Shown piece after piece: positions 1 through 64,000 of a stretch of 64,000 nucleotides of DNA. Every line of letters starts with the position of its first letter. Position 1 is the first letter of the stretch. Location of the stretch: the NCBI RefSeq assembly GCF_053078305.1, contig NZ_CP166879.1. One strand, 5' to 3'. The notes under the pieces were generated by a model. The model saw nothing but the letters and a program-made list of their open reading frames with translations. It did no database searches and was not told the origin of the DNA. Made by a program: the position numbers and the translations under genes.

Positions 1-1
1 C

Positions 2-313
2 ACTTACGGTGTGCTGCCGCGCCACCCATCACAGCTTTACGAGCTGCTGCTGGAAGGTGTGGTGCTGTTTATTATCCTCAACCTGTATATTCGTAAACCG
101 CGCCCAATGGGAGCTGTCTCAGGCTTGTTCCTGATTGGCTACGGCGCGTTTCGCATCATTGTTGAGTTTTTCCGCCAGCCCGACGCGCAGTTTACCGGTG
201 CCTGGGTGCAGTACATCAGCATGGGGCAAATTCTTTCCATCCCGATGATTGTCGCGGGTGTGATCATGATGGTCTGGGCATATCGTCGCAGCCCACAGCA
301 ACACGTTTCCTGA
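2..313 (+). CDS. lgt: Prolipoprotein diacylglyceryl transferase, C-terminal part (5' end lies outside the window)
   Basis: Open frame runs from the window edge to a stop at 311-313; translation ends ...[15 protein letters not shown], recognised as the Lgt C-terminus; thyA follows 6 nt downstream. Confidence 0.85.
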
Positions 314-319
314 GGAACC

Positions 320-1114
320 ATGAAACAGTATTTAGAACTGATGCAAAAAGTGCTCGACGAAGGCACACAGAAAAACGACCGTACCGGAACCGGAACGCTT
401 TCCATTTTTGGTCATCAGATGCGTTTTAACCTGCAGGATGGATTCCCGCTGGTGACAACTAAACGTTGCCACCTGCGTTCCATCATCCATGAACTGCTGT
501 GGTTTCTGCAGGGCGACACTAACATTGCTTATCTACACGAAAACAATGTCACCATCTGGGACGAATGGGCCGATGAAAACGGTGACCTCGGGCCAGTGTA
601 TGGTAAACAGTGGCGCGCCTGGCCAACGCCAGATGGTCGTCATATTGACCAGATCACTACGGTACTGAACCAGCTGAAAAACGACCCGGATTCGCGCCGC
701 ATTATTGTTTCAGCGTGGAACGTAGGCGAACTGGATAAAATGGCGCTGGCACCGTGCCATGCATTCTTCCAGTTCTATGTGGCAGACGGCAAACTCTCTT
801 GCCAGCTTTATCAGCGCTCCTGTGACGTCTTCCTCGGCCTGCCGTTTAACATTGCCAGCTACGCGTTACTGGTGCATATGATGGCGCAGCAGTGCGATCT
901 GGAAGTGGGTGATTTTGTCTGGACCGGTGGCGATACGCACCTGTACAGCAATCATATGGATCAAACTCATCTGCAATTAAGCCGCGAACCGCGTCCGCTG
1001 CCGAAGTTGATTATCAAACGTAAACCCGAATCCATCTTCGACTACCGTTTCGAAGATTTTGAGATTGAAGGCTACGATCCGCATCCGGGCATTAAAGCGC
1101 CGGTGGCTATCTAA
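320..1114 (+). CDS. thyA: Thymidylate synthase
   Basis: 264-aa ORF, translation recognised as ThyA (…[37 protein letters not shown]…). Confidence 0.95.
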
Positions 1115-1135
1115 TTACGAAACATCGTGCCAGAG

Positions 1136-1162
1136 CCGACGCTAGTGTGCGTCGGTTTTTTT
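1136..1162 (+). terminator. Rho-independent terminator after thyA
   Basis: Stem CCGACGC / GCGTCGG with loop TAGTGT, followed by a run of seven T. Confidence 0.7.
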
Positions 1163-1297
1163 ACCCTCCGTTAAATTCTTCGAGACATCTTCCCGAAATT
1201 TTGCAACGTCCTGCAACGGCGTAAATAGTCCGGAAGATGCGCCGAAGAAATAGAAACTGGCCCTCGTCTTTTTTTCTCCTTGCTCCATACTGCCGGC

Positions 1298-1768
1298 ATG
1301 AAAACACAACGTGGTTATACGCTGATTGAAACGCTGGTCGCGATGCTGATTTTGGTCATGCTAAGTGCAAGTGGACTCTATGGCTGGCAATACTGGCAGC
1401 AGTCGCAACGGCTATGGCAAACCGCCAGCCAGGCGCGAGACTATTTGCTCTATTTACGTGAAGATGCCAACTGGCATAACCGCGACCACAGTATCAGCGT
1501 TATCAGGGAGGGGACGTTATGGTGCCTTGTGAGTTCCGCTGCTGGGGCCAATACCTGTCATGGCAGTTCACCATTGGTCTTTGTGCCACGCTGGCCCGAA
1601 GTCGAAATGAGCGACCTGACACCTTCGCTTGCCTTCTTTGGCCTGCGCAATACCGCATGGGCCGGGCATATTCGCTTCAAAAACACAACGGGCGAGTGGT
1701 GGCTGGTGGTTTCGCCGTGGGGAAGACTCCGGCTTTGTCAGCAAGGAGAAACAGAAGGATGCCTGTAA
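1298..1768 (+). CDS. ppdA: Prepilin peptidase-dependent protein A (type IV pilin-like)
   Basis: ORF in frame of 1280..1768; N-terminus [22 protein letters not shown] is a prepilin-type N-terminal methylation motif; 156 aa from the ATG at 1298. Confidence 0.85.
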
Positions 1769-2322
1769 AAGAGCAAGGTTTTTCTCTGCTGGAAGTGTTG
1801 ATTGCTATGGCGATCAGTAGCGTATTGTTGTTGGGGGCTGCACGCTTTCTGCCTGCGTTACAGCGTGAAAGTTTAACGAGCACCCGTAAGCTGGCACTGG
1901 AAGATGAAATCTGGCTGCGGGTATTTACCGTCGCGAAGCATCTCCAGAGGGCGGGTTATTGTCATGGCATCTGTACCGGCGAAGGGCTGGAAATTGTCGG
2001 ACAGGGTGACTGTGTCATTGTGCAGTGGGATGCGAACAGTAACGGTATCTGGGATCGCGAACCGGTAAAAGAGTCCGACCAGATTGGATTTCGTCTGAAG
2101 GAGCATGTGCTGGAAACGCTACGCGGTGCGACATCCTGTGAAGGTAAGGGCTGGGATAAAGTCACTAATCCGGATGCCATCATTATCGACACTTTTCAGG
2201 TCGTACGTCAGGATGTCAGCGGCTTCTCGCCGGTGTTGACGGTTAATATGCGTGCTGCCAGTAAGTCTGAACCGCAAACCGTGGTGAATGCCAGCTATAG
2301 CGTGACAGGATTCAACCTGTGA
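1759..2322 (+). CDS. ppdB: Prepilin peptidase-dependent protein B
   Basis: ATG at 1759 gives 187 aa starting [27 protein letters not shown] (prepilin-like); the upstream part of ORF 1519..2322 is treated as a spurious extension. Confidence 0.85.
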
Positions 2323-2726
2323 ACCGCGAAAAGGGTGTTTCGTCACTGGCTCTGGTCCTGATGCTGCTAGTTTTGGGTAGCTTGCTATTACAAGGAATGA
2401 GCCAACAGGATCGCAGTTTTGCCTCTCGCGTGAGCATGGAAAGTCAGTCATTGCGCCGCCAGGCCATCGTTCAGTCGGCGCTGGCGTGGGGAAAAATGCA
2501 CTCCTGGCAGACGCAGCCAGCAGTTCAGTGCTTGCAGTACGCTGGAACCGATGCCCGGGTTTGTTTGCGTTTATTGGCAGATAATGAAGCCTTATTGATT
2601 GCCGGTTATGAAGGCGTTTCGTTGTGGCGAGCAGGTGAAGTCATCGATGGAAAAATTGTTTTTTCGCCACGCGGCTGGAGCGATTTTTGTCCGCTGAAAG
2701 AGGGGGCGTTATGTCAGCTTCCCTGA
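2319..2726 (+). CDS. ygdB: Pilin-like protein in the ppd operon
   Basis: 135-aa ORF with GTG start at 2319, hydrophobic N-terminus, and 4-nt overlap with the ppdB stop. Confidence 0.8.
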
Positions 2727-3034
2727 AGAATCAACAAGGCTTTAGCCTGCCGGAGGTAATGTTGGCGATGGTGTTGATGGTGATGATTGTCACTGCGTTA
2801 TCGGGTTTCCAGCGAACATTAATGAACAGTCTTGCCAGCAGAAACCAGTACCAACAGCTCTGGCGGCATGGTTGGCAGCAAACGCAACTGCGCGCGATTT
2901 CGCCACCTACCAACTGGCAGGTCAACCGAATGCAGACATCGCAGGCGGGATGTGTCAGCATCAGCGTTACGCTAGTTTCACCCGGGGGCAGAGCAGGCGA
3001 GATGACCCGCCTGCATTGCCCGAATCGTCAGTAG
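2711..3034 (+). CDS. ppdC: Prepilin peptidase-dependent protein C
   Basis: ATG at 2711 gives 107 aa starting [27 protein letters not shown] (prepilin-like N-terminus). Confidence 0.85.
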
Positions 3035-3046
3035 TCAGGAGCCGCT

Positions 3047-6000
3047 ATGTTAAGGGTCTACCATTCCAATCGTCTGGACGTGCTGGAAGCGTTGATGGAG
3101 TTTATTGTCGAACGCGAACGGCTGGACGATCCTTTCGAACCAGAGATGATTCTGGTGCAAAGTACCGGTATGGCACAGTGGCTGCAAATGACCCTGTCGC
3201 AAAAGTTTGGTATTGCGGCAAACATTGATTTTCCGCTGCCTGCGAGCTTTATCTGGGATATGTTCGTCCGGGTGTTACCGGAGATCCCCAAAGAGAGCGC
3301 CTTTAACAAACAGAGCATGAGCTGGAAACTGATGACTCTGCTGCCGCAATTGCTGGAGCGCGAAGACTTTACCCTGTTGCGGCATTATCTGACTGACGAT
3401 AGCGACAAGCGAAAACTGTTCCAGCTTTCCTCAAAAGCGGCGGACCTGTTTGACCAGTATCTGGTCTATCGCCCGGAGTGGCTGGCACAATGGGAAACAG
3501 GACATTTGGTTGAAGGGCTGGGAGAAGCACAGGCCTGGCAAGCGCCGTTGTGGAAGGCTCTGGTGGAATATACCCATGAACTCGGGCAACCGCGCTGGCA
3601 CCGCGCGAATCTCTATCAGCGCTTTATCGAAACGCTGGAGTCCGCGACGACCTGCCCGCCGGGGTTACCTTCGCGCGTCTTTATATGCGGTATTTCCGCG
3701 TTACCGCCTGTTTATCTCCAGGCGCTCCAGGCGCTGGGTAAACATATTGAAATCCATCTCCTGTTTACCAACCCCTGCCGTTATTACTGGGGCGACATTA
3801 AAGATCCTGCTTATCTGGCGAAACTACTGACTCGCCAGCGCCGACACAGTTTTGAAGATCGCGAATTACCGCTATTTCGCGACAGCGAAAATGCCGGGCA
3901 GCTCTTTAACAGCGATGGTGAACAGGATGTCGGCAACCCGCTGCTGGCCTCATGGGGCAAGCTTGGGCGCGACTACATTTATCTCCTTTCTGACCTGGAG
4001 AGCAGCCAGGAGCTGGACGCCTTTGTCGATGTCACGCCAGATAACCTGCTGCATAACATTCAGTCTGACATTCTGGAACTGGAAAACCGCGCTGTTGCTG
4101 GTGTGAACATCGAAGAGTTTTCCCGTAGCGATAACAAACGCCCGCTTGATCCACTGGATAGCAGTATCACCTTCCACGTTTGCCATAGCCCGCAGCGTGA
4201 AGTTGAAGTTTTGCACGATCGCCTGCTGGCGATGCTGGAGGAAGACCCGACACTTACTCCGCGCGACATCATCGTGATGGTGGCCGACATCGACAGCTAC
4301 AGTCCGTTTATTCAGGCAGTGTTTGGTAGCGCACCTGCGGATCGTTACCTGCCTTACGCCATTTCCGACCGTCGTGCGCGGCAGTCACATCCGGTACTGG
4401 AAGCGTTTATCAGCCTGTTATCACTGCCTGACAGTCGCTTTGTGTCAGAGGATGTGCTGGCGCTGCTGGATGTGCCGGTGCTGGCGGCGCGGTTTGACAT
4501 CACCGAAGAAGGGCTGCGTTATTTACGCCAGTGGGTCAACGAGTCCGGCATTCGTTGGGGCATAGATGACGACAACGTTCGCGAGCTGGAACTCCCCGCC
4601 ACCGGACAACACACCTGGCGATTTGGCCTGACGCGTATGTTGTTGGGCTACGCGATGGAGAGCGCGCAGGGCGAGTGGCAATCGGTTCTACCTTATGATG
4701 AATCGAGCGGCTTAATTGCAGAACTGGTGGGGCATCTGGCTTCACTGCTAATGCAGCTAAACATCTGGCGTCGCGGGCTTGCACAGGAGCGTCCGCTGGA
4801 AGAGTGGTTGCCGGTTTGTCGCGATATGCTCAACGCCTTCTTCCTGCCGGATGCGGAAACCGAAGCGGCGATGACGCTGATCGAACAACAATGGCAGGCG
4901 ATTATCGCCGAAGGTTTAGGTGCGCAGTATGGCGACGCGGTGCCGCTGTCACTATTGCGTGATGAACTGGCACAGCGCCTGGATCAAGAACGTATCAGCC
5001 AGCGTTTTCTCGCCGGACCGGTTAACATTTGTACTCTGATGCCAATGCGTTCAATTCCGTTCAAAGTGGTTTGCCTGCTGGGAATGAACGACGGCGTTTA
5101 TCCACGTCAGCTTGCGCCATTGGGCTTTGACCTGATGAGCCAGAAACCGAAGCGTGGCGACCGTAGCCGTCGCGATGACGACCGCTATCTGTTCCTGGAA
5201 GCGTTAATTTCAGCGCAGCAAAAACTCTATATCAGCTATATCGGGCGTTCCATTCAGGATAACAGTGAACGTTTCCCGTCGGTACTGGTGCAGGAACTGA
5301 TCGACTACATCGGGCAAAGTCATTATCTACCGGGCGATGAAGCGCTCAACTGTGATGAAAGCGAGGCAAGGGTAAAAGCGCATCTTACTTGCCTCCATAC
5401 CCGAATGCCGTTTGATCCACAAAACTATCAGCCAGGCGAACGACAAAGCTATGCTCGTGAATGGCTACCTGCGGCCAGCCAGGCTGGTAAAGCACATTCT
5501 GAATTTGTTCAGCCGCTGCCGTTTACCTTACCGGAAACCGTGCCGCTGGAAACGCTACAACGATTCTGGGCACATCCGGTGCGGGCGTTCTTCCAGATGC
5601 GTTTGCAGGTGAACTTCCGTACTGAAGACAGCGAAATCCCCGACACCGAGCCATTTATTCTGGAAGGACTTAGCCGTTATCAAATCAATCAGCAGTTATT
5701 GAATGCACTGGTTGAGCAGGATGATGCCGAACGCTTGTTCCGCCGCTTCCGGGCGGCAGGGGATTTACCGTATGGCGCTTTTGGTGAAATTTTCTGGGAA
5801 ACACAGTGCCAGGAGATGCAGCAGCTTGCCGACAGAGTCATTGCCTGTCGCCAGCCGGGGCAGAGTATGGAAATTGATCTCGCTTGCAACGGTGTGCAGA
5901 TAACTGGTTGGTTGCCGCAGGTGCAGCCGGATGGCTTGTTGCGCTGGCGTCCCTCTTTATTAAGTGTGGCGCAGGGAATGCAACTTTGGCTGGAACACCT

Positions 6001-6415
6001 TGTCTACTGTGCCAGCGGTGGTAATGGTGAAAGTCGCCTTTTTCTACGCAAAGACGGCGAGTGGCGTTTTCCGCCGCTTGCAGCCGAACAGGCTTTGCAT
6101 TACCTCTCACAACTGATTGAGGGGTATCGTGAAGGGATGTCCGCGCCATTGCTGGTGTTACCTGAAAGTGGCGGCGCGTGGCTAAAAACCTGTTATGACG
6201 CGCAAAACGATGCCATGCTGGATGACGATTCCACGTTGCAAAAAGCCCGTACGAAATTCCTTCAGGCTTACGAAGGCAACATGATGGTGCGTGGCGAAGG
6301 TGATGATATCTGGTATCAAAGGCTCTGGCGGCAATTAACACCAGAGACAATGGAGGCAATCGTTGAACAGTCGCAACGTTTCCTGTTACCGCTGTTTCGC
6401 TTTAATCAGTCATGA
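3047..6415 (+). CDS. recC: Exodeoxyribonuclease V gamma subunit
   Basis: 1122-aa ORF starting MLRVYHSNRLDVLEALMEFIVERE…, recognised as RecC. Confidence 0.95.
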   Translation: MLRVYHSNRLDVLEALMEFIVERERLDDPFEPEMILVQSTGMAQWLQMTLSQKFGIAANIDFPLPASFIWDMFVRVLPEIPKESAFNKQSMSWKLMTLLPQLLEREDFTLLRHYLTDDSDKRKLFQLSSKAADLFDQYLVYRPEWLAQWETGHLVEGLGEAQAWQAPLWKALVEYTHELGQPRWHRANLYQRFIETLESATTCPPGLPSRVFICGISALPPVYLQALQALGKHIEIHLLFTNPCRYYWGDIKDPAYLAKLLTRQRRHSFEDRELPLFRDSENAGQLFNSDGEQDVGNPLLASWGKLGRDYIYLLSDLESSQELDAFVDVTPDNLLHNIQSDILELENRAVAGVNIEEFSRSDNKRPLDPLDSSITFHVCHSPQREVEVLHDRLLAMLEEDPTLTPRDIIVMVADIDSYSPFIQAVFGSAPADRYLPYAISDRRARQSHPVLEAFISLLSLPDSRFVSEDVLALLDVPVLAARFDITEEGLRYLRQWVNESGIRWGIDDDNVRELELPATGQHTWRFGLTRMLLGYAMESAQGEWQSVLPYDESSGLIAELVGHLASLLMQLNIWRRGLAQERPLEEWLPVCRDMLNAFFLPDAETEAAMTLIEQQWQAIIAEGLGAQYGDAVPLSLLRDELAQRLDQERISQRFLAGPVNICTLMPMRSIPFKVVCLLGMNDGVYPRQLAPLGFDLMSQKPKRGDRSRRDDDRYLFLEALISAQQKLYISYIGRSIQDNSERFPSVLVQELIDYIGQSHYLPGDEALNCDESEARVKAHLTCLHTRMPFDPQNYQPGERQSYAREWLPAASQAGKAHSEFVQPLPFTLPETVPLETLQRFWAHPVRAFFQMRLQVNFRTEDSEIPDTEPFILEGLSRYQINQQLLNALVEQDDAERLFRRFRAAGDLPYGAFGEIFWETQCQEMQQLADRVIACRQPGQSMEIDLACNGVQITGWLPQVQPDGLLRWRPSLLSVAQGMQLWLEHLVYCASGGNGESRLFLRKDGEWRFPPLAAEQALHYLSQLIEGYREGMSAPLLVLPESGGAWLKTCYDAQNDAMLDDDSTLQKARTKFLQAYEGNMMVRGEGDDIWYQRLWRQLTPETMEAIVEQSQRFLLPLFRFNQS

Positions 6416-6590
6416 GCGCTGTATAAAAATTGCGCAATCTATCCGCTTACTTTATGATGCGCACCAGTCACGGACTGATGGTTATATAAACATAGGCTGA
6501 CTCGTGCAGCACAAGATTAAATTCTGGCAGATGATTTGCGTTAACCTGTTGAATCTGGCCAGAAAATAAAGTTGATTATGAGGTCCGTGA

Positions 6591-9479
6591 ATGCCCCGCA
6601 GCACCTGGTTCAAAGCATTATTGTTGTTAGTTGCCCTTTGGGCACCATTAAGTCAGGCAGAAACGGGATGGCAGCCGATTCAGGAAACCATCCGTAAAAG
6701 TGATAAAGATAACCGCCAGTATCAGGCTATACGTCTGGATAACGGTATGGTGGTCTTGCTGGTTTCTGATCCGCAGGCAGTTAAATCGCTCTCGGCGCTG
6801 GTGGTGCCCGTTGGGTCGCTGGAAGATCCCGAGGCGTACCAGGGGCTGGCACATTACCTTGAACATATGAGTCTGATGGGGTCGAAAAAGTACCCGCAGG
6901 CTGACAGTCTGGCCGAATATCTCAAAATGCACGGCGGTAGTCACAATGCCAGCACGGCACCGTATCGCACGGCTTTCTATCTGGAAGTTGAGAACGACGC
7001 CTTGCCCGGTGCGGTAGACCGCCTGGCCGATGCTATTGCAGAACCCTTGCTCGACAAGAAATACGCCGAACGTGAGCGTAATGCAGTGAACGCTGAATTA
7101 ACCATGGCGCGTACGCGTGACGGGATGCGCATGGCACAGGTCAGCGCAGAAACCATTAACCCGGCACACCCCGGTTCAAAGTTTTCTGGTGGTAACCTCG
7201 AAACTTTAAGCGACAAACCTGGTAATCCGGTGCAGCAGGCGCTGAAAGATTTCCACGAGAAGTACTATTCCGCCAATTTGATGAAGGCGGTTATTTACAG
7301 TAATAAACCGCTGCCGGAGTTGGCAAAAATGGCGGCGGACACCTTTGGTCGCGTGCCGAACAAAGAGAGCAAAAAACCGGAAATCACCGTGCCGGTAGTC
7401 ACCGACGCGCAAAAGGGCATTATCATTCATTACGTCCCAGCGCTGCCGCGTAAAGTTCTGCGCGTTGAGTTTCGCATCGATAACAACTCAGCGAAGTTCC
7501 GCAGTAAAACGGATGAATTGATTACCTATCTGATTGGTAATCGCAGCCCAGGTACACTGTCTGACTGGCTGCAAAAGCAGGGGTTAGTTGAGGGCATTAG
7601 CGCCAACTCCGATCCTATCGTCAACGGCAACAGCGGCGTATTAGCGATCTCTGCGTCTTTAACCGATAAAGGTCTGGCGAATCGCGATCAGGTTGTGGCG
7701 GCTATTTTTAGCTACCTCAATTTGTTACGTGAAAAAGGGATCGATAAACAATACTTCGATGAACTGGCGAATGTGCTGGATATCGACTTCCGTTATCCGT
7801 CAATCACCCGTGATATGGATTACGTCGAATGGCTGGCAGATACCATGATTCGCGTTCCGGTTGAGCATACGCTGGATGCAGTCAATATTGCCGATCGGTA
7901 CGATGCTAAAGCAGTAAAAGAACGTCTGGCGATGATGACGCCGCAGAATGCGCGTATCTGGTATATCAGCCCGAAAGAGCCGCACAATAAAACGGCTTAT
8001 TTTGTCGATGCGCCGTATCAGGTCGATAAAATCAGCGAACAAACTTTCGCTGACTGGCAGCAAAAAGCTGCCAGTATTGCGCTCTCCTTACCGGAGCTTA
8101 ACCCCTATATTCCTGACGATTTCTCGCTGATTAAGTCAGAGAAGAAATATGACCATCCAGAGCTGATTGTTGATGAGTCGAATCTGCGCGTGGTGTATGC
8201 GCCAAGCCGTTATTTTGCCAGCGAACCCAAAGCTGATGTCAGCCTGATTTTGCGTAATCCGAAAGCCATGGACAGCGCCCGCAATCAGGTGATGTTTGCG
8301 CTCAATGATTATCTCGCAGGGCTGGCGCTTGATCAGTTAAGCAACCAGGCGTCGGTTGGTGGCATAAGTTTTTCCACCAACGCTAACAACGGCCTTATGG
8401 TTAATGCTAATGGTTACACCCAGCGTCTGCCGCAGCTGTTCCAGGCATTGCTCGAGGGATACTTTAGCTATACCGCTACGGAAGATCAGCTTGAGCAGGC
8501 GAAGTCCTGGTATAACCAGATGATGGATTCCGCAGAAAAGGGTAAAGCGTTTGAGCAGGCGATTATGCCCGCGCAGATGCTCTCGCAAGTGCCGTACTTC
8601 TCGCGAGATGAACGGCGTAAAATTTTGCCCTCCATTACGTTGAAAGAGGTGCTGGCCTATCGCGACGCCTTAAAATCAGGGGCTCGACCAGAGTTTATGG
8701 TTATCGGCAACATGACCGAGGCCCAGGCAACAACGCTGGCACGCGATGTGCAAAAACAGTTGGGCGCTGATGGTTCAGAGTGGTGTCGAAACAAAGATGT
8801 AGTGGTCGATAAAAAACAATCCGTCATCTTTGAAAAAGCCGGTAACAGCACCGACTCCGCACTGGCAGCGGTATTTGTACCGACTGGCTACGATGAATAC
8901 ACCAGCTCAGCCTATAGCTCTCTGTTGGGGCAGATCGTACAGCCGTGGTTCTACAATCAGTTGCGTACCGAAGAACAATTGGGCTATGCCGTGTTTGCGT
9001 TTCCAATGAGCGTGGGGCGTCAGTGGGGCATGGGCTTCCTTTTGCAAAGCAATGATAAACAGCCTTCATTCTTGTGGGAGCGTTACAAGGCGTTTTTCCC
9101 AACCGCAGAGGCAAAATTGCGAGCGATGAAGCCAGATGAGTTTGCGCAAATCCAGCAGGCGGTAATTACCCAGATGCTGCAGGCACCGCAAACGCTCGGC
9201 GAAGAAGCATCGAAGTTAAGTAAAGATTTCGATCGCGGCAATATGCGCTTCGATTCGCGTGATAAAATCGTGGCCCAGATAAAACTGCTGACGCCGCAAA
9301 AACTTGCTGATTTCTTCCATCAGGCGGTGGTCGAGCCGCAAGGCATGGCTATTCTGTCGCAGATTTCCGGCAGCCAGAACGGGAAAGCCGAATATGTGCA
9401 TCCTGAAGGCTGGAAAGTGTGGGAGAACGTCAGCGCGTTGCAGCAAACAATGCCCCTGATGAGTGAAAAGAATGAGTGA
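6591..9479 (+). CDS. ptrA: Protease III (pitrilysin), periplasmic zinc metalloprotease
   Basis: 962-aa ORF with signal peptide and the inverted zinc-binding motif HYLEH; lies between recC and recB as in E. coli. Confidence 0.95.
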   Translation: MPRSTWFKALLLLVALWAPLSQAETGWQPIQETIRKSDKDNRQYQAIRLDNGMVVLLVSDPQAVKSLSALVVPVGSLEDPEAYQGLAHYLEHMSLMGSKKYPQADSLAEYLKMHGGSHNASTAPYRTAFYLEVENDALPGAVDRLADAIAEPLLDKKYAERERNAVNAELTMARTRDGMRMAQVSAETINPAHPGSKFSGGNLETLSDKPGNPVQQALKDFHEKYYSANLMKAVIYSNKPLPELAKMAADTFGRVPNKESKKPEITVPVVTDAQKGIIIHYVPALPRKVLRVEFRIDNNSAKFRSKTDELITYLIGNRSPGTLSDWLQKQGLVEGISANSDPIVNGNSGVLAISASLTDKGLANRDQVVAAIFSYLNLLREKGIDKQYFDELANVLDIDFRYPSITRDMDYVEWLADTMIRVPVEHTLDAVNIADRYDAKAVKERLAMMTPQNARIWYISPKEPHNKTAYFVDAPYQVDKISEQTFADWQQKAASIALSLPELNPYIPDDFSLIKSEKKYDHPELIVDESNLRVVYAPSRYFASEPKADVSLILRNPKAMDSARNQVMFALNDYLAGLALDQLSNQASVGGISFSTNANNGLMVNANGYTQRLPQLFQALLEGYFSYTATEDQLEQAKSWYNQMMDSAEKGKAFEQAIMPAQMLSQVPYFSRDERRKILPSITLKEVLAYRDALKSGARPEFMVIGNMTEAQATTLARDVQKQLGADGSEWCRNKDVVVDKKQSVIFEKAGNSTDSALAAVFVPTGYDEYTSSAYSSLLGQIVQPWFYNQLRTEEQLGYAVFAFPMSVGRQWGMGFLLQSNDKQPSFLWERYKAFFPTAEAKLRAMKPDEFAQIQQAVITQMLQAPQTLGEEASKLSKDFDRGNMRFDSRDKIVAQIKLLTPQKLADFFHQAVVEPQGMAILSQISGSQNGKAEYVHPEGWKVWENVSALQQTMPLMSEKNE

Positions 9480-12400
9480 TGTCGCCGAGACACTAGATCC
9501 TTTGCGCTTGCCCTTACAGGGCGAGCGTCTGATTGAAGCCTCTGCCGGCACAGGCAAAACCTTTACGATTGCGGCGCTCTATTTGCGCCTGTTACTTGGA
9601 CTAGGCGGTTCCGCCGCCTTTCCCCGCCCGCTGACCGTTGAAGAACTGCTGGTGGTCACCTTTACCGAGGCTGCCACGGCAGAATTGCGCGGTCGTATCC
9701 GTAGCAATATCCACGAGTTGCGCATCGCCTGTCTGCGTGAAACCACCGACAATCCACTGTACGAACGTCTGCTGGAAGAGATCGACGATAAAGCGCAAGC
9801 CGCGCAGTGGTTGTTGTTAGCCGAACGGCAGATGGATGAAGCGGCAGTCTTTACTATTCACGGCTTTTGCCAGCGCATGCTCAACCTGAATGCCTTTGAA
9901 TCCGGCATGCTGTTTGAGCAGCAGCTGATTGAAGATGAGTCTCTGCTACGCTACCAGGCCTGCGCCGATTTCTGGCGTCGCCACTGCTACCCGCTGCCGC
10001 GTGAAATAGCCCAGGTCGTCTTTGAAACCTGGAAAGGGCCGCAGGCGTTGCTGAGCGATATTAATCGTTATCTGCAAGGCGAAGCGCCGGTTATCAAAGC
10101 ACCGCCGCCCGATGATGAAACGCTGGCTTCCCGTCACGCGCAAATTGTGGCGCGTATTGATACGGTAAAACAGCAGTGGCGCGACGCAGTGGGTGAACTG
10201 GATGCGCTGATCGAATCTTCTGGTATTGATCGACGCAAGTTTAACCGTAGCAATCAGGCTAAATGGATCGACAAGATCAGCGCCTGGGCAGAAGAAGAGA
10301 CAAACAGTTATCAGTTGCCGGAGTCGCTGGAAAAATTCTCCCAGCGTTTCTTAGAAGATCGCACGAAGGCCGGGGGGGAAACCCCGCGACATCCACTGTT
10401 TGAGGCGATCGATCAACTGCTTGCAGAACCATTGTCGATCCGCGATCTGGTGATCACCCGCGCATTGGCTGAGATCCGCGAAACAGTAGCGCGTGAAAAA
10501 CGCCGCCGTGGCGAATTGGGTTTTGATGACATGTTAAGTCGGCTCGATTCCGCGCTGCGTAGCGAAAGCGGTGAGGTGTTGGCAGCGGCGATCCGTACGC
10601 GATTCCCGGTGGCAATGATCGATGAATTTCAGGATACCGACCCCCAGCAGTACCGAATTTTTCGCCGTATCTGGCACCATCAGCCGGAAACCGCATTGTT
10701 GCTAATTGGCGACCCGAAGCAGGCCATATATGCATTCCGGGGTGCGGATATCTTCACTTATATGAAGGCGCGTAGCGAAGTTCACGCCCACTACACTTTA
10801 GACACCAACTGGCGTTCCGCACCAGGAATGGTGAACAGCGTGAACAAGCTTTTCAGCCAGACTGATGACGCGTTCATGTTTCGCGAAATACCGTTTATTC
10901 CAGTGAAATCAGCCGGGAAAAATCAGGCGTTACGTTTTGTATTTAAAGGTGAAACGCAGCCTGCGATGAAAATGTGGCTGATGGAAGGCGAAAGCTGCGG
11001 CGTTGGCGACTATCAAAGTACCATGGCGCAGGTATGTGCTGCGCAAATCCGCGACTGGCTACAAGCCGGACAGCGGGGCGAAGCGTTGCTGATGAACGGC
11101 GACGAAGCGCGTCCGGTGCGTGCTTCGGACATCAGTGTGCTGGTGCGCAGCCGCCAGGAGGCCGCCCAAGTGCGCGATGCCTTAACGTTGCTGGAAATCC
11201 CTTCCGTTTACCTTTCGAACCGCGACAGTGTTTTTGAAACTCTGGAAGCGCAGGAAATGCTTTGGTTGTTGCAGGCGGTGATGACGCCCGAACGTGAGAA
11301 CACCCTGCGTAGTGCGCTGGCAACGTCAATGATGGGGCTGAACGCGCTGGATATCGAAACGCTGAATAATGACGAACATGCGTGGGACGCGGTGGTCGAA
11401 GAGTTCGATGGTTATCGGCAAATCTGGCGCAAACGTGGCGTTATGCCGATGCTGCGGGCGCTGATGTCGGCGCGTAACATTGCAGAAAACTTGCTGGCAA
11501 CGGCAGGCGGTGAGCGGCGTCTTACCGATATCTTGCATATCAGCGAACTGCTACAAGAAGCCGGAACGCAGCTGGAAAGTGAACATGCGCTGGTACGCTG
11601 GTTATCGCAACATATCCTCGAGCCAGACAGTAATGCCTCCAGCCAACAAATGCGCCTCGAAAGTGATAAACATCTGGTGCAGATTGTCACGATCCATAAA
11701 TCGAAAGGGCTGGAATATCCGCTTGTCTGGTTGCCATTTATTACCAATTTCCGCGTCCAGGATCAGGCGTTTTATCACGATCGCCACTCGTTTGAGGCTG
11801 TTCTGGATCTTAACGCTGCGCCAGAAAGTGTCGATCTCGCGGAGGCCGAACGTCTGGCGGAAGATCTGCGTTTGCTTTACGTGGCGCTGACGCGTTCGGT
11901 TTGGCATTGTAGTCTCGGCGTTGCACCGCTGGTGCGCCGTCGTGGCGATAAAAAAGGTGACACCGACGTTCACCAAAGTGCGCTCGGGCGTTTGCTGCAA
12001 AAAGGGGAACCGCAAGATGCGGCAGGGCTTCGCACCTGTATTGAAGCGTTATGCGATGATGATATTGCCTGGCAAACGGCACAAACTGGTGATAACCAGC
12101 CATGGCAGGTTAATGATGCTTTAACTGCAGAATTGAATGCCAGGACATTACAACGATTGCCCGGCGATAACTGGCGCGTCACCAGCTACTCAGGTTTACA
12201 ACAGCGTGGTCACGGAATCGCTCAGGATCTGATGCCACGGCTGGATGTCGATGCCGCAGGCGTTGCCAGCATCGTTGAAGAACCGACGTTAACACCGCAT
12301 CAGTTCCCGCGCGGTGCGTCACCGGGGACGTTTTTGCACAGTTTGTTTGAAGACCTGGATTTTACCCAGCCGGTTGAACCGAACTGGGTGCGGGAAAAAC

Positions 12401-13014
12401 TGGAACTTGGCGGTTTTGAAGCGCACTGGGAACCTGTATTAACCGAATGGATCACCGCTATTCTTCAGGCGCCGCTCAATGAAACTGGTGTTAGCCTGAG
12501 TCAACTTTCCGCTCGTAATAAACAGGTGGAGATGGAGTTTTATCTGCCGATTAGTGAACCACTTGTCGCCAGTCAGCTTGATACGTTAATCCGCCAGTTT
12601 GACCCGCTATCAGCAGGCTGCCCGCCGCTGGAGTTCATGCAGGTGCGCGGCATGTTAAAAGGCTTTATCGACCTGGTGTTTCGCCACGAAGGGCGTTATT
12701 ACCTGCTTGACTATAAATCCAACTGGTTGGGTGAAGACAGTTCGGCTTACACCCAACAGGCTATGGCAGCGGCGATGCAGGCACACCGCTATGATCTGCA
12801 ATATCAGCTTTATACCCTGGCGCTGCACCGTTATCTGCGACATCGCATTGCTGATTACGACTATGAGCGCCACTTTGGCGGCGTTATCTATCTGTTCCTG
12901 CGTGGCGTTGATAAAGAACATCCGCAACAAGGGATCTACGCGACCCGACCCAACGCCGAGTTGATTGCCCTGATGGATGAGATGTTTGCCGGTATGACCC
13001 TGGAGGAGGCGTGA
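9472..13014 (+). CDS. recB: Exodeoxyribonuclease V beta subunit (helicase-nuclease)
   Basis: 1180 aa from the ATG at 9472 ([13 protein letters not shown]…), Walker A motif GTGKTFT; start overlaps the ptrA stop by 8 nt. Confidence 0.95.
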
Positions 13015-14840
13015 TGAAATTGCAAAAGCAATTACTGGAAGCTGTGGAGCACAAACAGCTACGCCCGCTGGATGTGCAATTTGCCCTGACCGTGGCGGGA
13101 GATGAACATCCTGCCGTCACCCTCGCGGCGGCACTGTTAAGTCATGATGCCGGAGAGGGACACGTTTGTTTGCCGCTTTCACGACTGGAAAATAACGAGG
13201 CGTCGCATCCGCTGTTGGCGACCTGTGTCAGTGAAATCGGTGAGCTACAAAATTGGGAAGAATGCTTGTTGGCTTCTCAAGCGGTCAGCAGGGGAGATGA
13301 ACCCACGCCGATGATCCTCTGTGGCGATCGTCTTTATTTGAATCGCATGTGGTGTAACGAGCGGACGGTAGCGCGCTTCTTCAATGAGGTGAATCATGCC
13401 ATCGAGGTTGATGAAGCTCTACTGGCGCAAACCCTGGACAAACTTTTTCCAGTAAGCGATGAAATTAACTGGCAAAAAGTTGCAGCGGCAGTGGCGCTGA
13501 CGCGGCGGATCTCGGTGATTTCCGGCGGCCCAGGCACCGGTAAAACGACCACCGTGGCGAAGTTGCTGGCAGCGTTAATTCAAATGGCCGACGGCGAACG
13601 CTGCCGTATCCGTCTGGCTGCACCAACGGGTAAAGCTGCCGCGCGCTTAACCGAATCTCTCGGCAAGGCTTTGCGACAGTTACCGCTGACCGATGAACAA
13701 AAGAAACGCATTCCGGAAGATGCCAGCACTTTGCACCGATTGCTGGGCGCGCAGCCGGGTAGCCAGCGTTTACGTCATCATGCCGGTAACCCGCTGCATC
13801 TTGATGTGCTGGTGGTAGATGAAGCGTCAATGATCGATCTGCCTATGATGTCGAGACTGATCGACGCCTTGCCAGATCATGCGCGAGTGATCTTTCTCGG
13901 CGATCGTGATCAACTGGCCTCGGTTGAGGCTGGGGCTGTGCTGGGCGATATCTGCGCTTATGCCAACGCGGGCTTTACCGCCGAGCGTGCCAGGCAGCTA
14001 AGCCGCCTGACGGGGACTCACGTTCCGGCAGGAACTGGCACAGAAGCGGCATCTTTGCGCGACAGTCTCTGCCTGCTGCAAAAAAGCTATCGTTTCGGCA
14101 GCGATTCTGGCATTGGTCAGTTAGCTGCGGCGATCAACCGTGGTGATAAAACGGCAGTGAAAACCGTTTTTCAGCAGGATTTTACTGATATCGAAAAACG
14201 ACTTTTACAGAGCGGCGAAGATTATATTGCGATGCTTGAGGAAGCTCTTGCGGGTTACGGACGTTATCTGGATCTGCTGCAAGCGCGTGCCGAGCCGGAT
14301 TTAATCATTCAGGCGTTCAATGAGTACCAGCTTTTGTGCGCCCTGCGGGAAGGGCCATTTGGCGTGGCTGGACTGAATGAGCGAATTGAGCAGTTTATGC
14401 AACAGAAGCGCAAAATTCATCGTAATCCGCACTCTCGTTGGTACGAAGGCCGACCGGTGATGATTGCCCGTAATGACAGCGCGCTTGGGTTGTTTAATGG
14501 CGATATCGGTATTGCGCTGGATCGCGGGCAGGGGACGCGCGTCTGGTTTGCGATGCCGGACGGCAATATTAAGTCTGTGCAACCGAGTCGCTTGCCAGAG
14601 CACGAAACTACGTGGGCGATGACGGTACATAAATCGCAGGGATCGGAGTTCGACCATGCGGCGTTGATTTTACCGAGCCAACGCACGCCGGTAGTAACGC
14701 GAGAGCTGGTATACACCGCGGTGACCCGCGCGCGTCGCCGTCTGTCGCTGTATGCCGATGAGCGTATATTAAGTGCGGCAATCGCCACTCGTACTGAGCG
14801 GCGCAGTGGTCTGGCGGCGTTGTTTAGTTCGCGGGAATAA
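13014..14840 (+). CDS. recD: Exodeoxyribonuclease V alpha subunit
   Basis: 608 aa with Walker A motif [10 protein letters not shown]; start overlaps the recB stop (ATGA). Confidence 0.95.
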
Positions 14841-14848
14841 ACGTAATT

Positions 14849-14889
14849 GCCGGATGCGACGCACGAGTGTTACGCCTGCCGCATCCGGC
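14849..14889. repeat. REP-like palindrome between the convergent recD and argA genes
   Basis: GCCGGATGCGACGC…GCCTGCCGCATCCGGC inverted repeat. Confidence 0.6.
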
Positions 14890-14901
14890 GATTTTCATCG
14901 C

Positions 14902-16233
14902 TTACCCTAAATCCGCCATCAACACTTTGGATTTACGCTGGTAGTTGTACAACTGCTTTTTGCTCTCGGGCAATAAATCAATATCCACCGGGGTAAATCC
15001 ACGTTCCTGGAACCAGTGAATACTGCGCGTGGTCAGCACAAACAATTTGCTTAAGCCGCTCTGCTTCGCCTGAGCGGCAATGCGTTCCAGCAGAACCTCG
15101 CCCCGTGATGAGCTGCGGTAATCCGGGTGAACAGCCACACAGGCCATTTCCCCAATCTTCTCTTCCGGGAACGGATAGAGCGCGGCGCAGGCAATAGTCG
15201 TGTTATCGCGCTGAATAATAGTGAATTTATCGATTTCCATCTCCAGCTGCTCGCGAGAACGGCGTACCAGAATACCTTGCTGCTCCAGTGGGCGAATCAA
15301 CTCCAGAATACCGCCAATATCGTTGATTGTTGCGCGACGAATCTGCTCGGCGCTTTCCATCACAATCTGCGTACCGATACCGTCGCGTGAGAACAACTCT
15401 TGCAACAGCGCGCCATCTTCCTGATAACTGATTAAATGACAGCGACGCACGCCGCTGCGGCAGGCTTTCACTGCGCCACGCAAAAAGCGCACCGTACCGG
15501 AGTTGTAATCGCCTTTCTCTTCCTGGGCTTCTACCCGCGATTGCGCTTCGTTAGGGAAAAGTTCGGAGACAATATCACCGTCGTCATTAGTGACGCCCTG
15601 GGAAGAGCAAAAACCAATCATCTTTTCAGCTTTCAGTTTGATGGCCAGTTGAGTAGCAATCTCTTCCGAGGTCAGATTAAAGCTCTCGCCAGTGACTGAA
15701 ACAGCGACCGGCCCCATTAGCACTATTGCACCGCTGTCCAGTTGACGATGGATCGCGTCTTCATCAATCCGCCGGATACGCCCGCTATGGCAGTAATCCA
15801 CGCCGTCATCGACGCCCAGCGGCTGGGCAATAATAAAATTGCCACTGACGACGTTGATATGCGCGCCCTGTAGCGGCGTGTTATTGAGACTCATCGACAG
15901 GCGAGCAGTAATATCCAGTTGCAATGTTCCCGCAGCCTGCTTCACCAGTTCCAGTGTTTTGGCGTCGGTCACACGTATATTCTTGTGATACAGCGGTTCG
16001 TGGTGATGCGCAGCCAGATTTGCGTCGATCTGCGGACGTGCGCCATAGACCACCACCAGACGGATGCCGAGGCTGTGCAGCAACCCGATATCATTAACGA
16101 TACTGGAGAAATTCTCATGCTCAATGGCTTCACCGCCGAGCATGATGACAAACGTTTTTCCCCGGTGGGTATTGATATAGGGAACCGAATGGCGGAATCC
16201 CTCGACCAGCTCGGTTTTACGTTCCTTTACCAC
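14902..16233 (-). CDS. argA: N-acetylglutamate synthase
   Basis: Translation recognised as ArgA; 443 aa if started at the GTG giving [27 protein letters not shown]…; the 22 codons further upstream in ORF 14902..16299 are treated as extension. Confidence 0.9.
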
Positions 16234-16464
16234 GGCACACCCCTTTGCATGATTATTCGAAATTATTGTATTTTTATTCTGTTTTTTCGCAGGGTGCAAG
16301 TGTAAATTTTATGCGAGAGCGACTTTTTTATCAGTAATGCCGTGAATATAAAAAGAATGTTTACCGTTTATTAGATGACAGATTATGCGTCTTTCGCTAA
16401 AGTTTCCGGTCAAATTAGTCGTTTACTTGTTACACAGCTTAGATTTCTTTTGCTCGGGAGAGGC

Positions 16465-17718
16465 ATGTCAGGATCCAACACTGCAATCAGCCGTCGTCGT
16501 TTACTGCAAGGCGCGGGTGCCATGTGGCTATTGAGCGTAAGTCAGGTCAGTCTGGCTGCGGTCAGCCAGGTCGTGGCGGTGCGCGTCTGGCCTGCGTCCA
16601 GCTACACCCGCGTGACGGTAGAATCAAATCGTCAGCTGAAATATAAGCAGTTCGCGTTGAGTAACCCGGAACGCGTGGTGGTGGATATCGAAGATGTAAA
16701 CCTGAACTCGGTACTCAAGGGGATGGCGGCACAAATTCGTGCAGACGACCCGTTCATCAAGTCGGCGCGCGTCGGGCAATTTGACCCGCAAACCGTACGG
16801 ATGGTTTTTGAATTAAAGCAAAACGTAAAACCGCAGATGTTTGCCCTCGCGCCGGTCGCCGGGTTTAAAGAACGTCTGGTGATGGACCTCTATCCGGCCA
16901 ATGCACAGGATATGCAGGACCCGCTGCTGGCGCTGCTGGAGGATTACAACAAAGGCGACCTCGAAAAGCAGGTGCCGCCAGCGCAAAGTGGTCCACAACC
17001 AGGTAAAGCAGGGCGCGATCGTCCGATTGTCATTATGCTTGACCCTGGTCACGGTGGCGAAGACTCCGGTGCGGTGGGGAAATACAAAACGCGCGAAAAA
17101 GACGTGGTATTGCAAATAGCTCGCCGTCTGCGCTCTCTGATCGAGAAAGAGGGCAATATGAAGGTGTACATGACGCGCAATGAAGACATCTTCATTCCGT
17201 TGCAAGTGCGCGTAGCAAAAGCCCAGAAACAGCGTGCTGACCTGTTTGTCTCTATCCATGCCGACGCCTTTACCAGTCGCCAGCCGAGCGGTTCCTCTGT
17301 GTTTGCGCTCTCAACCAAAGGTGCAACCAGTACTGCGGCAAAATATCTGGCGCAAACCCAGAACGCCTCGGACTTGATTGGTGGCGTGAGCAAAAGCGGT
17401 GACCGCTATGTCGACCACACCATGTTCGATATGGTGCAGTCGCTGACCATTGCTGACAGCCTTAAGTTTGGTAAAGCGGTGCTGAATAAGCTCGGTAAAA
17501 TCAACAAGCTGCATAAAAATCAAGTTGAACAGGCCGGGTTTGCCGTACTAAAGGCACCAGATATTCCCTCCATTCTGGTCGAAACGGCGTTTATCAGTAA
17601 CGTTGAGGAAGAGCGTAAACTGAAAACGGCGACCTTCCAGCAGGAAGTTGCGGAGTCTATTCTTGCAGGGATTAAAGCGTATTTTGCCGATGGAGCGACG
17701 CTGGCGAGAAGGGGATGA
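16465..17718 (+). CDS. amiC: N-acetylmuramoyl-L-alanine amidase (Tat-exported)
   Basis: 417 aa from [25 protein letters not shown] (twin-arginine signal); amidase_3 type sequence. Confidence 0.9.
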
Positions 17719-17720
17719 TA

Positions 17721-17746
17721 AAAAGGCGCTGAATGGCGCTTTTTTA
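17721..17746. terminator. Probable bidirectional terminator (amiC on +, tRNA operon on -)
   Basis: AAAAAGGCGC-TGAATG-GCGCTTTTTT: a short GC stem flanked by an A-run and a T-run. Confidence 0.55.
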
Positions 17747-17791
17747 TAGGAGACCAGAAACAAAAAAACACCCGTTAGGGTGTTCAATAAT

Positions 17792-17868
<77 letters not shown>

Positions 17869-17900
17869 TCACCGTACTGCTTTATTTCATCAAATTTGAT

Positions 17901-17977
<77 letters not shown>

Positions 17978-18010
17978 TCACCGTACTGCTTTACTTCATC
18001 AAATTTTAAT

Positions 18011-18087
<77 letters not shown>

Positions 18088-18100
18088 TCCGTGGATGCGC

Positions 18101-18128
18101 ACTATACTCCGCTCGCGTTTTCATGCAA
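18101..18128 (-). promoter_or_regulatory. Candidate sigma70 promoter of the tRNA-fMet operon
   Basis: Minus strand reads TTGCAT-16 nt-TATAGT followed by a GC-rich discriminator (GCGCATCC), just upstream of the first tRNA. Confidence 0.6.
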
Positions 18129-18295
18129 CCTTTTTTTTACCCCGATCACGGATTTGGCATGATTTTGAACAAAAACAAATCACTAAAGCCTATTTTTTGT
18201 GCAAAATTTGCGTCAGGGAGAGGCTGCTCATTTCATTAAACGCGGCGGTTTGTTATCTTCGTTGCGCCTTATTTTTTAACCTGAAGAAGAGAACA

Positions 18296-19393
18296 ATGAA
18301 AGGACGTTGGGTAAAGTACCTTCTTATGGGCACGGTTGTGGCAATGCTTGCCGCCTGCTCTTCCAAACCAACCGATCGCGGACAGCAATATAAAGACGGG
18401 AAATTTACCCAGCCTTTCTCTCTGGTGAACCAGCCAGATGCCGTTGGCGCGCCGATTAACGCCGGTGATTTTGCCGAGCAAATTAACCATATCCGTAATT
18501 CGTCACCGCGTCTGTATGGCAACCAGAGTAATGTTTATAACGCGGTGCAAGAGTGGCTGCGCGCAGGCGGTGATACCCGCAATATGCGCCAGTTCGGCAT
18601 TGATGCCTGGCAGATGGAAGGTGCCGACAACTATGGAAACGTGCAGTTTACAGGCTATTACACGCCGGTAATTCAGGCGCGCCATACCCGCCAGGGCGAG
18701 TTCCAGTATCCTATTTACCGTATGCCGCCAAAACGTGGTCGTCTGCCGTCTCGTGCGGAGATCTACGCGGGGGCATTGAGTGATAAATATATTCTCGCTT
18801 ACAGTAACTCCCTGATGGATAACTTCATTATGGATGTGCAGGGTAGTGGGTATATCGACTTTGGTGATGGCAGTCCGCTTAACTTTTTCAGCTATGCAGG
18901 GAAAAACGGTCATGCCTATCGCAGCATTGGTAAGGTGCTGATCGACCGTGGCGAAGTGAAAAAAGAAGATATGTCGATGCAGGCGATTCGTCACTGGGGC
19001 GAAACACACAGTGAAGCCGAGGTTCGCGAGCTGCTGGAACAGAACCCGTCTTTCGTCTTCTTTAAACCGCAATCTTTTGCACCGGTGAAAGGGGCAAGTG
19101 CGGTGCCGCTGGTTGGCCGTGCTTCTGTTGCCTCTGATCGTTCCATTATTCCGCCAGGTACAACCTTGCTGGCAGAAGTGCCGCTGCTGGATAATAACGG
19201 CAAATTTAATGGTCAGTACGAATTGCGTCTGATGGTGGCGCTGGATGTCGGTGGCGCAATCAAAGGCCAACACTTCGATATCTATCAAGGGATCGGGCCG
19301 GAAGCCGGGCACCGCGCAGGTTGGTACAACCACTATGGACGTGTCTGGGTGCTGAAAACCGCCCCGGGCGCAGGTAACGTCTTTAGCGGCTGA
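18296..19393 (+). CDS. mltA: Membrane-bound lytic murein transglycosylase A (lipoprotein)
   Basis: 365 aa from MKGRWVKYLLMGTVVAMLAACSS (lipobox); the upstream part of ORF 18014..19393 overlaps a tRNA gene and is rejected. Confidence 0.9.
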   Translation: MKGRWVKYLLMGTVVAMLAACSSKPTDRGQQYKDGKFTQPFSLVNQPDAVGAPINAGDFAEQINHIRNSSPRLYGNQSNVYNAVQEWLRAGGDTRNMRQFGIDAWQMEGADNYGNVQFTGYYTPVIQARHTRQGEFQYPIYRMPPKRGRLPSRAEIYAGALSDKYILAYSNSLMDNFIMDVQGSGYIDFGDGSPLNFFSYAGKNGHAYRSIGKVLIDRGEVKKEDMSMQAIRHWGETHSEAEVRELLEQNPSFVFFKPQSFAPVKGASAVPLVGRASVASDRSIIPPGTTLLAEVPLLDNNGKFNGQYELRLMVALDVGGAIKGQHFDIYQGIGPEAGHRAGWYNHYGRVWVLKTAPGAGNVFSG

Positions 19394-19481
19394 TGTGATA
19401 TTCTGTATGCCGTTTTTACGGATATGACAGGGTGAGGGATAACCTCACATCCTGATTATTGACTAAGTGCGCGTTGTTCAT

Positions 19482-19579
19482 GCCGGATGCGGCGTGAACG
19501 CCTTATCCGGCCTACAAATCATGCAAATCCAAAATATTGCAGGAGTTATGTAGGCCTGATAAGCGTAGCGCATCAGGCA
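19482..19579. repeat. BIME / REP pair in the mltA-tcdA intergenic region
   Basis: GCCGGATGCGGCGTGAACGCCTTATCCGGCCTACA … TGTAGGCCTGATAAGCGTAGCGCATCAGGC, typical REP units in inverted orientation. Confidence 0.85.
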
Positions 19580-19630
19580 TTTATGCGTTTAGGGTGAGGG
19601 ATAACCTCGCCCTTTTTATTCTGAGGTGCT

Positions 19631-20437
19631 ATGTCTGTGGTAATTAGTGATGCATGGCGTCAGCGTTTTGGTGGCACAGCGCGTCTGTATGGTGAAAAAG
19701 CGCTGCAACTGTTTGCTGACGCGCATATTTGTGTGGTCGGTATTGGCGGTGTCGGTTCCTGGGCGGCGGAAGCGCTGGCGCGCACGGGGATTGGCGCAAT
19801 CACGCTTATCGATATGGATGATGTGTGCGTCACCAATACCAATCGGCAAATTCATGCCCTGCGCGATAACGTTGGGCTGGCAAAAGCGGAAGTTATGGCG
19901 GAGCGTATTCGCCAGATTAACCCGGAGTGCCGTGTAACGGTGGTGGATGATTTCGTGACGCCGGATAACGTAGCGCAGTATATGAGCGTGGGTTATTCGT
20001 ACGTGATTGATGCCATTGATAGTGTACGGCCCAAAGCGGCGCTGATTGCTTATTGTCGGCGCAATAAAATCCCACTGGTCACAACCGGTGGCGCGGGTGG
20101 GCAGATTGACCCGACGCAGATTCAGGTTACCGATCTGGCGAAAACGATTCAGGACCCGCTGGCGGCGAAGTTGCGCGAGCGCCTGAAAAGCGATTTTGGC
20201 GTAGTGAAAAACAGTAAAGGTAAGCTCGGCGTGGATTGCGTGTTCTCTACCGAAGCATTGGTGTATCCGCAGTCAGACGGTACGGTGTGTGCGATGAAAG
20301 CCACGGCGGAAGGGCCAAAGCGGATGGATTGTGCATCTGGATTTGGCGCGGCAACGATGGTGACCGCCACCTTTGGGTTTGTTGCGGTTTCTCATGCGCT
20401 GAAGAAGATGATAGCGAAAGCGGCGCGTCAGGGTTAA
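19631..20437 (+). CDS. tcdA: tRNA threonylcarbamoyladenosine dehydratase (E1-like, ThiF/MoeB fold)
   Basis: 268-aa ORF with nucleotide-binding motif VVGIGGVGSWAAEALARTG. Confidence 0.9.
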   Translation: MSVVISDAWRQRFGGTARLYGEKALQLFADAHICVVGIGGVGSWAAEALARTGIGAITLIDMDDVCVTNTNRQIHALRDNVGLAKAEVMAERIRQINPECRVTVVDDFVTPDNVAQYMSVGYSYVIDAIDSVRPKAALIAYCRRNKIPLVTTGGAGGQIDPTQIQVTDLAKTIQDPLAAKLRERLKSDFGVVKNSKGKLGVDCVFSTEALVYPQSDGTVCAMKATAEGPKRMDCASGFGAATMVTATFGFVAVSHALKKMIAKAARQG

Positions 20438-20487
20438 ACAATCACGTCGGATGATACGCGAACGTCTTATCCGACCCGGTTCTGTGC

Positions 20488-20931
20488 TTAAACCTGCTTC
20501 GTCGCAGCGATAATCGCCTCGCTTAACGCATTTAACCCCTGGCTGCGTGAGGCGCTAAGTTGCGCACGCAATCCCAGCTCATCAAACAATGCCAGCGGCG
20601 ACTGTGCCTGCAATTCGGCGGCGGTTTTCCCCTCAACGGCAGTCAACAGCACCGCCAGCAGGCCGCGCACTATACGTCCTTCGCTGTCGCCAAAGAAGTG
20701 CATTTTACCGTTTTCAGCCACGGTATATCCCAGCCAGACGCGGTTTTCGCATCCGGCAATCTCTTTAGCCTGCGCTTTTAACTCGTCTGGCAAAGCCGGA
20801 AGCTGTTTCCCCAGCATGATCAACTGGCGATATTTATCTTCCCATTGCGTCAACGGTGCGAAGGTATTGCGTAACGTTTCTGCGGTTACGGTTGTGCCGA
20901 ACGGATGTCCGGCGAATTGCGGGTTCGTCAT
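20488..20931 (-). CDS. csdE: Cysteine desulfurase sulfur acceptor (SufE-like)
   Basis: 147-aa SufE-family ORF immediately downstream of csdA. Confidence 0.9.
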
Positions 20932-22136
20932 TAATCCACCAATAATTCCAGCGCGCGGTCAACGGCATTCACCAGCGCATCCACATCACTCTTTGTATTA
21001 TATGGCGCAAAAGAGGCGCGCAGTGTGCCGGTTACGCCTAATTCTGCCAGTAGCGGCTGAGCGCAATGTTGCCCGGCCCGCAAGGCAATACCGTACTCCG
21101 CCAGCAGCGTCACCATATCGCTGTGATGAACGCCAGCAAAATCAAAGGCCAGCAGGCTGGAATCCTGGCAGCGGAATGAACGGAAGCCTGGACGTTTCGC
21201 CAGCGCATCTTCCGCCAGTGTTGCTAAACTACGGCTCCAGCTTTCGGCCTGGTTGATATCGTAATCTGCCAGCCATTCCAGCGCCGCGCTTAATCCTATG
21301 ACACCAGCCACATTTGGCGTTCCTGCTTCCAGTTTCCACGGCGCAGATTGAGTCGTGAAGCCGTCAAAACTCACTTCGTGAACCATTTTGCCGCCGCCCA
21401 GCCAGGGCGACATCGCTTCTAGCAGTTCTGATTTGCCATACAGCACGCCGATACCTGTCGGGCCATACAGTTTGTGACCTGAAAAAGCATAGAAATCAAT
21501 ATTCAGTTGCTGAACATCCGCGGGGAAATGCACCGCCCCCTGAGCACCATCAACCATCACCACCATCCCGGCGGAATGAGCAAAGGTAATCGCTCGCGCC
21601 AGATCCGGGCAACCGCCAGTAACGTTCGACATCTGACCCAACGCCAGAATCCGACTACGGGGAGTAATCAGTTCTGGCAACAAATCGACATCCGGCAGTC
21701 GCTGCGCATTAAGCGGCAATTTCACCACTTTGGCTCCAGTTTGTTGGGCAACCATCAGCCAGGGGACGAGGTTAGCGTGGTGTTCTGCCACGCTGACAAT
21801 AATCTCATCGCCCGGTTGCAGACGCGGACGCGCATAGCATTGTGCCACCATGTTGATGGATTCAGTGGTGCCGCGCGTCCAGACGATAGTTTTATCATCC
21901 GGTGCATTCAGTAATTGCGCCACTTTCTCTCGTGCAGCTTCATAACGCGCGGTCAGGCGTTGGGCTTCGGCAAACTGGCTGCGATGGACGTTTCCGGCGC
22001 TCAGACTGTAAAACTGTCGGGTGGCTTCAACCACGGCTTCAGGTTTAAGCGCGGTCGCGGCGCTGTCGAGATAGACGCCCGCATCCTGTAGAGCGGGAAA
22101 CTGGGCGCGAAACTGCGCGGGATTAAAAACGTTCAT
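20931..22136 (-). CDS. csdA: Cysteine desulfurase CsdA (PLP-dependent)
   Basis: 401 aa from [16 protein letters not shown]; class V aminotransferase-like sequence. Confidence 0.9.
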
Positions 22137-22327
22137 GGTACTCCTCGGCTTGATGCACCGATCGTGACGCAAAATTCACTTTGATACAAGGAGAGTGCTA
22201 ACCATCAGAATTATCTGGATATCCTGGCGAAGCCGCGTCAGTAACATATGCTGAATAGTGTTAGGCGTTAATTTTAGCCTGTTAATCAATACTATTAAGA
22301 TTTATTAATCGCTTTAAGGAGAAGATG

Positions 22328-22555
22328 ATGAAAAAGACTGCCGCAATTATTTCTGCCTGTATGCTGACTTTTGCCCTGAGCGCCTGTTCCGGTTCGAACT
22401 ATGTGATGCACACCAATGACGGACGTACCATCGTCTCTGACGGCAAACCACAGACTGATAACGATACCGGTATGATTTCGTATAAAGACGCTAATGGCAA
22501 CAAACAGCAGATCAACCGTACTGACGTGAAAGAGATGGTCGAACTGGATCAGTAA
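22328..22555 (+). CDS. ygdI: Small lipoprotein (DUF903 family)
   Basis: 75 aa, [22 protein letters not shown] lipobox. Confidence 0.85.
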
Positions 22556-22571
22556 TTCGCGATCGCAAGGT

Positions 22572-22776
22572 AAAAAAAAGCACCGCAATTAGGCGGTGCT
22601 ACATTAATCACTATGGACAGACAGGGTAAATGTACAGGAAGTGAAAAAAGGTAGCTTTGCTACCATGGTCTGAATCGCAGACCAATTGCAAACACAACAA
22701 CACAACATCACAACCGTAAGCCAAAAGTTCACCAGAACACGCATTCCGATAAAACTTTTCGTTCCGGCTCAGGAAG
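22572..22776 (-). ncRNA. gcvB: GcvB small regulatory RNA
   Basis: Minus strand reads ACTTCCTGAGCCGGAACGAAAAGTTTTATCGGAATGCGTGTTCTGGTGAAC…GTTGTGATGTTGTGTTGTTGTGTTTGCAATTGG… (GU-rich R1 region) and ends in a hairpin plus T-run; divergent from gcvA. Confidence 0.9.
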
Positions 22777-22905
22777 TGCCGCCACTATAGGTATTTGCTG
22801 GTAGAAGCTCAACGGACAATTTATAATGGCTCAGATTAAAAAAACTAATAGGTTACACACTGTGATCTAATTGTTAAATTCATTTAACATCAAAGTTTAA
22901 AAGCC

Positions 22906-23823
22906 ATGTCTAAACGATTACCACCGCTAAATGCCTTACGAGTTTTTGATGCCGCAGCACGCCATTTAAGTTTCACTCGCGCAGCAGAAGAGCTTTTTGT
23001 GACCCAGGCCGCAGTAAGTCATCAAATCAAGTCTCTTGAGGATTTTTTGGGGCTAAAACTGTTCCGCCGCCGTAATCGTTCACTCCTGCTGACCGAGGAA
23101 GGGCAAAGCTATTTCCTCGATATCAAAGAGATATTTTCGCAATTAACCGAAGCGACGCGTAAACTCCAGGCCCGTAGCGCCAAGGGGGCGTTGACGGTCA
23201 GTTTACTCCCCAGTTTCGCCATTCATTGGTTGGTTCCGCGACTTTCCAGCTTTAATTCAGCTTATCCGGGAATTGACGTTCGAATCCAGGCGGTTGATCG
23301 TCAGGAAGATAAGCTGGCGGATGATGTTGATGTGGCGATATTTTATGGTCGGGGCAACTGGCCGGGGCTACGGGTGGAAAAACTGTACGCCGAATATTTA
23401 TTGCCGGTGTGTTCGCCGCTACTGCTGACTGGCGAAAAACCCTTGAAGACCCCGGAAGATCTGGCTAAACATACGCTATTACATGATGCGTCACGCCGTG
23501 ACTGGCAGACATATACTCGTCAATTGGGGTTAAATCATATCAACGTTCAGCAAGGGCCAATTTTTAGCCATAGCGCCATGGTGCTGCAAGCGGCTATCCA
23601 CGGGCAGGGAGTGGCGCTGGCAAATAACGTGATGGCGCAATCTGAAATTGAAGCCGGACGTCTTGTTTGCCCGTTTAATGATGTTCTGGTCAGTAAAAAC
23701 GCTTTTTATCTGGTTTGTCATGACAGCCAGGCAGAACTGGGTAAAATAGCCGCCTTTCGCCAATGGATCCTGGCGAAAGCCGCTGCTGAACAAGAAAAAT
23801 TCCGCTTTCGTTATGAACAATAA
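22906..23823 (+). CDS. gcvA: Glycine cleavage system transcriptional regulator (LysR family)
   Basis: 305-aa ORF with a LysR-type N-terminal HTH. Confidence 0.95.
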   Translation: MSKRLPPLNALRVFDAAARHLSFTRAAEELFVTQAAVSHQIKSLEDFLGLKLFRRRNRSLLLTEEGQSYFLDIKEIFSQLTEATRKLQARSAKGALTVSLLPSFAIHWLVPRLSSFNSAYPGIDVRIQAVDRQEDKLADDVDVAIFYGRGNWPGLRVEKLYAEYLLPVCSPLLLTGEKPLKTPEDLAKHTLLHDASRRDWQTYTRQLGLNHINVQQGPIFSHSAMVLQAAIHGQGVALANNVMAQSEIEAGRLVCPFNDVLVSKNAFYLVCHDSQAELGKIAAFRQWILAKAAAEQEKFRFRYEQ

Positions 23824-23841
23824 TTTACGTAGGGTACGACC

Positions 23842-24237
23842 ATGACCAGCCGTTTTATGCTGATTTTCGCCGCCATTAGCGGCTTCATTTTTGTGGCTCT
23901 GGGTGCTTTTGGCGCGCATGTGTTAAGTAAAACCATGGGGGCCGTTGAGATGGGCTGGATCCAGACCGGCCTCGAATACCAGGCGTTTCATACTCTGGCG
24001 ATCTTAGGTCTGGCGGTGGCAATGCAGCGTCGCATCAGTATCTGGTTTTACTGGAGTAGCGTTTTCCTCGCGTTAGGCACGGTGCTGTTCAGCGGCAGCC
24101 TTTATTGCCTGGCACTGTCCCATCTGCGTTTGTGGGCGTTTGTCACTCCGGTTGGCGGCGTGAGCTTCCTTGCGGGCTGGGCGTTAATGTTAGTTGGTGC
24201 TATCCGTTTAAAGCGCAAGGGCGTAAGTCATGAATAA
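23842..24237 (+). CDS. ygdD: Inner membrane protein, DUF423 family
   Basis: 131-aa hydrophobic ORF downstream of gcvA. Confidence 0.85.
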
Positions 24238-25330
24238 GGTTGTATTGCTGTGCCGTCCGGGCTTTGAAAAAGAGTGCGCCGCAGAAATTACCGATAAAGC
24301 CGGCCAGCGGGAAATTTTCGGTTTTGCCCGCGTGAAAGAGAATACGGGTTATGTCATTTATGAATGTTATCAACCTGATGATGGCGATAAGTTAATCCGT
24401 GAGCTGCCGTTCAGTTCATTAATTTTTGCCCGCCAGTGGTTTGTGGTGGGGGAACTCTTGCAGCATTTGCCGCCAGAAGATCGTATTACCCCCATTGTCG
24501 GCATGTTACAGGGCGTAGTAGAGAAGGGCGGTGAACTGCGTGTTGAAGTTGCCGATACCAACGAAAGCAAAGAGTTGCTGAAATTCTGCCGTAAATTTAC
24601 TGTTCCGCTACGCGCTGCCTTGCGCGATGCGGGGGTGCTGGCGAACTATGAAACGCCGAAGCGTCCGGTAGTGCATGTATTCTTCATTGCACCAGGCTGC
24701 TGTTATACCGGTTACTCATACAGCAACAATAATTCGCCGTTCTATATGGGCATTCCGCGCCTGAAATTTCCGGCAGATGCGCCGAGTCGTTCCACGCTCA
24801 AACTGGAAGAGGCATTTCATGTGTTTATTCCTGCGGATGAGTGGGATGAACGCCTGGCTAACGGGATGTGGGCGGTGGATTTGGGCGCTTGCCCAGGCGG
24901 CTGGACCTACCAACTGGTGAAGCGCAACATGTGGGTTTATTCCGTCGACAACGGCCCGATGGCGCAAAGTCTGATGGATACCGGACAGGTGACGTGGCTG
25001 CGGGAAGACGGTTTCAAATTCCGTCCGACGCGCAGCAATATCTCCTGGATGGTATGCGATATGGTTGAAAAACCGGCGAAAGTTGCGGCATTGATGGCGC
25101 AGTGGCTGGTTAATGGCTGGTGTCGTGAAACCATTTTCAACCTCAAACTGCCGATGAAAAAACGCTACGAAGAAGTGTCACACAATCTGGCGTATATTCA
25201 GGCACAGCTTGATGAACATGGCATAAATGCTCAGATTCAGGCGCGGCAGTTGTATCACGATCGCGAAGAAGTGACGGTGCACGTCCGCCGCATCTGGGCT
25301 GCGGTGGGTGGTCGTCGCGACGAGCGATAA
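24230..25330 (+). CDS. rlmM: 23S rRNA 2'-O-ribose C2498 methyltransferase
   Basis: 366-aa ORF overlapping the ygdD stop, recognised as RlmM/YgdE. Confidence 0.9.
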
Positions 25331-25336
25331 CAGGCA

Positions 25337-25360
25337 AGGCCGGGGCGTCGTCTCCGGCCT
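25337..25360. terminator. Hairpin between the convergent rlmM and fucR genes
   Basis: AGGCCGG-10 nt-CCGGCCT inverted repeat; no strong T-run, so weak. Confidence 0.4.
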
Positions 25361-25373
25361 GCTACCCTTTCTG

Positions 25374-26105
25374 TCAGGCTGTTACCAAAGAAGTTGCAAC
25401 CTGGCGCTCATCAGAAATAATGTGCGTTACCTCATCCAGATGCCCGATGCGGGCTTCCCCTGAACGATTAAATTTACTTTTATCAATCAATAACAACGAT
25501 TGCGCGGCACGTTTTAATAGCATCGATTTGTAATCAGCGTTGATGGCATTGGAGTCCCACAGTGCGCCGCTGCTATCGATCCCTTCACAAGAAAAAATAA
25601 ACAGATCGATTTCCAGCGATTTAAGTTGGGAAATCAGCGAGGGATTGACGTAACAGCCATATTTGCGCTCAAGTGTGCCGCCGGAACTGATCAGTTGAAT
25701 GCGTTCGCGTTTACCGAGTTCATGGCAAATCGGATGGCTATTGGTGAAGACCTGAATGTTGATGTCAGGCAACTGGCGTGCCAGATACCAGCAAGTTGAA
25801 CTGGCGTCTAAGGCTATCACCATCCCTTCTTCAATCCACGCGAGCGCCTCGCGCGCGATATCTGCTTTATGCGCATAATGGCTTTTCAGCCTGATGTGAA
25901 AGGGATCGCCACTGTCTTGATTTTGACGGTGGATATATTTAGCGCGTCCATGATTGCGCAGAATTTTACCCTGCGTCTGTAATTCATTGAGATCGCGACG
26001 AATGGTTTCTTTACTGACCTTTAGCTGTTCAGAGAGAGCTTCCGTGGTCAGGCTGGTATGGTTCAGCAGCAGGTCGACTATCGCTTGCTGGCGTGCCGCT
26101 TTCAT
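25374..26105 (-). CDS. fucR: L-fucose operon activator (DeoR family)
   Basis: 243 aa from MKAARQQAIVDLLLNHTSLTTEALSEQL. Confidence 0.9.
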   Translation of the reverse strand: MKAARQQAIVDLLLNHTSLTTEALSEQLKVSKETIRRDLNELQTQGKILRNHGRAKYIHRQNQDSGDPFHIRLKSHYAHKADIAREALAWIEEGMVIALDASSTCWYLARQLPDINIQVFTNSHPICHELGKRERIQLISSGGTLERKYGCYVNPSLISQLKSLEIDLFIFSCEGIDSSGALWDSNAINADYKSMLLKRAAQSLLLIDKSKFNRSGEARIGHLDEVTHIISDERQVATSLVTA

Positions 26106-26162
26106 ATTTTTCACCCCATCATTCGATAACCGCCCGCGTCATGCGGGCGTACCGGTATGAGA

Positions 26163-26585
26163 TTACGGTGTTACCCCTTTTTTTAAAAGAATATTCCCGT
26201 ACTTCGCTCGTTCGCCTGTGATAACGATCGCAAAGGCTTTTTGCGCCCGTTCATAAAACGCAAAACGATTGATGCGGATGATGTCAGGACAGGGGGCTTG
26301 TAGTGAAAGCGCATTACGGTAACGTCGTTCTACTTCAGGATCGAGAGTGTCACCTTCTACCGCTGCCATCATCACCAGCGGCGGTGCATAACTGTCCAGC
26401 TCAAATAACGGGATAATCGCCTGGAGCAAGTCGCTCACCAACAGGCCATCAGCGCGGATCACCTGCGGTCCCATCGAATGGGCGGGAAAGTGAGCATCGG
26501 AAAAAATAATTTCATCTCCATGTCCCATCTCTGCCAGCACTTTCAATAGTTCGGGAGAAATTAACGGCGAAATTGTTTTCAGCAT
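26163..26585 (-). CDS. fucU: L-fucose mutarotase
   Basis: 140-aa ORF, RbsD/FucU family, in the fuc operon. Confidence 0.9.
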
Positions 26586-26586
26586 T

Positions 26587-28005
26587 TCACACTTCCTCTA
26601 TAAATTCAGGTTCAGTTTGCGGGTAGAAATAACGGTACTGATAATGAATCTGCGCGCGGGCTTCTTCCGGGCTGTTAAATTCCCCTACGCCATACCAACC
26701 GAACAGCGCAGCTCCTGCGACGGTCGTTTCGGCGTCGTCGAGAACTTTTACCGGAATATCAAGCATATTGGCTTTAATCTGATTCCACAATGTGTTGCGA
26801 CTTCCTCCTCCGACTAACAATAATTCAGAGGCTTTAAAGTGCCCGATTTTTTCCAGCATCTGTAGATTGCGCTGTAATTGCGCAGTTAACCCTTCCAGCG
26901 CCGCGCGATAGAAATGCCCCCGCGTGGTATTAAGCGTCACTCCTTGCCAGCCAGCGTTCTGACACGACAATAAATCACACTGCATTTTCACGCCATCCGC
27001 GCCAGGCGCGATCAGACGAGCCTCTTCAATCAACATTTGCCAGGGTGTTTCAGCCGTCCAGAACAGTTTTCTCACCCATTCCAGCACGCCGGATGCCAGC
27101 CATTGCATACCTGGGTTATACAACCCTGCCTGGCTATCCAGTTCGCAGGTGGAACCGGCGTACTGACTTAACAGCGAAGTATCAACCTGGGCGCTGCGAA
27201 CCATTAAAATTTCCCATGTACCGGAAGAGAGCACGGGTTCATTTTGTTCAGCACCAGCGCCAAAAAGGGCGAACTGGGTATCGTGACCTGCGGAAATCAC
27301 CGGTATGCCAACGGGTAAGCCGAGCATTGCTGCGGCGCTGTTCTGTAGCGTACCAATCTGTTCACCCGCTTCCACCAGACGAGGGAAGAGTCGGCGTGGA
27401 ATACCGGTGGCTTGTAAAATTTGCGGACTGAAATCGCGTTGCTGGATATCCAGCATCTGGCTGGTTCCGGCCATCGTGATATCAGTAGTGAATTCGCCGG
27501 TTAAACGGTGGTTAATCAGCGACGAAATAAAGAGCCAGGCGTGCGCGCGTTCCAGCAGTTGTGGATGATTTTCTTTCAACCACACCAACTTATATAACGT
27601 ATTGAAACTAAAGGCTCCGACGCCAGAAATAGCCTGCAACCGCTGTGCGGAGATTAACCGTTCAATATTGTCCATAACCGCTGCTGTTCGCGGACATTTC
27701 CAGCTAATGATCGGATAGAGCAGATTGCCTTGCTTATCTACCAGAGCGCCATCCACACCAAAGGTGGTGACGGCGATACCGCGGATGTGGCATTCAGTCA
27801 GTTCACTATTGATTTGCCGACAGCAATCAGCAAAGCGTTGCAAAATGGCGTCTAAAGACCACTGGTGCCAGGTGTTGTTTTCCATCGCGATATCGCTGGC
27901 ATTAGGCGTTGAGGCGCGGGCAACAATTTTTCCCTGCCGATTAACCGCGATGGCCCTGACATTGGTCGCGCCACAGTCGAGTACCAGGATAACTTCTTGT
28001 TTCAT
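26587..28005 (-). CDS. fucK: L-fuculokinase
   Basis: FGGY-kinase sequence; 472 aa from [21 protein letters not shown] (a start 10 codons upstream is also possible). Confidence 0.9.
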
Positions 28006-28023
28006 GATCGCTCCTGCAATATA

Positions 28024-28047
28024 GCCGGATAACATTGCTTATCCGGC
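28024..28047. repeat. REP-like palindrome in the fucI-fucK spacer
   Basis: GCCGGATAACATTGCTTATCCGGC, a perfect hairpin-forming palindrome. Confidence 0.6.
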
Positions 28048-28113
28048 TAACCACTCTTGCTTGTTCAGGCCCGGCAGCCGGAGCGACCGGGCATCACATC
28101 AGGGAGTAATGTA

Positions 28114-29889
28114 TTAACGCTTGTACAACGGACCGTAGTTCTGGCAAGCGCGGTAATCCTGGCCTTCAATATCCATGCCGTGCGCAGCCCAGGCAGAAGG
28201 ACGATACACTTTGGTCTCTTCAACGTTGTGCATACATACCGGGATACGCAGCATGGAGGCGAGAGTGATAAAGTCTGCGCCAACGTGGCCGATGGTCAGA
28301 ACCCCATGGTTAGCGCCCCAGTTCGCCATTACCGAGTACACATCCGTAAACGGCCCTTTACCGGTGAGGCGCGGTGCAAACCAGGTGGTTGGCCAGGTTG
28401 AGTTGGTGCGTTTGTTGAGGATGTCATGCACATCCTTCGGCAATTCCACGCTCCAGCCTTCCGCGATTTGCAGTACCGGTCCCAGGCCTTTGATGATGTT
28501 GACACGAGTCATGGTGAACGGGACGCCGCCTTCGGTAAGGAAGCGGGAAGAGTAACCGCCGCCACGGAAGTATTCGTGGATCGCCGGGCACCATTCGGTA
28601 GCGGCGAGGCAAGCGTCAGCCTCTTGCTGAGAGATTTCCCAGTGCGGCTTCATCGTCGGGTTACCTTCGCTGTCGCGTTGTTTACAGGAACCGTCCAGCG
28701 CAGCAGAACCGGAGTTGATCAAATGGATGATGCCGTGTTCTGCCAGTCCATCCAGTTTATGCCCCGTTACACGCTCAATTGCTTTTGGTGACCAGTAGGT
28801 ACGCACATCGGCAAATACCTGAGCGGTGCCGGTGAGCTGGTGACCCATTAGCATTGCCACGCCGTTAAGACTGTCGTTTTCGGTCGCCACGACAAAGGGT
28901 TCGCGCACGCCATTCCAGTCAAATGAACTGTTGAGGATCGCTTCGGCGGTGTCACCATTGGGATATTGATCGGTCCAGTGGCGTTGTCCCTGGAAGCCCG
29001 CAGCGATGGCGTTGTAGCCAAGTGATTCTTCCACGCGACCAATATCGGCCAGTTTGCTGTTGCCTTGCATCATGTCGCGGATACACATCGCCATCAGTAA
29101 ACTTTCGCGCAGAACTGCGCGGCTTTGCTCGGCATTGCGTTGATACTGTTTGTTATTTTCATCTTCGCCATAGCGGAAGTTTTTATCAGCCCAGGTCAGT
29201 GCCATTTCCAGTTCGGCTTCGTCGTAAATCTTCTGATCGATACGGCGACGCAGTTCGGTCATATCCACCGCCTGGACTTTCATTCCCAGCCAGGATTCAA
29301 AGAAGTTGTGATCAACAATAGAACCGGCGATACCCATCGAAACGCCGCCCAGCGACAGATAGCTTTTACCTTTCATGCTGGCGACGGCCAAACCGGCGCG
29401 GGCAAAGCGCAGCAGTTTTTCTTCAACATCGGCAGGAATCGATGTGTCATCGGCATCCTGAACGTCATGACCGTAAATGGAGAATGCCGGGATGCCTTTC
29501 TGGCTGTGAGCTGCCAGAGCCGCTGCCAGGTAAACAGCGCCGGGACGTTCAGTGCCGTTAAAGCCCCAAATGGCTTTCGGGCGGGTTGGATCCATGTCGA
29601 TGGTTTCACTGCCATAGCACCAGCAAGGCGTTACCGTAATGGTGAGGCCTACATTCTGACTGCTGAATTTTTCTTCGCAAGCAGCGGCTTCAGCCATACC
29701 CGCGATACAGGTATCGGAAATGACACACTCGACGGCAGCTCCGCAGGCATGGCGCAGTTTCTCGGTCAGCAGTGCGGCCGTAGCTTTCGCCATATTCATT
29801 GTTTGTTCTTCAAGCGACTCACGAACACCCATGCGACGACCGTCAATAACCGGGCGGATACCAATTTTCGGTAAGCTGATTTTTTTCAT
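28114..29889 (-). CDS. fucI: L-fucose isomerase
   Basis: 591-aa ORF starting [36 protein letters not shown]. Confidence 0.95.
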
Positions 29890-29921
29890 TACAGATTCCT
29901 CACTTTATTCGGAAAATATGT

Positions 29922-31238
29922 TCAGTTAGTTGCCGTTTGAGAACGGAAACGGGCAAAGATAAAGATGACCGCGAAGCAGAGTGCGGGGATCAGTTCAGCA
30001 GTGGGGATGTTGCCCGCCGCGTCACTGACAAAACCCATGACCGGAGTGACAATACCGCCGCCAATGATGGTCATAACGATGAAGGACGAACCGTATTTGG
30101 TGTCCTGGCCGAGATTCTTAATGCCCAGCGAGAAGATTGTTGGGTACTGAATCGACATAAAGGCGCTGCATAAAGTCAGGGCTATTAAGCCCACATGACC
30201 GCCAGCGAAGGCTGAGATCAGGCACAGTGCCATAGCGATTAATGCGTAGGCGGCCAGGACTTTGTGTGGTGCGAAGCGACTGATGAGCCAGGTACCGGTG
30301 AAACGACCAATAAAGAAGCACACCATGGTTCCGGTTAAATAGTTAGCGGCAAAGCCTGCAGTCATACCTGGAATTTCTTCTACAGCGTAGCGAATCAAAT
30401 AGCTCCAGCAGGCCGTTTGTGCGCCAACGTAGCAGAATTGCGCTAATACTGCCCAGCGCCAGTGGCGAATACGCGCCAGGCGAGAAAGCGATGCGGAGAA
30501 CGATCCTTGTTTGGCGTCACTGTGATTATCACTCTGCAATGCCGGGAATTTCGTCAGCATGATCAGCAGGGCGACCAGTAACACGATAGCCACGATGATC
30601 ATATAAGGTGTCTGTACCGATAATACCAGGCTGTGTTTATACGCACTCAATTGCTCTGGAGACATTTTATCGAGAACGTCTTGCGATTGATGTGGCACGT
30701 TAGACAAAATAAGACTTTGCCCAAAGACAACCGCGATAATTGCGCCAAATGAGTTAAATGTTTGCGCAAGATTTAAGCGGAAGTGACCACTGCTTTCCGG
30801 CCCTAATACCGTAACAAAAGGGTTTGCGGCAGTTTCCAGACAACCTAATCCGGCTGCAATAATAAATAGGCCAACTAAAAATAAGGTGTAGTTCATTATT
30901 TCTGCCGCGGGCCAGAATAATGCAGCACCCAAGGCATATAAAAATAACCCGGTAATAATTCCTGCTTTATAACTGAGTTTTTTCATCAATATCCCAGCAG
31001 GAATTGGGATAATGAAATAACCAAAGTAAAAGGCCGATTGGATCAGGCCAGCCTGGAAATTTGTCAGCGTAAAAGCCTGCTGGAATTGAGGTAATAAAAT
31101 GTCGTTAAGGTTATTGGCTACCGCCCAAAGAAAAAACAGTGAGCACAGCAGCGCGAATGGAATAATGTAACTTCTGCTTTGCCCTGCATCTTTATCTACC
31201 GCACGGTAACTCTGCGTTTGTATTGATGTGTTTCCCAT
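29922..31238 (-). CDS. fucP: L-fucose:H+ symporter (MFS)
   Basis: 438-aa polytopic membrane ORF at the head of fucPIKUR. Confidence 0.95.
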   Translation of the reverse strand: MGNTSIQTQSYRAVDKDAGQSRSYIIPFALLCSLFFLWAVANNLNDILLPQFQQAFTLTNFQAGLIQSAFYFGYFIIPIPAGILMKKLSYKAGIITGLFLYALGAALFWPAAEIMNYTLFLVGLFIIAAGLGCLETAANPFVTVLGPESSGHFRLNLAQTFNSFGAIIAVVFGQSLILSNVPHQSQDVLDKMSPEQLSAYKHSLVLSVQTPYMIIVAIVLLVALLIMLTKFPALQSDNHSDAKQGSFSASLSRLARIRHWRWAVLAQFCYVGAQTACWSYLIRYAVEEIPGMTAGFAANYLTGTMVCFFIGRFTGTWLISRFAPHKVLAAYALIAMALCLISAFAGGHVGLIALTLCSAFMSIQYPTIFSLGIKNLGQDTKYGSSFIVMTIIGGGIVTPVMGFVSDAAGNIPTAELIPALCFAVIFIFARFRSQTATN

Positions 31239-31500
31239 AGCATCCTCTTAGGTTCAGAAGCTTAAGCACGTAATCGGTTATGTTTTCAAAAGTGCAAAAC
31301 CAGCGAGTTCGGGCTTCATATCAGTGAATATTTGCCTGTCTGAAATGAACTCATGGATTCATTTTCAAATAAAAAACGCTCTGTAATATGACGGCGGTCA
31401 CACTTATTAGCTGGAAGGTGACTTTATGTGACTACCATCACTTTAATAATCGAAATTTCATGCCCGTTTCAGAAAATAAATCATAAAAAACACAAATCAG

Positions 31501-31595
31501 ATGACCGTATTAATTGTTTGTGCCGAAAACGGTCATTCCGGGCTTGGAGGAATAGAAAAATGACCGTTTTGATAAATATTTTTAAGAGCGGTCAT
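31501..31595. promoter_or_regulatory. Paired inverted repeats in the divergent fucPIKUR / fucAO control region (candidate operator sites)
   Basis: ATGACCGT-20 nt-ACGGTCAT (31501..31536) and ATGACCG-22 nt-CGGTCAT (31560..31595) within the 546-bp intergenic region. Confidence 0.5.
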
Positions 31596-31784
31596 TTTTA
31601 ATGGGGTTATAAAAAGAGAACTTGCAGTTATTTACTGTGATTAGTTGAACCAGGTCACAAAATATAAGCTTGTGAATTTCTTTCTGGTTAATCAGGAAGA
31701 AGATGGTGGGTAATTAAACGGCTAATTCAATAGTGTGAAAGGAACAACATTATTGCCCTGTTTTGAATCAGAGAGAGGTAGCTA

Positions 31785-32432
31785 ATGGAACGAAATAAAC
31801 TTGCTCGTCAGATTATTGACACATGCCTGGAAATGACCCGCCTGGGACTGAACCAGGGGACCGCGGGGAACGTCAGTGTACGTTATCAGGATGGGATGCT
31901 GATTACGCCTACAGGTATTCCATATGAAAAACTGACGGAGTCGCATATTGTCTTTATTGATGGCAACGGTAAACATGAGGAAGGAAAGCTACCCTCAAGC
32001 GAATGGCGTTTCCATATGGCGGCCTATCAAAGCAGACCGGATGCCAACGCGGTTGTTCACAATCATGCCGTTCATTGCACAGCAGTTTCCATTCTTAACC
32101 GACCGATCCCCGCTATTCACTACATGATTGCGGCGGCTGGCGGTAATTCTATTCCTTGCGCGCCTTATGCGACCTTTGGAACACGCGAACTTTCTGAACA
32201 TGTTGCGCTGGCTCTCAAAAATCGTAAGGCAACTTTGTTACAACATCATGGGCTTATCGCTTGTGAGGTGAATCTGGAAAAAGCGTTATGGCTGGCGCAT
32301 GAAGTTGAAGTGCTGGCGCAACTTTACCTGACGACCCTGGCGATTACGGACCCGGTGCCAGTGCTGAGCGATGAAGAAATTGCCGTAGTGCTGGAGAAAT
32401 TCAAAACCTATGGGTTACGGATTGAAGAGTAA
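31785..32432 (+). CDS. fucA: L-fuculose-1-phosphate aldolase
   Basis: 215-aa ORF, class II aldolase. Confidence 0.95.
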   Translation: MERNKLARQIIDTCLEMTRLGLNQGTAGNVSVRYQDGMLITPTGIPYEKLTESHIVFIDGNGKHEEGKLPSSEWRFHMAAYQSRPDANAVVHNHAVHCTAVSILNRPIPAIHYMIAAAGGNSIPCAPYATFGTRELSEHVALALKNRKATLLQHHGLIACEVNLEKALWLAHEVEVLAQLYLTTLAITDPVPVLSDEEIAVVLEKFKTYGLRIEE

Positions 32433-32459
32433 TTTCGTAAAGCAACAAGGAGAAGGATG

Positions 32460-33608
32460 ATGGCTAACAGAATGATTCTGAACGAAACGGCATGGTTTGG
32501 TCGGGGCGCTGTTGGGGCTTTAACCGATGAGGTGAAACGCCGTGGTTATCAGAAGGCGCTGATCGTCACCGATAAAACGCTGGTGCAATGCGGCGTGGTG
32601 GCGAAAGTGACCCATAAGATGGATGCTGCAGGGCTGGCATGGGCGATTTACGACGGCGTAGTACCCAACCCAACAATTACTATCGTCAAAGAAGGGCTCG
32701 GTGTATTCCAGAATAGCGGCGCGGATTACCTGATCGCTATTGGTGGTGGTTCTCCACAGGATACTTGTAAAGCGATTGGCATTATCAGCAACAACCCGGA
32801 GTTTGCCGATGTGCGTAGCCTGGAAGGACTTTCCCCGACCAATAAACCCAGTGTACCGATTCTGGCAATCCCCACCACAGCAGGCACTGCGGCAGAAGTG
32901 ACCATTAACTACGTGATCACTGACGAAGAAAAACGGCGCAAGTTTGTTTGCGTTGATCCGCATGATATCCCGCAGGTGGCGTTTATTGACGCTGACATGA
33001 TGGATGGTATGCCTCCAGCGCTGAAAGCTGCGACGGGTGTCGATGCGCTCACTCATGCTATTGAGGGGTATATTACCCGTGGCGCGTGGGCGCTAACCGA
33101 TGCACTGCACATTAAAGCGATTGAAATCATTGCTGGGGCGCTGCGAGGATCGGTTGCTGGTGATAAGGATGCCGGAGAAGAAATGGCGCTCGGGCAGTAT
33201 GTTGCGGGTATGGGCTTCTCGAATGTTGGGTTAGGGTTGGTGCATGGTATGGCGCATCCACTGGGCGCGTTTTACAACACTCCACACGGTGTTGCGAACG
33301 CCATCCTGTTACCGCATGTCATGCGCTATAACGCTGACTTTACCGGTGAGAAGTACCGCGATATCGCGCGCGTTATGGGCGTGAAAGTGGAAGGTATGAG
33401 TCTGGAAGAGGCGCGTAATGCCGCTGTTGAAGCGGTGTTTGCTCTCAACCGTGATGTCGGTATTCCGCCACATTTGCGTGATGTTGGTGTACGCAAGGAA
33501 GACATTCCGGCACTGGCTCAGGCGGCACTGGATGATGTTTGTACCGGTGGCAACCCGCGTGAAGCAACGCTTGAGGATATTGTAGAGCTTTACCATACCG
33601 CCTGGTAA
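32460..33608 (+). CDS. fucO: Lactaldehyde reductase (L-1,2-propanediol oxidoreductase)
   Basis: 382 aa from MANRMILNETAWFGRGAVGAL; iron-containing alcohol dehydrogenase family. Confidence 0.95.
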   Translation: MANRMILNETAWFGRGAVGALTDEVKRRGYQKALIVTDKTLVQCGVVAKVTHKMDAAGLAWAIYDGVVPNPTITIVKEGLGVFQNSGADYLIAIGGGSPQDTCKAIGIISNNPEFADVRSLEGLSPTNKPSVPILAIPTTAGTAAEVTINYVITDEEKRRKFVCVDPHDIPQVAFIDADMMDGMPPALKAATGVDALTHAIEGYITRGAWALTDALHIKAIEIIAGALRGSVAGDKDAGEEMALGQYVAGMGFSNVGLGLVHGMAHPLGAFYNTPHGVANAILLPHVMRYNADFTGEKYRDIARVMGVKVEGMSLEEARNAAVEAVFALNRDVGIPPHLRDVGVRKEDIPALAQAALDDVCTGGNPREATLEDIVELYHTAW

Positions 33609-33662
33609 ATGCGCTGATGTGATAATGCCGGATACGACGTTTGCGGCGTATCCGGCTCGCCG

Positions 33663-34529
<867 letters not shown>

Positions 34530-35897
34530 TTAATCGCAGGCAACGATCTTCATTGCCAGGCCGCCGCGAGAGGTTTCGCGGTACTTGGCGTTCATATCTT
34601 TACCTGTTTCGTACATGGTTTCGATAACTTTATCGAGGCAGACGCGCGGCTCGCTGGTACGGCGCAGCGCCATACGTGCGGCGTTCACCGCTTTTACTGC
34701 CGCAATGGCGTTACGCTCGATGCATGGCACCTGTACCTGTCCGGCGACCGGGTCACACGTCAGACCGAGGTTGTGCTCCATGGCGATTTCCGCCGCGATG
34801 CACACCTGCGCCGGGCTTGCACCTAACAGTTCTGCCAGACCAGCCGCCGCCATTGAGCACGCCACACCAACTTCACCCTGGCAACCCACTTCGGCACCAG
34901 AAATCGACGCGTTCATCTTATAAAGAGAACCAATGGCGCTGGCTACCAGCAGGTAACGAGCCAGTGAGTTAGCGTTCACTTCGCGGATAAACTTATCGTA
35001 GTACGCCAGCACTGCCGGGATAATCCCGCACGCACCGTTAGTCGGCGCAGTCACCACGCGACCGCCAGCAGCGTTCTCTTCGTTCACTGCCAGTGCAAAC
35101 ATGTTGATCCAGTCAACAACCGCCATCGGGTCAGTGGTGGTTTTATCCTGGCTGACCAGCATCCGGCGTAGTGCCGCAGCACGGCGTGGAACGCGCAGTT
35201 TGCCAGGCAACACGCCTTCGGTGGAAATACCGCGCTCAATACCGCCGCGCATGACTTCCCAGACGTTCGCCAGGTGCTGTTCCAGCTCTTCTTTGCTGTG
35301 CAGCGCCAGCTCGTTTTTCATCATCAGGCCAGAGAGTGACAGCCCGGTTTCCTGACAATGTTTTTGCAGATCGGCTGCTGAACTGTACGGATAAGGAACT
35401 TCAACCGGTGCGCTATCCTGCTGGCCAAAATGCTCTTCATCAACGATAAAGCCACCGCCAATAGAGTAGTAAGTCTGACTGTAAACGACTTTATCACCCG
35501 CCAGCGCGGTAATGCGCATACCGTTTTCATGCAGAGAAAGGTTGTCGGCATGGAAGTTCATGCACTGATCAACCGGGAACTCCACTTCATGCTGACCGTT
35601 TGCCAGCATCAGGCGACCATGAGTATTCACATCCTGAATAAAACCAGGGATGGAATCGATATCCACGGTATCCGGCAGGTTACCCGCCAGGCCCATAATA
35701 ATGGCGATATCAGTGTGGTGGCCTTTACCAGTCAGAGAGAGCGAGCCGTACACGTCAACCACCACGCGGGTCACGTCTTTAAGCTGGTTACGGGCAATCA
35801 GATCGTCGGTAAATTGTTTACCCGCTTTCATTGGTCCAACGGTATGAGAACTGGAAGGGCCAATGCCGATTTTGAAAATATCGAATACGCTAATCAT
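34530..35897 (-). CDS. sdaB: L-serine dehydratase 2
   Basis: 455-aa ORF starting MISVFDIFKIGIGPSSSHTVGPM. Confidence 0.95.
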   Translation of the reverse strand: MISVFDIFKIGIGPSSSHTVGPMKAGKQFTDDLIARNQLKDVTRVVVDVYGSLSLTGKGHHTDIAIIMGLAGNLPDTVDIDSIPGFIQDVNTHGRLMLANGQHEVEFPVDQCMNFHADNLSLHENGMRITALAGDKVVYSQTYYSIGGGFIVDEEHFGQQDSAPVEVPYPYSSAADLQKHCQETGLSLSGLMMKNELALHSKEELEQHLANVWEVMRGGIERGISTEGVLPGKLRVPRRAAALRRMLVSQDKTTTDPMAVVDWINMFALAVNEENAAGGRVVTAPTNGACGIIPAVLAYYDKFIREVNANSLARYLLVASAIGSLYKMNASISGAEVGCQGEVGVACSMAAAGLAELLGASPAQVCIAAEIAMEHNLGLTCDPVAGQVQVPCIERNAIAAVKAVNAARMALRRTSEPRVCLDKVIETMYETGKDMNAKYRETSRGGLAMKIVACD

Positions 35898-35954
35898 AGG
35901 AAATACATCGCGTTAAAACGGAGGAAGCGCCGCCCGAAAGCGGCGCGAAAGGAC

Positions 35955-37244
35955 TTAGCTGAACAGAGAGTAGAAGATTGCGGAGATTGCAATCAGACCC
36001 ATCACGACAACGAATACGTTGCTGATGTGACCGCTGTACTTACGCATTGCCGGTACTTTCTGAATTGCGTACATCGGCATCAGGAACAGGATCATCGCGA
36101 TGATTGGGCCGCCCAGGGTTTCAATCATACCCAGGATGCTCGGGTTCAGGGTGGCAACAATCCAGGTCGTTACCAGCATGAACAGCGCAGTGATACGGTT
36201 CAGCTTGTTGATTTCGATAGACTTACCTTTACCACGCAGAGATTTAATCACCATACCGTTGAAGCCTTCACGTGCGCCCAGGTAGTGGCCGAGGAAGGAT
36301 TTGGTGATAGCGATAATCGCGATAATCGGAGCCATCCACGCGATAACCGGTGCGTTAAAGTGGTTAGCCAGGTAAGACAGAATCGAGATGTTCTGCTCTT
36401 TAGCCGCAGCCAGGTCTGCCGGAGTCAGGCTCAGTACACAGCTGAAGACGAAGAACATTACGGTCAGCACCATCATGATGTGTGCGAATGCCAGGATCTT
36501 CGAGCATTTCTGTTCTGCCATATCGCCGTACTCTTCACGCTTCGCAACGGCGAAAGAAGAGATGATCGGAGAGTGGTTGAACGAGAACACCATTACCGGA
36601 ATTGCCAGCCACAGGGTCATCCACAGACCGTTTCCGGTTGCAGATGCAGTGTCCAGAGACAGCGTTTCCAGTGCTGCGCCGTTCCACTGCGGGATCAGGT
36701 ACAGAGCCAGCAGCATCAATACGCCAACAAACGGGAACACCAGAATACTCATCGCTTTAACGATCATCTGCTCACCGAAGCGAACGATGGTCATCATACC
36801 CACGATCAGGATCAGCGACAGAATCGCACGCGGCGGTGGCGTCATACCCAGCTGGTGAGACATGAAGCTTTCAACTGTATTGGTGATTGCCACGCTATAA
36901 ACCAGCAGGATCGGGTAGATAGCGAAGAAGTAGAGCAGGGTAATCAGTTTACCTGCGCCAATACCAAAGTGTTCTTCTACAACCTCGGTGATGTCTTCGC
37001 CCGGGTTTTTACCAGACAGTACGAAGCGAGTCAGGCCGCGGTGAGCAAAAAACGTCATCGGGAACGCAAGGATAGCCATGATGATCAGCGGGATCATACC
37101 GCCAACACCGGCGTTGATTGGCAGGAACAGCACGCCCGCGCCGATTGCCGTGCCGTAAAGGCCCAGCATCCACATGGTGTCTGTCTTGCGCCAGGCACTA
37201 CGAGAGTCTTTCGACGCAATCGTGCTGGTTTGAGTCGTTTCCAT
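35955..37244 (-). CDS. sdaC: Serine:H+ symporter
   Basis: 429-aa polytopic membrane ORF upstream of sdaB (HAAAP family). Confidence 0.95.
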
Positions 37245-37800
37245 CTATTTCTCCTGGAGGAATGCAAATAATTCAGCTTTTAGCCAGTTCAGCCCGGGAA
37301 GGTGCCTGACCGTAAAAATGAAATCTGTCTATCGGCGATGGCTTAATCATTTACCGCCGTAATAATTTGAGGGCGGAAAGATACACACAAGTTATGTATC
37401 TATCAGTGATCTTGATCCCAAATACAATAATCTACTTGGAAGATAGATTATCCCAACGCTTTACTCTGTAAATCAAAAGTAAAAGAGAATTTAAGGGCAA
37501 TATTTGCCCATTAAACGACATCTGACTTCTTCCGGGGCGCGCAATATATGTAGGTTGAACTGAAAAAATCAATACTTTTAGTTAATCATGGCGATAATTT
37601 CTTTTTCATAGCGATAAAATACGGTTTATGAAAATAGGGAAACGTTTGCGTTGCAACATAAATTGTATGACATATTAACTGTGATGATATTTGTCGCGTG
37701 AGGGTGGTAAGAAACATTCATATAACAAATGAAATGAGTTGATGAGTAAGTGACCAAAAACGAGAAAACCCGGCAACAAACGTCACCGGGGGAGCGGAGA

Positions 37801-39165
37801 TTACGTGCAGATTTCGTAGCAAGGGATGTAGGCTGAGCCTGGCAACTTCATACGATGCTGGGCAACAAAACCCTGTAGCAGGTCGTCCATACGACGCATA
37901 ATCTCTTTATCGCCGTTGATTTTGTAAGGACCAAACTCTTCAATGGCGCGAATACCGACTTCTTTTACGTTACCCGCCACAATACCGGAGAACGCACGGC
38001 GCAGGTCGGCAGCCAGCACTTCAACGGGTTGATCCGGGTAAAGCTTCAGATTAGCCATATTCTCGTGAGACGGCTCAAACGGCATTTGCAAATCTGGCGC
38101 AATGCGCATTGACCAGTTAAAGCTGTAAGCGTCACCAGTGTCGCGGCGATTTTCTTTCACCAGCGGCATCGATTTTTTCATCTGACGAGCGACTTCAGCG
38201 GCGTCATCAATGATGATGCGGTAATGGCGGCGCGCGTTTTCACCCAGCGTATGCACGACAAACTCGTCCAGTACGCGGAAGTAGTCGGCGCTCTCTTTCG
38301 GGCCGGTGAGGATCAATGGTAAAACCTGATCTTTGTTGGCCGGGTTCATTAAAATTCCCAGCAAATACAGCAACTCTTCTGCCGTACCCACACCGCCAGG
38401 GAAGATAATGATACCGTGAGCGATACGGACAAACGCTTCCAGACGTTTTTCGATATCCGGCATGATGATCAATTCGTTGACCAGCGGGTTAGGCGGTTCA
38501 GCGGCGATAATCGACGGCTCTGTCATACCAATAAAACGACTGTCTTTGTAACGCTGCTGCGCGTGTCCGACCGCAGCGCCTTTCATCGGCGCTTCCATCG
38601 CTCCTGGACCACAGCCGGTGCAGATATTCAGCTCGCGCAGCCCCAGCTGGTTTCCGACGCGACGGGCATACAAATACTCGTTTTCGTTAATTGAGTGACC
38701 GCCCCAGCAGACCACCATATTTGGCGCTTCACCCACATGCAGTGCGCGAGCGTTACGCAAGATGGAAAAGACCAGGTTAGTGATGTGGACGGAGTTGTCG
38801 AGATTCAGGTTGGGAAAACGAACGGTGTTATGGATTTGCCCGTAAACGAAGAGAATGTCTCGCAGAACCGCGAACAAGTTGGCCTGCAAAGCGCGAATAA
38901 TTCGCCCATCGACAAAAGCCTCTTCCGGGGGATTAATCAGTTCCAGCTTTACGCCGCGTTCACGGCGCAGGACGTTAATATCGAAATTTTCAAAACGAGA
39001 CAGCAATTCTTTGCTGTTATCGGTCAAACTACCGGAGTTCAGTACGGCAAGTGAACAGTTGCGAAACAGTTGATAGAGGTCGCTGCTGGCGGTGCGTTTA
39101 AGCATATCCACTTCCAGCTGCGACAACATATCCATGGAGCCAAGCGGGCTAATATGTGTAATCAA
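37801..39165 (-). CDS. ppnN: Nucleotide 5'-monophosphate nucleosidase (LOG family)
   Basis: 454-aa ORF recognised as YgdH/PpnN. Confidence 0.9.
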
Positions 39166-39276
39166 GAAAAACTCCTTATGGGACGAATATCGTCATTCCC
39201 TTTGATTACAATAGCCCTGCCTGATGACCTTTCACAACCTTCTGCGTGAATCCAGCACGCAAAATTGAGAAAAAAT

Positions 39277-40125
39277 TTATTGCCGAACCAGTCTTGTGGT
39301 CGATGGGACAAAATCGCTATTACTGCGCCACGGGTTAATGTCCAGACCGCCACGACGGGTATAACGTGCGTAAACGCTCAATTTCTCTGGCTGGCAGAAG
39401 CGTAACAGGTCATTAAAGATGCGTTCCACGCACTGTTCGTGGAACTCGTTGTGATGACGGAATGAGACCAGGTAACGCAGCAGTTTTTCTCTGTCAATTT
39501 GGCGTCCACGATACTGAATTTGGATCGAACCCCAATCTGGTTGATGGGTGATCAGGCAGTTTGATTTCAGCAGGTGGCTGACGAGCGTCTCTTCCACTAC
39601 TTTTTCACCACTGGTGGCATTCTCCAGATAGTCAGTAGTGAATTCATAGTTATCGATAGTGATATCCTGGTCATCAATGCAAGTGCCATTGAAATGACCT
39701 ATCGGCTGGCCTTCCAGTTCATCAAGACGATATAACGCCACGCTAACCTCACCCTGAGCGCAAGTGCTTAAGTCGCGCTCCAGCGTCTGGCGCACATCAT
39801 CCCAGTTATTAAAACGCGTCTGGTTAAAACTGTTGAGATAGAGCTTAAAACTCTTCGACTCAATCAGATTTACGCTGGTGTAATCAAGTTCAACATGACC
39901 GACAGCGACCTGCGGCAAACCTTTCGCATTCAGCCAGGAAAGTTCATACAGCGTCCAGATATCCGTACCGTGAAAAGGCAGGTTATCCGCTTTCAGACCC
40001 AGCGGGTCGCGATTCAGGCTGCGTGGAACGCCTTGCAGTAGGCTGGCGTCATAGGTATCCCGGTAATCGGTTGATTTTCCAAGAGTCAGGCCCGCAAGAG
40101 CCTGATGGTTTGCATAAGAAGACAT
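39277..40125 (-). CDS. queF: NADPH-dependent 7-cyano-7-deazaguanine reductase
   Basis: 282-aa ORF, two-domain QueF type. Confidence 0.9.
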
Positions 40126-40192
40126 GTTTCACCGTCATAAACCAGATAAACTAAACGACAAGTGTATCTGGTTTAAGTGAAGAGAGAAATTA

Positions 40193-40738
40193 GTGGACGA
40201 TTTGACCGCACAAGCCCTGAAAGATTTTACTGCACGCTACTGCGATGCGTGGCATGAAGAGCATAAAAGCTGGCCGTTAAGTGAGGAACTGTACGGCGTT
40301 CCTTCACCGTGCATTATTTCAACTACTGAAGATGCCGTATACTGGCAACCCCAGCCGTTTACCGGGGAACAAAATGTAAACGCGGTTGAACGCGCTTTTG
40401 ATATTGTGATACAACCCACAATTCATACCTTTTATACGACTCAGTTTGCCGGGGATATGCACGCGCAGTTTGGCGATATCAAACTGACATTGCTGCAAAC
40501 CTGGAGTGAAGACGACTTCCGTCGGGTGCAGGAAAATCTGATTGGTCATCTGGTGACTCAGAAAAGGCTAAAACTGCCACCCACGCTATTTATCGCGACG
40601 CTGGAAGAAGAGTTAGAGGTCATCTCGGTGTGTAATCTCTCCGGTGAAGTGTGTAAAGAGACGCTGGGAACACGTAAACGGACGCATTTAGCCTCAAATC
40701 TTGCGGAATTCCTTAATCAACTTAAGCCTCTTCTGTAA
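40193..40738 (+). CDS. syd: SecY-interacting protein Syd
   Basis: 181-aa ORF with GTG start, recognised as Syd. Confidence 0.85.
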
Positions 40739-40757
40739 TCCAAATACCCCATCTGGT

Positions 40758-40775
40758 TGTGAGAGATCTCTTACA
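40758..40775. promoter_or_regulatory. Candidate UvrY (BarA/UvrY response regulator) binding palindrome upstream of csrB
   Basis: TGTGAGAGATCTCTTACA, an 18-bp near-perfect inverted repeat about 180 bp upstream of the csrB 5' end. Confidence 0.65.
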
Positions 40776-40948
40776 GACTCTGTAGGAGATCGCCAGGAAA
40801 TAAGCGAATACTTAAAAAGATAAGAATCGTTATTTTCATTTAAAATCAATATGTTGCTTGTTAATTCCTAACTTTCATATGAAATTTTCCTTAAGGCATT
40901 GTCTGTAAGCGCCTTGTAAGACTTCGCGAAAAAGACGATTCTATCTTC

Positions 40949-41317
40949 GTCGACAGGGAGTCAGACAACGAAGTGAACATCAGGATGATGACACTTCTGA
41001 AGGACACACCAGGATGGTGTTTCAGGGAAAGGCTTCTGGATGAAGCGAAGAGGATGACGCAGGACGCGTTAAAGGACACCTCCAGGATGGAGAATGAGAA
41101 CCGGTCAGGATGATCCGGTGGGTCAGGAAGGCCAGGGACACTTCAGGATGAAGTATCACATCGGGGTGGTGTGAGCAGGAAGCAATAGTTCAGGATGAAC
41201 GATTGGCCGCAAGGCCAGAGGAAAAGTTGTCAAGGATGAGCAGGGAGCAACAAAAGTAGCTGGAATGCTGCGAAACGAACCGGGAGCACTGTGAATACAG
41301 TGCTCCCTTTTTTTATT
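40949..41317 (+). ncRNA. csrB: CsrB regulatory RNA (CsrA-sequestering)
   Basis: Starts GTCGACAGGGAGTCAGACAACGAAGTGAACATCAGGATGATGACAC…; carries many CAGGATG / AGGA repeats and ends in a strong hairpin (GGGAGCACTGTGAATACAGTGCTCCC) plus T-run. Confidence 0.92.
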
Positions 41318-41359
41318 CCTGCTATCCTTCGCGGCAGTTTTTCTTATTGAGGTTGCTTT

Positions 41360-41689
41360 ATGACCACTCATGACCGCGTTCGTCTCCAGTTGCAGGCGCT
41401 TGAAGCGTTACTGCGTGAACATCAGCACTGGCGAAACGATGAACCCCAGCCACATCAATTTAACAGTACCCAACCGTTCTTTATGGACACCATGGAACCA
41501 CTGGAGTGGTTGCAGTGGGTGCTGATCCCGCGAATGCACGATTTGTTAAATAACAACCAGCCGTTACCGGGCGCTTTTGCCGTTGCTCCCTATTATGAAA
41601 TGGCGCTGGCGACGGACCATCCGCAACGCGCGCTTATTCTGGCTGAGTTGGAAAAACTGGATGCTCTTTTTGCGGATGATGCGAGCTAA
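41360..41689 (+). CDS. yqcC: DUF446-family protein
   Basis: 109-aa ORF whose stop overlaps the truC start. Confidence 0.85.
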   Translation: MTTHDRVRLQLQALEALLREHQHWRNDEPQPHQFNSTQPFFMDTMEPLEWLQWVLIPRMHDLLNNNQPLPGAFAVAPYYEMALATDHPQRALILAELEKLDALFADDAS

Positions 41690-42471
41690 TGCTGGAAATA
41701 CTCTATCAGGATGAATGGCTGGTTGCGGTAAATAAACCCTCCGGCTGGCTGGTTCACCGCAGCTGGCTGGATCGCGACGAGAAAGTAGTGGTCATGCAAA
41801 CCGTGCGTGACCAGATAGGACAGCATGTTTTTACTGCTCATCGTCTGGACCGACCAACTTCTGGTGTGTTGTTGATGGGATTATCCAGCGAGGCCGGACG
41901 GCTGCTGGCACAACAGTTTGAACAGCACCAAATCCAGAAACGTTACCATGCGATTGTGCGCGGCTGGTTGATGGAAGAAGCGGTGCTGGATTATCCACTG
42001 GTGGAAGAACTGGACAAAATCGCTGATAAATTTGCCCGCGAAGATAAAGGCCCGCAGCCAGCAGTGACGCATTATCGCGGTCTGGCGACCGTAGAAATGC
42101 CGGTAGCGACCGGACGTTACCCGACCACGCGCTACGGCCTAGTGGAACTGGAGCCGAAAACCGGACGCAAACATCAGCTTCGCCGACATCTTGCCCATTT
42201 GCGTCATCCGATTATTGGCGATAGCAAACATGGCGATTTACGCCAGAATCGCAGCGGTGCTGAGCATTTTGGTCTTCAGCGGTTAATGCTGCATGCCAGT
42301 CAGTTGTCATTGACGCATCCTTTTACTGGCGAGCCGCTGACTATTCACGCGGGCCTGGACGACACCTGGATGCAGGCGTTATCACAATTTGGCTGGCGCG
42401 GTCTGCTTCCTGAAAATGAAAGGGTTGAGTTCAGTGCGCCATCAGGTCAGGATGGAGAGATAAGTTCCTAA
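41689..42471 (+). CDS. truC: tRNA pseudouridine(65) synthase
   Basis: 260-aa ORF, RluA-family pseudouridine synthase. Confidence 0.9.
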
Positions 42472-42488
42472 TCCAGGGAGAAAACGGT

Positions 42489-42938
42489 ATGGCGGAAATT
42501 GGTATTTTTGTCGGCACCATGTACGGAAATTCGCTGTTAGTGGCGGAAGAAGCAGAAGCAATTCTGACCGCACAGGGCCACAAAGCAACGGTATTTGAAG
42601 ATCCTGAATTAAGCGACTGGCTGCCCTATCAGGATAAGTATGTTCTGGTGGTTACGTCCACGACCGGGCAGGGCGACCTTCCTGATAGCATTGTGCCGCT
42701 CTTTCAGGGAATCAAAGATAGTCTGGGCTTCCAGCCGAATCTGCGTTATGGCGTGATTGCGCTCGGCGACAGCAGTTATGTAAATTTCTGCAATGGCGGC
42801 AAACAGTTCGATGCCTTGTTGCAGGAACAGAGCGCTCAGCGGGTTGGCGAAATGCTGTTGATTGACGCCAGTGAGAACCCGGAACCGGAAACGGAATCAA
42901 ATCCGTGGGTCGAACAGTGGGGCACGCTGTTGTCCTGA
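42489..42938 (+). CDS. yqcA: Flavodoxin-like protein
   Basis: 149-aa ORF with flavodoxin-type FMN-binding N-terminus (…[10 protein letters not shown]…). Confidence 0.85.
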
Positions 42939-43372
42939 TATGTTCAGCGAGCGGTAAATGTCGTTTTAGCGGTGCTGAATCGAATCTTTTCAGGCAAATG
43001 CCAGTAAAAACTGCTTCATAGCGCGGATTTTTACTGGCGTTTGCCTGGAGTCAAGCGATCCATTTCATACTCTTCTTTATTTCTTCGTTTTAACCCTTCC
43101 TTTCTTGTTCTTGTTTTCATTTCCGTGAAGTGGATTCCACCGTCCAGGGCTAATGCCAAAATCGGGCCTCATTGAACGCATTAATGTTGTGTTGTTGCAC
43201 GGTGAGCCGCTATGGCGCGCTTTTTATACTGCTATTGCCAGATATAAACACGCGCCGTATTCGGCGAACGACCTATAAAAACGGCAAAAAACACCCTACG
43301 TCACCTCTGATTTCCTGGCGATGTCGCAGTCCAGAGTGAGCGTGGCTAACGCGAATTTTCAGGAGTGCAACA

Positions 43373-44725
43373 ATGAGTTCTTTAAGTCAGGCTGCGAGCA
43401 GTGTGGAAAAACGCACGAATGCTCGTTACTGGATAGTGGTGATGTTGTTTATCGTCACATCCTTCAACTACGGCGACCGCGCTACGCTTTCTATTGCCGG
43501 TTCGGAAATGGCCAAAGATATCGGCCTTGATCCCGTGGGAATGGGCTATGTGTTCTCTGCCTTCTCATGGGCTTATGTTATCGGGCAGATCCCTGGTGGT
43601 TGGTTGCTGGATCGTTTTGGTTCAAAACGCGTCTACTTCTGGTCGATCTTTATCTGGTCGATGTTTACCTTGCTGCAAGGCTTCGTCGATATCTTTAGTG
43701 GATTCGGCATTATCGTTGCCCTGTTTACTCTGCGCTTCCTGGTCGGGCTTGCTGAAGCGCCATCTTTCCCCGGCAACAGTCGCATTGTTGCGGCCTGGTT
43801 TCCGGCGCAGGAAAGGGGAACGGCGGTGTCGATTTTTAACTCCGCTCAATACTTCGCAACGGTGATCTTCGCGCCGATTATGGGCTGGCTGACGCATGAA
43901 GTGGGCTGGTCACACGTCTTCTTCTTTATGGGCGGTCTGGGGATTGTCATCAGCTTTATCTGGTTGAAAGTCATCCACGAGCCAAATCAACATCCGGGGG
44001 TAAATCAGAAAGAGCTGGAGTACATCGCCGCGGGTGGCGCGCTGATCAATATGGATCAGCAAAACACCAAAGTTAAAGTGCCGTTCAGCGTGAAGTGGGG
44101 GCAGATCAAACAACTGCTCGGGTCACGGATGATGATCGGCGTTTATATCGGTCAGTACTGTATTAACGCCCTGACTTACTTTTTCATTACCTGGTTTCCG
44201 GTTTATCTGGTGCAGGCGCGTGGGATGTCGATTCTGAAAGCGGGCTTTGTGGCTTCCGTTCCGGCGGTTTGTGGTTTTATCGGTGGTGTGCTGGGTGGGA
44301 TTATTTCCGACTGGCTGATGCGCCGCACGGGATCGCTGAACATTGCGCGTAAAACACCGATCGTAATGGGCATGTTGCTGTCGATGGTGATGGTGTTCTG
44401 CAACTACGTCAACGTTGAGTGGATGATCATCGGCTTTATGGCGCTGGCCTTCTTCGGTAAGGGCATCGGGGCGCTGGGTTGGGCAGTAATGGCAGATACC
44501 GCGCCAAAAGAGATCAGCGGTCTTTCCGGTGGCCTGTTCAACATGTTCGGTAACATTTCTGGCATCGTCACGCCAATCGCAATTGGTTATATCGTTGGCA
44601 CGACTGGCTCGTTTAATGGGGCGCTGATTTATGTTGGTGTTCATGCCTTAATCGCGGTACTGAGCTACCTGGTGCTGGTGGGCGATATCAAGCGTATCGA
44701 GCTGAAACCTGTCGCGGGGCAATAA
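43373..44725 (+). CDS. gudP: D-glucarate/galactarate transporter (MFS)
   Basis: 450-aa polytopic membrane ORF upstream of gudX/gudD. Confidence 0.9.
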
Positions 44726-44726
44726 G

Positions 44727-46067
44727 ATGACGACACAATCCAGTCCTGTTATTACTGATATGAAAGTCATTCCGGTCGCCGGGCACGATAGCATGTTGCT
44801 TAATATTGGTGGGGCACATAACGCATATTTCACCCGCAATATTGTGGTACTCACCGATAACGCCGGGCATACCGGCATTGGTGAAGCGCCGGGCGGAGAG
44901 GTGATTTATCAGACGCTTGTCGAAGCTATTCCGATGGTGCTGGGCCAGGAAGTTGCGCGCCTGAATAAAGTGGTTCAGCAGGTGCATAAAGGTAATCAGG
45001 CCGCCGATTTTGATACCTTCGGTAAAGGGGCCTGGACCTTTGAATTGCGCGTTAACGCCGTGGCGGCGCTGGAAGCCGCCTTGCTTGACCTGCTAGGTAA
45101 GGCGCTGAATGTTCCGGTCTGCGAACTGTTAGGGCCAGGCAAGCAACGCGATGCTATCACCGTCCTCGGTTATCTGTTTTATATCGGTGATCGGACTAAA
45201 ACCGATCTTCCTTATCTGGAAAATACGCCGGGCAATCATGAGTGGTATCAGTTGCGACATCAGAAAGCGATGAACAGCGAAGCCGTTGTGCGTCTGGCGG
45301 AAGCCTCACAGGATCGCTATGGCTTTAAAGATTTCAAACTTAAGGGCGGGGTGTTACCTGGCGAGCAAGAAATCGACACTGTTCGTGCATTGAAGAAAAG
45401 CTTCCCGGATGCGCGGATTACCGTTGATCCCAACGGTGCCTGGCTGCTTGATGAAGCCATTTCTTTGTGCAAAGGGCTGAATGATGTTCTTACCTATGCC
45501 GAAGATCCATGCGGCGCAGAACAGGGCTTCTCCGGACGTGAAGTGATGGCGGAGTTTCGGCGGGCGACCGGCTTGCCCGTCGCGACTAATATGATCGCCA
45601 CCAACTGGCGCGAAATGGGCCATGCGGTAATGCTCAATGCGGTGGATATTCCACTTGCCGATCCGCATTTCTGGACGCTTTCCGGTGCAGTCCGAGTGGC
45701 GCAGCTTTGCGACGACTGGGGGCTGACCTGGGGCTGCCATTCTAATAACCATTTCGATATCTCTCTGGCGATGTTTACCCATGTGGGCGCGGCGGCACCG
45801 GGTAATCCTACCGCTATCGATACCCACTGGATTTGGCAGGAGGGCGATTGTCGCCTGACCCAAAATCCGCTGGAGATTAAAAACGGAAAAATTGCCGTTC
45901 CTGATGCGCCCGGTCTGGGCGTGGAACTGGACTGGGAACAGGTACAAAAGGCACATGAGGCCTATAAACGTCTGCCTGGCGGTGCGCGTAACGACGCAGG
46001 CCCGATGCAGTACCTGATCCCCGGCTGGACCTTTGACCGTAAACGTCCCGTTTTCGGCCGTCATTGA
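44727..46067 (+). CDS. gudX: Glucarate dehydratase-related protein (enolase superfamily)
   Basis: 446-aa paralogue of the following gudD; the two translations are closely similar. Confidence 0.9.
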
Positions 46068-46087
46068 TTCTGAAAAAGGACATAAAT

Positions 46088-47428
46088 ATGAGTTCTCAAT
46101 TTACGACGCCTGTTGTTACTGAAATGCAGGTCATCCCGGTGGCGGGCCATGACAGTATGCTGATGAATCTGAGTGGTGCACACGCACCGTTCTTCACGCG
46201 TAATATTGTGATTATCAAAGATAATTCTGGTCACACTGGCGTAGGGGAAATTCCCGGCGGCGAGAAAATCCGTAAAACGCTGGAAGATGCGATTCCGCTG
46301 GTAGTGGGTAAAACGCTGGGTGAATACAAAAACGTTCTGACGCTGGTGCGTAATACTTTTGCCGATCGTGATGCCGGCGGGCGCGGTTTGCAGACATTTG
46401 ATTTGCGTACCACTATTCATGTAGTTACCGGGATAGAAGCGGCAATGCTGGATCTGCTGGGGCAGCATCTGGGGGTTAACGTGGCATCCCTGCTGGGCGA
46501 TGGTCAACAGCGTAGCGAAGTCGAAATGCTCGGTTATCTGTTCTTCGTCGGTAATCGCAAAGCCACACCGCTGCCGTATCAAAGCCAGCCGGATGACTCA
46601 TGCGACTGGTATCGCCTGCGTCATGAAGAAGCGATGACGCCGGATGCGGTGGTGCGCCTGGCGGAAGCGGCGTATGAAAAATATGGCTTCAACGATTTCA
46701 AACTGAAAGGCGGTGTACTGGCCGGGGAAGAAGAGGCCGAGTCTATTGTGGCACTGGCGCAACGCTTCCCGCAGGCGCGTATTACGCTCGATCCTAACGG
46801 TGCCTGGTCGCTGAACGAAGCGATTAAAATTGGTAAATACCTGAAAGGTTCGCTGGCTTATGCAGAAGATCCGTGTGGTGCGGAGCAAGGTTTCTCCGGG
46901 CGTGAAGTGATGGCAGAGTTCCGTCGCGCGACTGGCCTGCCGACTGCAACCAATATGATCGCCACCGACTGGCGGCAGATGGGCCATACGCTCTCGTTAC
47001 AATCCGTTGATATCCCGCTGGCGGATCCGCATTTCTGGACGATGCAAGGTTCGGTACGTGTGGCGCAAATGTGCCATGAATTTGGCCTGACCTGGGGTTC
47101 ACACTCTAACAACCACTTCGATATTTCCCTGGCGATGTTTACCCATGTTGCCGCCGCTGCACCGGGTAAAATTACTGCTATTGATACGCACTGGATTTGG
47201 CAGGAAGGCAATCAGCGCCTGACCAAAGAACCGTTTGAGATCAAAGGCGGGCTGGTACAGGTGCCAGAAAAACCGGGGCTGGGTGTAGAAATCGATATGG
47301 ATCAAGTGATGAAAGCCCATGAGCTGTATCAGAAACACGGGCTTGGCGCGCGTGACGATGCGATGGGAATGCAGTATCTGATTCCTGGCTGGACGTTCGA
47401 TAACAAGCGCCCGTGCATGGTGCGTTAA
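46088..47428 (+). CDS. gudD: D-glucarate dehydratase
   Basis: 446 aa from [23 protein letters not shown]. Confidence 0.9.
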
Positions 47429-47440
47429 GACAAAAAACCA

Positions 47441-47466
47441 AAACCGGCTCTATCTGGAGCCGGTTT
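47441..47466 (+). terminator. Hairpin after gudD
   Basis: AAACCGGCTC-TATCTG-GAGCCGGTTT. Confidence 0.55.
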
Positions 47467-47490
47467 GAGACTGATGCCAAACACAAAATT

Positions 47491-47587
47491 GCCTGATGCG
47501 CTACGCTTATCAGGCCTACATGCTTTTTAATTTATTGAATTTAATTGGTTTTGTAGGCCGGATAAGGCGTTAACGCCGCATCCGGCA
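47491..47587. repeat. BIME / REP pair in the gudD-barA intergenic region
   Basis: GCCTGATGCGCTACGCTTATCAGGCCTACA … TGTAGGCCGGATAAGGCGTTAACGCCGCATCCGGC. Confidence 0.85.
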
Positions 47588-47660
47588 TAAACACAGGCAC
47601 TTTGTCACCAATCTGAAACCAGCGTCATAAAAAGCCGATTGCTACTCGACAAGACGTCCG

Positions 47661-50417
47661 TTACCCGAGAATTTTGCTGGCTTCGCGCGCGACATTATCC
47701 ATCTCGTCCAACAGTTCCAGCAGCTCCGGCTCCAAATCTTCTTCTTTAGTACCGCTACGTAGCTGTTGTTCGATCAGTTGGCAGAGATTCTTCATACGCG
47801 GCACACCGCTATAGCCGCAACTGCCATGCAGTTTATGAATCAAATCAACCAGGCCTTCCGGGTTTTCTCCAACCAGCTGTTCCTCAACTTTGTTGCGAAC
47901 TTCAGGCAGGAAATCGAGTAACATTTGCAGCATATCGCGCGCTAAATCGGTTTTTCCTGCTGCCTGGCGTAGTGCCAGTTGCCAGTCGAGGGTCGCATTC
48001 GGGTTCACCACAATTTCGTTGACTTCGGGCGTCACGACGCGAGACGAAATACCGCTGCCAGGCTTGTAGCGCAACAACAAATTATGCAATCGCTCTTCTT
48101 CAATCGGTTTCGCCAGATAATCGCTCATCCCTGCGCCAAGCAGCTTCTCTTTTTGCCCGGCCATTGCATGCGCCGTTACCGCGATAACCGGCGTTTGTTG
48201 CTGATGGGGGAGCTGGTGGATGAGCTCGCAGGCCCGAATGCCATCCATGTCCGGCATTTGAATATCCATTAAGATCAAATCGAACGGCATCTGTTTCGCC
48301 CGTTCAACCGCCTGATGCCCGCTATCGCAAAGTTCCACATGTTGCACCATATCTTCCAGCAATGCGCCGATAAGTTTCAGGTTAGCGGGGTTGTCATCAA
48401 CCGCCATGACTGTCATTGCCAGCTTACTTTCATCGGTTACAGGCAAAAGCGTGTTTTGTTTGTGATGACAAAATTCCGTCAGGGCAGGCAGCAGGCGCGT
48501 AGGTGTTAATGGTTTCAGCAGACACGCGCCGATACCATCTTGCTTGAGTTTTTCAGCATTGACTTGTGCATGGCAAGGAAGTGCCAGCATCAGGAAATCG
48601 GTCATCGATACCGCTTTCGCTAATCGCTCATGTTGCATTGTTAGCGGCTCGCGGAAGGTCACCGCGATGCCTAACAACATCATGTCGTAATGCGCGGGAG
48701 GCAGCGCGGAGAACGTTGGGCTATAAACCACTTCCAGCGGCGTTTCACTTAAAATATCCAGCGTGCATTGCGCTGCTGCGGAGTTTGGTTCGACATAGGC
48801 CAGGCGTTTACCGGCGAGGCACTGGGTGGATGGCCCTTCAATAATAATGTTCGGGTTCAGATCGAGATTAATGTGGAACCAGAAAGTTGAACCGCGATTC
48901 GGCTGGCTATGGAACGAAATATCGCCGCCCATTTCATTAACCAGTTTTTGTGTAATCACCAGCCCCAGCCCGGTGCCACCATGACGGCGGGAAATACTGG
49001 CATCAGCCTGTCGGAAGGCCTGGAATAAGCGCGATTGATCACGTTCAGGAATACCAATGCCGGTATCCCGAATCTGCACTTCAATCTGCACTTTGGTATT
49101 ACTCAGCGCACGTTTTTCTACCAGAATATCAATGTTGCCATTCTCGGTGAATTTAATTGCATTCCCCACCAGGTTAGTGATGATTTGCTGTAATCGCAGT
49201 GGGTCGCCGATCACGTTATCAGGCACGTCGCTTTTAATATTGAGCGTCAGTTCCAACCCTTTATCGTGAGAAGAATGTGCCAGCAGAGTAACGACTTCAT
49301 CCAGCGTGCTGCGTAGTGGGAATGGAATACTTTCCAGAATCAGCTTACCTGCTTCCAGTTTCGAGAAGTCGAGAACATCATTAATAATTGCCAGCAAATT
49401 ATTTGCCGAACGTTCAATCGTATTCAGGTGATCGCGCTGCGTTGGTGTTAATTCTGTTTTCAGCGTCAGGCGGGTAAAGCCAATAACACCATTCAGTGGT
49501 GTACGCAGCTCGTGTGACATATTTGCCAGAAACTCGGATTTAATACGTGCCGCTTCCTGGGCGCGCTTTTTCGCCAGATCCAACTCAACGTTCTGAATTT
49601 CCATCTGCTCCAGCGTTTCACGCAGATCGGACGTCGCCTGGTCGATATTGTGCTGCATCTCTTCGTGATAAGCAGCCAGCGACATTGCCATCGAGTTGAT
49701 ACCGTTTTTCAGCATATCCAGCTCGCCGAGCATAAATCCTTCCACCCGGCTGTCGAGTTGCCCGCGACGGATGCGGTCGACGGTATTCACCATGTTGCGA
49801 ATCGGACCGGTTACATCGCGCATTAAGCGCCAGCCAAAAATAAGCGCAATACCGATACAAAACAGCATCATCACGCTGGAAATAAAGATCTCTTTATATT
49901 GCTGCAAGCGAACCGATTTAAGATCCAGCTCAAGCGCAATATATCCCAACATATTTTGACTATTTTTGGCATCGCTACTGGGCGATTCGTCGGGGGAGTA
50001 ACTCTCAGAAATAATCGGCGTGCGCAGGATCATAATATCGCCGTCACGAGTGACAGTGAGCTGGCGAGGAAACGGCACGTTGCTGCCGAGCTGCATTGAT
50101 GAGGGATCAAGATGAAAATTGGAGGTGACAAAGAGTCGGTTATTTTCATCATAAACCGAAATCGCGCGAACAATATCGGAATGGCGACGATGCAGTACGC
50201 TTATTAACTGACCGATAGATTCGCGATTTTGCAGGCTCATGCCATATTCAGTAGAAACTGCAAGCGGCTCAATAATGCTGGCACCGGCATCTTCCAGTTG
50301 ACGCTGCAAGTCGTTATAGCGATGCACGACGAAAAAGATACTCAGCAATAAACCAATAAGGACGGTCGGTGCCAGGATCAGAATCATCATGCGTGCGCGC
50401 AGGCTGTAGTTGGTCAT
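47661..50417 (-). CDS. barA: Hybrid sensor histidine kinase BarA
   Basis: 918-aa ORF with HAMP, HisKA/HATPase, receiver and HPt regions. Confidence 0.95.
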
Positions 50418-50473
50418 GGAGTTCCGTTATGGGACAATTAAGGTCACACTGTTAAATTGAGAAAGTCTCGCCA

Positions 50474-51775
50474 ATGGCGCAATTCTACTCTGCAAAACGA
50501 CGCACGACGACGCGTCAGATCATAACCGTTTCAGTCAACGACCTCGACTCTTTTGGTCAGGGCGTGGCGCGACATAACGGCAAAACGCTATTTATCCCCG
50601 GATTATTGCCGCAGGAAAACGCGGAAGTTACTGTTACTGAAGATAAAAAACAGTATGCCCGCGCTAAAGTCGTACGCCGGTTAAGCGATAGCCCGGAACG
50701 CGAAACGCCACGCTGTCCTCATTTTGGCGTATGCGGCGGCTGTCAGCAACAACACGCCAGCGTGGATTTACAGCAGCGAAGCAAAAGTGCGGCACTCGCC
50801 CGATTAATGAAACACGAAGTCTCTGAAGTGATCGCCGATGTTCCCTGGGGCTATCGCCGTCGCGCGCGTTTAAGTCTGAACTACTTACCGAAAACACAGC
50901 AACTTCAGATGGGGTTTCGCAAAGCGGGCTCCAGTGACATTGTCGACGTTAAACAATGCCCCATTTTAGTGCCCCAACTTGAAGCATTGCTGCCCAAAGT
51001 CAGGGCATGCCTGGGCAGCTTACAAGCTATGCGCCATCTTGGTCATGTTGAACTGGTACAGGCAACCAGCGGCACGCTGATGATTTTGCGCCATACCGCA
51101 CCGCTAAGTTCGGCAGATCGCGAAAAACTGGAACGCTTTTCGCATTCTGAAGGCCTGGATCTGTATCTCGCCCCCGATAGTGAGATACTCGAAACCGTCT
51201 CTGGTGAGATGCCCTGGTATGACTCAAATGGGTTGCGCTTAACTTTTAGCCCGCGCGATTTTATTCAGGTCAATGCGGGTGTGAACCAAAAAATGGTAGC
51301 GCGTGCGTTGGAATGGCTGGATGTGCAACCTGAAGATCGCGTACTGGATCTGTTCTGCGGTATGGGCAACTTTACACTGCCATTGGCGACACAAGCTGCC
51401 AGTGTGGTCGGTGTAGAAGGTGTTCCGGCGCTGGTGGAAAAAGGCCAGCAGAATGCGCGTCTTAATGGCTTACAGAATGTGACGTTTTATCACGAAAATC
51501 TTGAAGAAGATGTCACAAAGCAGCCGTGGGCGAAAAACGGCTTCGATAAAGTGTTGCTGGACCCTGCGCGAGCAGGTGCCGCAGGTGTTATGCAGCAAAT
51601 TATAAAACTGGAACCTATTCGTATAGTTTATGTATCCTGTAACCCTGCAACGCTGGCTCGGGATAGCGAAGCGTTATTAAAAGCAGGATATACCATTGCG
51701 CGACTGGCGATGCTGGATATGTTCCCACACACGGGACATCTGGAATCGATGGTACTTTTCTCGCGCGTTAAATAG
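50474..51775 (+). CDS. rlmD: 23S rRNA (uracil1939-C5)-methyltransferase
   Basis: 433-aa ORF, recognised as RumA/RlmD. Confidence 0.9.
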
Positions 51776-51822
51776 TTGCGATTTGCCGATTTCGGCAGGT
51801 CTGGTCCCTAAAGGAGAGGACG

Positions 51823-54057
51823 ATGGTTGCGGTAAGAAGTGCACATATCAATAAGGCTGGTGAATTTGATCCGGAAAAATGGATCGCAAGTCTGGGTATT
51901 ACCAGCCAGAAGTCGTGTGAGTGCTTAGCCGAAACCTGGGCGTATTGTCTGCAACAGACGCAGGGGCATCCGGATGCCAGTCTGTTATTGTGGCGTGGTG
52001 TTGAGATGGTGGAGATCCTCTCGACATTAAGTATGGACATTGACACGCTGCGGGCGGCGCTGCTTTTCCCTCTGGCGGATGCCAACGTAGTCAGCGAAGA
52101 TGTGCTGCGTGAGAGCGTCGGTAAGTCGGTCGTTAACCTTATTCACGGCGTGCGTGATATGGCGGCGATCCGCCAGCTGAAAGCGACGCACACTGATTCT
52201 GTTTCCTCCGAACAGGTCGATAACGTTCGCCGGATGTTATTGGCGATGGTCGATGATTTTCGCTGCGTGGTCATCAAACTGGCGGAGCGTATTGCTCATC
52301 TGCGTGAAGTAAAAGATGCGCCGGAAGATGAACGCGTACTGGCGGCAAAAGAGTGCACCAATATCTACGCGCCGTTGGCAAACCGTCTTGGGATTGGGCA
52401 ACTGAAATGGGAGCTGGAAGATTACTGCTTCCGTTATCTCCACCCGACCGAATACAAACGCATCGCAAAACTGTTGCATGAACGCCGTCTCGACCGCGAA
52501 CACTATATCGAAGAGTTTGTCGGTCATCTGCGCGCTGAGATGAAAGCTGAAGGCGTTAAAGCTGAAGTGTATGGTCGTCCGAAACACATCTACAGCATCT
52601 GGCGCAAAATGCAGAAAAAGAACCTCGCCTTCGATGAGCTGTTTGATGTGCGTGCGGTACGTATTGTCGCCGAGCGTTTACAGGATTGTTATGCCGCACT
52701 GGGGATAGTGCACACTCACTATCGCCACCTGCCGGATGAGTTTGACGATTACGTCGCTAACCCGAAACCAAACGGTTATCAGTCTATTCATACCGTGGTT
52801 CTGGGGCCGGGTGGAAAAACCGTTGAGATCCAAATCCGCACCAAACAGATGCATGAAGATGCAGAGTTGGGTGTTGCTGCGCACTGGAAATATAAAGAGG
52901 GCGCGGCTGCTGGCGGCGCACGTTCGGGACATGAAGACCGGATTGCCTGGCTGCGCAAACTGATTGCGTGGCAGGAAGAGATGGCTGATTCCGGCGAAAT
53001 GCTCGACGAAGTACGCAGCCAGGTGTTTGACGACCGGGTGTATGTCTTTACGCCGAAAGGTGATGTCGTTGATTTACCTGCGGGATCAACGCCGCTGGAC
53101 TTCGCTTACCACATCCACAGTGATGTCGGACACCGCTGTATCGGGGCAAAAATTGGCGGGCGCATTGTGCCGTTCACCTACCAGCTGCAAATGGGCGACC
53201 AGATTGAAATTATCACCCAGAAACAGCCGAACCCCAGCCGTGACTGGTTAAACCCAAACCTCGGTTACGTCACAACCAGCCGTGGGCGTTCGAAAATTCA
53301 CGCCTGGTTCCGTAAACAGGACCGTGACAAAAACATTCTGGCTGGGCGGCAAATCCTTGACGACGAGCTGGAACATCTGGGGATCAGCCTGAAAGAAGCA
53401 GAAAAACATCTGCTGCCGCGTTACAACTTCAATGATGTCGACGAGTTGCTGGCGGCGATTGGTGGAGGGGATATCCGTCTCAATCAGATGGTGAACTTCC
53501 TGCAATCGCAATTTAATAAGCCGAGTGCCGAAGAGCAGGACGCCGCCGCGCTGAAGCAACTTCAGCAAAAAAGCTACACGCCGCAAAACCGCAGTAAAGA
53601 TAACGGTCGTGTGGTGGTTGAAGGTGTCGGTAACCTGATGCACCACATCGCGCGCTGCTGCCAGCCGATTCCTGGAGATGAGATTGTCGGCTTCATTACC
53701 CAGGGACGCGGTATTTCAGTACACCGCGCCGATTGCGAACAACTGGCGGAACTGCGCTCCCATGCGCCAGAACGCATTGTTGACGCGGTATGGGGCGAGA
53801 GCTACTCCGCCGGATATTCGCTGGTGGTCCGCGTGGTGGCTAATGATCGTAGTGGGTTGTTACGTGATATCACGACCATTCTCGCCAACGAAAAGGTGAA
53901 CGTACTTGGCGTTGCCAGCCGTAGCGACACCAAACAGCAACTGGCGACCATCGACATGACCATTGAGATTTACAACCTGCAGGTGCTGGGTCGCGTGCTG
54001 GGTAAACTCAACCAGGTGCCGGATGTTATCGACGCGCGTCGGTTGCACGGGAGTTAG
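51823..54057 (+). CDS. relA: GTP pyrophosphokinase ((p)ppGpp synthetase I)
   Basis: 744-aa ORF recognised as RelA. Confidence 0.95.
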   Translation: MVAVRSAHINKAGEFDPEKWIASLGITSQKSCECLAETWAYCLQQTQGHPDASLLLWRGVEMVEILSTLSMDIDTLRAALLFPLADANVVSEDVLRESVGKSVVNLIHGVRDMAAIRQLKATHTDSVSSEQVDNVRRMLLAMVDDFRCVVIKLAERIAHLREVKDAPEDERVLAAKECTNIYAPLANRLGIGQLKWELEDYCFRYLHPTEYKRIAKLLHERRLDREHYIEEFVGHLRAEMKAEGVKAEVYGRPKHIYSIWRKMQKKNLAFDELFDVRAVRIVAERLQDCYAALGIVHTHYRHLPDEFDDYVANPKPNGYQSIHTVVLGPGGKTVEIQIRTKQMHEDAELGVAAHWKYKEGAAAGGARSGHEDRIAWLRKLIAWQEEMADSGEMLDEVRSQVFDDRVYVFTPKGDVVDLPAGSTPLDFAYHIHSDVGHRCIGAKIGGRIVPFTYQLQMGDQIEIITQKQPNPSRDWLNPNLGYVTTSRGRSKIHAWFRKQDRDKNILAGRQILDDELEHLGISLKEAEKHLLPRYNFNDVDELLAAIGGGDIRLNQMVNFLQSQFNKPSAEEQDAAALKQLQQKSYTPQNRSKDNGRVVVEGVGNLMHHIARCCQPIPGDEIVGFITQGRGISVHRADCEQLAELRSHAPERIVDAVWGESYSAGYSLVVRVVANDRSGLLRDITTILANEKVNVLGVASRSDTKQQLATIDMTIEIYNLQVLGRVLGKLNQVPDVIDARRLHGS

Positions 54058-54073
54058 GCAGAAATTTGCTCGT

Positions 54074-54108
54074 ATCTACAATGTAGATTGATATATACTG
54101 TATCTACA
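54074..54108 (+). promoter_or_regulatory. mazEF promoter region with alternating palindrome
   Basis: ATCTACAATGTAGATTGATATATACTGTATCTACA: overlapping palindromic arms ATCTACA/TGTAGAT just upstream of mazE. Confidence 0.7.
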
Positions 54109-54134
54109 TATGATAGCGGTTTGAGGAAAGGGTT

Positions 54135-54383
54135 ATGATCCACAGTAGCGTAAAGCGTTGGGGAAATTCACCGGCGGTGCGGATCCCGGCTACGTTAATG
54201 CAGGCGCTCAATCTGAATATTGATGATGAAGTGAAGATTGACCTGGTGGATGGCAAATTAATTATTGAGCCAGTGCGTAAAGAGCCCGTATTTACGCTTG
54301 CTGAACTGGTCAACGACATCACGCCGGAAAACCTCCACGAGAATATCGACTGGGGAGAGCCGAAAGATAAGGAAGTCTGGTAA
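54135..54383 (+). CDS. mazE: Antitoxin MazE
   Basis: 82-aa [30 protein letters not shown]…. Confidence 0.95.
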
Positions 54384-54718
54384 TGGTAAGCCGATACGTA
54401 CCCGATATGGGCGATCTGATTTGGGTTGATTTTGACCCGACAAAAGGTAGCGAGCAAGCCGGACATCGTCCGGCTGTTGTCCTGAGTCCGTTCATGTACA
54501 ACAACAAAACAGGTATGTGTCTGTGTGTTCCTTGTACAACGCAATCAAAAGGATATCCGTTCGAAGTTGTTTTATCCGGTCAGGAACGTGATGGCGTAGC
54601 GTTAGCTGATCAGGTAAAAAGTATCGCCTGGCGGGCAAGAGGAGCAACGAAGAAAGGAACGGTTGCCCCAGAGGAATTACAACTCATTAAAGCCAAAATT
54701 AACGTACTGATTGGGTAG
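54383..54718 (+). CDS. mazF: Toxin MazF (ACA-specific endoribonuclease)
   Basis: 111-aa ORF overlapping the mazE stop, [53 protein letters not shown]…. Confidence 0.95.
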   Translation: MVSRYVPDMGDLIWVDFDPTKGSEQAGHRPAVVLSPFMYNNKTGMCLCVPCTTQSKGYPFEVVLSGQERDGVALADQVKSIAWRARGATKKGTVAPEELQLIKAKINVLIG

Positions 54719-54789
54719 GTGTTACTAACTCACTTCTATTCTGGTCACAGGTTTCCACCTGACAGACCCGCAATTTTCAGGACATTCTA

Positions 54790-55581
54790 ATGAATCAAAT
54801 CGACCGTTTGCTCACTATTATGCAGCGCCTGCGCGACCCGGAAAACGGCTGCCCGTGGGATAAAGAGCAGACATTTTCTTCTATTGCGCCTTACACCCTT
54901 GAAGAAACCTACGAGGTGCTGGACGCTATTGCCCGCGAAGACTTTGACGATCTGCGCGGTGAACTCGGCGATCTGCTGTTCCAGGTGGTGTTTTACGCAC
55001 AAATGGCTCAGGAAGAAGGGCGCTTTGACTTTAATGATATTTGCGCTGCGATTAGCGATAAATTAGAGCGTCGCCATCCGCATGTTTTTGCTGACAGTTC
55101 TGCCGAAAACAGTAGTGAAGTGCTTGCCCGTTGGGAGCAAATCAAAACCGAAGAGCGCGCGCAGAAAGCGCAGCATTCGGCGCTGGACGATATTCCTCGT
55201 AGTTTACCGGCTTTAATGCGTGCGCAAAAAATCCAGAAACGTTGCGCCAACGTTGGCTTCGATTGGACGACGCTTGGTCCGGTAGTCGATAAAGTCTACG
55301 AAGAGATCGACGAGGTGATGTACGAGGCACGGCAGGCTGTTATCGACCAGGCTAAACTGGAGGAGGAAATGGGTGACCTGCTGTTTGCCACGGTCAATCT
55401 GGCTCGTCATTTAGGGACAAAAGCGGAAATCGCATTGCAAAAAGCGAACGAAAAATTCGAGCGTCGTTTTCGCGAAGTGGAGCGTATTGTTGCCGCGCGT
55501 GGATTGGAAATGACAGGTGTTGACCTCGAAACAATGGAAGAAGTCTGGCAACAGGTAAAACGGCAGGAAATTGATCTCTAA
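54790..55581 (+). CDS. mazG: Nucleoside triphosphate pyrophosphohydrolase MazG
   Basis: 263-aa ORF downstream of mazF. Confidence 0.9.
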   Translation: MNQIDRLLTIMQRLRDPENGCPWDKEQTFSSIAPYTLEETYEVLDAIAREDFDDLRGELGDLLFQVVFYAQMAQEEGRFDFNDICAAISDKLERRHPHVFADSSAENSSEVLARWEQIKTEERAQKAQHSALDDIPRSLPALMRAQKIQKRCANVGFDWTTLGPVVDKVYEEIDEVMYEARQAVIDQAKLEEEMGDLLFATVNLARHLGTKAEIALQKANEKFERRFREVERIVAARGLEMTGVDLETMEEVWQQVKRQEIDL

Positions 55582-55594
55582 GGGAATTACGCGG

Positions 55595-55635
55595 TCAAGC
55601 GCCATTTGTGTCATTTTTTAAATGACAAGCGCTTG
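55595..55635 (+). terminator. Imperfect long hairpin downstream of mazG (possible operon terminator)
   Basis: TCAAGCGC…TGTCATTTTTTAAATGACA…AGCGCTTGA nested inverted repeats; no clean T-run. Confidence 0.35.
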
Positions 55636-55793
55636 ATTTGCGTCAAAAACATTTACCCCAAAGGGGCTATTTTCTCACTCCTGATTTCAATAGTGCGCTG
55701 GCGAAGAGGAGGGATAATGAAAGTTTGTGGCACAGGTCATGTTCGGGTATACTGCTTTCCCGTCCTGGTTATTCCATCGTCTTTTCAACCTAA

Positions 55794-57446
<1,653 letters not shown>

Positions 57447-57518
57447 GTAAAAAAGTTAGAACGGCAACGCGTACCCAGGGTACGCGTTGTTTGTCTGGAG
57501 TTTCAGTTTAACTAGTGA

Positions 57519-58832
<1,314 letters not shown>

Positions 58833-58857
58833 GTCTGACTTTATCTGATTTAAAAAT

Positions 58858-58883
58858 GCCAGCCTTCGGGCTGGCGTTTTTTA
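58858..58883. terminator. Bidirectional terminator between eno (+) and the convergent TPM gene (-)
   Basis: GCCAGCC-TTCG-GGCTGGC followed by GTTTTTT and preceded by an A-run. Confidence 0.8.
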
Positions 58884-58891
58884 TGGTTGAG

Positions 58892-59785
58892 TTACCAGCG
58901 ACCGGACGCGCCGCCACCGCCAGAAGAACCGCCCCCGCCGCTAAATCCGCCGCCACTTGAGCCTCCACCGGAAGAGGATGAAGAAGAACTTTTTCTTGAA
59001 GCTCTTTCTTTACTGAGTTTTTTGTATTTGGCGCGTAGCTTTTTATTGACGATAAGCCAAAAAATAACCAGTGGTACGCTCGCAAAAGGCGTTAACATAC
59101 CGCAGGCAACGATTAAATTGGTCCATGGTCCTGGCTCGGCAACATAGAGGAATACCATCCCGTAAATGGCGCCAGTGAGAGTGATCCAGGGTAAATTCGA
59201 CGGATCGGTAAAAACAATAAAATATGAAAGTACCGCCAGCAATATAATTACAGCAAGCGATAATGGAATAGGGGGATTGATACTGTAATAATCCCCCTTG
59301 TCTTCCGATAATTCACCATTCAACAGAAGCGCGCCGATATTTTCGCTTGCCAGTGTTAATCCACCCATCAGGTCATCACTTTTGAAGGCAGGGATCAATA
59401 TATCCCTGATAATCTTCGCCGCTTGCAGGTCGGTAACCACCCCTTCCAGCCCGTAGCCAACCTCAATACGAACAGCATGATCCTCCCAGGCAACCAGAAG
59501 TAAAATACCATCGTTTCTCTGCTTATCTCCCAGTTTCCAGCTATCAAAAACGCGTGTTGCATATTGTTCAATGGAATCGTCTCCGGTGGACGGCACTACT
59601 AATACAGCGACCTGCGCCCGTGTTTTATGTGTAATATCCTGCAGTTGCTGTGTCAGTGATTGTTGTTCAGAAGTGCTTAACGTACCAGTAATATCGGTCA
59701 CCTGTTGGCGCAGCTCCGGCACAGCAATTTGCTGGGCAAGCCCAGGAAGGCACCACAAAGTGAATAGAATAAAGATTAAGCGCAT
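58892..59785 (-). CDS. TPM-domain membrane protein (YgcG-like), eno-proximal paralogue
   Basis: Signal peptide MRLIFILFTLWCLPGLAQQ, then TPM-like region (…ITGTLSTSEQQSLTQQLQ…AQVAVLVVPSTG…), hydrophobic segments, and C-terminal Gly/Ser tail ending SGRW; ATG at 59785 preferred over the TTG at 59797. Confidence 0.8.
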   Translation of the reverse strand: MRLIFILFTLWCLPGLAQQIAVPELRQQVTDITGTLSTSEQQSLTQQLQDITHKTRAQVAVLVVPSTGDDSIEQYATRVFDSWKLGDKQRNDGILLLVAWEDHAVRIEVGYGLEGVVTDLQAAKIIRDILIPAFKSDDLMGGLTLASENIGALLLNGELSEDKGDYYSINPPIPLSLAVIILLAVLSYFIVFTDPSNLPWITLTGAIYGMVFLYVAEPGPWTNLIVACGMLTPFASVPLVIFWLIVNKKLRAKYKKLSKERASRKSSSSSSSGGGSSGGGFSGGGGSSGGGGASGRW

Positions 59786-59790
59786 TACGA

Positions 59791-60939
59791 TCACCAACGG
59801 CCGGATGAACCGCCGCCTCCTGAAGAACCGCCACCACCGCGGAAAGAATTTCTCGACGAAGAGCGAGAATGAGCATTACGATTCCCCGTTTTCCTGTTGC
59901 TTTTTTCTCCTGACCCCAGCTTAAGATTGCCAGTAAATTTGGCCACAATGATCAGCAGAACGATGCCAGCAATGGTTATTGGGCCGATAAAATGATCAAT
60001 TAACCCAATAATTGTTGAGATGAATGCAATATCTTTATTACTGGCGAACACCAGGCACCATCCCACAATAATTATCAGCATCACGACAAACAATGAATTT
60101 CGTCCTGATTCACGAACCTGCGGAGTCTTCTTTTGTTTTTTCACTTTAGCGTTTTTATTTTTTGGGGCCAGCATCATAGGAAATACGCGGCACAAATTAA
60201 AAACTACCGCGAGACGCTGCTTGCAGGTTGTTGCTAACAATAAACTAAAACAAACGACCGATACCCGCCGAATGATGACATCGTCCTGAAAGGAGAAAAA
60301 CCAGACCATAGGGGTAATCATCGATATCATCCATATGCCACGCCGTGGGCGGCTGGCAAATCGCCAGAGGACAACGATGGCAACGATCATCAGCAGTGTC
60401 CAGGCAAGACATGGCAGCGAACGTTGCGGATTAGCAAACAGATGATTGGCTAAAGCATCCAAAGGGCTAAGGTTCGCTTTGATATGGGTAAACTGTGCGA
60501 TGCTTTCAATTCCGCCCGTTAATCCAGCAAAGAGATTGTTTTTTTCGAATTCTGGCTGCATATGGTAACGAACAATTTGCGCAGCTTGTTCCGGCGGCAA
60601 CATCTCTTCCAGTCCATGTCCAATCTTCATTGACGCCAGCCCTTCCGGCCATACGACGAGAATTAAGATACCTTCGCCATATCGCTTCTCTCCAACGGGT
60701 TTCCAGTGATATACCCCGTATCTCTGCGAGGCTGCAAGTTTAATGTTTTTGCCCCCTGTGGTCGGCGTAACCAACACGGCCACCTGGAAGTGGTTTTGCT
60801 GCTCGAGAGTCTGTAATTGTTGAGTTAAAGCAGTTTGTTCTTCTGTCGTTAATGTCCCGGTTAAGTCATTCACTGAAGGCAATCGTTCAGCGAATACCTG
60901 AAAACTGCATAGCATCAGAAGTAAGAGAAAAATACGCAT
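59791..60939 (-). CDS. TPM-domain membrane protein, divergent and longer middle paralogue
   Basis: Signal peptide, TPM-like N-terminal region (SVNDLTGTLTTEEQTALTQQLQ…), several hydrophobic helices, a Lys-rich segment (KNKNAKVKKQKK) and a Gly/Ser tail ending SGRW. Confidence 0.75.
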   Translation of the reverse strand: MRIFLLLLMLCSFQVFAERLPSVNDLTGTLTTEEQTALTQQLQTLEQQNHFQVAVLVTPTTGGKNIKLAASQRYGVYHWKPVGEKRYGEGILILVVWPEGLASMKIGHGLEEMLPPEQAAQIVRYHMQPEFEKNNLFAGLTGGIESIAQFTHIKANLSPLDALANHLFANPQRSLPCLAWTLLMIVAIVVLWRFASRPRRGIWMISMITPMVWFFSFQDDVIIRRVSVVCFSLLLATTCKQRLAVVFNLCRVFPMMLAPKNKNAKVKKQKKTPQVRESGRNSLFVVMLIIIVGWCLVFASNKDIAFISTIIGLIDHFIGPITIAGIVLLIIVAKFTGNLKLGSGEKSNRKTGNRNAHSRSSSRNSFRGGGGSSGGGGSSGRW

Positions 60940-60956
60940 ATCAATTCCTTTTGTTA

Positions 60957-61847
60957 CTAGCGCCCGGAAGCGCCACCGCCACCAGATGAACCGCCACCAC
61001 CGCTGAAATTGTCATTGTTGAATGAAGAGGATGACGATGATGAATAGTGGGAGGAAGAATTGCTTCTTGTATGGCGTGATGGCTGGTTGACATCACGCAT
61101 CAAATCCCGAACTTTTTTGCCGAAGGGAGTAACAGCGATGGCGACAGCCAGGAACGGTGTGGCGAAGCAGAGTAATGTTGCGAGTACTCCCCAGCTTCCG
61201 CTGAAGCCTGCTATAGGTAAAACAAAGGCCAGTACAATAGCTGCGAAGCAAATTACTCCCAGCGTTTTGATATATCCTCTGGCAGAAATAAACGTCAGTA
61301 CTATCGCCCAGACTAACAATGCCCACCAACCGCTAAAGGGCAAAGGGTGATCGGTCGGTGTAATCGTTGCTAAATTATTCCCCGTCAGACGACTTTCAAG
61401 ATCGCTGATCCCCTTTTGTAAACCGACAGCAAGGTCGCCTTTTTTAAATGCAGGAATAATATTGTTGCGAATAATTTTCCCGGACTGCGCATCCGTAATA
61501 ATACCTTCCAGTCCGTAACCGATTTCAATACGCACGGTATGATCCTGCCAGGCGACTAACAGTAGAACGCCATTATCGCGGTCTTTATCACCCGGTTTCC
61601 AGCTATCGAATACCCGCGTTGCGTACTGCTCGATGGTTTCATCGCCTGTTGTATCAACCACTAACACGACCAACTGTGCGTGGTTTTTTTGCGTCAGGGC
61701 TTTAATCTGGTTGGTCAGGGTGTTTACTTCGCTGTTTGTTAATGTGCCGGTTAAGTCATTCACATACTTGGGGGATTCAGGTACTGGAATTTGTGTGGCA
61801 AACACAGATGAACAGAAGAAAGCCATAAGGAAGATAAAATTTCGCAT
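60957..61847 (-). CDS. TPM-domain membrane protein (YgcG-like), LemA-proximal paralogue
   Basis: From the ATG at 61847 (MRNFIFLMAFFCSSVFA signal peptide), TPM-like region closely similar to the eno-proximal paralogue, hydrophobic segments and a Ser-rich/Gly-rich tail. Confidence 0.8.
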   Translation of the reverse strand: MRNFIFLMAFFCSSVFATQIPVPESPKYVNDLTGTLTNSEVNTLTNQIKALTQKNHAQLVVLVVDTTGDETIEQYATRVFDSWKPGDKDRDNGVLLLVAWQDHTVRIEIGYGLEGIITDAQSGKIIRNNIIPAFKKGDLAVGLQKGISDLESRLTGNNLATITPTDHPLPFSGWWALLVWAIVLTFISARGYIKTLGVICFAAIVLAFVLPIAGFSGSWGVLATLLCFATPFLAVAIAVTPFGKKVRDLMRDVNQPSRHTRSNSSSHYSSSSSSSFNNDNFSGGGGSSGGGGASGR

Positions 61848-61860
61848 AGAACTTCCCCGC

Positions 61861-62463
61861 TTAATGAGCATTAGCATTCTGGCTAAAATCTATTGTTGGG
61901 GCTTTACTTACTGCGGTGACATCATCCGGCAAATAATTTTTCTTTGGTGTGTAATCCATGACCTTTGCGGTTAATACAGCGGGGAATTTGCGGATAGTGA
62001 CATTATATTGTTCAATGGCTTTAATATATCTTCCTCGCGCAACGGCAATTCTATTTTCACTTCCTTCGAGCTGTACCATTAAGTTTTGATAGAGCTCTTG
62101 AGCCTTTAACTCAGGGTAACGCTCACTAATTATCGTTAACTGACCGAGAGTGCGAGTCACCTGCGCCTGGGCCTGTTGCCAGGCTTGTAATTTTTGTGCA
62201 TCTCCCGGAGCTTGCTGAAGATCGCTGCTGGCGCGATTAGCCTGGCTACGAGCCAATGTTACGGCTTCCAAAACGTCTTTTTCATGGCTGGAATAACCTT
62301 TAATACTGGCGACAAGATTAGGAATAAGATCGGCGCGACGTTGATATTGATTCAATACCTCAGACCAGGAGGCGTTAACCTGCTCATCATAGGTTTGAAT
62401 ATCGTTATATCCACAGCCTGATAAATTGAAAATAAATATAATTACGATGAATATTCTGAGCAT
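61861..62463 (-). CDS. LemA-family lipoprotein
   Basis: 200-aa ORF with lipobox (…IFNLSGC) and LemA-like sequence (…WSEVLNQYQRRADLIPNLV…); first gene of a four-gene minus-strand cluster. Confidence 0.8.
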   Translation of the reverse strand: MLRIFIVIIFIFNLSGCGYNDIQTYDEQVNASWSEVLNQYQRRADLIPNLVASIKGYSSHEKDVLEAVTLARSQANRASSDLQQAPGDAQKLQAWQQAQAQVTRTLGQLTIISERYPELKAQELYQNLMVQLEGSENRIAVARGRYIKAIEQYNVTIRKFPAVLTAKVMDYTPKKNYLPDDVTAVSKAPTIDFSQNANAH

Positions 62464-62635
62464 GTTTAAATCCCTTTTAATTAATTCCTTAAAACATAAT
62501 ACTCTGCTTCATTTTATTCTTTATGATCTAATCCACTTTTTGCCATAAACCTGCCTGTAACAGAATGTTAATAAGACATGATTGTTGTGGCAGGATCTGC
62601 AATAATTAACAATTATCCACTTCACAGAGAATGCT

Positions 62636-63307
62636 ATGCAGTACCCGATTAACGAGATGTTCCAGACCCTGCAAGGTGAGGGTTACTTTACCGGCGTCCC
62701 CGCCATTTTTATTCGTTTACAGGGATGCCCGGTTGGCTGTGCCTGGTGCGACACCAAACACACCTGGGAAAAGCTTGAGGATCGGGAAGTCTCCCTTTTC
62801 AGCATTCTGGCGAAGACCAAAGAGAGTGATAAGTGGGGGGCGGCGAGCAGTGAAGACTTGCTGGCTGTCATTGGTCGCCAGGGATATACCGCGCGGCATG
62901 TGGTGATTACGGGTGGTGAGCCTTGCATTCATGATTTGCTGCCACTGACTGACCTGCTCGAAAAGAACGGTTTTAGCTGCCAGATCGAAACCAGTGGTAC
63001 TCATGAGGTACGCTGCACACCGAATACCTGGGTTACCGTATCGCCAAAGCTGAACATGCGCGGCGGCTATGAAGTGTTGTCACAGGCACTGGAGCGAGCC
63101 AACGAAATCAAGCATCCAGTGGGGCGCGTACGTGATATTGAAGCACTGGATGAACTTTTGGCGACGCTGACCGATGATAAACCGCGAGTCATTGCTCTGC
63201 AGCCGATTAGCCAAAAGGATGATGCCACACGTTTGTGCATTGAAACCTGCATTGCGCGTAATTGGCGTTTGTCGATGCAAACCCATAAATATTTAAATAT
63301 TGCCTGA
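62636..63307 (+). CDS. queE: 7-carboxy-7-deazaguanine synthase (radical SAM)
   Basis: 223-aa ORF starting MQYPINEMFQTLQGEGYFTGVPAIFIRLQGCPVGCAWCDTKH, recognised as QueE/YgcF. Confidence 0.9.
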   Translation: MQYPINEMFQTLQGEGYFTGVPAIFIRLQGCPVGCAWCDTKHTWEKLEDREVSLFSILAKTKESDKWGAASSEDLLAVIGRQGYTARHVVITGGEPCIHDLLPLTDLLEKNGFSCQIETSGTHEVRCTPNTWVTVSPKLNMRGGYEVLSQALERANEIKHPVGRVRDIEALDELLATLTDDKPRVIALQPISQKDDATRLCIETCIARNWRLSMQTHKYLNIA

Positions 63308-63645
63308 TTAAACATTTATAAGCGTTATAAATGGGTGGAACCTGTAAAGACTTCTACTCATTTATATTCTTTGTCGTCTCTGAAAAACCTCCATTTTGCC
63401 CATCCTGAACTAATCATTATCATTCTCTACAAATTCTGTGGCGTTAATTTTTCACTGGAGTGAAAATTATTGCGGTAAAGTTTGGTAGATTTTAGTTTGT
63501 ATAGAGTTATTTTAAATATTTACCTTTTTAATCAATGGGTTAAGTGCTCTTTAACATAATGGATGTGTTGTTTGTGTGATACTGTAAAGTTGGTAGATTG
63601 TGACTGGCTTAAAAAATCATTAATTAATAATAGGTTATGTTTAGA
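63308..63645 (+). promoter_or_regulatory. AT-rich CRISPR leader
   Basis: About 340 bp of AT-rich non-coding sequence immediately upstream of the first repeat; orientation matches the crRNA-sense repeat. Confidence 0.7.
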
Positions 63646-64000
63646 GAGTTCCCCGCGCTAGCGGGGATAAACCGTAATGAGTCAGGGGAATACCGAATAT
63701 TTTATAGAGTTCCCCGCGCTAGCGGGGATAAACCGAAATTTATCGAGATCGGCAGGGGTTACTGACAGAGTTCCCCGCGCTAGCGGGGATAAACCGGCCG
63801 TTAATCCGGACTGCCAGCGAATAACGCTGAGTTCCCCGCGCTAGCGGGGATAAACCGCAACATATTTAAACGATTTAAGCCAGGCATATGAGTTCCCCGC
63901 GCTAGCGGGGATAAACCGGGATTCATCACGCGGTTATCCGGGGGCCGTTAGAGTTCCCCGCGCTAGCGGGGATAAACCGGTGGTTGCGGGGTTATCGGTG
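63646..64000 (+). CRISPR. Type I-E-like CRISPR array; 6 repeats and 5 complete spacers in the window, array continues beyond the window end
   Basis: 29-nt repeat GAGTTCCCCGCGCTAGCGGGGATAAACCG at 63646, 63707, 63768, 63829, 63890 and 63951, with 32-nt spacers: TAATGAGTCAGGGGAATACCGAATATTTTATA / AAATTTATCGAGATCGGCAGGGGTTACTGACA / GCCGTTAATCCGGACTGCCAGCGAATAACGCT / CAACATATTTAAACGATTTAAGCCAGGCATAT / GGATTCATCACGCGGTTATCCGGGGGCCGTTA; a sixth spacer is cut by the window end. Confidence 0.95.

Follow-up and report, generated by a model that had tools for sequence, protein, structure and literature searches.

An array of identical repeats stands at the very end of the 64,000-nucleotide stretch of DNA analysed here (the window), directly downstream of queE, and each of its repeats carries T at position 14, where the usual E. 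coli type I-E repeat has C. No cas gene accompanies it in the window. This raises the question of which array it is, whether it is separated from a cas operon in any unusual sense, and whether its uniform repeat variant and its spacers tell more than arrays at such a locus ordinarily do.

Identity of the array and its leader

The feature is almost certainly the start of the E. coli CRISPR-II (CRISPR2.3) type I-E array, with its leader and its first six repeat-spacer units, located between queE (ygcF) and ygcE, as judged from sequence comparison. Six identical 29-nt repeats (GAGTTCCCCGCGCTAGCGGGGATAAACCG) were found with a repeat finder and a regular-expression pass, in an exact 61-nt period from 63646 to the window end, and they are interleaved with five complete 32-nt spacers, all different, and with the first 21 nt of a sixth spacer that is cut by the window end (Table 1). 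Six perfect 29-mers in exact register cannot be the product of chance. All six copies have 28/29 identity to the canonical type I-E repeat GAGTTCCCCGCGCCAGCGGGGATAAACCG, a form that was checked in K-12 CRISPR1, and the 61-nt spacing occurs five times with five unique 32-nt spacers. The repeat RNA is predicted to fold into a 7-bp stem with a tetraloop at -15.1 kcal/mol, the same as for the canonical repeat. No further I-E-like repeats with up to 5 mismatches were found on either strand of the whole 64-kb window beyond these six, and an Rfam scan of 62400-64000 returned no CRISPR-DR family, its sole match being Chlorobi-1 at chance level (E 0.35).

Table 1. Coordinates of queE, the leader and the repeat-spacer units in the window (C14T, T instead of C at position 14 of the repeat).
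Feature	Position	Strand	Remarks
queE (ygcF), 7-carboxy-7-deazaguanine synthase	62636..63307	+	Flanking marker gene of the CRISPR-II locus
CRISPR2.3 leader, entire queE-array intergenic region, 338 bp, 70% A+T	63308..63645	+	
Repeat 1 (leader-proximal), C14T	63646..63674	+	Integration site and copy template for new repeats (template role: PMC3384332)
Spacer 1 (newest), TAATGAGTCAGGGGAATACCGAATATTTTATA	63675..63706	+	No match in E. coli genomes, phages, plasmids or IMG/VR
Repeat 2, C14T	63707..63735	+	
Spacer 2, AAATTTATCGAGATCGGCAGGGGTTACTGACA	63736..63767	+	Chance-level matches only
Repeat 3, C14T	63768..63796	+	
Spacer 3, GCCGTTAATCCGGACTGCCAGCGAATAACGCT	63797..63828	+	No match
Repeat 4, C14T	63829..63857	+	
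Spacer 4, CAACATATTTAAACGATTTAAGCCAGGCATAT	63858..63889	+	Same as a spacer in E. coli HS-type arrays
Repeat 5, C14T	63890..63918	+	
Spacer 5, GGATTCATCACGCGGTTATCCGGGGGCCGTTA	63919..63950	+	No match
Repeat 6, C14T	63951..63979	+	
Spacer 6, first 21 nt, GTGGTTGCGGGGTTATCGGTG, cut by window end	63980..64000	+	Same as the start of ECNB21-M121 spacer 5

The E. coli CRISPR-II locus has been described as consisting of arrays CRISPR2.2 and 2.3, with CRISPR-I and the cas-E genes located between cysH and iap (PMC3903273). The order eno, three TPM-domain genes, LemA, queE and array seen in the window recurs in E. coli genomes that have an annotated CRISPR array at this place, with ygcE after it; in these syntenic genomes ygcE is followed by yqcE and, further on, by queD, cysJIH, hok, cas3-casABCDE-cas1-cas2, a second array and iap. 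The window queE product is identical to K-12 QueE at 223/223 amino acids, and queE is annotated at the same position in PapRG-06-5, HS, ECNB21-M121 and ETEC6335. The window shows the queE side of the array, and ygcE would lie on the other side, as synteny in these same four genomes suggests. The segment was matched in 5,421 of the 5,426 complete E. coli genomes, among which the best 23.6-kb match to the window reached 99.4%, so that the window is E. coli DNA from a strain outside that set. A previous sequence-only reading had placed the array about 340 bp after queE and in the same direction, and this was borne out by a measured distance of 338 bp between the end of queE and repeat 1, with the leader between them.

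Over its 338 bp the leader has a mean column identity of 98% with the leaders of K-12, HS, PapRG-06-5 and ETEC6335, and 89 of the 90 nt nearest repeat 1 are invariant across them, the variable column (277) being a base found in K-12 only. This identity agrees with published work in which leader 2.3 is similar or conserved in all strains, those without cas-E included (Almendros 2014, PMC3903273). The final ~110 nt can be aligned with CRISPR1 leaders as well. A perfect match to the IHF consensus (AATCAATGGGTTA) lies at 63530-63542, 116 bp upstream of repeat 1, and the 64-kb window has only five of these in total, with both strands counted. The aligned site in the CRISPR1 leader of ECNB21-M121 fits the IHF consensus, whereas that in the K-12 CRISPR1 leader does not. 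The leader also contains an imperfect internal duplication, GTAAAGTTTGGTAGATT at 63476-63492 and GTAAAGTTGGTAGATT at 63584-63599. A promoter and terminator scan of the leader stayed at chance level, with two sites against 1.8 expected, and gave no convincing promoter near repeat 1.

In E. coli type I-E systems, transcription of the array is driven by the leader, cleavage by Cas6e yields 61-nt crRNAs, interference is carried out by Cascade and Cas3, and Cas1-Cas2 integrates new spacers at the junction of leader and repeat 1. By analogy, a promoter in the A+T-rich leader would transcribe the window array in the queE direction, Cas6e cleavage at the base of every repeat hairpin would produce the 61-nt crRNAs by which Cascade and Cas3 are guided, and new spacers would be inserted by Cas1-Cas2 at the leader/repeat-1 junction with repeat 1 being copied.

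The genes on the other side of queE vary between strains. In the window the eno-queE interval (58892-62463, minus strand) contains the three TPM-domain genes and the LemA-family gene, as in PapRG-06-5 and others, unlike K-12, which has only yqcG and ygcG there; in HS the interval holds a TPM gene, yqcG and IS1. The gene content of this interval is a structural polymorphism adjoining the CRISPR-II locus.

Position and state of the cas operon

The sequence-only reading had described the array as cas-less and distal to its cas operon. The first part stands as an observation, since there are no cas genes in the window, but not as a feature of the array, because the window ends 355 bp after the array start, at a standard CRISPR-II locus, and cas genes are missing from it for that reason. 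In relatives, cas3 starts ~17.4 kb (ETEC6335) and 19.1 kb (ECNB21-M121) after the array start. Being "cas-less" is an effect of the window edge. A complete cas3-casABCDE-cas1-cas2 operon is present in four of the five genomes with the C14T repeat that were examined for cas (ECNB21-M121, TUM13936, NCTC9112 and Combat11I9); it lies about 17 kb downstream of the array in ECNB21-M121, ETEC6335, TUM13936 and NCTC9112, and at the equivalent position in Combat11I9. If the window strain has kept its cas operon, this would lie between cysH and iap, some 17 kb after the end of the window.

Loss of the operon does happen at this site. PapRG-06-5 reads cysH-hok-iap and lacks both the cas genes and a CRISPR1 array, yet it has a 12-repeat CRISPR2.3 array, which makes this a natural orphan array in the closest examined relative of the window: over queE and the leader the two differ at 2 positions in 1010 bp, fewer than any other examined genome. 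It is possible, though we regard it as unlikely, that the window array is truly orphaned too, its I-E cas operon having been deleted as in PapRG-06-5 to leave a silent relic with neither acquisition nor interference; this would concern the state of the array and not its identity. In favour of this, the PapRG-06-5 array was kept without cas, has the same spacer backbone and comes from the nearest genome, and leader 2.3 is conserved in strains lacking cas-E (Almendros 2014, PMC3903273), but the complete operon in four of the five C14T genomes argues for its retention, and the five leader-proximal spacers, four of them unique among the 5,426 genomes, suggest fairly recent acquisition activity. 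Moreover, the window stops short of the position where cas genes are expected, so that their absence from it does not count towards deletion.

Some further variation at the cas site was observed among the relatives. In PapRG-06-5 a hok/gef gene is the only one between cysH and iap (38279-38821 of the segment compared), and in ECNB21-M121 an IS421 is inserted between hok and cas3. Either cas-E sequence variant can accompany an array with the C14T repeat: Combat11I9 has the K-12-like gene lengths, and ECNB21-M121, TUM13936 and NCTC9112 have the other variant. This is in agreement with published work that regards the evolution of CRISPR-II as independent of the cas/CRISPR-I module.

Origin and spread of the C14T repeat

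The sole difference between the window repeat and the canonical E. coli I-E repeat is C14T, present in all six copies. The sequence-only reading had given C as the usual base, and the K-12 repeats confirm it: C stands at position 14 in all CRISPR2.3 repeats (GTG...GCGCCAGCGG) and in all CRISPR1 repeats (GAG...GCGCCAGCGG) but one, an exception near the trailer end that reads GCGTTAGCGG. Position 14 falls, as had been proposed, in the predicted hairpin loop, a tetraloop at positions 12-15 that reads GCUA in place of GCCA, and the predicted structure and minimum free energy (-15.1 kcal/mol) are equal for both forms. The change looks neutral and, from its position in the loop, Cas6e processing would be expected to tolerate it.

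Why all six repeats should carry the same change becomes clear from related arrays. Six arrays with C14T were read from end to end (PapRG-06-5, ECNB21-M121, TUM13936, NCTC9112, KV7 and Combat11I9). In each, 6-10 C14T repeats form a block, after which come canonical repeats and, last, a degenerate terminal repeat; the block is leader-proximal in five of the arrays, the exception being ECNB21-M121, in which the first repeat is canonical. In K-12 CRISPR2.3, six A2T repeats precede a G29A terminal repeat that has A at position 2, and in HS seventeen A15T repeats precede canonical ones. A uniform leader-proximal variant is, as these arrays show, the norm at the CRISPR2.3 locus. Previous work established repeat 1 as the template for every new repeat (Yosef 2012, PMC3384332), and because of this a mutation in repeat 1 is passed on to every later unit. 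The six repeats of the window would be uniform because repeat 1 of an ancestor acquired the C-to-T change in its tetraloop and all units added since have copied it, and the older repeats beyond 64000 are expected to be canonical, as in the relatives.

The proposal that T14 is the consensus of this array and not terminal decay is upheld by these comparisons, the relatives returning to canonical C at the trailer end, but a uniform variant is nothing special, since this locus has the same pattern in K-12 (with A2T) and in HS (with A15T), and it follows from the copying of repeat 1 (PMC3384332). Compared with K-12 CRISPR2.3, the window array is alike in its position by queE, its orientation, its leader (98% by column), its 29-nt repeat and 32-nt spacer and its uniform leader-proximal variant over canonical trailer repeats, but the variant is A2T (GTG...) in K-12 and C14T in the window, and the two have no spacer in common. 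The array is thereby a clean natural illustration of repeat-1 templating. Only a single base is concerned, as a sequencing or assembly artefact or the usual degeneration of terminal repeats might produce, but we regard either origin as next to impossible, given six identical copies here and 117 copies in 39 independently sequenced genomes, and given that the T copies stand at the leader end while degenerate terminal repeats (G29A and others) stand at the trailer end.

The exact C14T repeat was found in 39 of the 5,426 complete E. coli genomes (~0.7%), with 117 copies in all, in a count made with a 30-nt megablast query able to seed on the T variant only. Seventeen of the 39 carriers have 4-10 copies each, and in at least 13 of these 17 the copies are in the queE-adjacent array, according to coordinates or direct reading. 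C14T is rare, yet it has been sequenced many times already; together with the locus, the leader and the spread of repeat variants, it is already known from public genomes and the literature. The blocks occur on at least four different trailer backbones, and their growth by 6-10 units on several backbones shows that integration tolerates the variant repeat. One queE-leader haplotype common to all carriers would have pointed to a single origin of C14T, but an alignment of this region in ten genomes showed that the carriers have no such haplotype and that the region is a recombination mosaic.

The array of ECNB21-M121 (1296-1995 of the segment compared) has C14 in repeat 1, C14T in repeats 2-9 and canonical repeats at 10-11; its repeat 1 has therefore reverted or been replaced, whether by back-mutation, gene conversion or recombination, and the array has since gained one spacer. 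This genome and PapRG-06-5 have four older spacers in common. Although its array has spacers in common with those of the window and PapRG-06-5, the queE haplotype of ECNB21-M121 is clearly different, which is evidence that recombination has had breakpoints in or close to the array.

Type I-E repeats with a GCTA loop are also among those tabulated for Salmonella (PMC9754226) and for Klebsiella (PMC8847753); the tabulated forms have the same C-to-T in the tetraloop and an otherwise identical I-E core, but they begin with GTG, not GAG, and belong to other genera. Together with the C14T blocks on at least four trailer backbones, this recurrence, as far as the two tabulations go, is what one would look for if C14T were a selected functional variant, altering for instance Cas6e processing, crRNA stability or integration efficiency, and not a neutral marker of repeat copying. 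We consider selection very improbable. The variant is rare (39/5,426 genomes), lies in the loop with predicted stability unchanged, behaves like the other single-base variants A2T and A15T, and has gone back to C in repeat 1 of ECNB21-M121. C-to-T is the commonest kind of mutation, so that recurrence is expected under neutrality, and the queE-leader haplotypes show that the region recombines.

Spacer content and relationships

The 21 visible nt of spacer 6 are the start of spacer 5 of ECNB21-M121 (GTGGTTGCGGGGTTATCGGTGGTAGTCACAAT), which is flanked there by C14T repeats. Sharing of a leader-distal spacer with a spacer group of CRISPR2.3 arrays was thus found, by way of these 21 nt. Because spacer 6 is common to ECNB21-M121, a match that rests on 21 nt, the window array would therefore belong to the ECNB21-M121/PapRG-06-5 lineage and would have gained five units of its own next to the leader. 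The arrays of ECNB21-M121 and PapRG-06-5 have the same C14T repeat, locus and synteny as the window array, and window spacer 6 corresponds to ECNB21-M121 spacer 5, but the five leader-proximal spacers of the window are in neither of them, repeat 1 of ECNB21-M121 is canonical, and PapRG-06-5 is without cas.

Spacer 4 has a 32/32 match in the CRISPR2.3 arrays of eight genomes, E. coli HS and seven others close to it, its copies standing at 63858-63889 in the window, at 2501-2532 of the HS segment and at 1773-1804 of another A15T segment of the HS lineage. The HS array is at the same locus as that of the window and shares this one spacer, but its uniform variant is A15T: in the HS-type arrays spacer 4 has A15T repeats on both sides and its neighbouring spacers are different from those in the window. 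Because the neighbours differ between the arrays, the likeliest explanation is that the two lineages took up one and the same protospacer independently, from an invader that is in none of the collections searched; recombination is a less likely explanation. A metagenome scan for spacer 4 gave a single match, in a contig that represents an earlier state of an HS-type CRISPR array and not a target.

Spacers 1, 2, 3 and 5 had no match in the 5,426 E. coli genomes or in the phage, plasmid and IMG/VR collections. Comparison of the five spacers and the partial sixth with 72,556 plasmids and 50,697 phage records (blastn, word 11, E up to 10) gave nothing better than chance: the matches, at E 0.7-9, were in phages of Pseudomonas, Acinetobacter and Vibrio and in a Thalassospira plasmid; for spacer 2 these were phiKZ-like phages at E=3 and the Thalassospira plasmid at E=0.7. 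The 5,426 complete E. coli genomes, searched with E up to 1, contained no prophage or chromosomal protospacer, and IMG/VR, scanned for each spacer 1-5 as an exact pattern in which every sixth position was N, gave zero matches. Within the window no self-targets were found with up to 8 mismatches. No protospacer, which in a type I-E system would be flanked by an AAG-type PAM, was found for any spacer across the E. coli, phage, plasmid and IMG/VR searches, nor for spacer 4 in the metagenomes.

Most E. coli I-E spacers are without an identifiable target. The BLAST comparison that the sequence-only reading had recommended returned, above chance level, spacer 4 alone, within HS-type arrays, and its expectation that the spacers would reveal past invaders was disappointed. 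Against the refuting conditions that it had named, the result is mixed: neither the repeat nor the spacers are those of K-12, but no informative protospacer match came up. The only new content of the array is four spacers with no target found; being new with respect to the 5,426 complete E. coli genomes, they are usable as a strain-typing marker.

A bolder proposal has two separate parts: that functional advantage fixed C14T leader-proximally and independently on at least four CRISPR2.3 backbones and in Salmonella and Klebsiella, and that spacer 4, found in two unrelated repeat backgrounds, records a widespread E. coli invader missing from the phage, plasmid and viral-metagenome collections. 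We put this forward as highly speculative and think it very doubtful.

A further pair of spacers was observed among the relatives. The spacer ACGAAAAACAGGCTGCAAGTCTCGCTGACCAA of NCTC9112 and KV7 and the spacer ACGAAAAACAGGCCGCGAGTCTCGCCGATCAA of Combat11I9, located in different arrays and repeat backgrounds, differ at 4 of 32 positions, and by their sequences they look like one protospacer taken from diverged relatives of a single invader.
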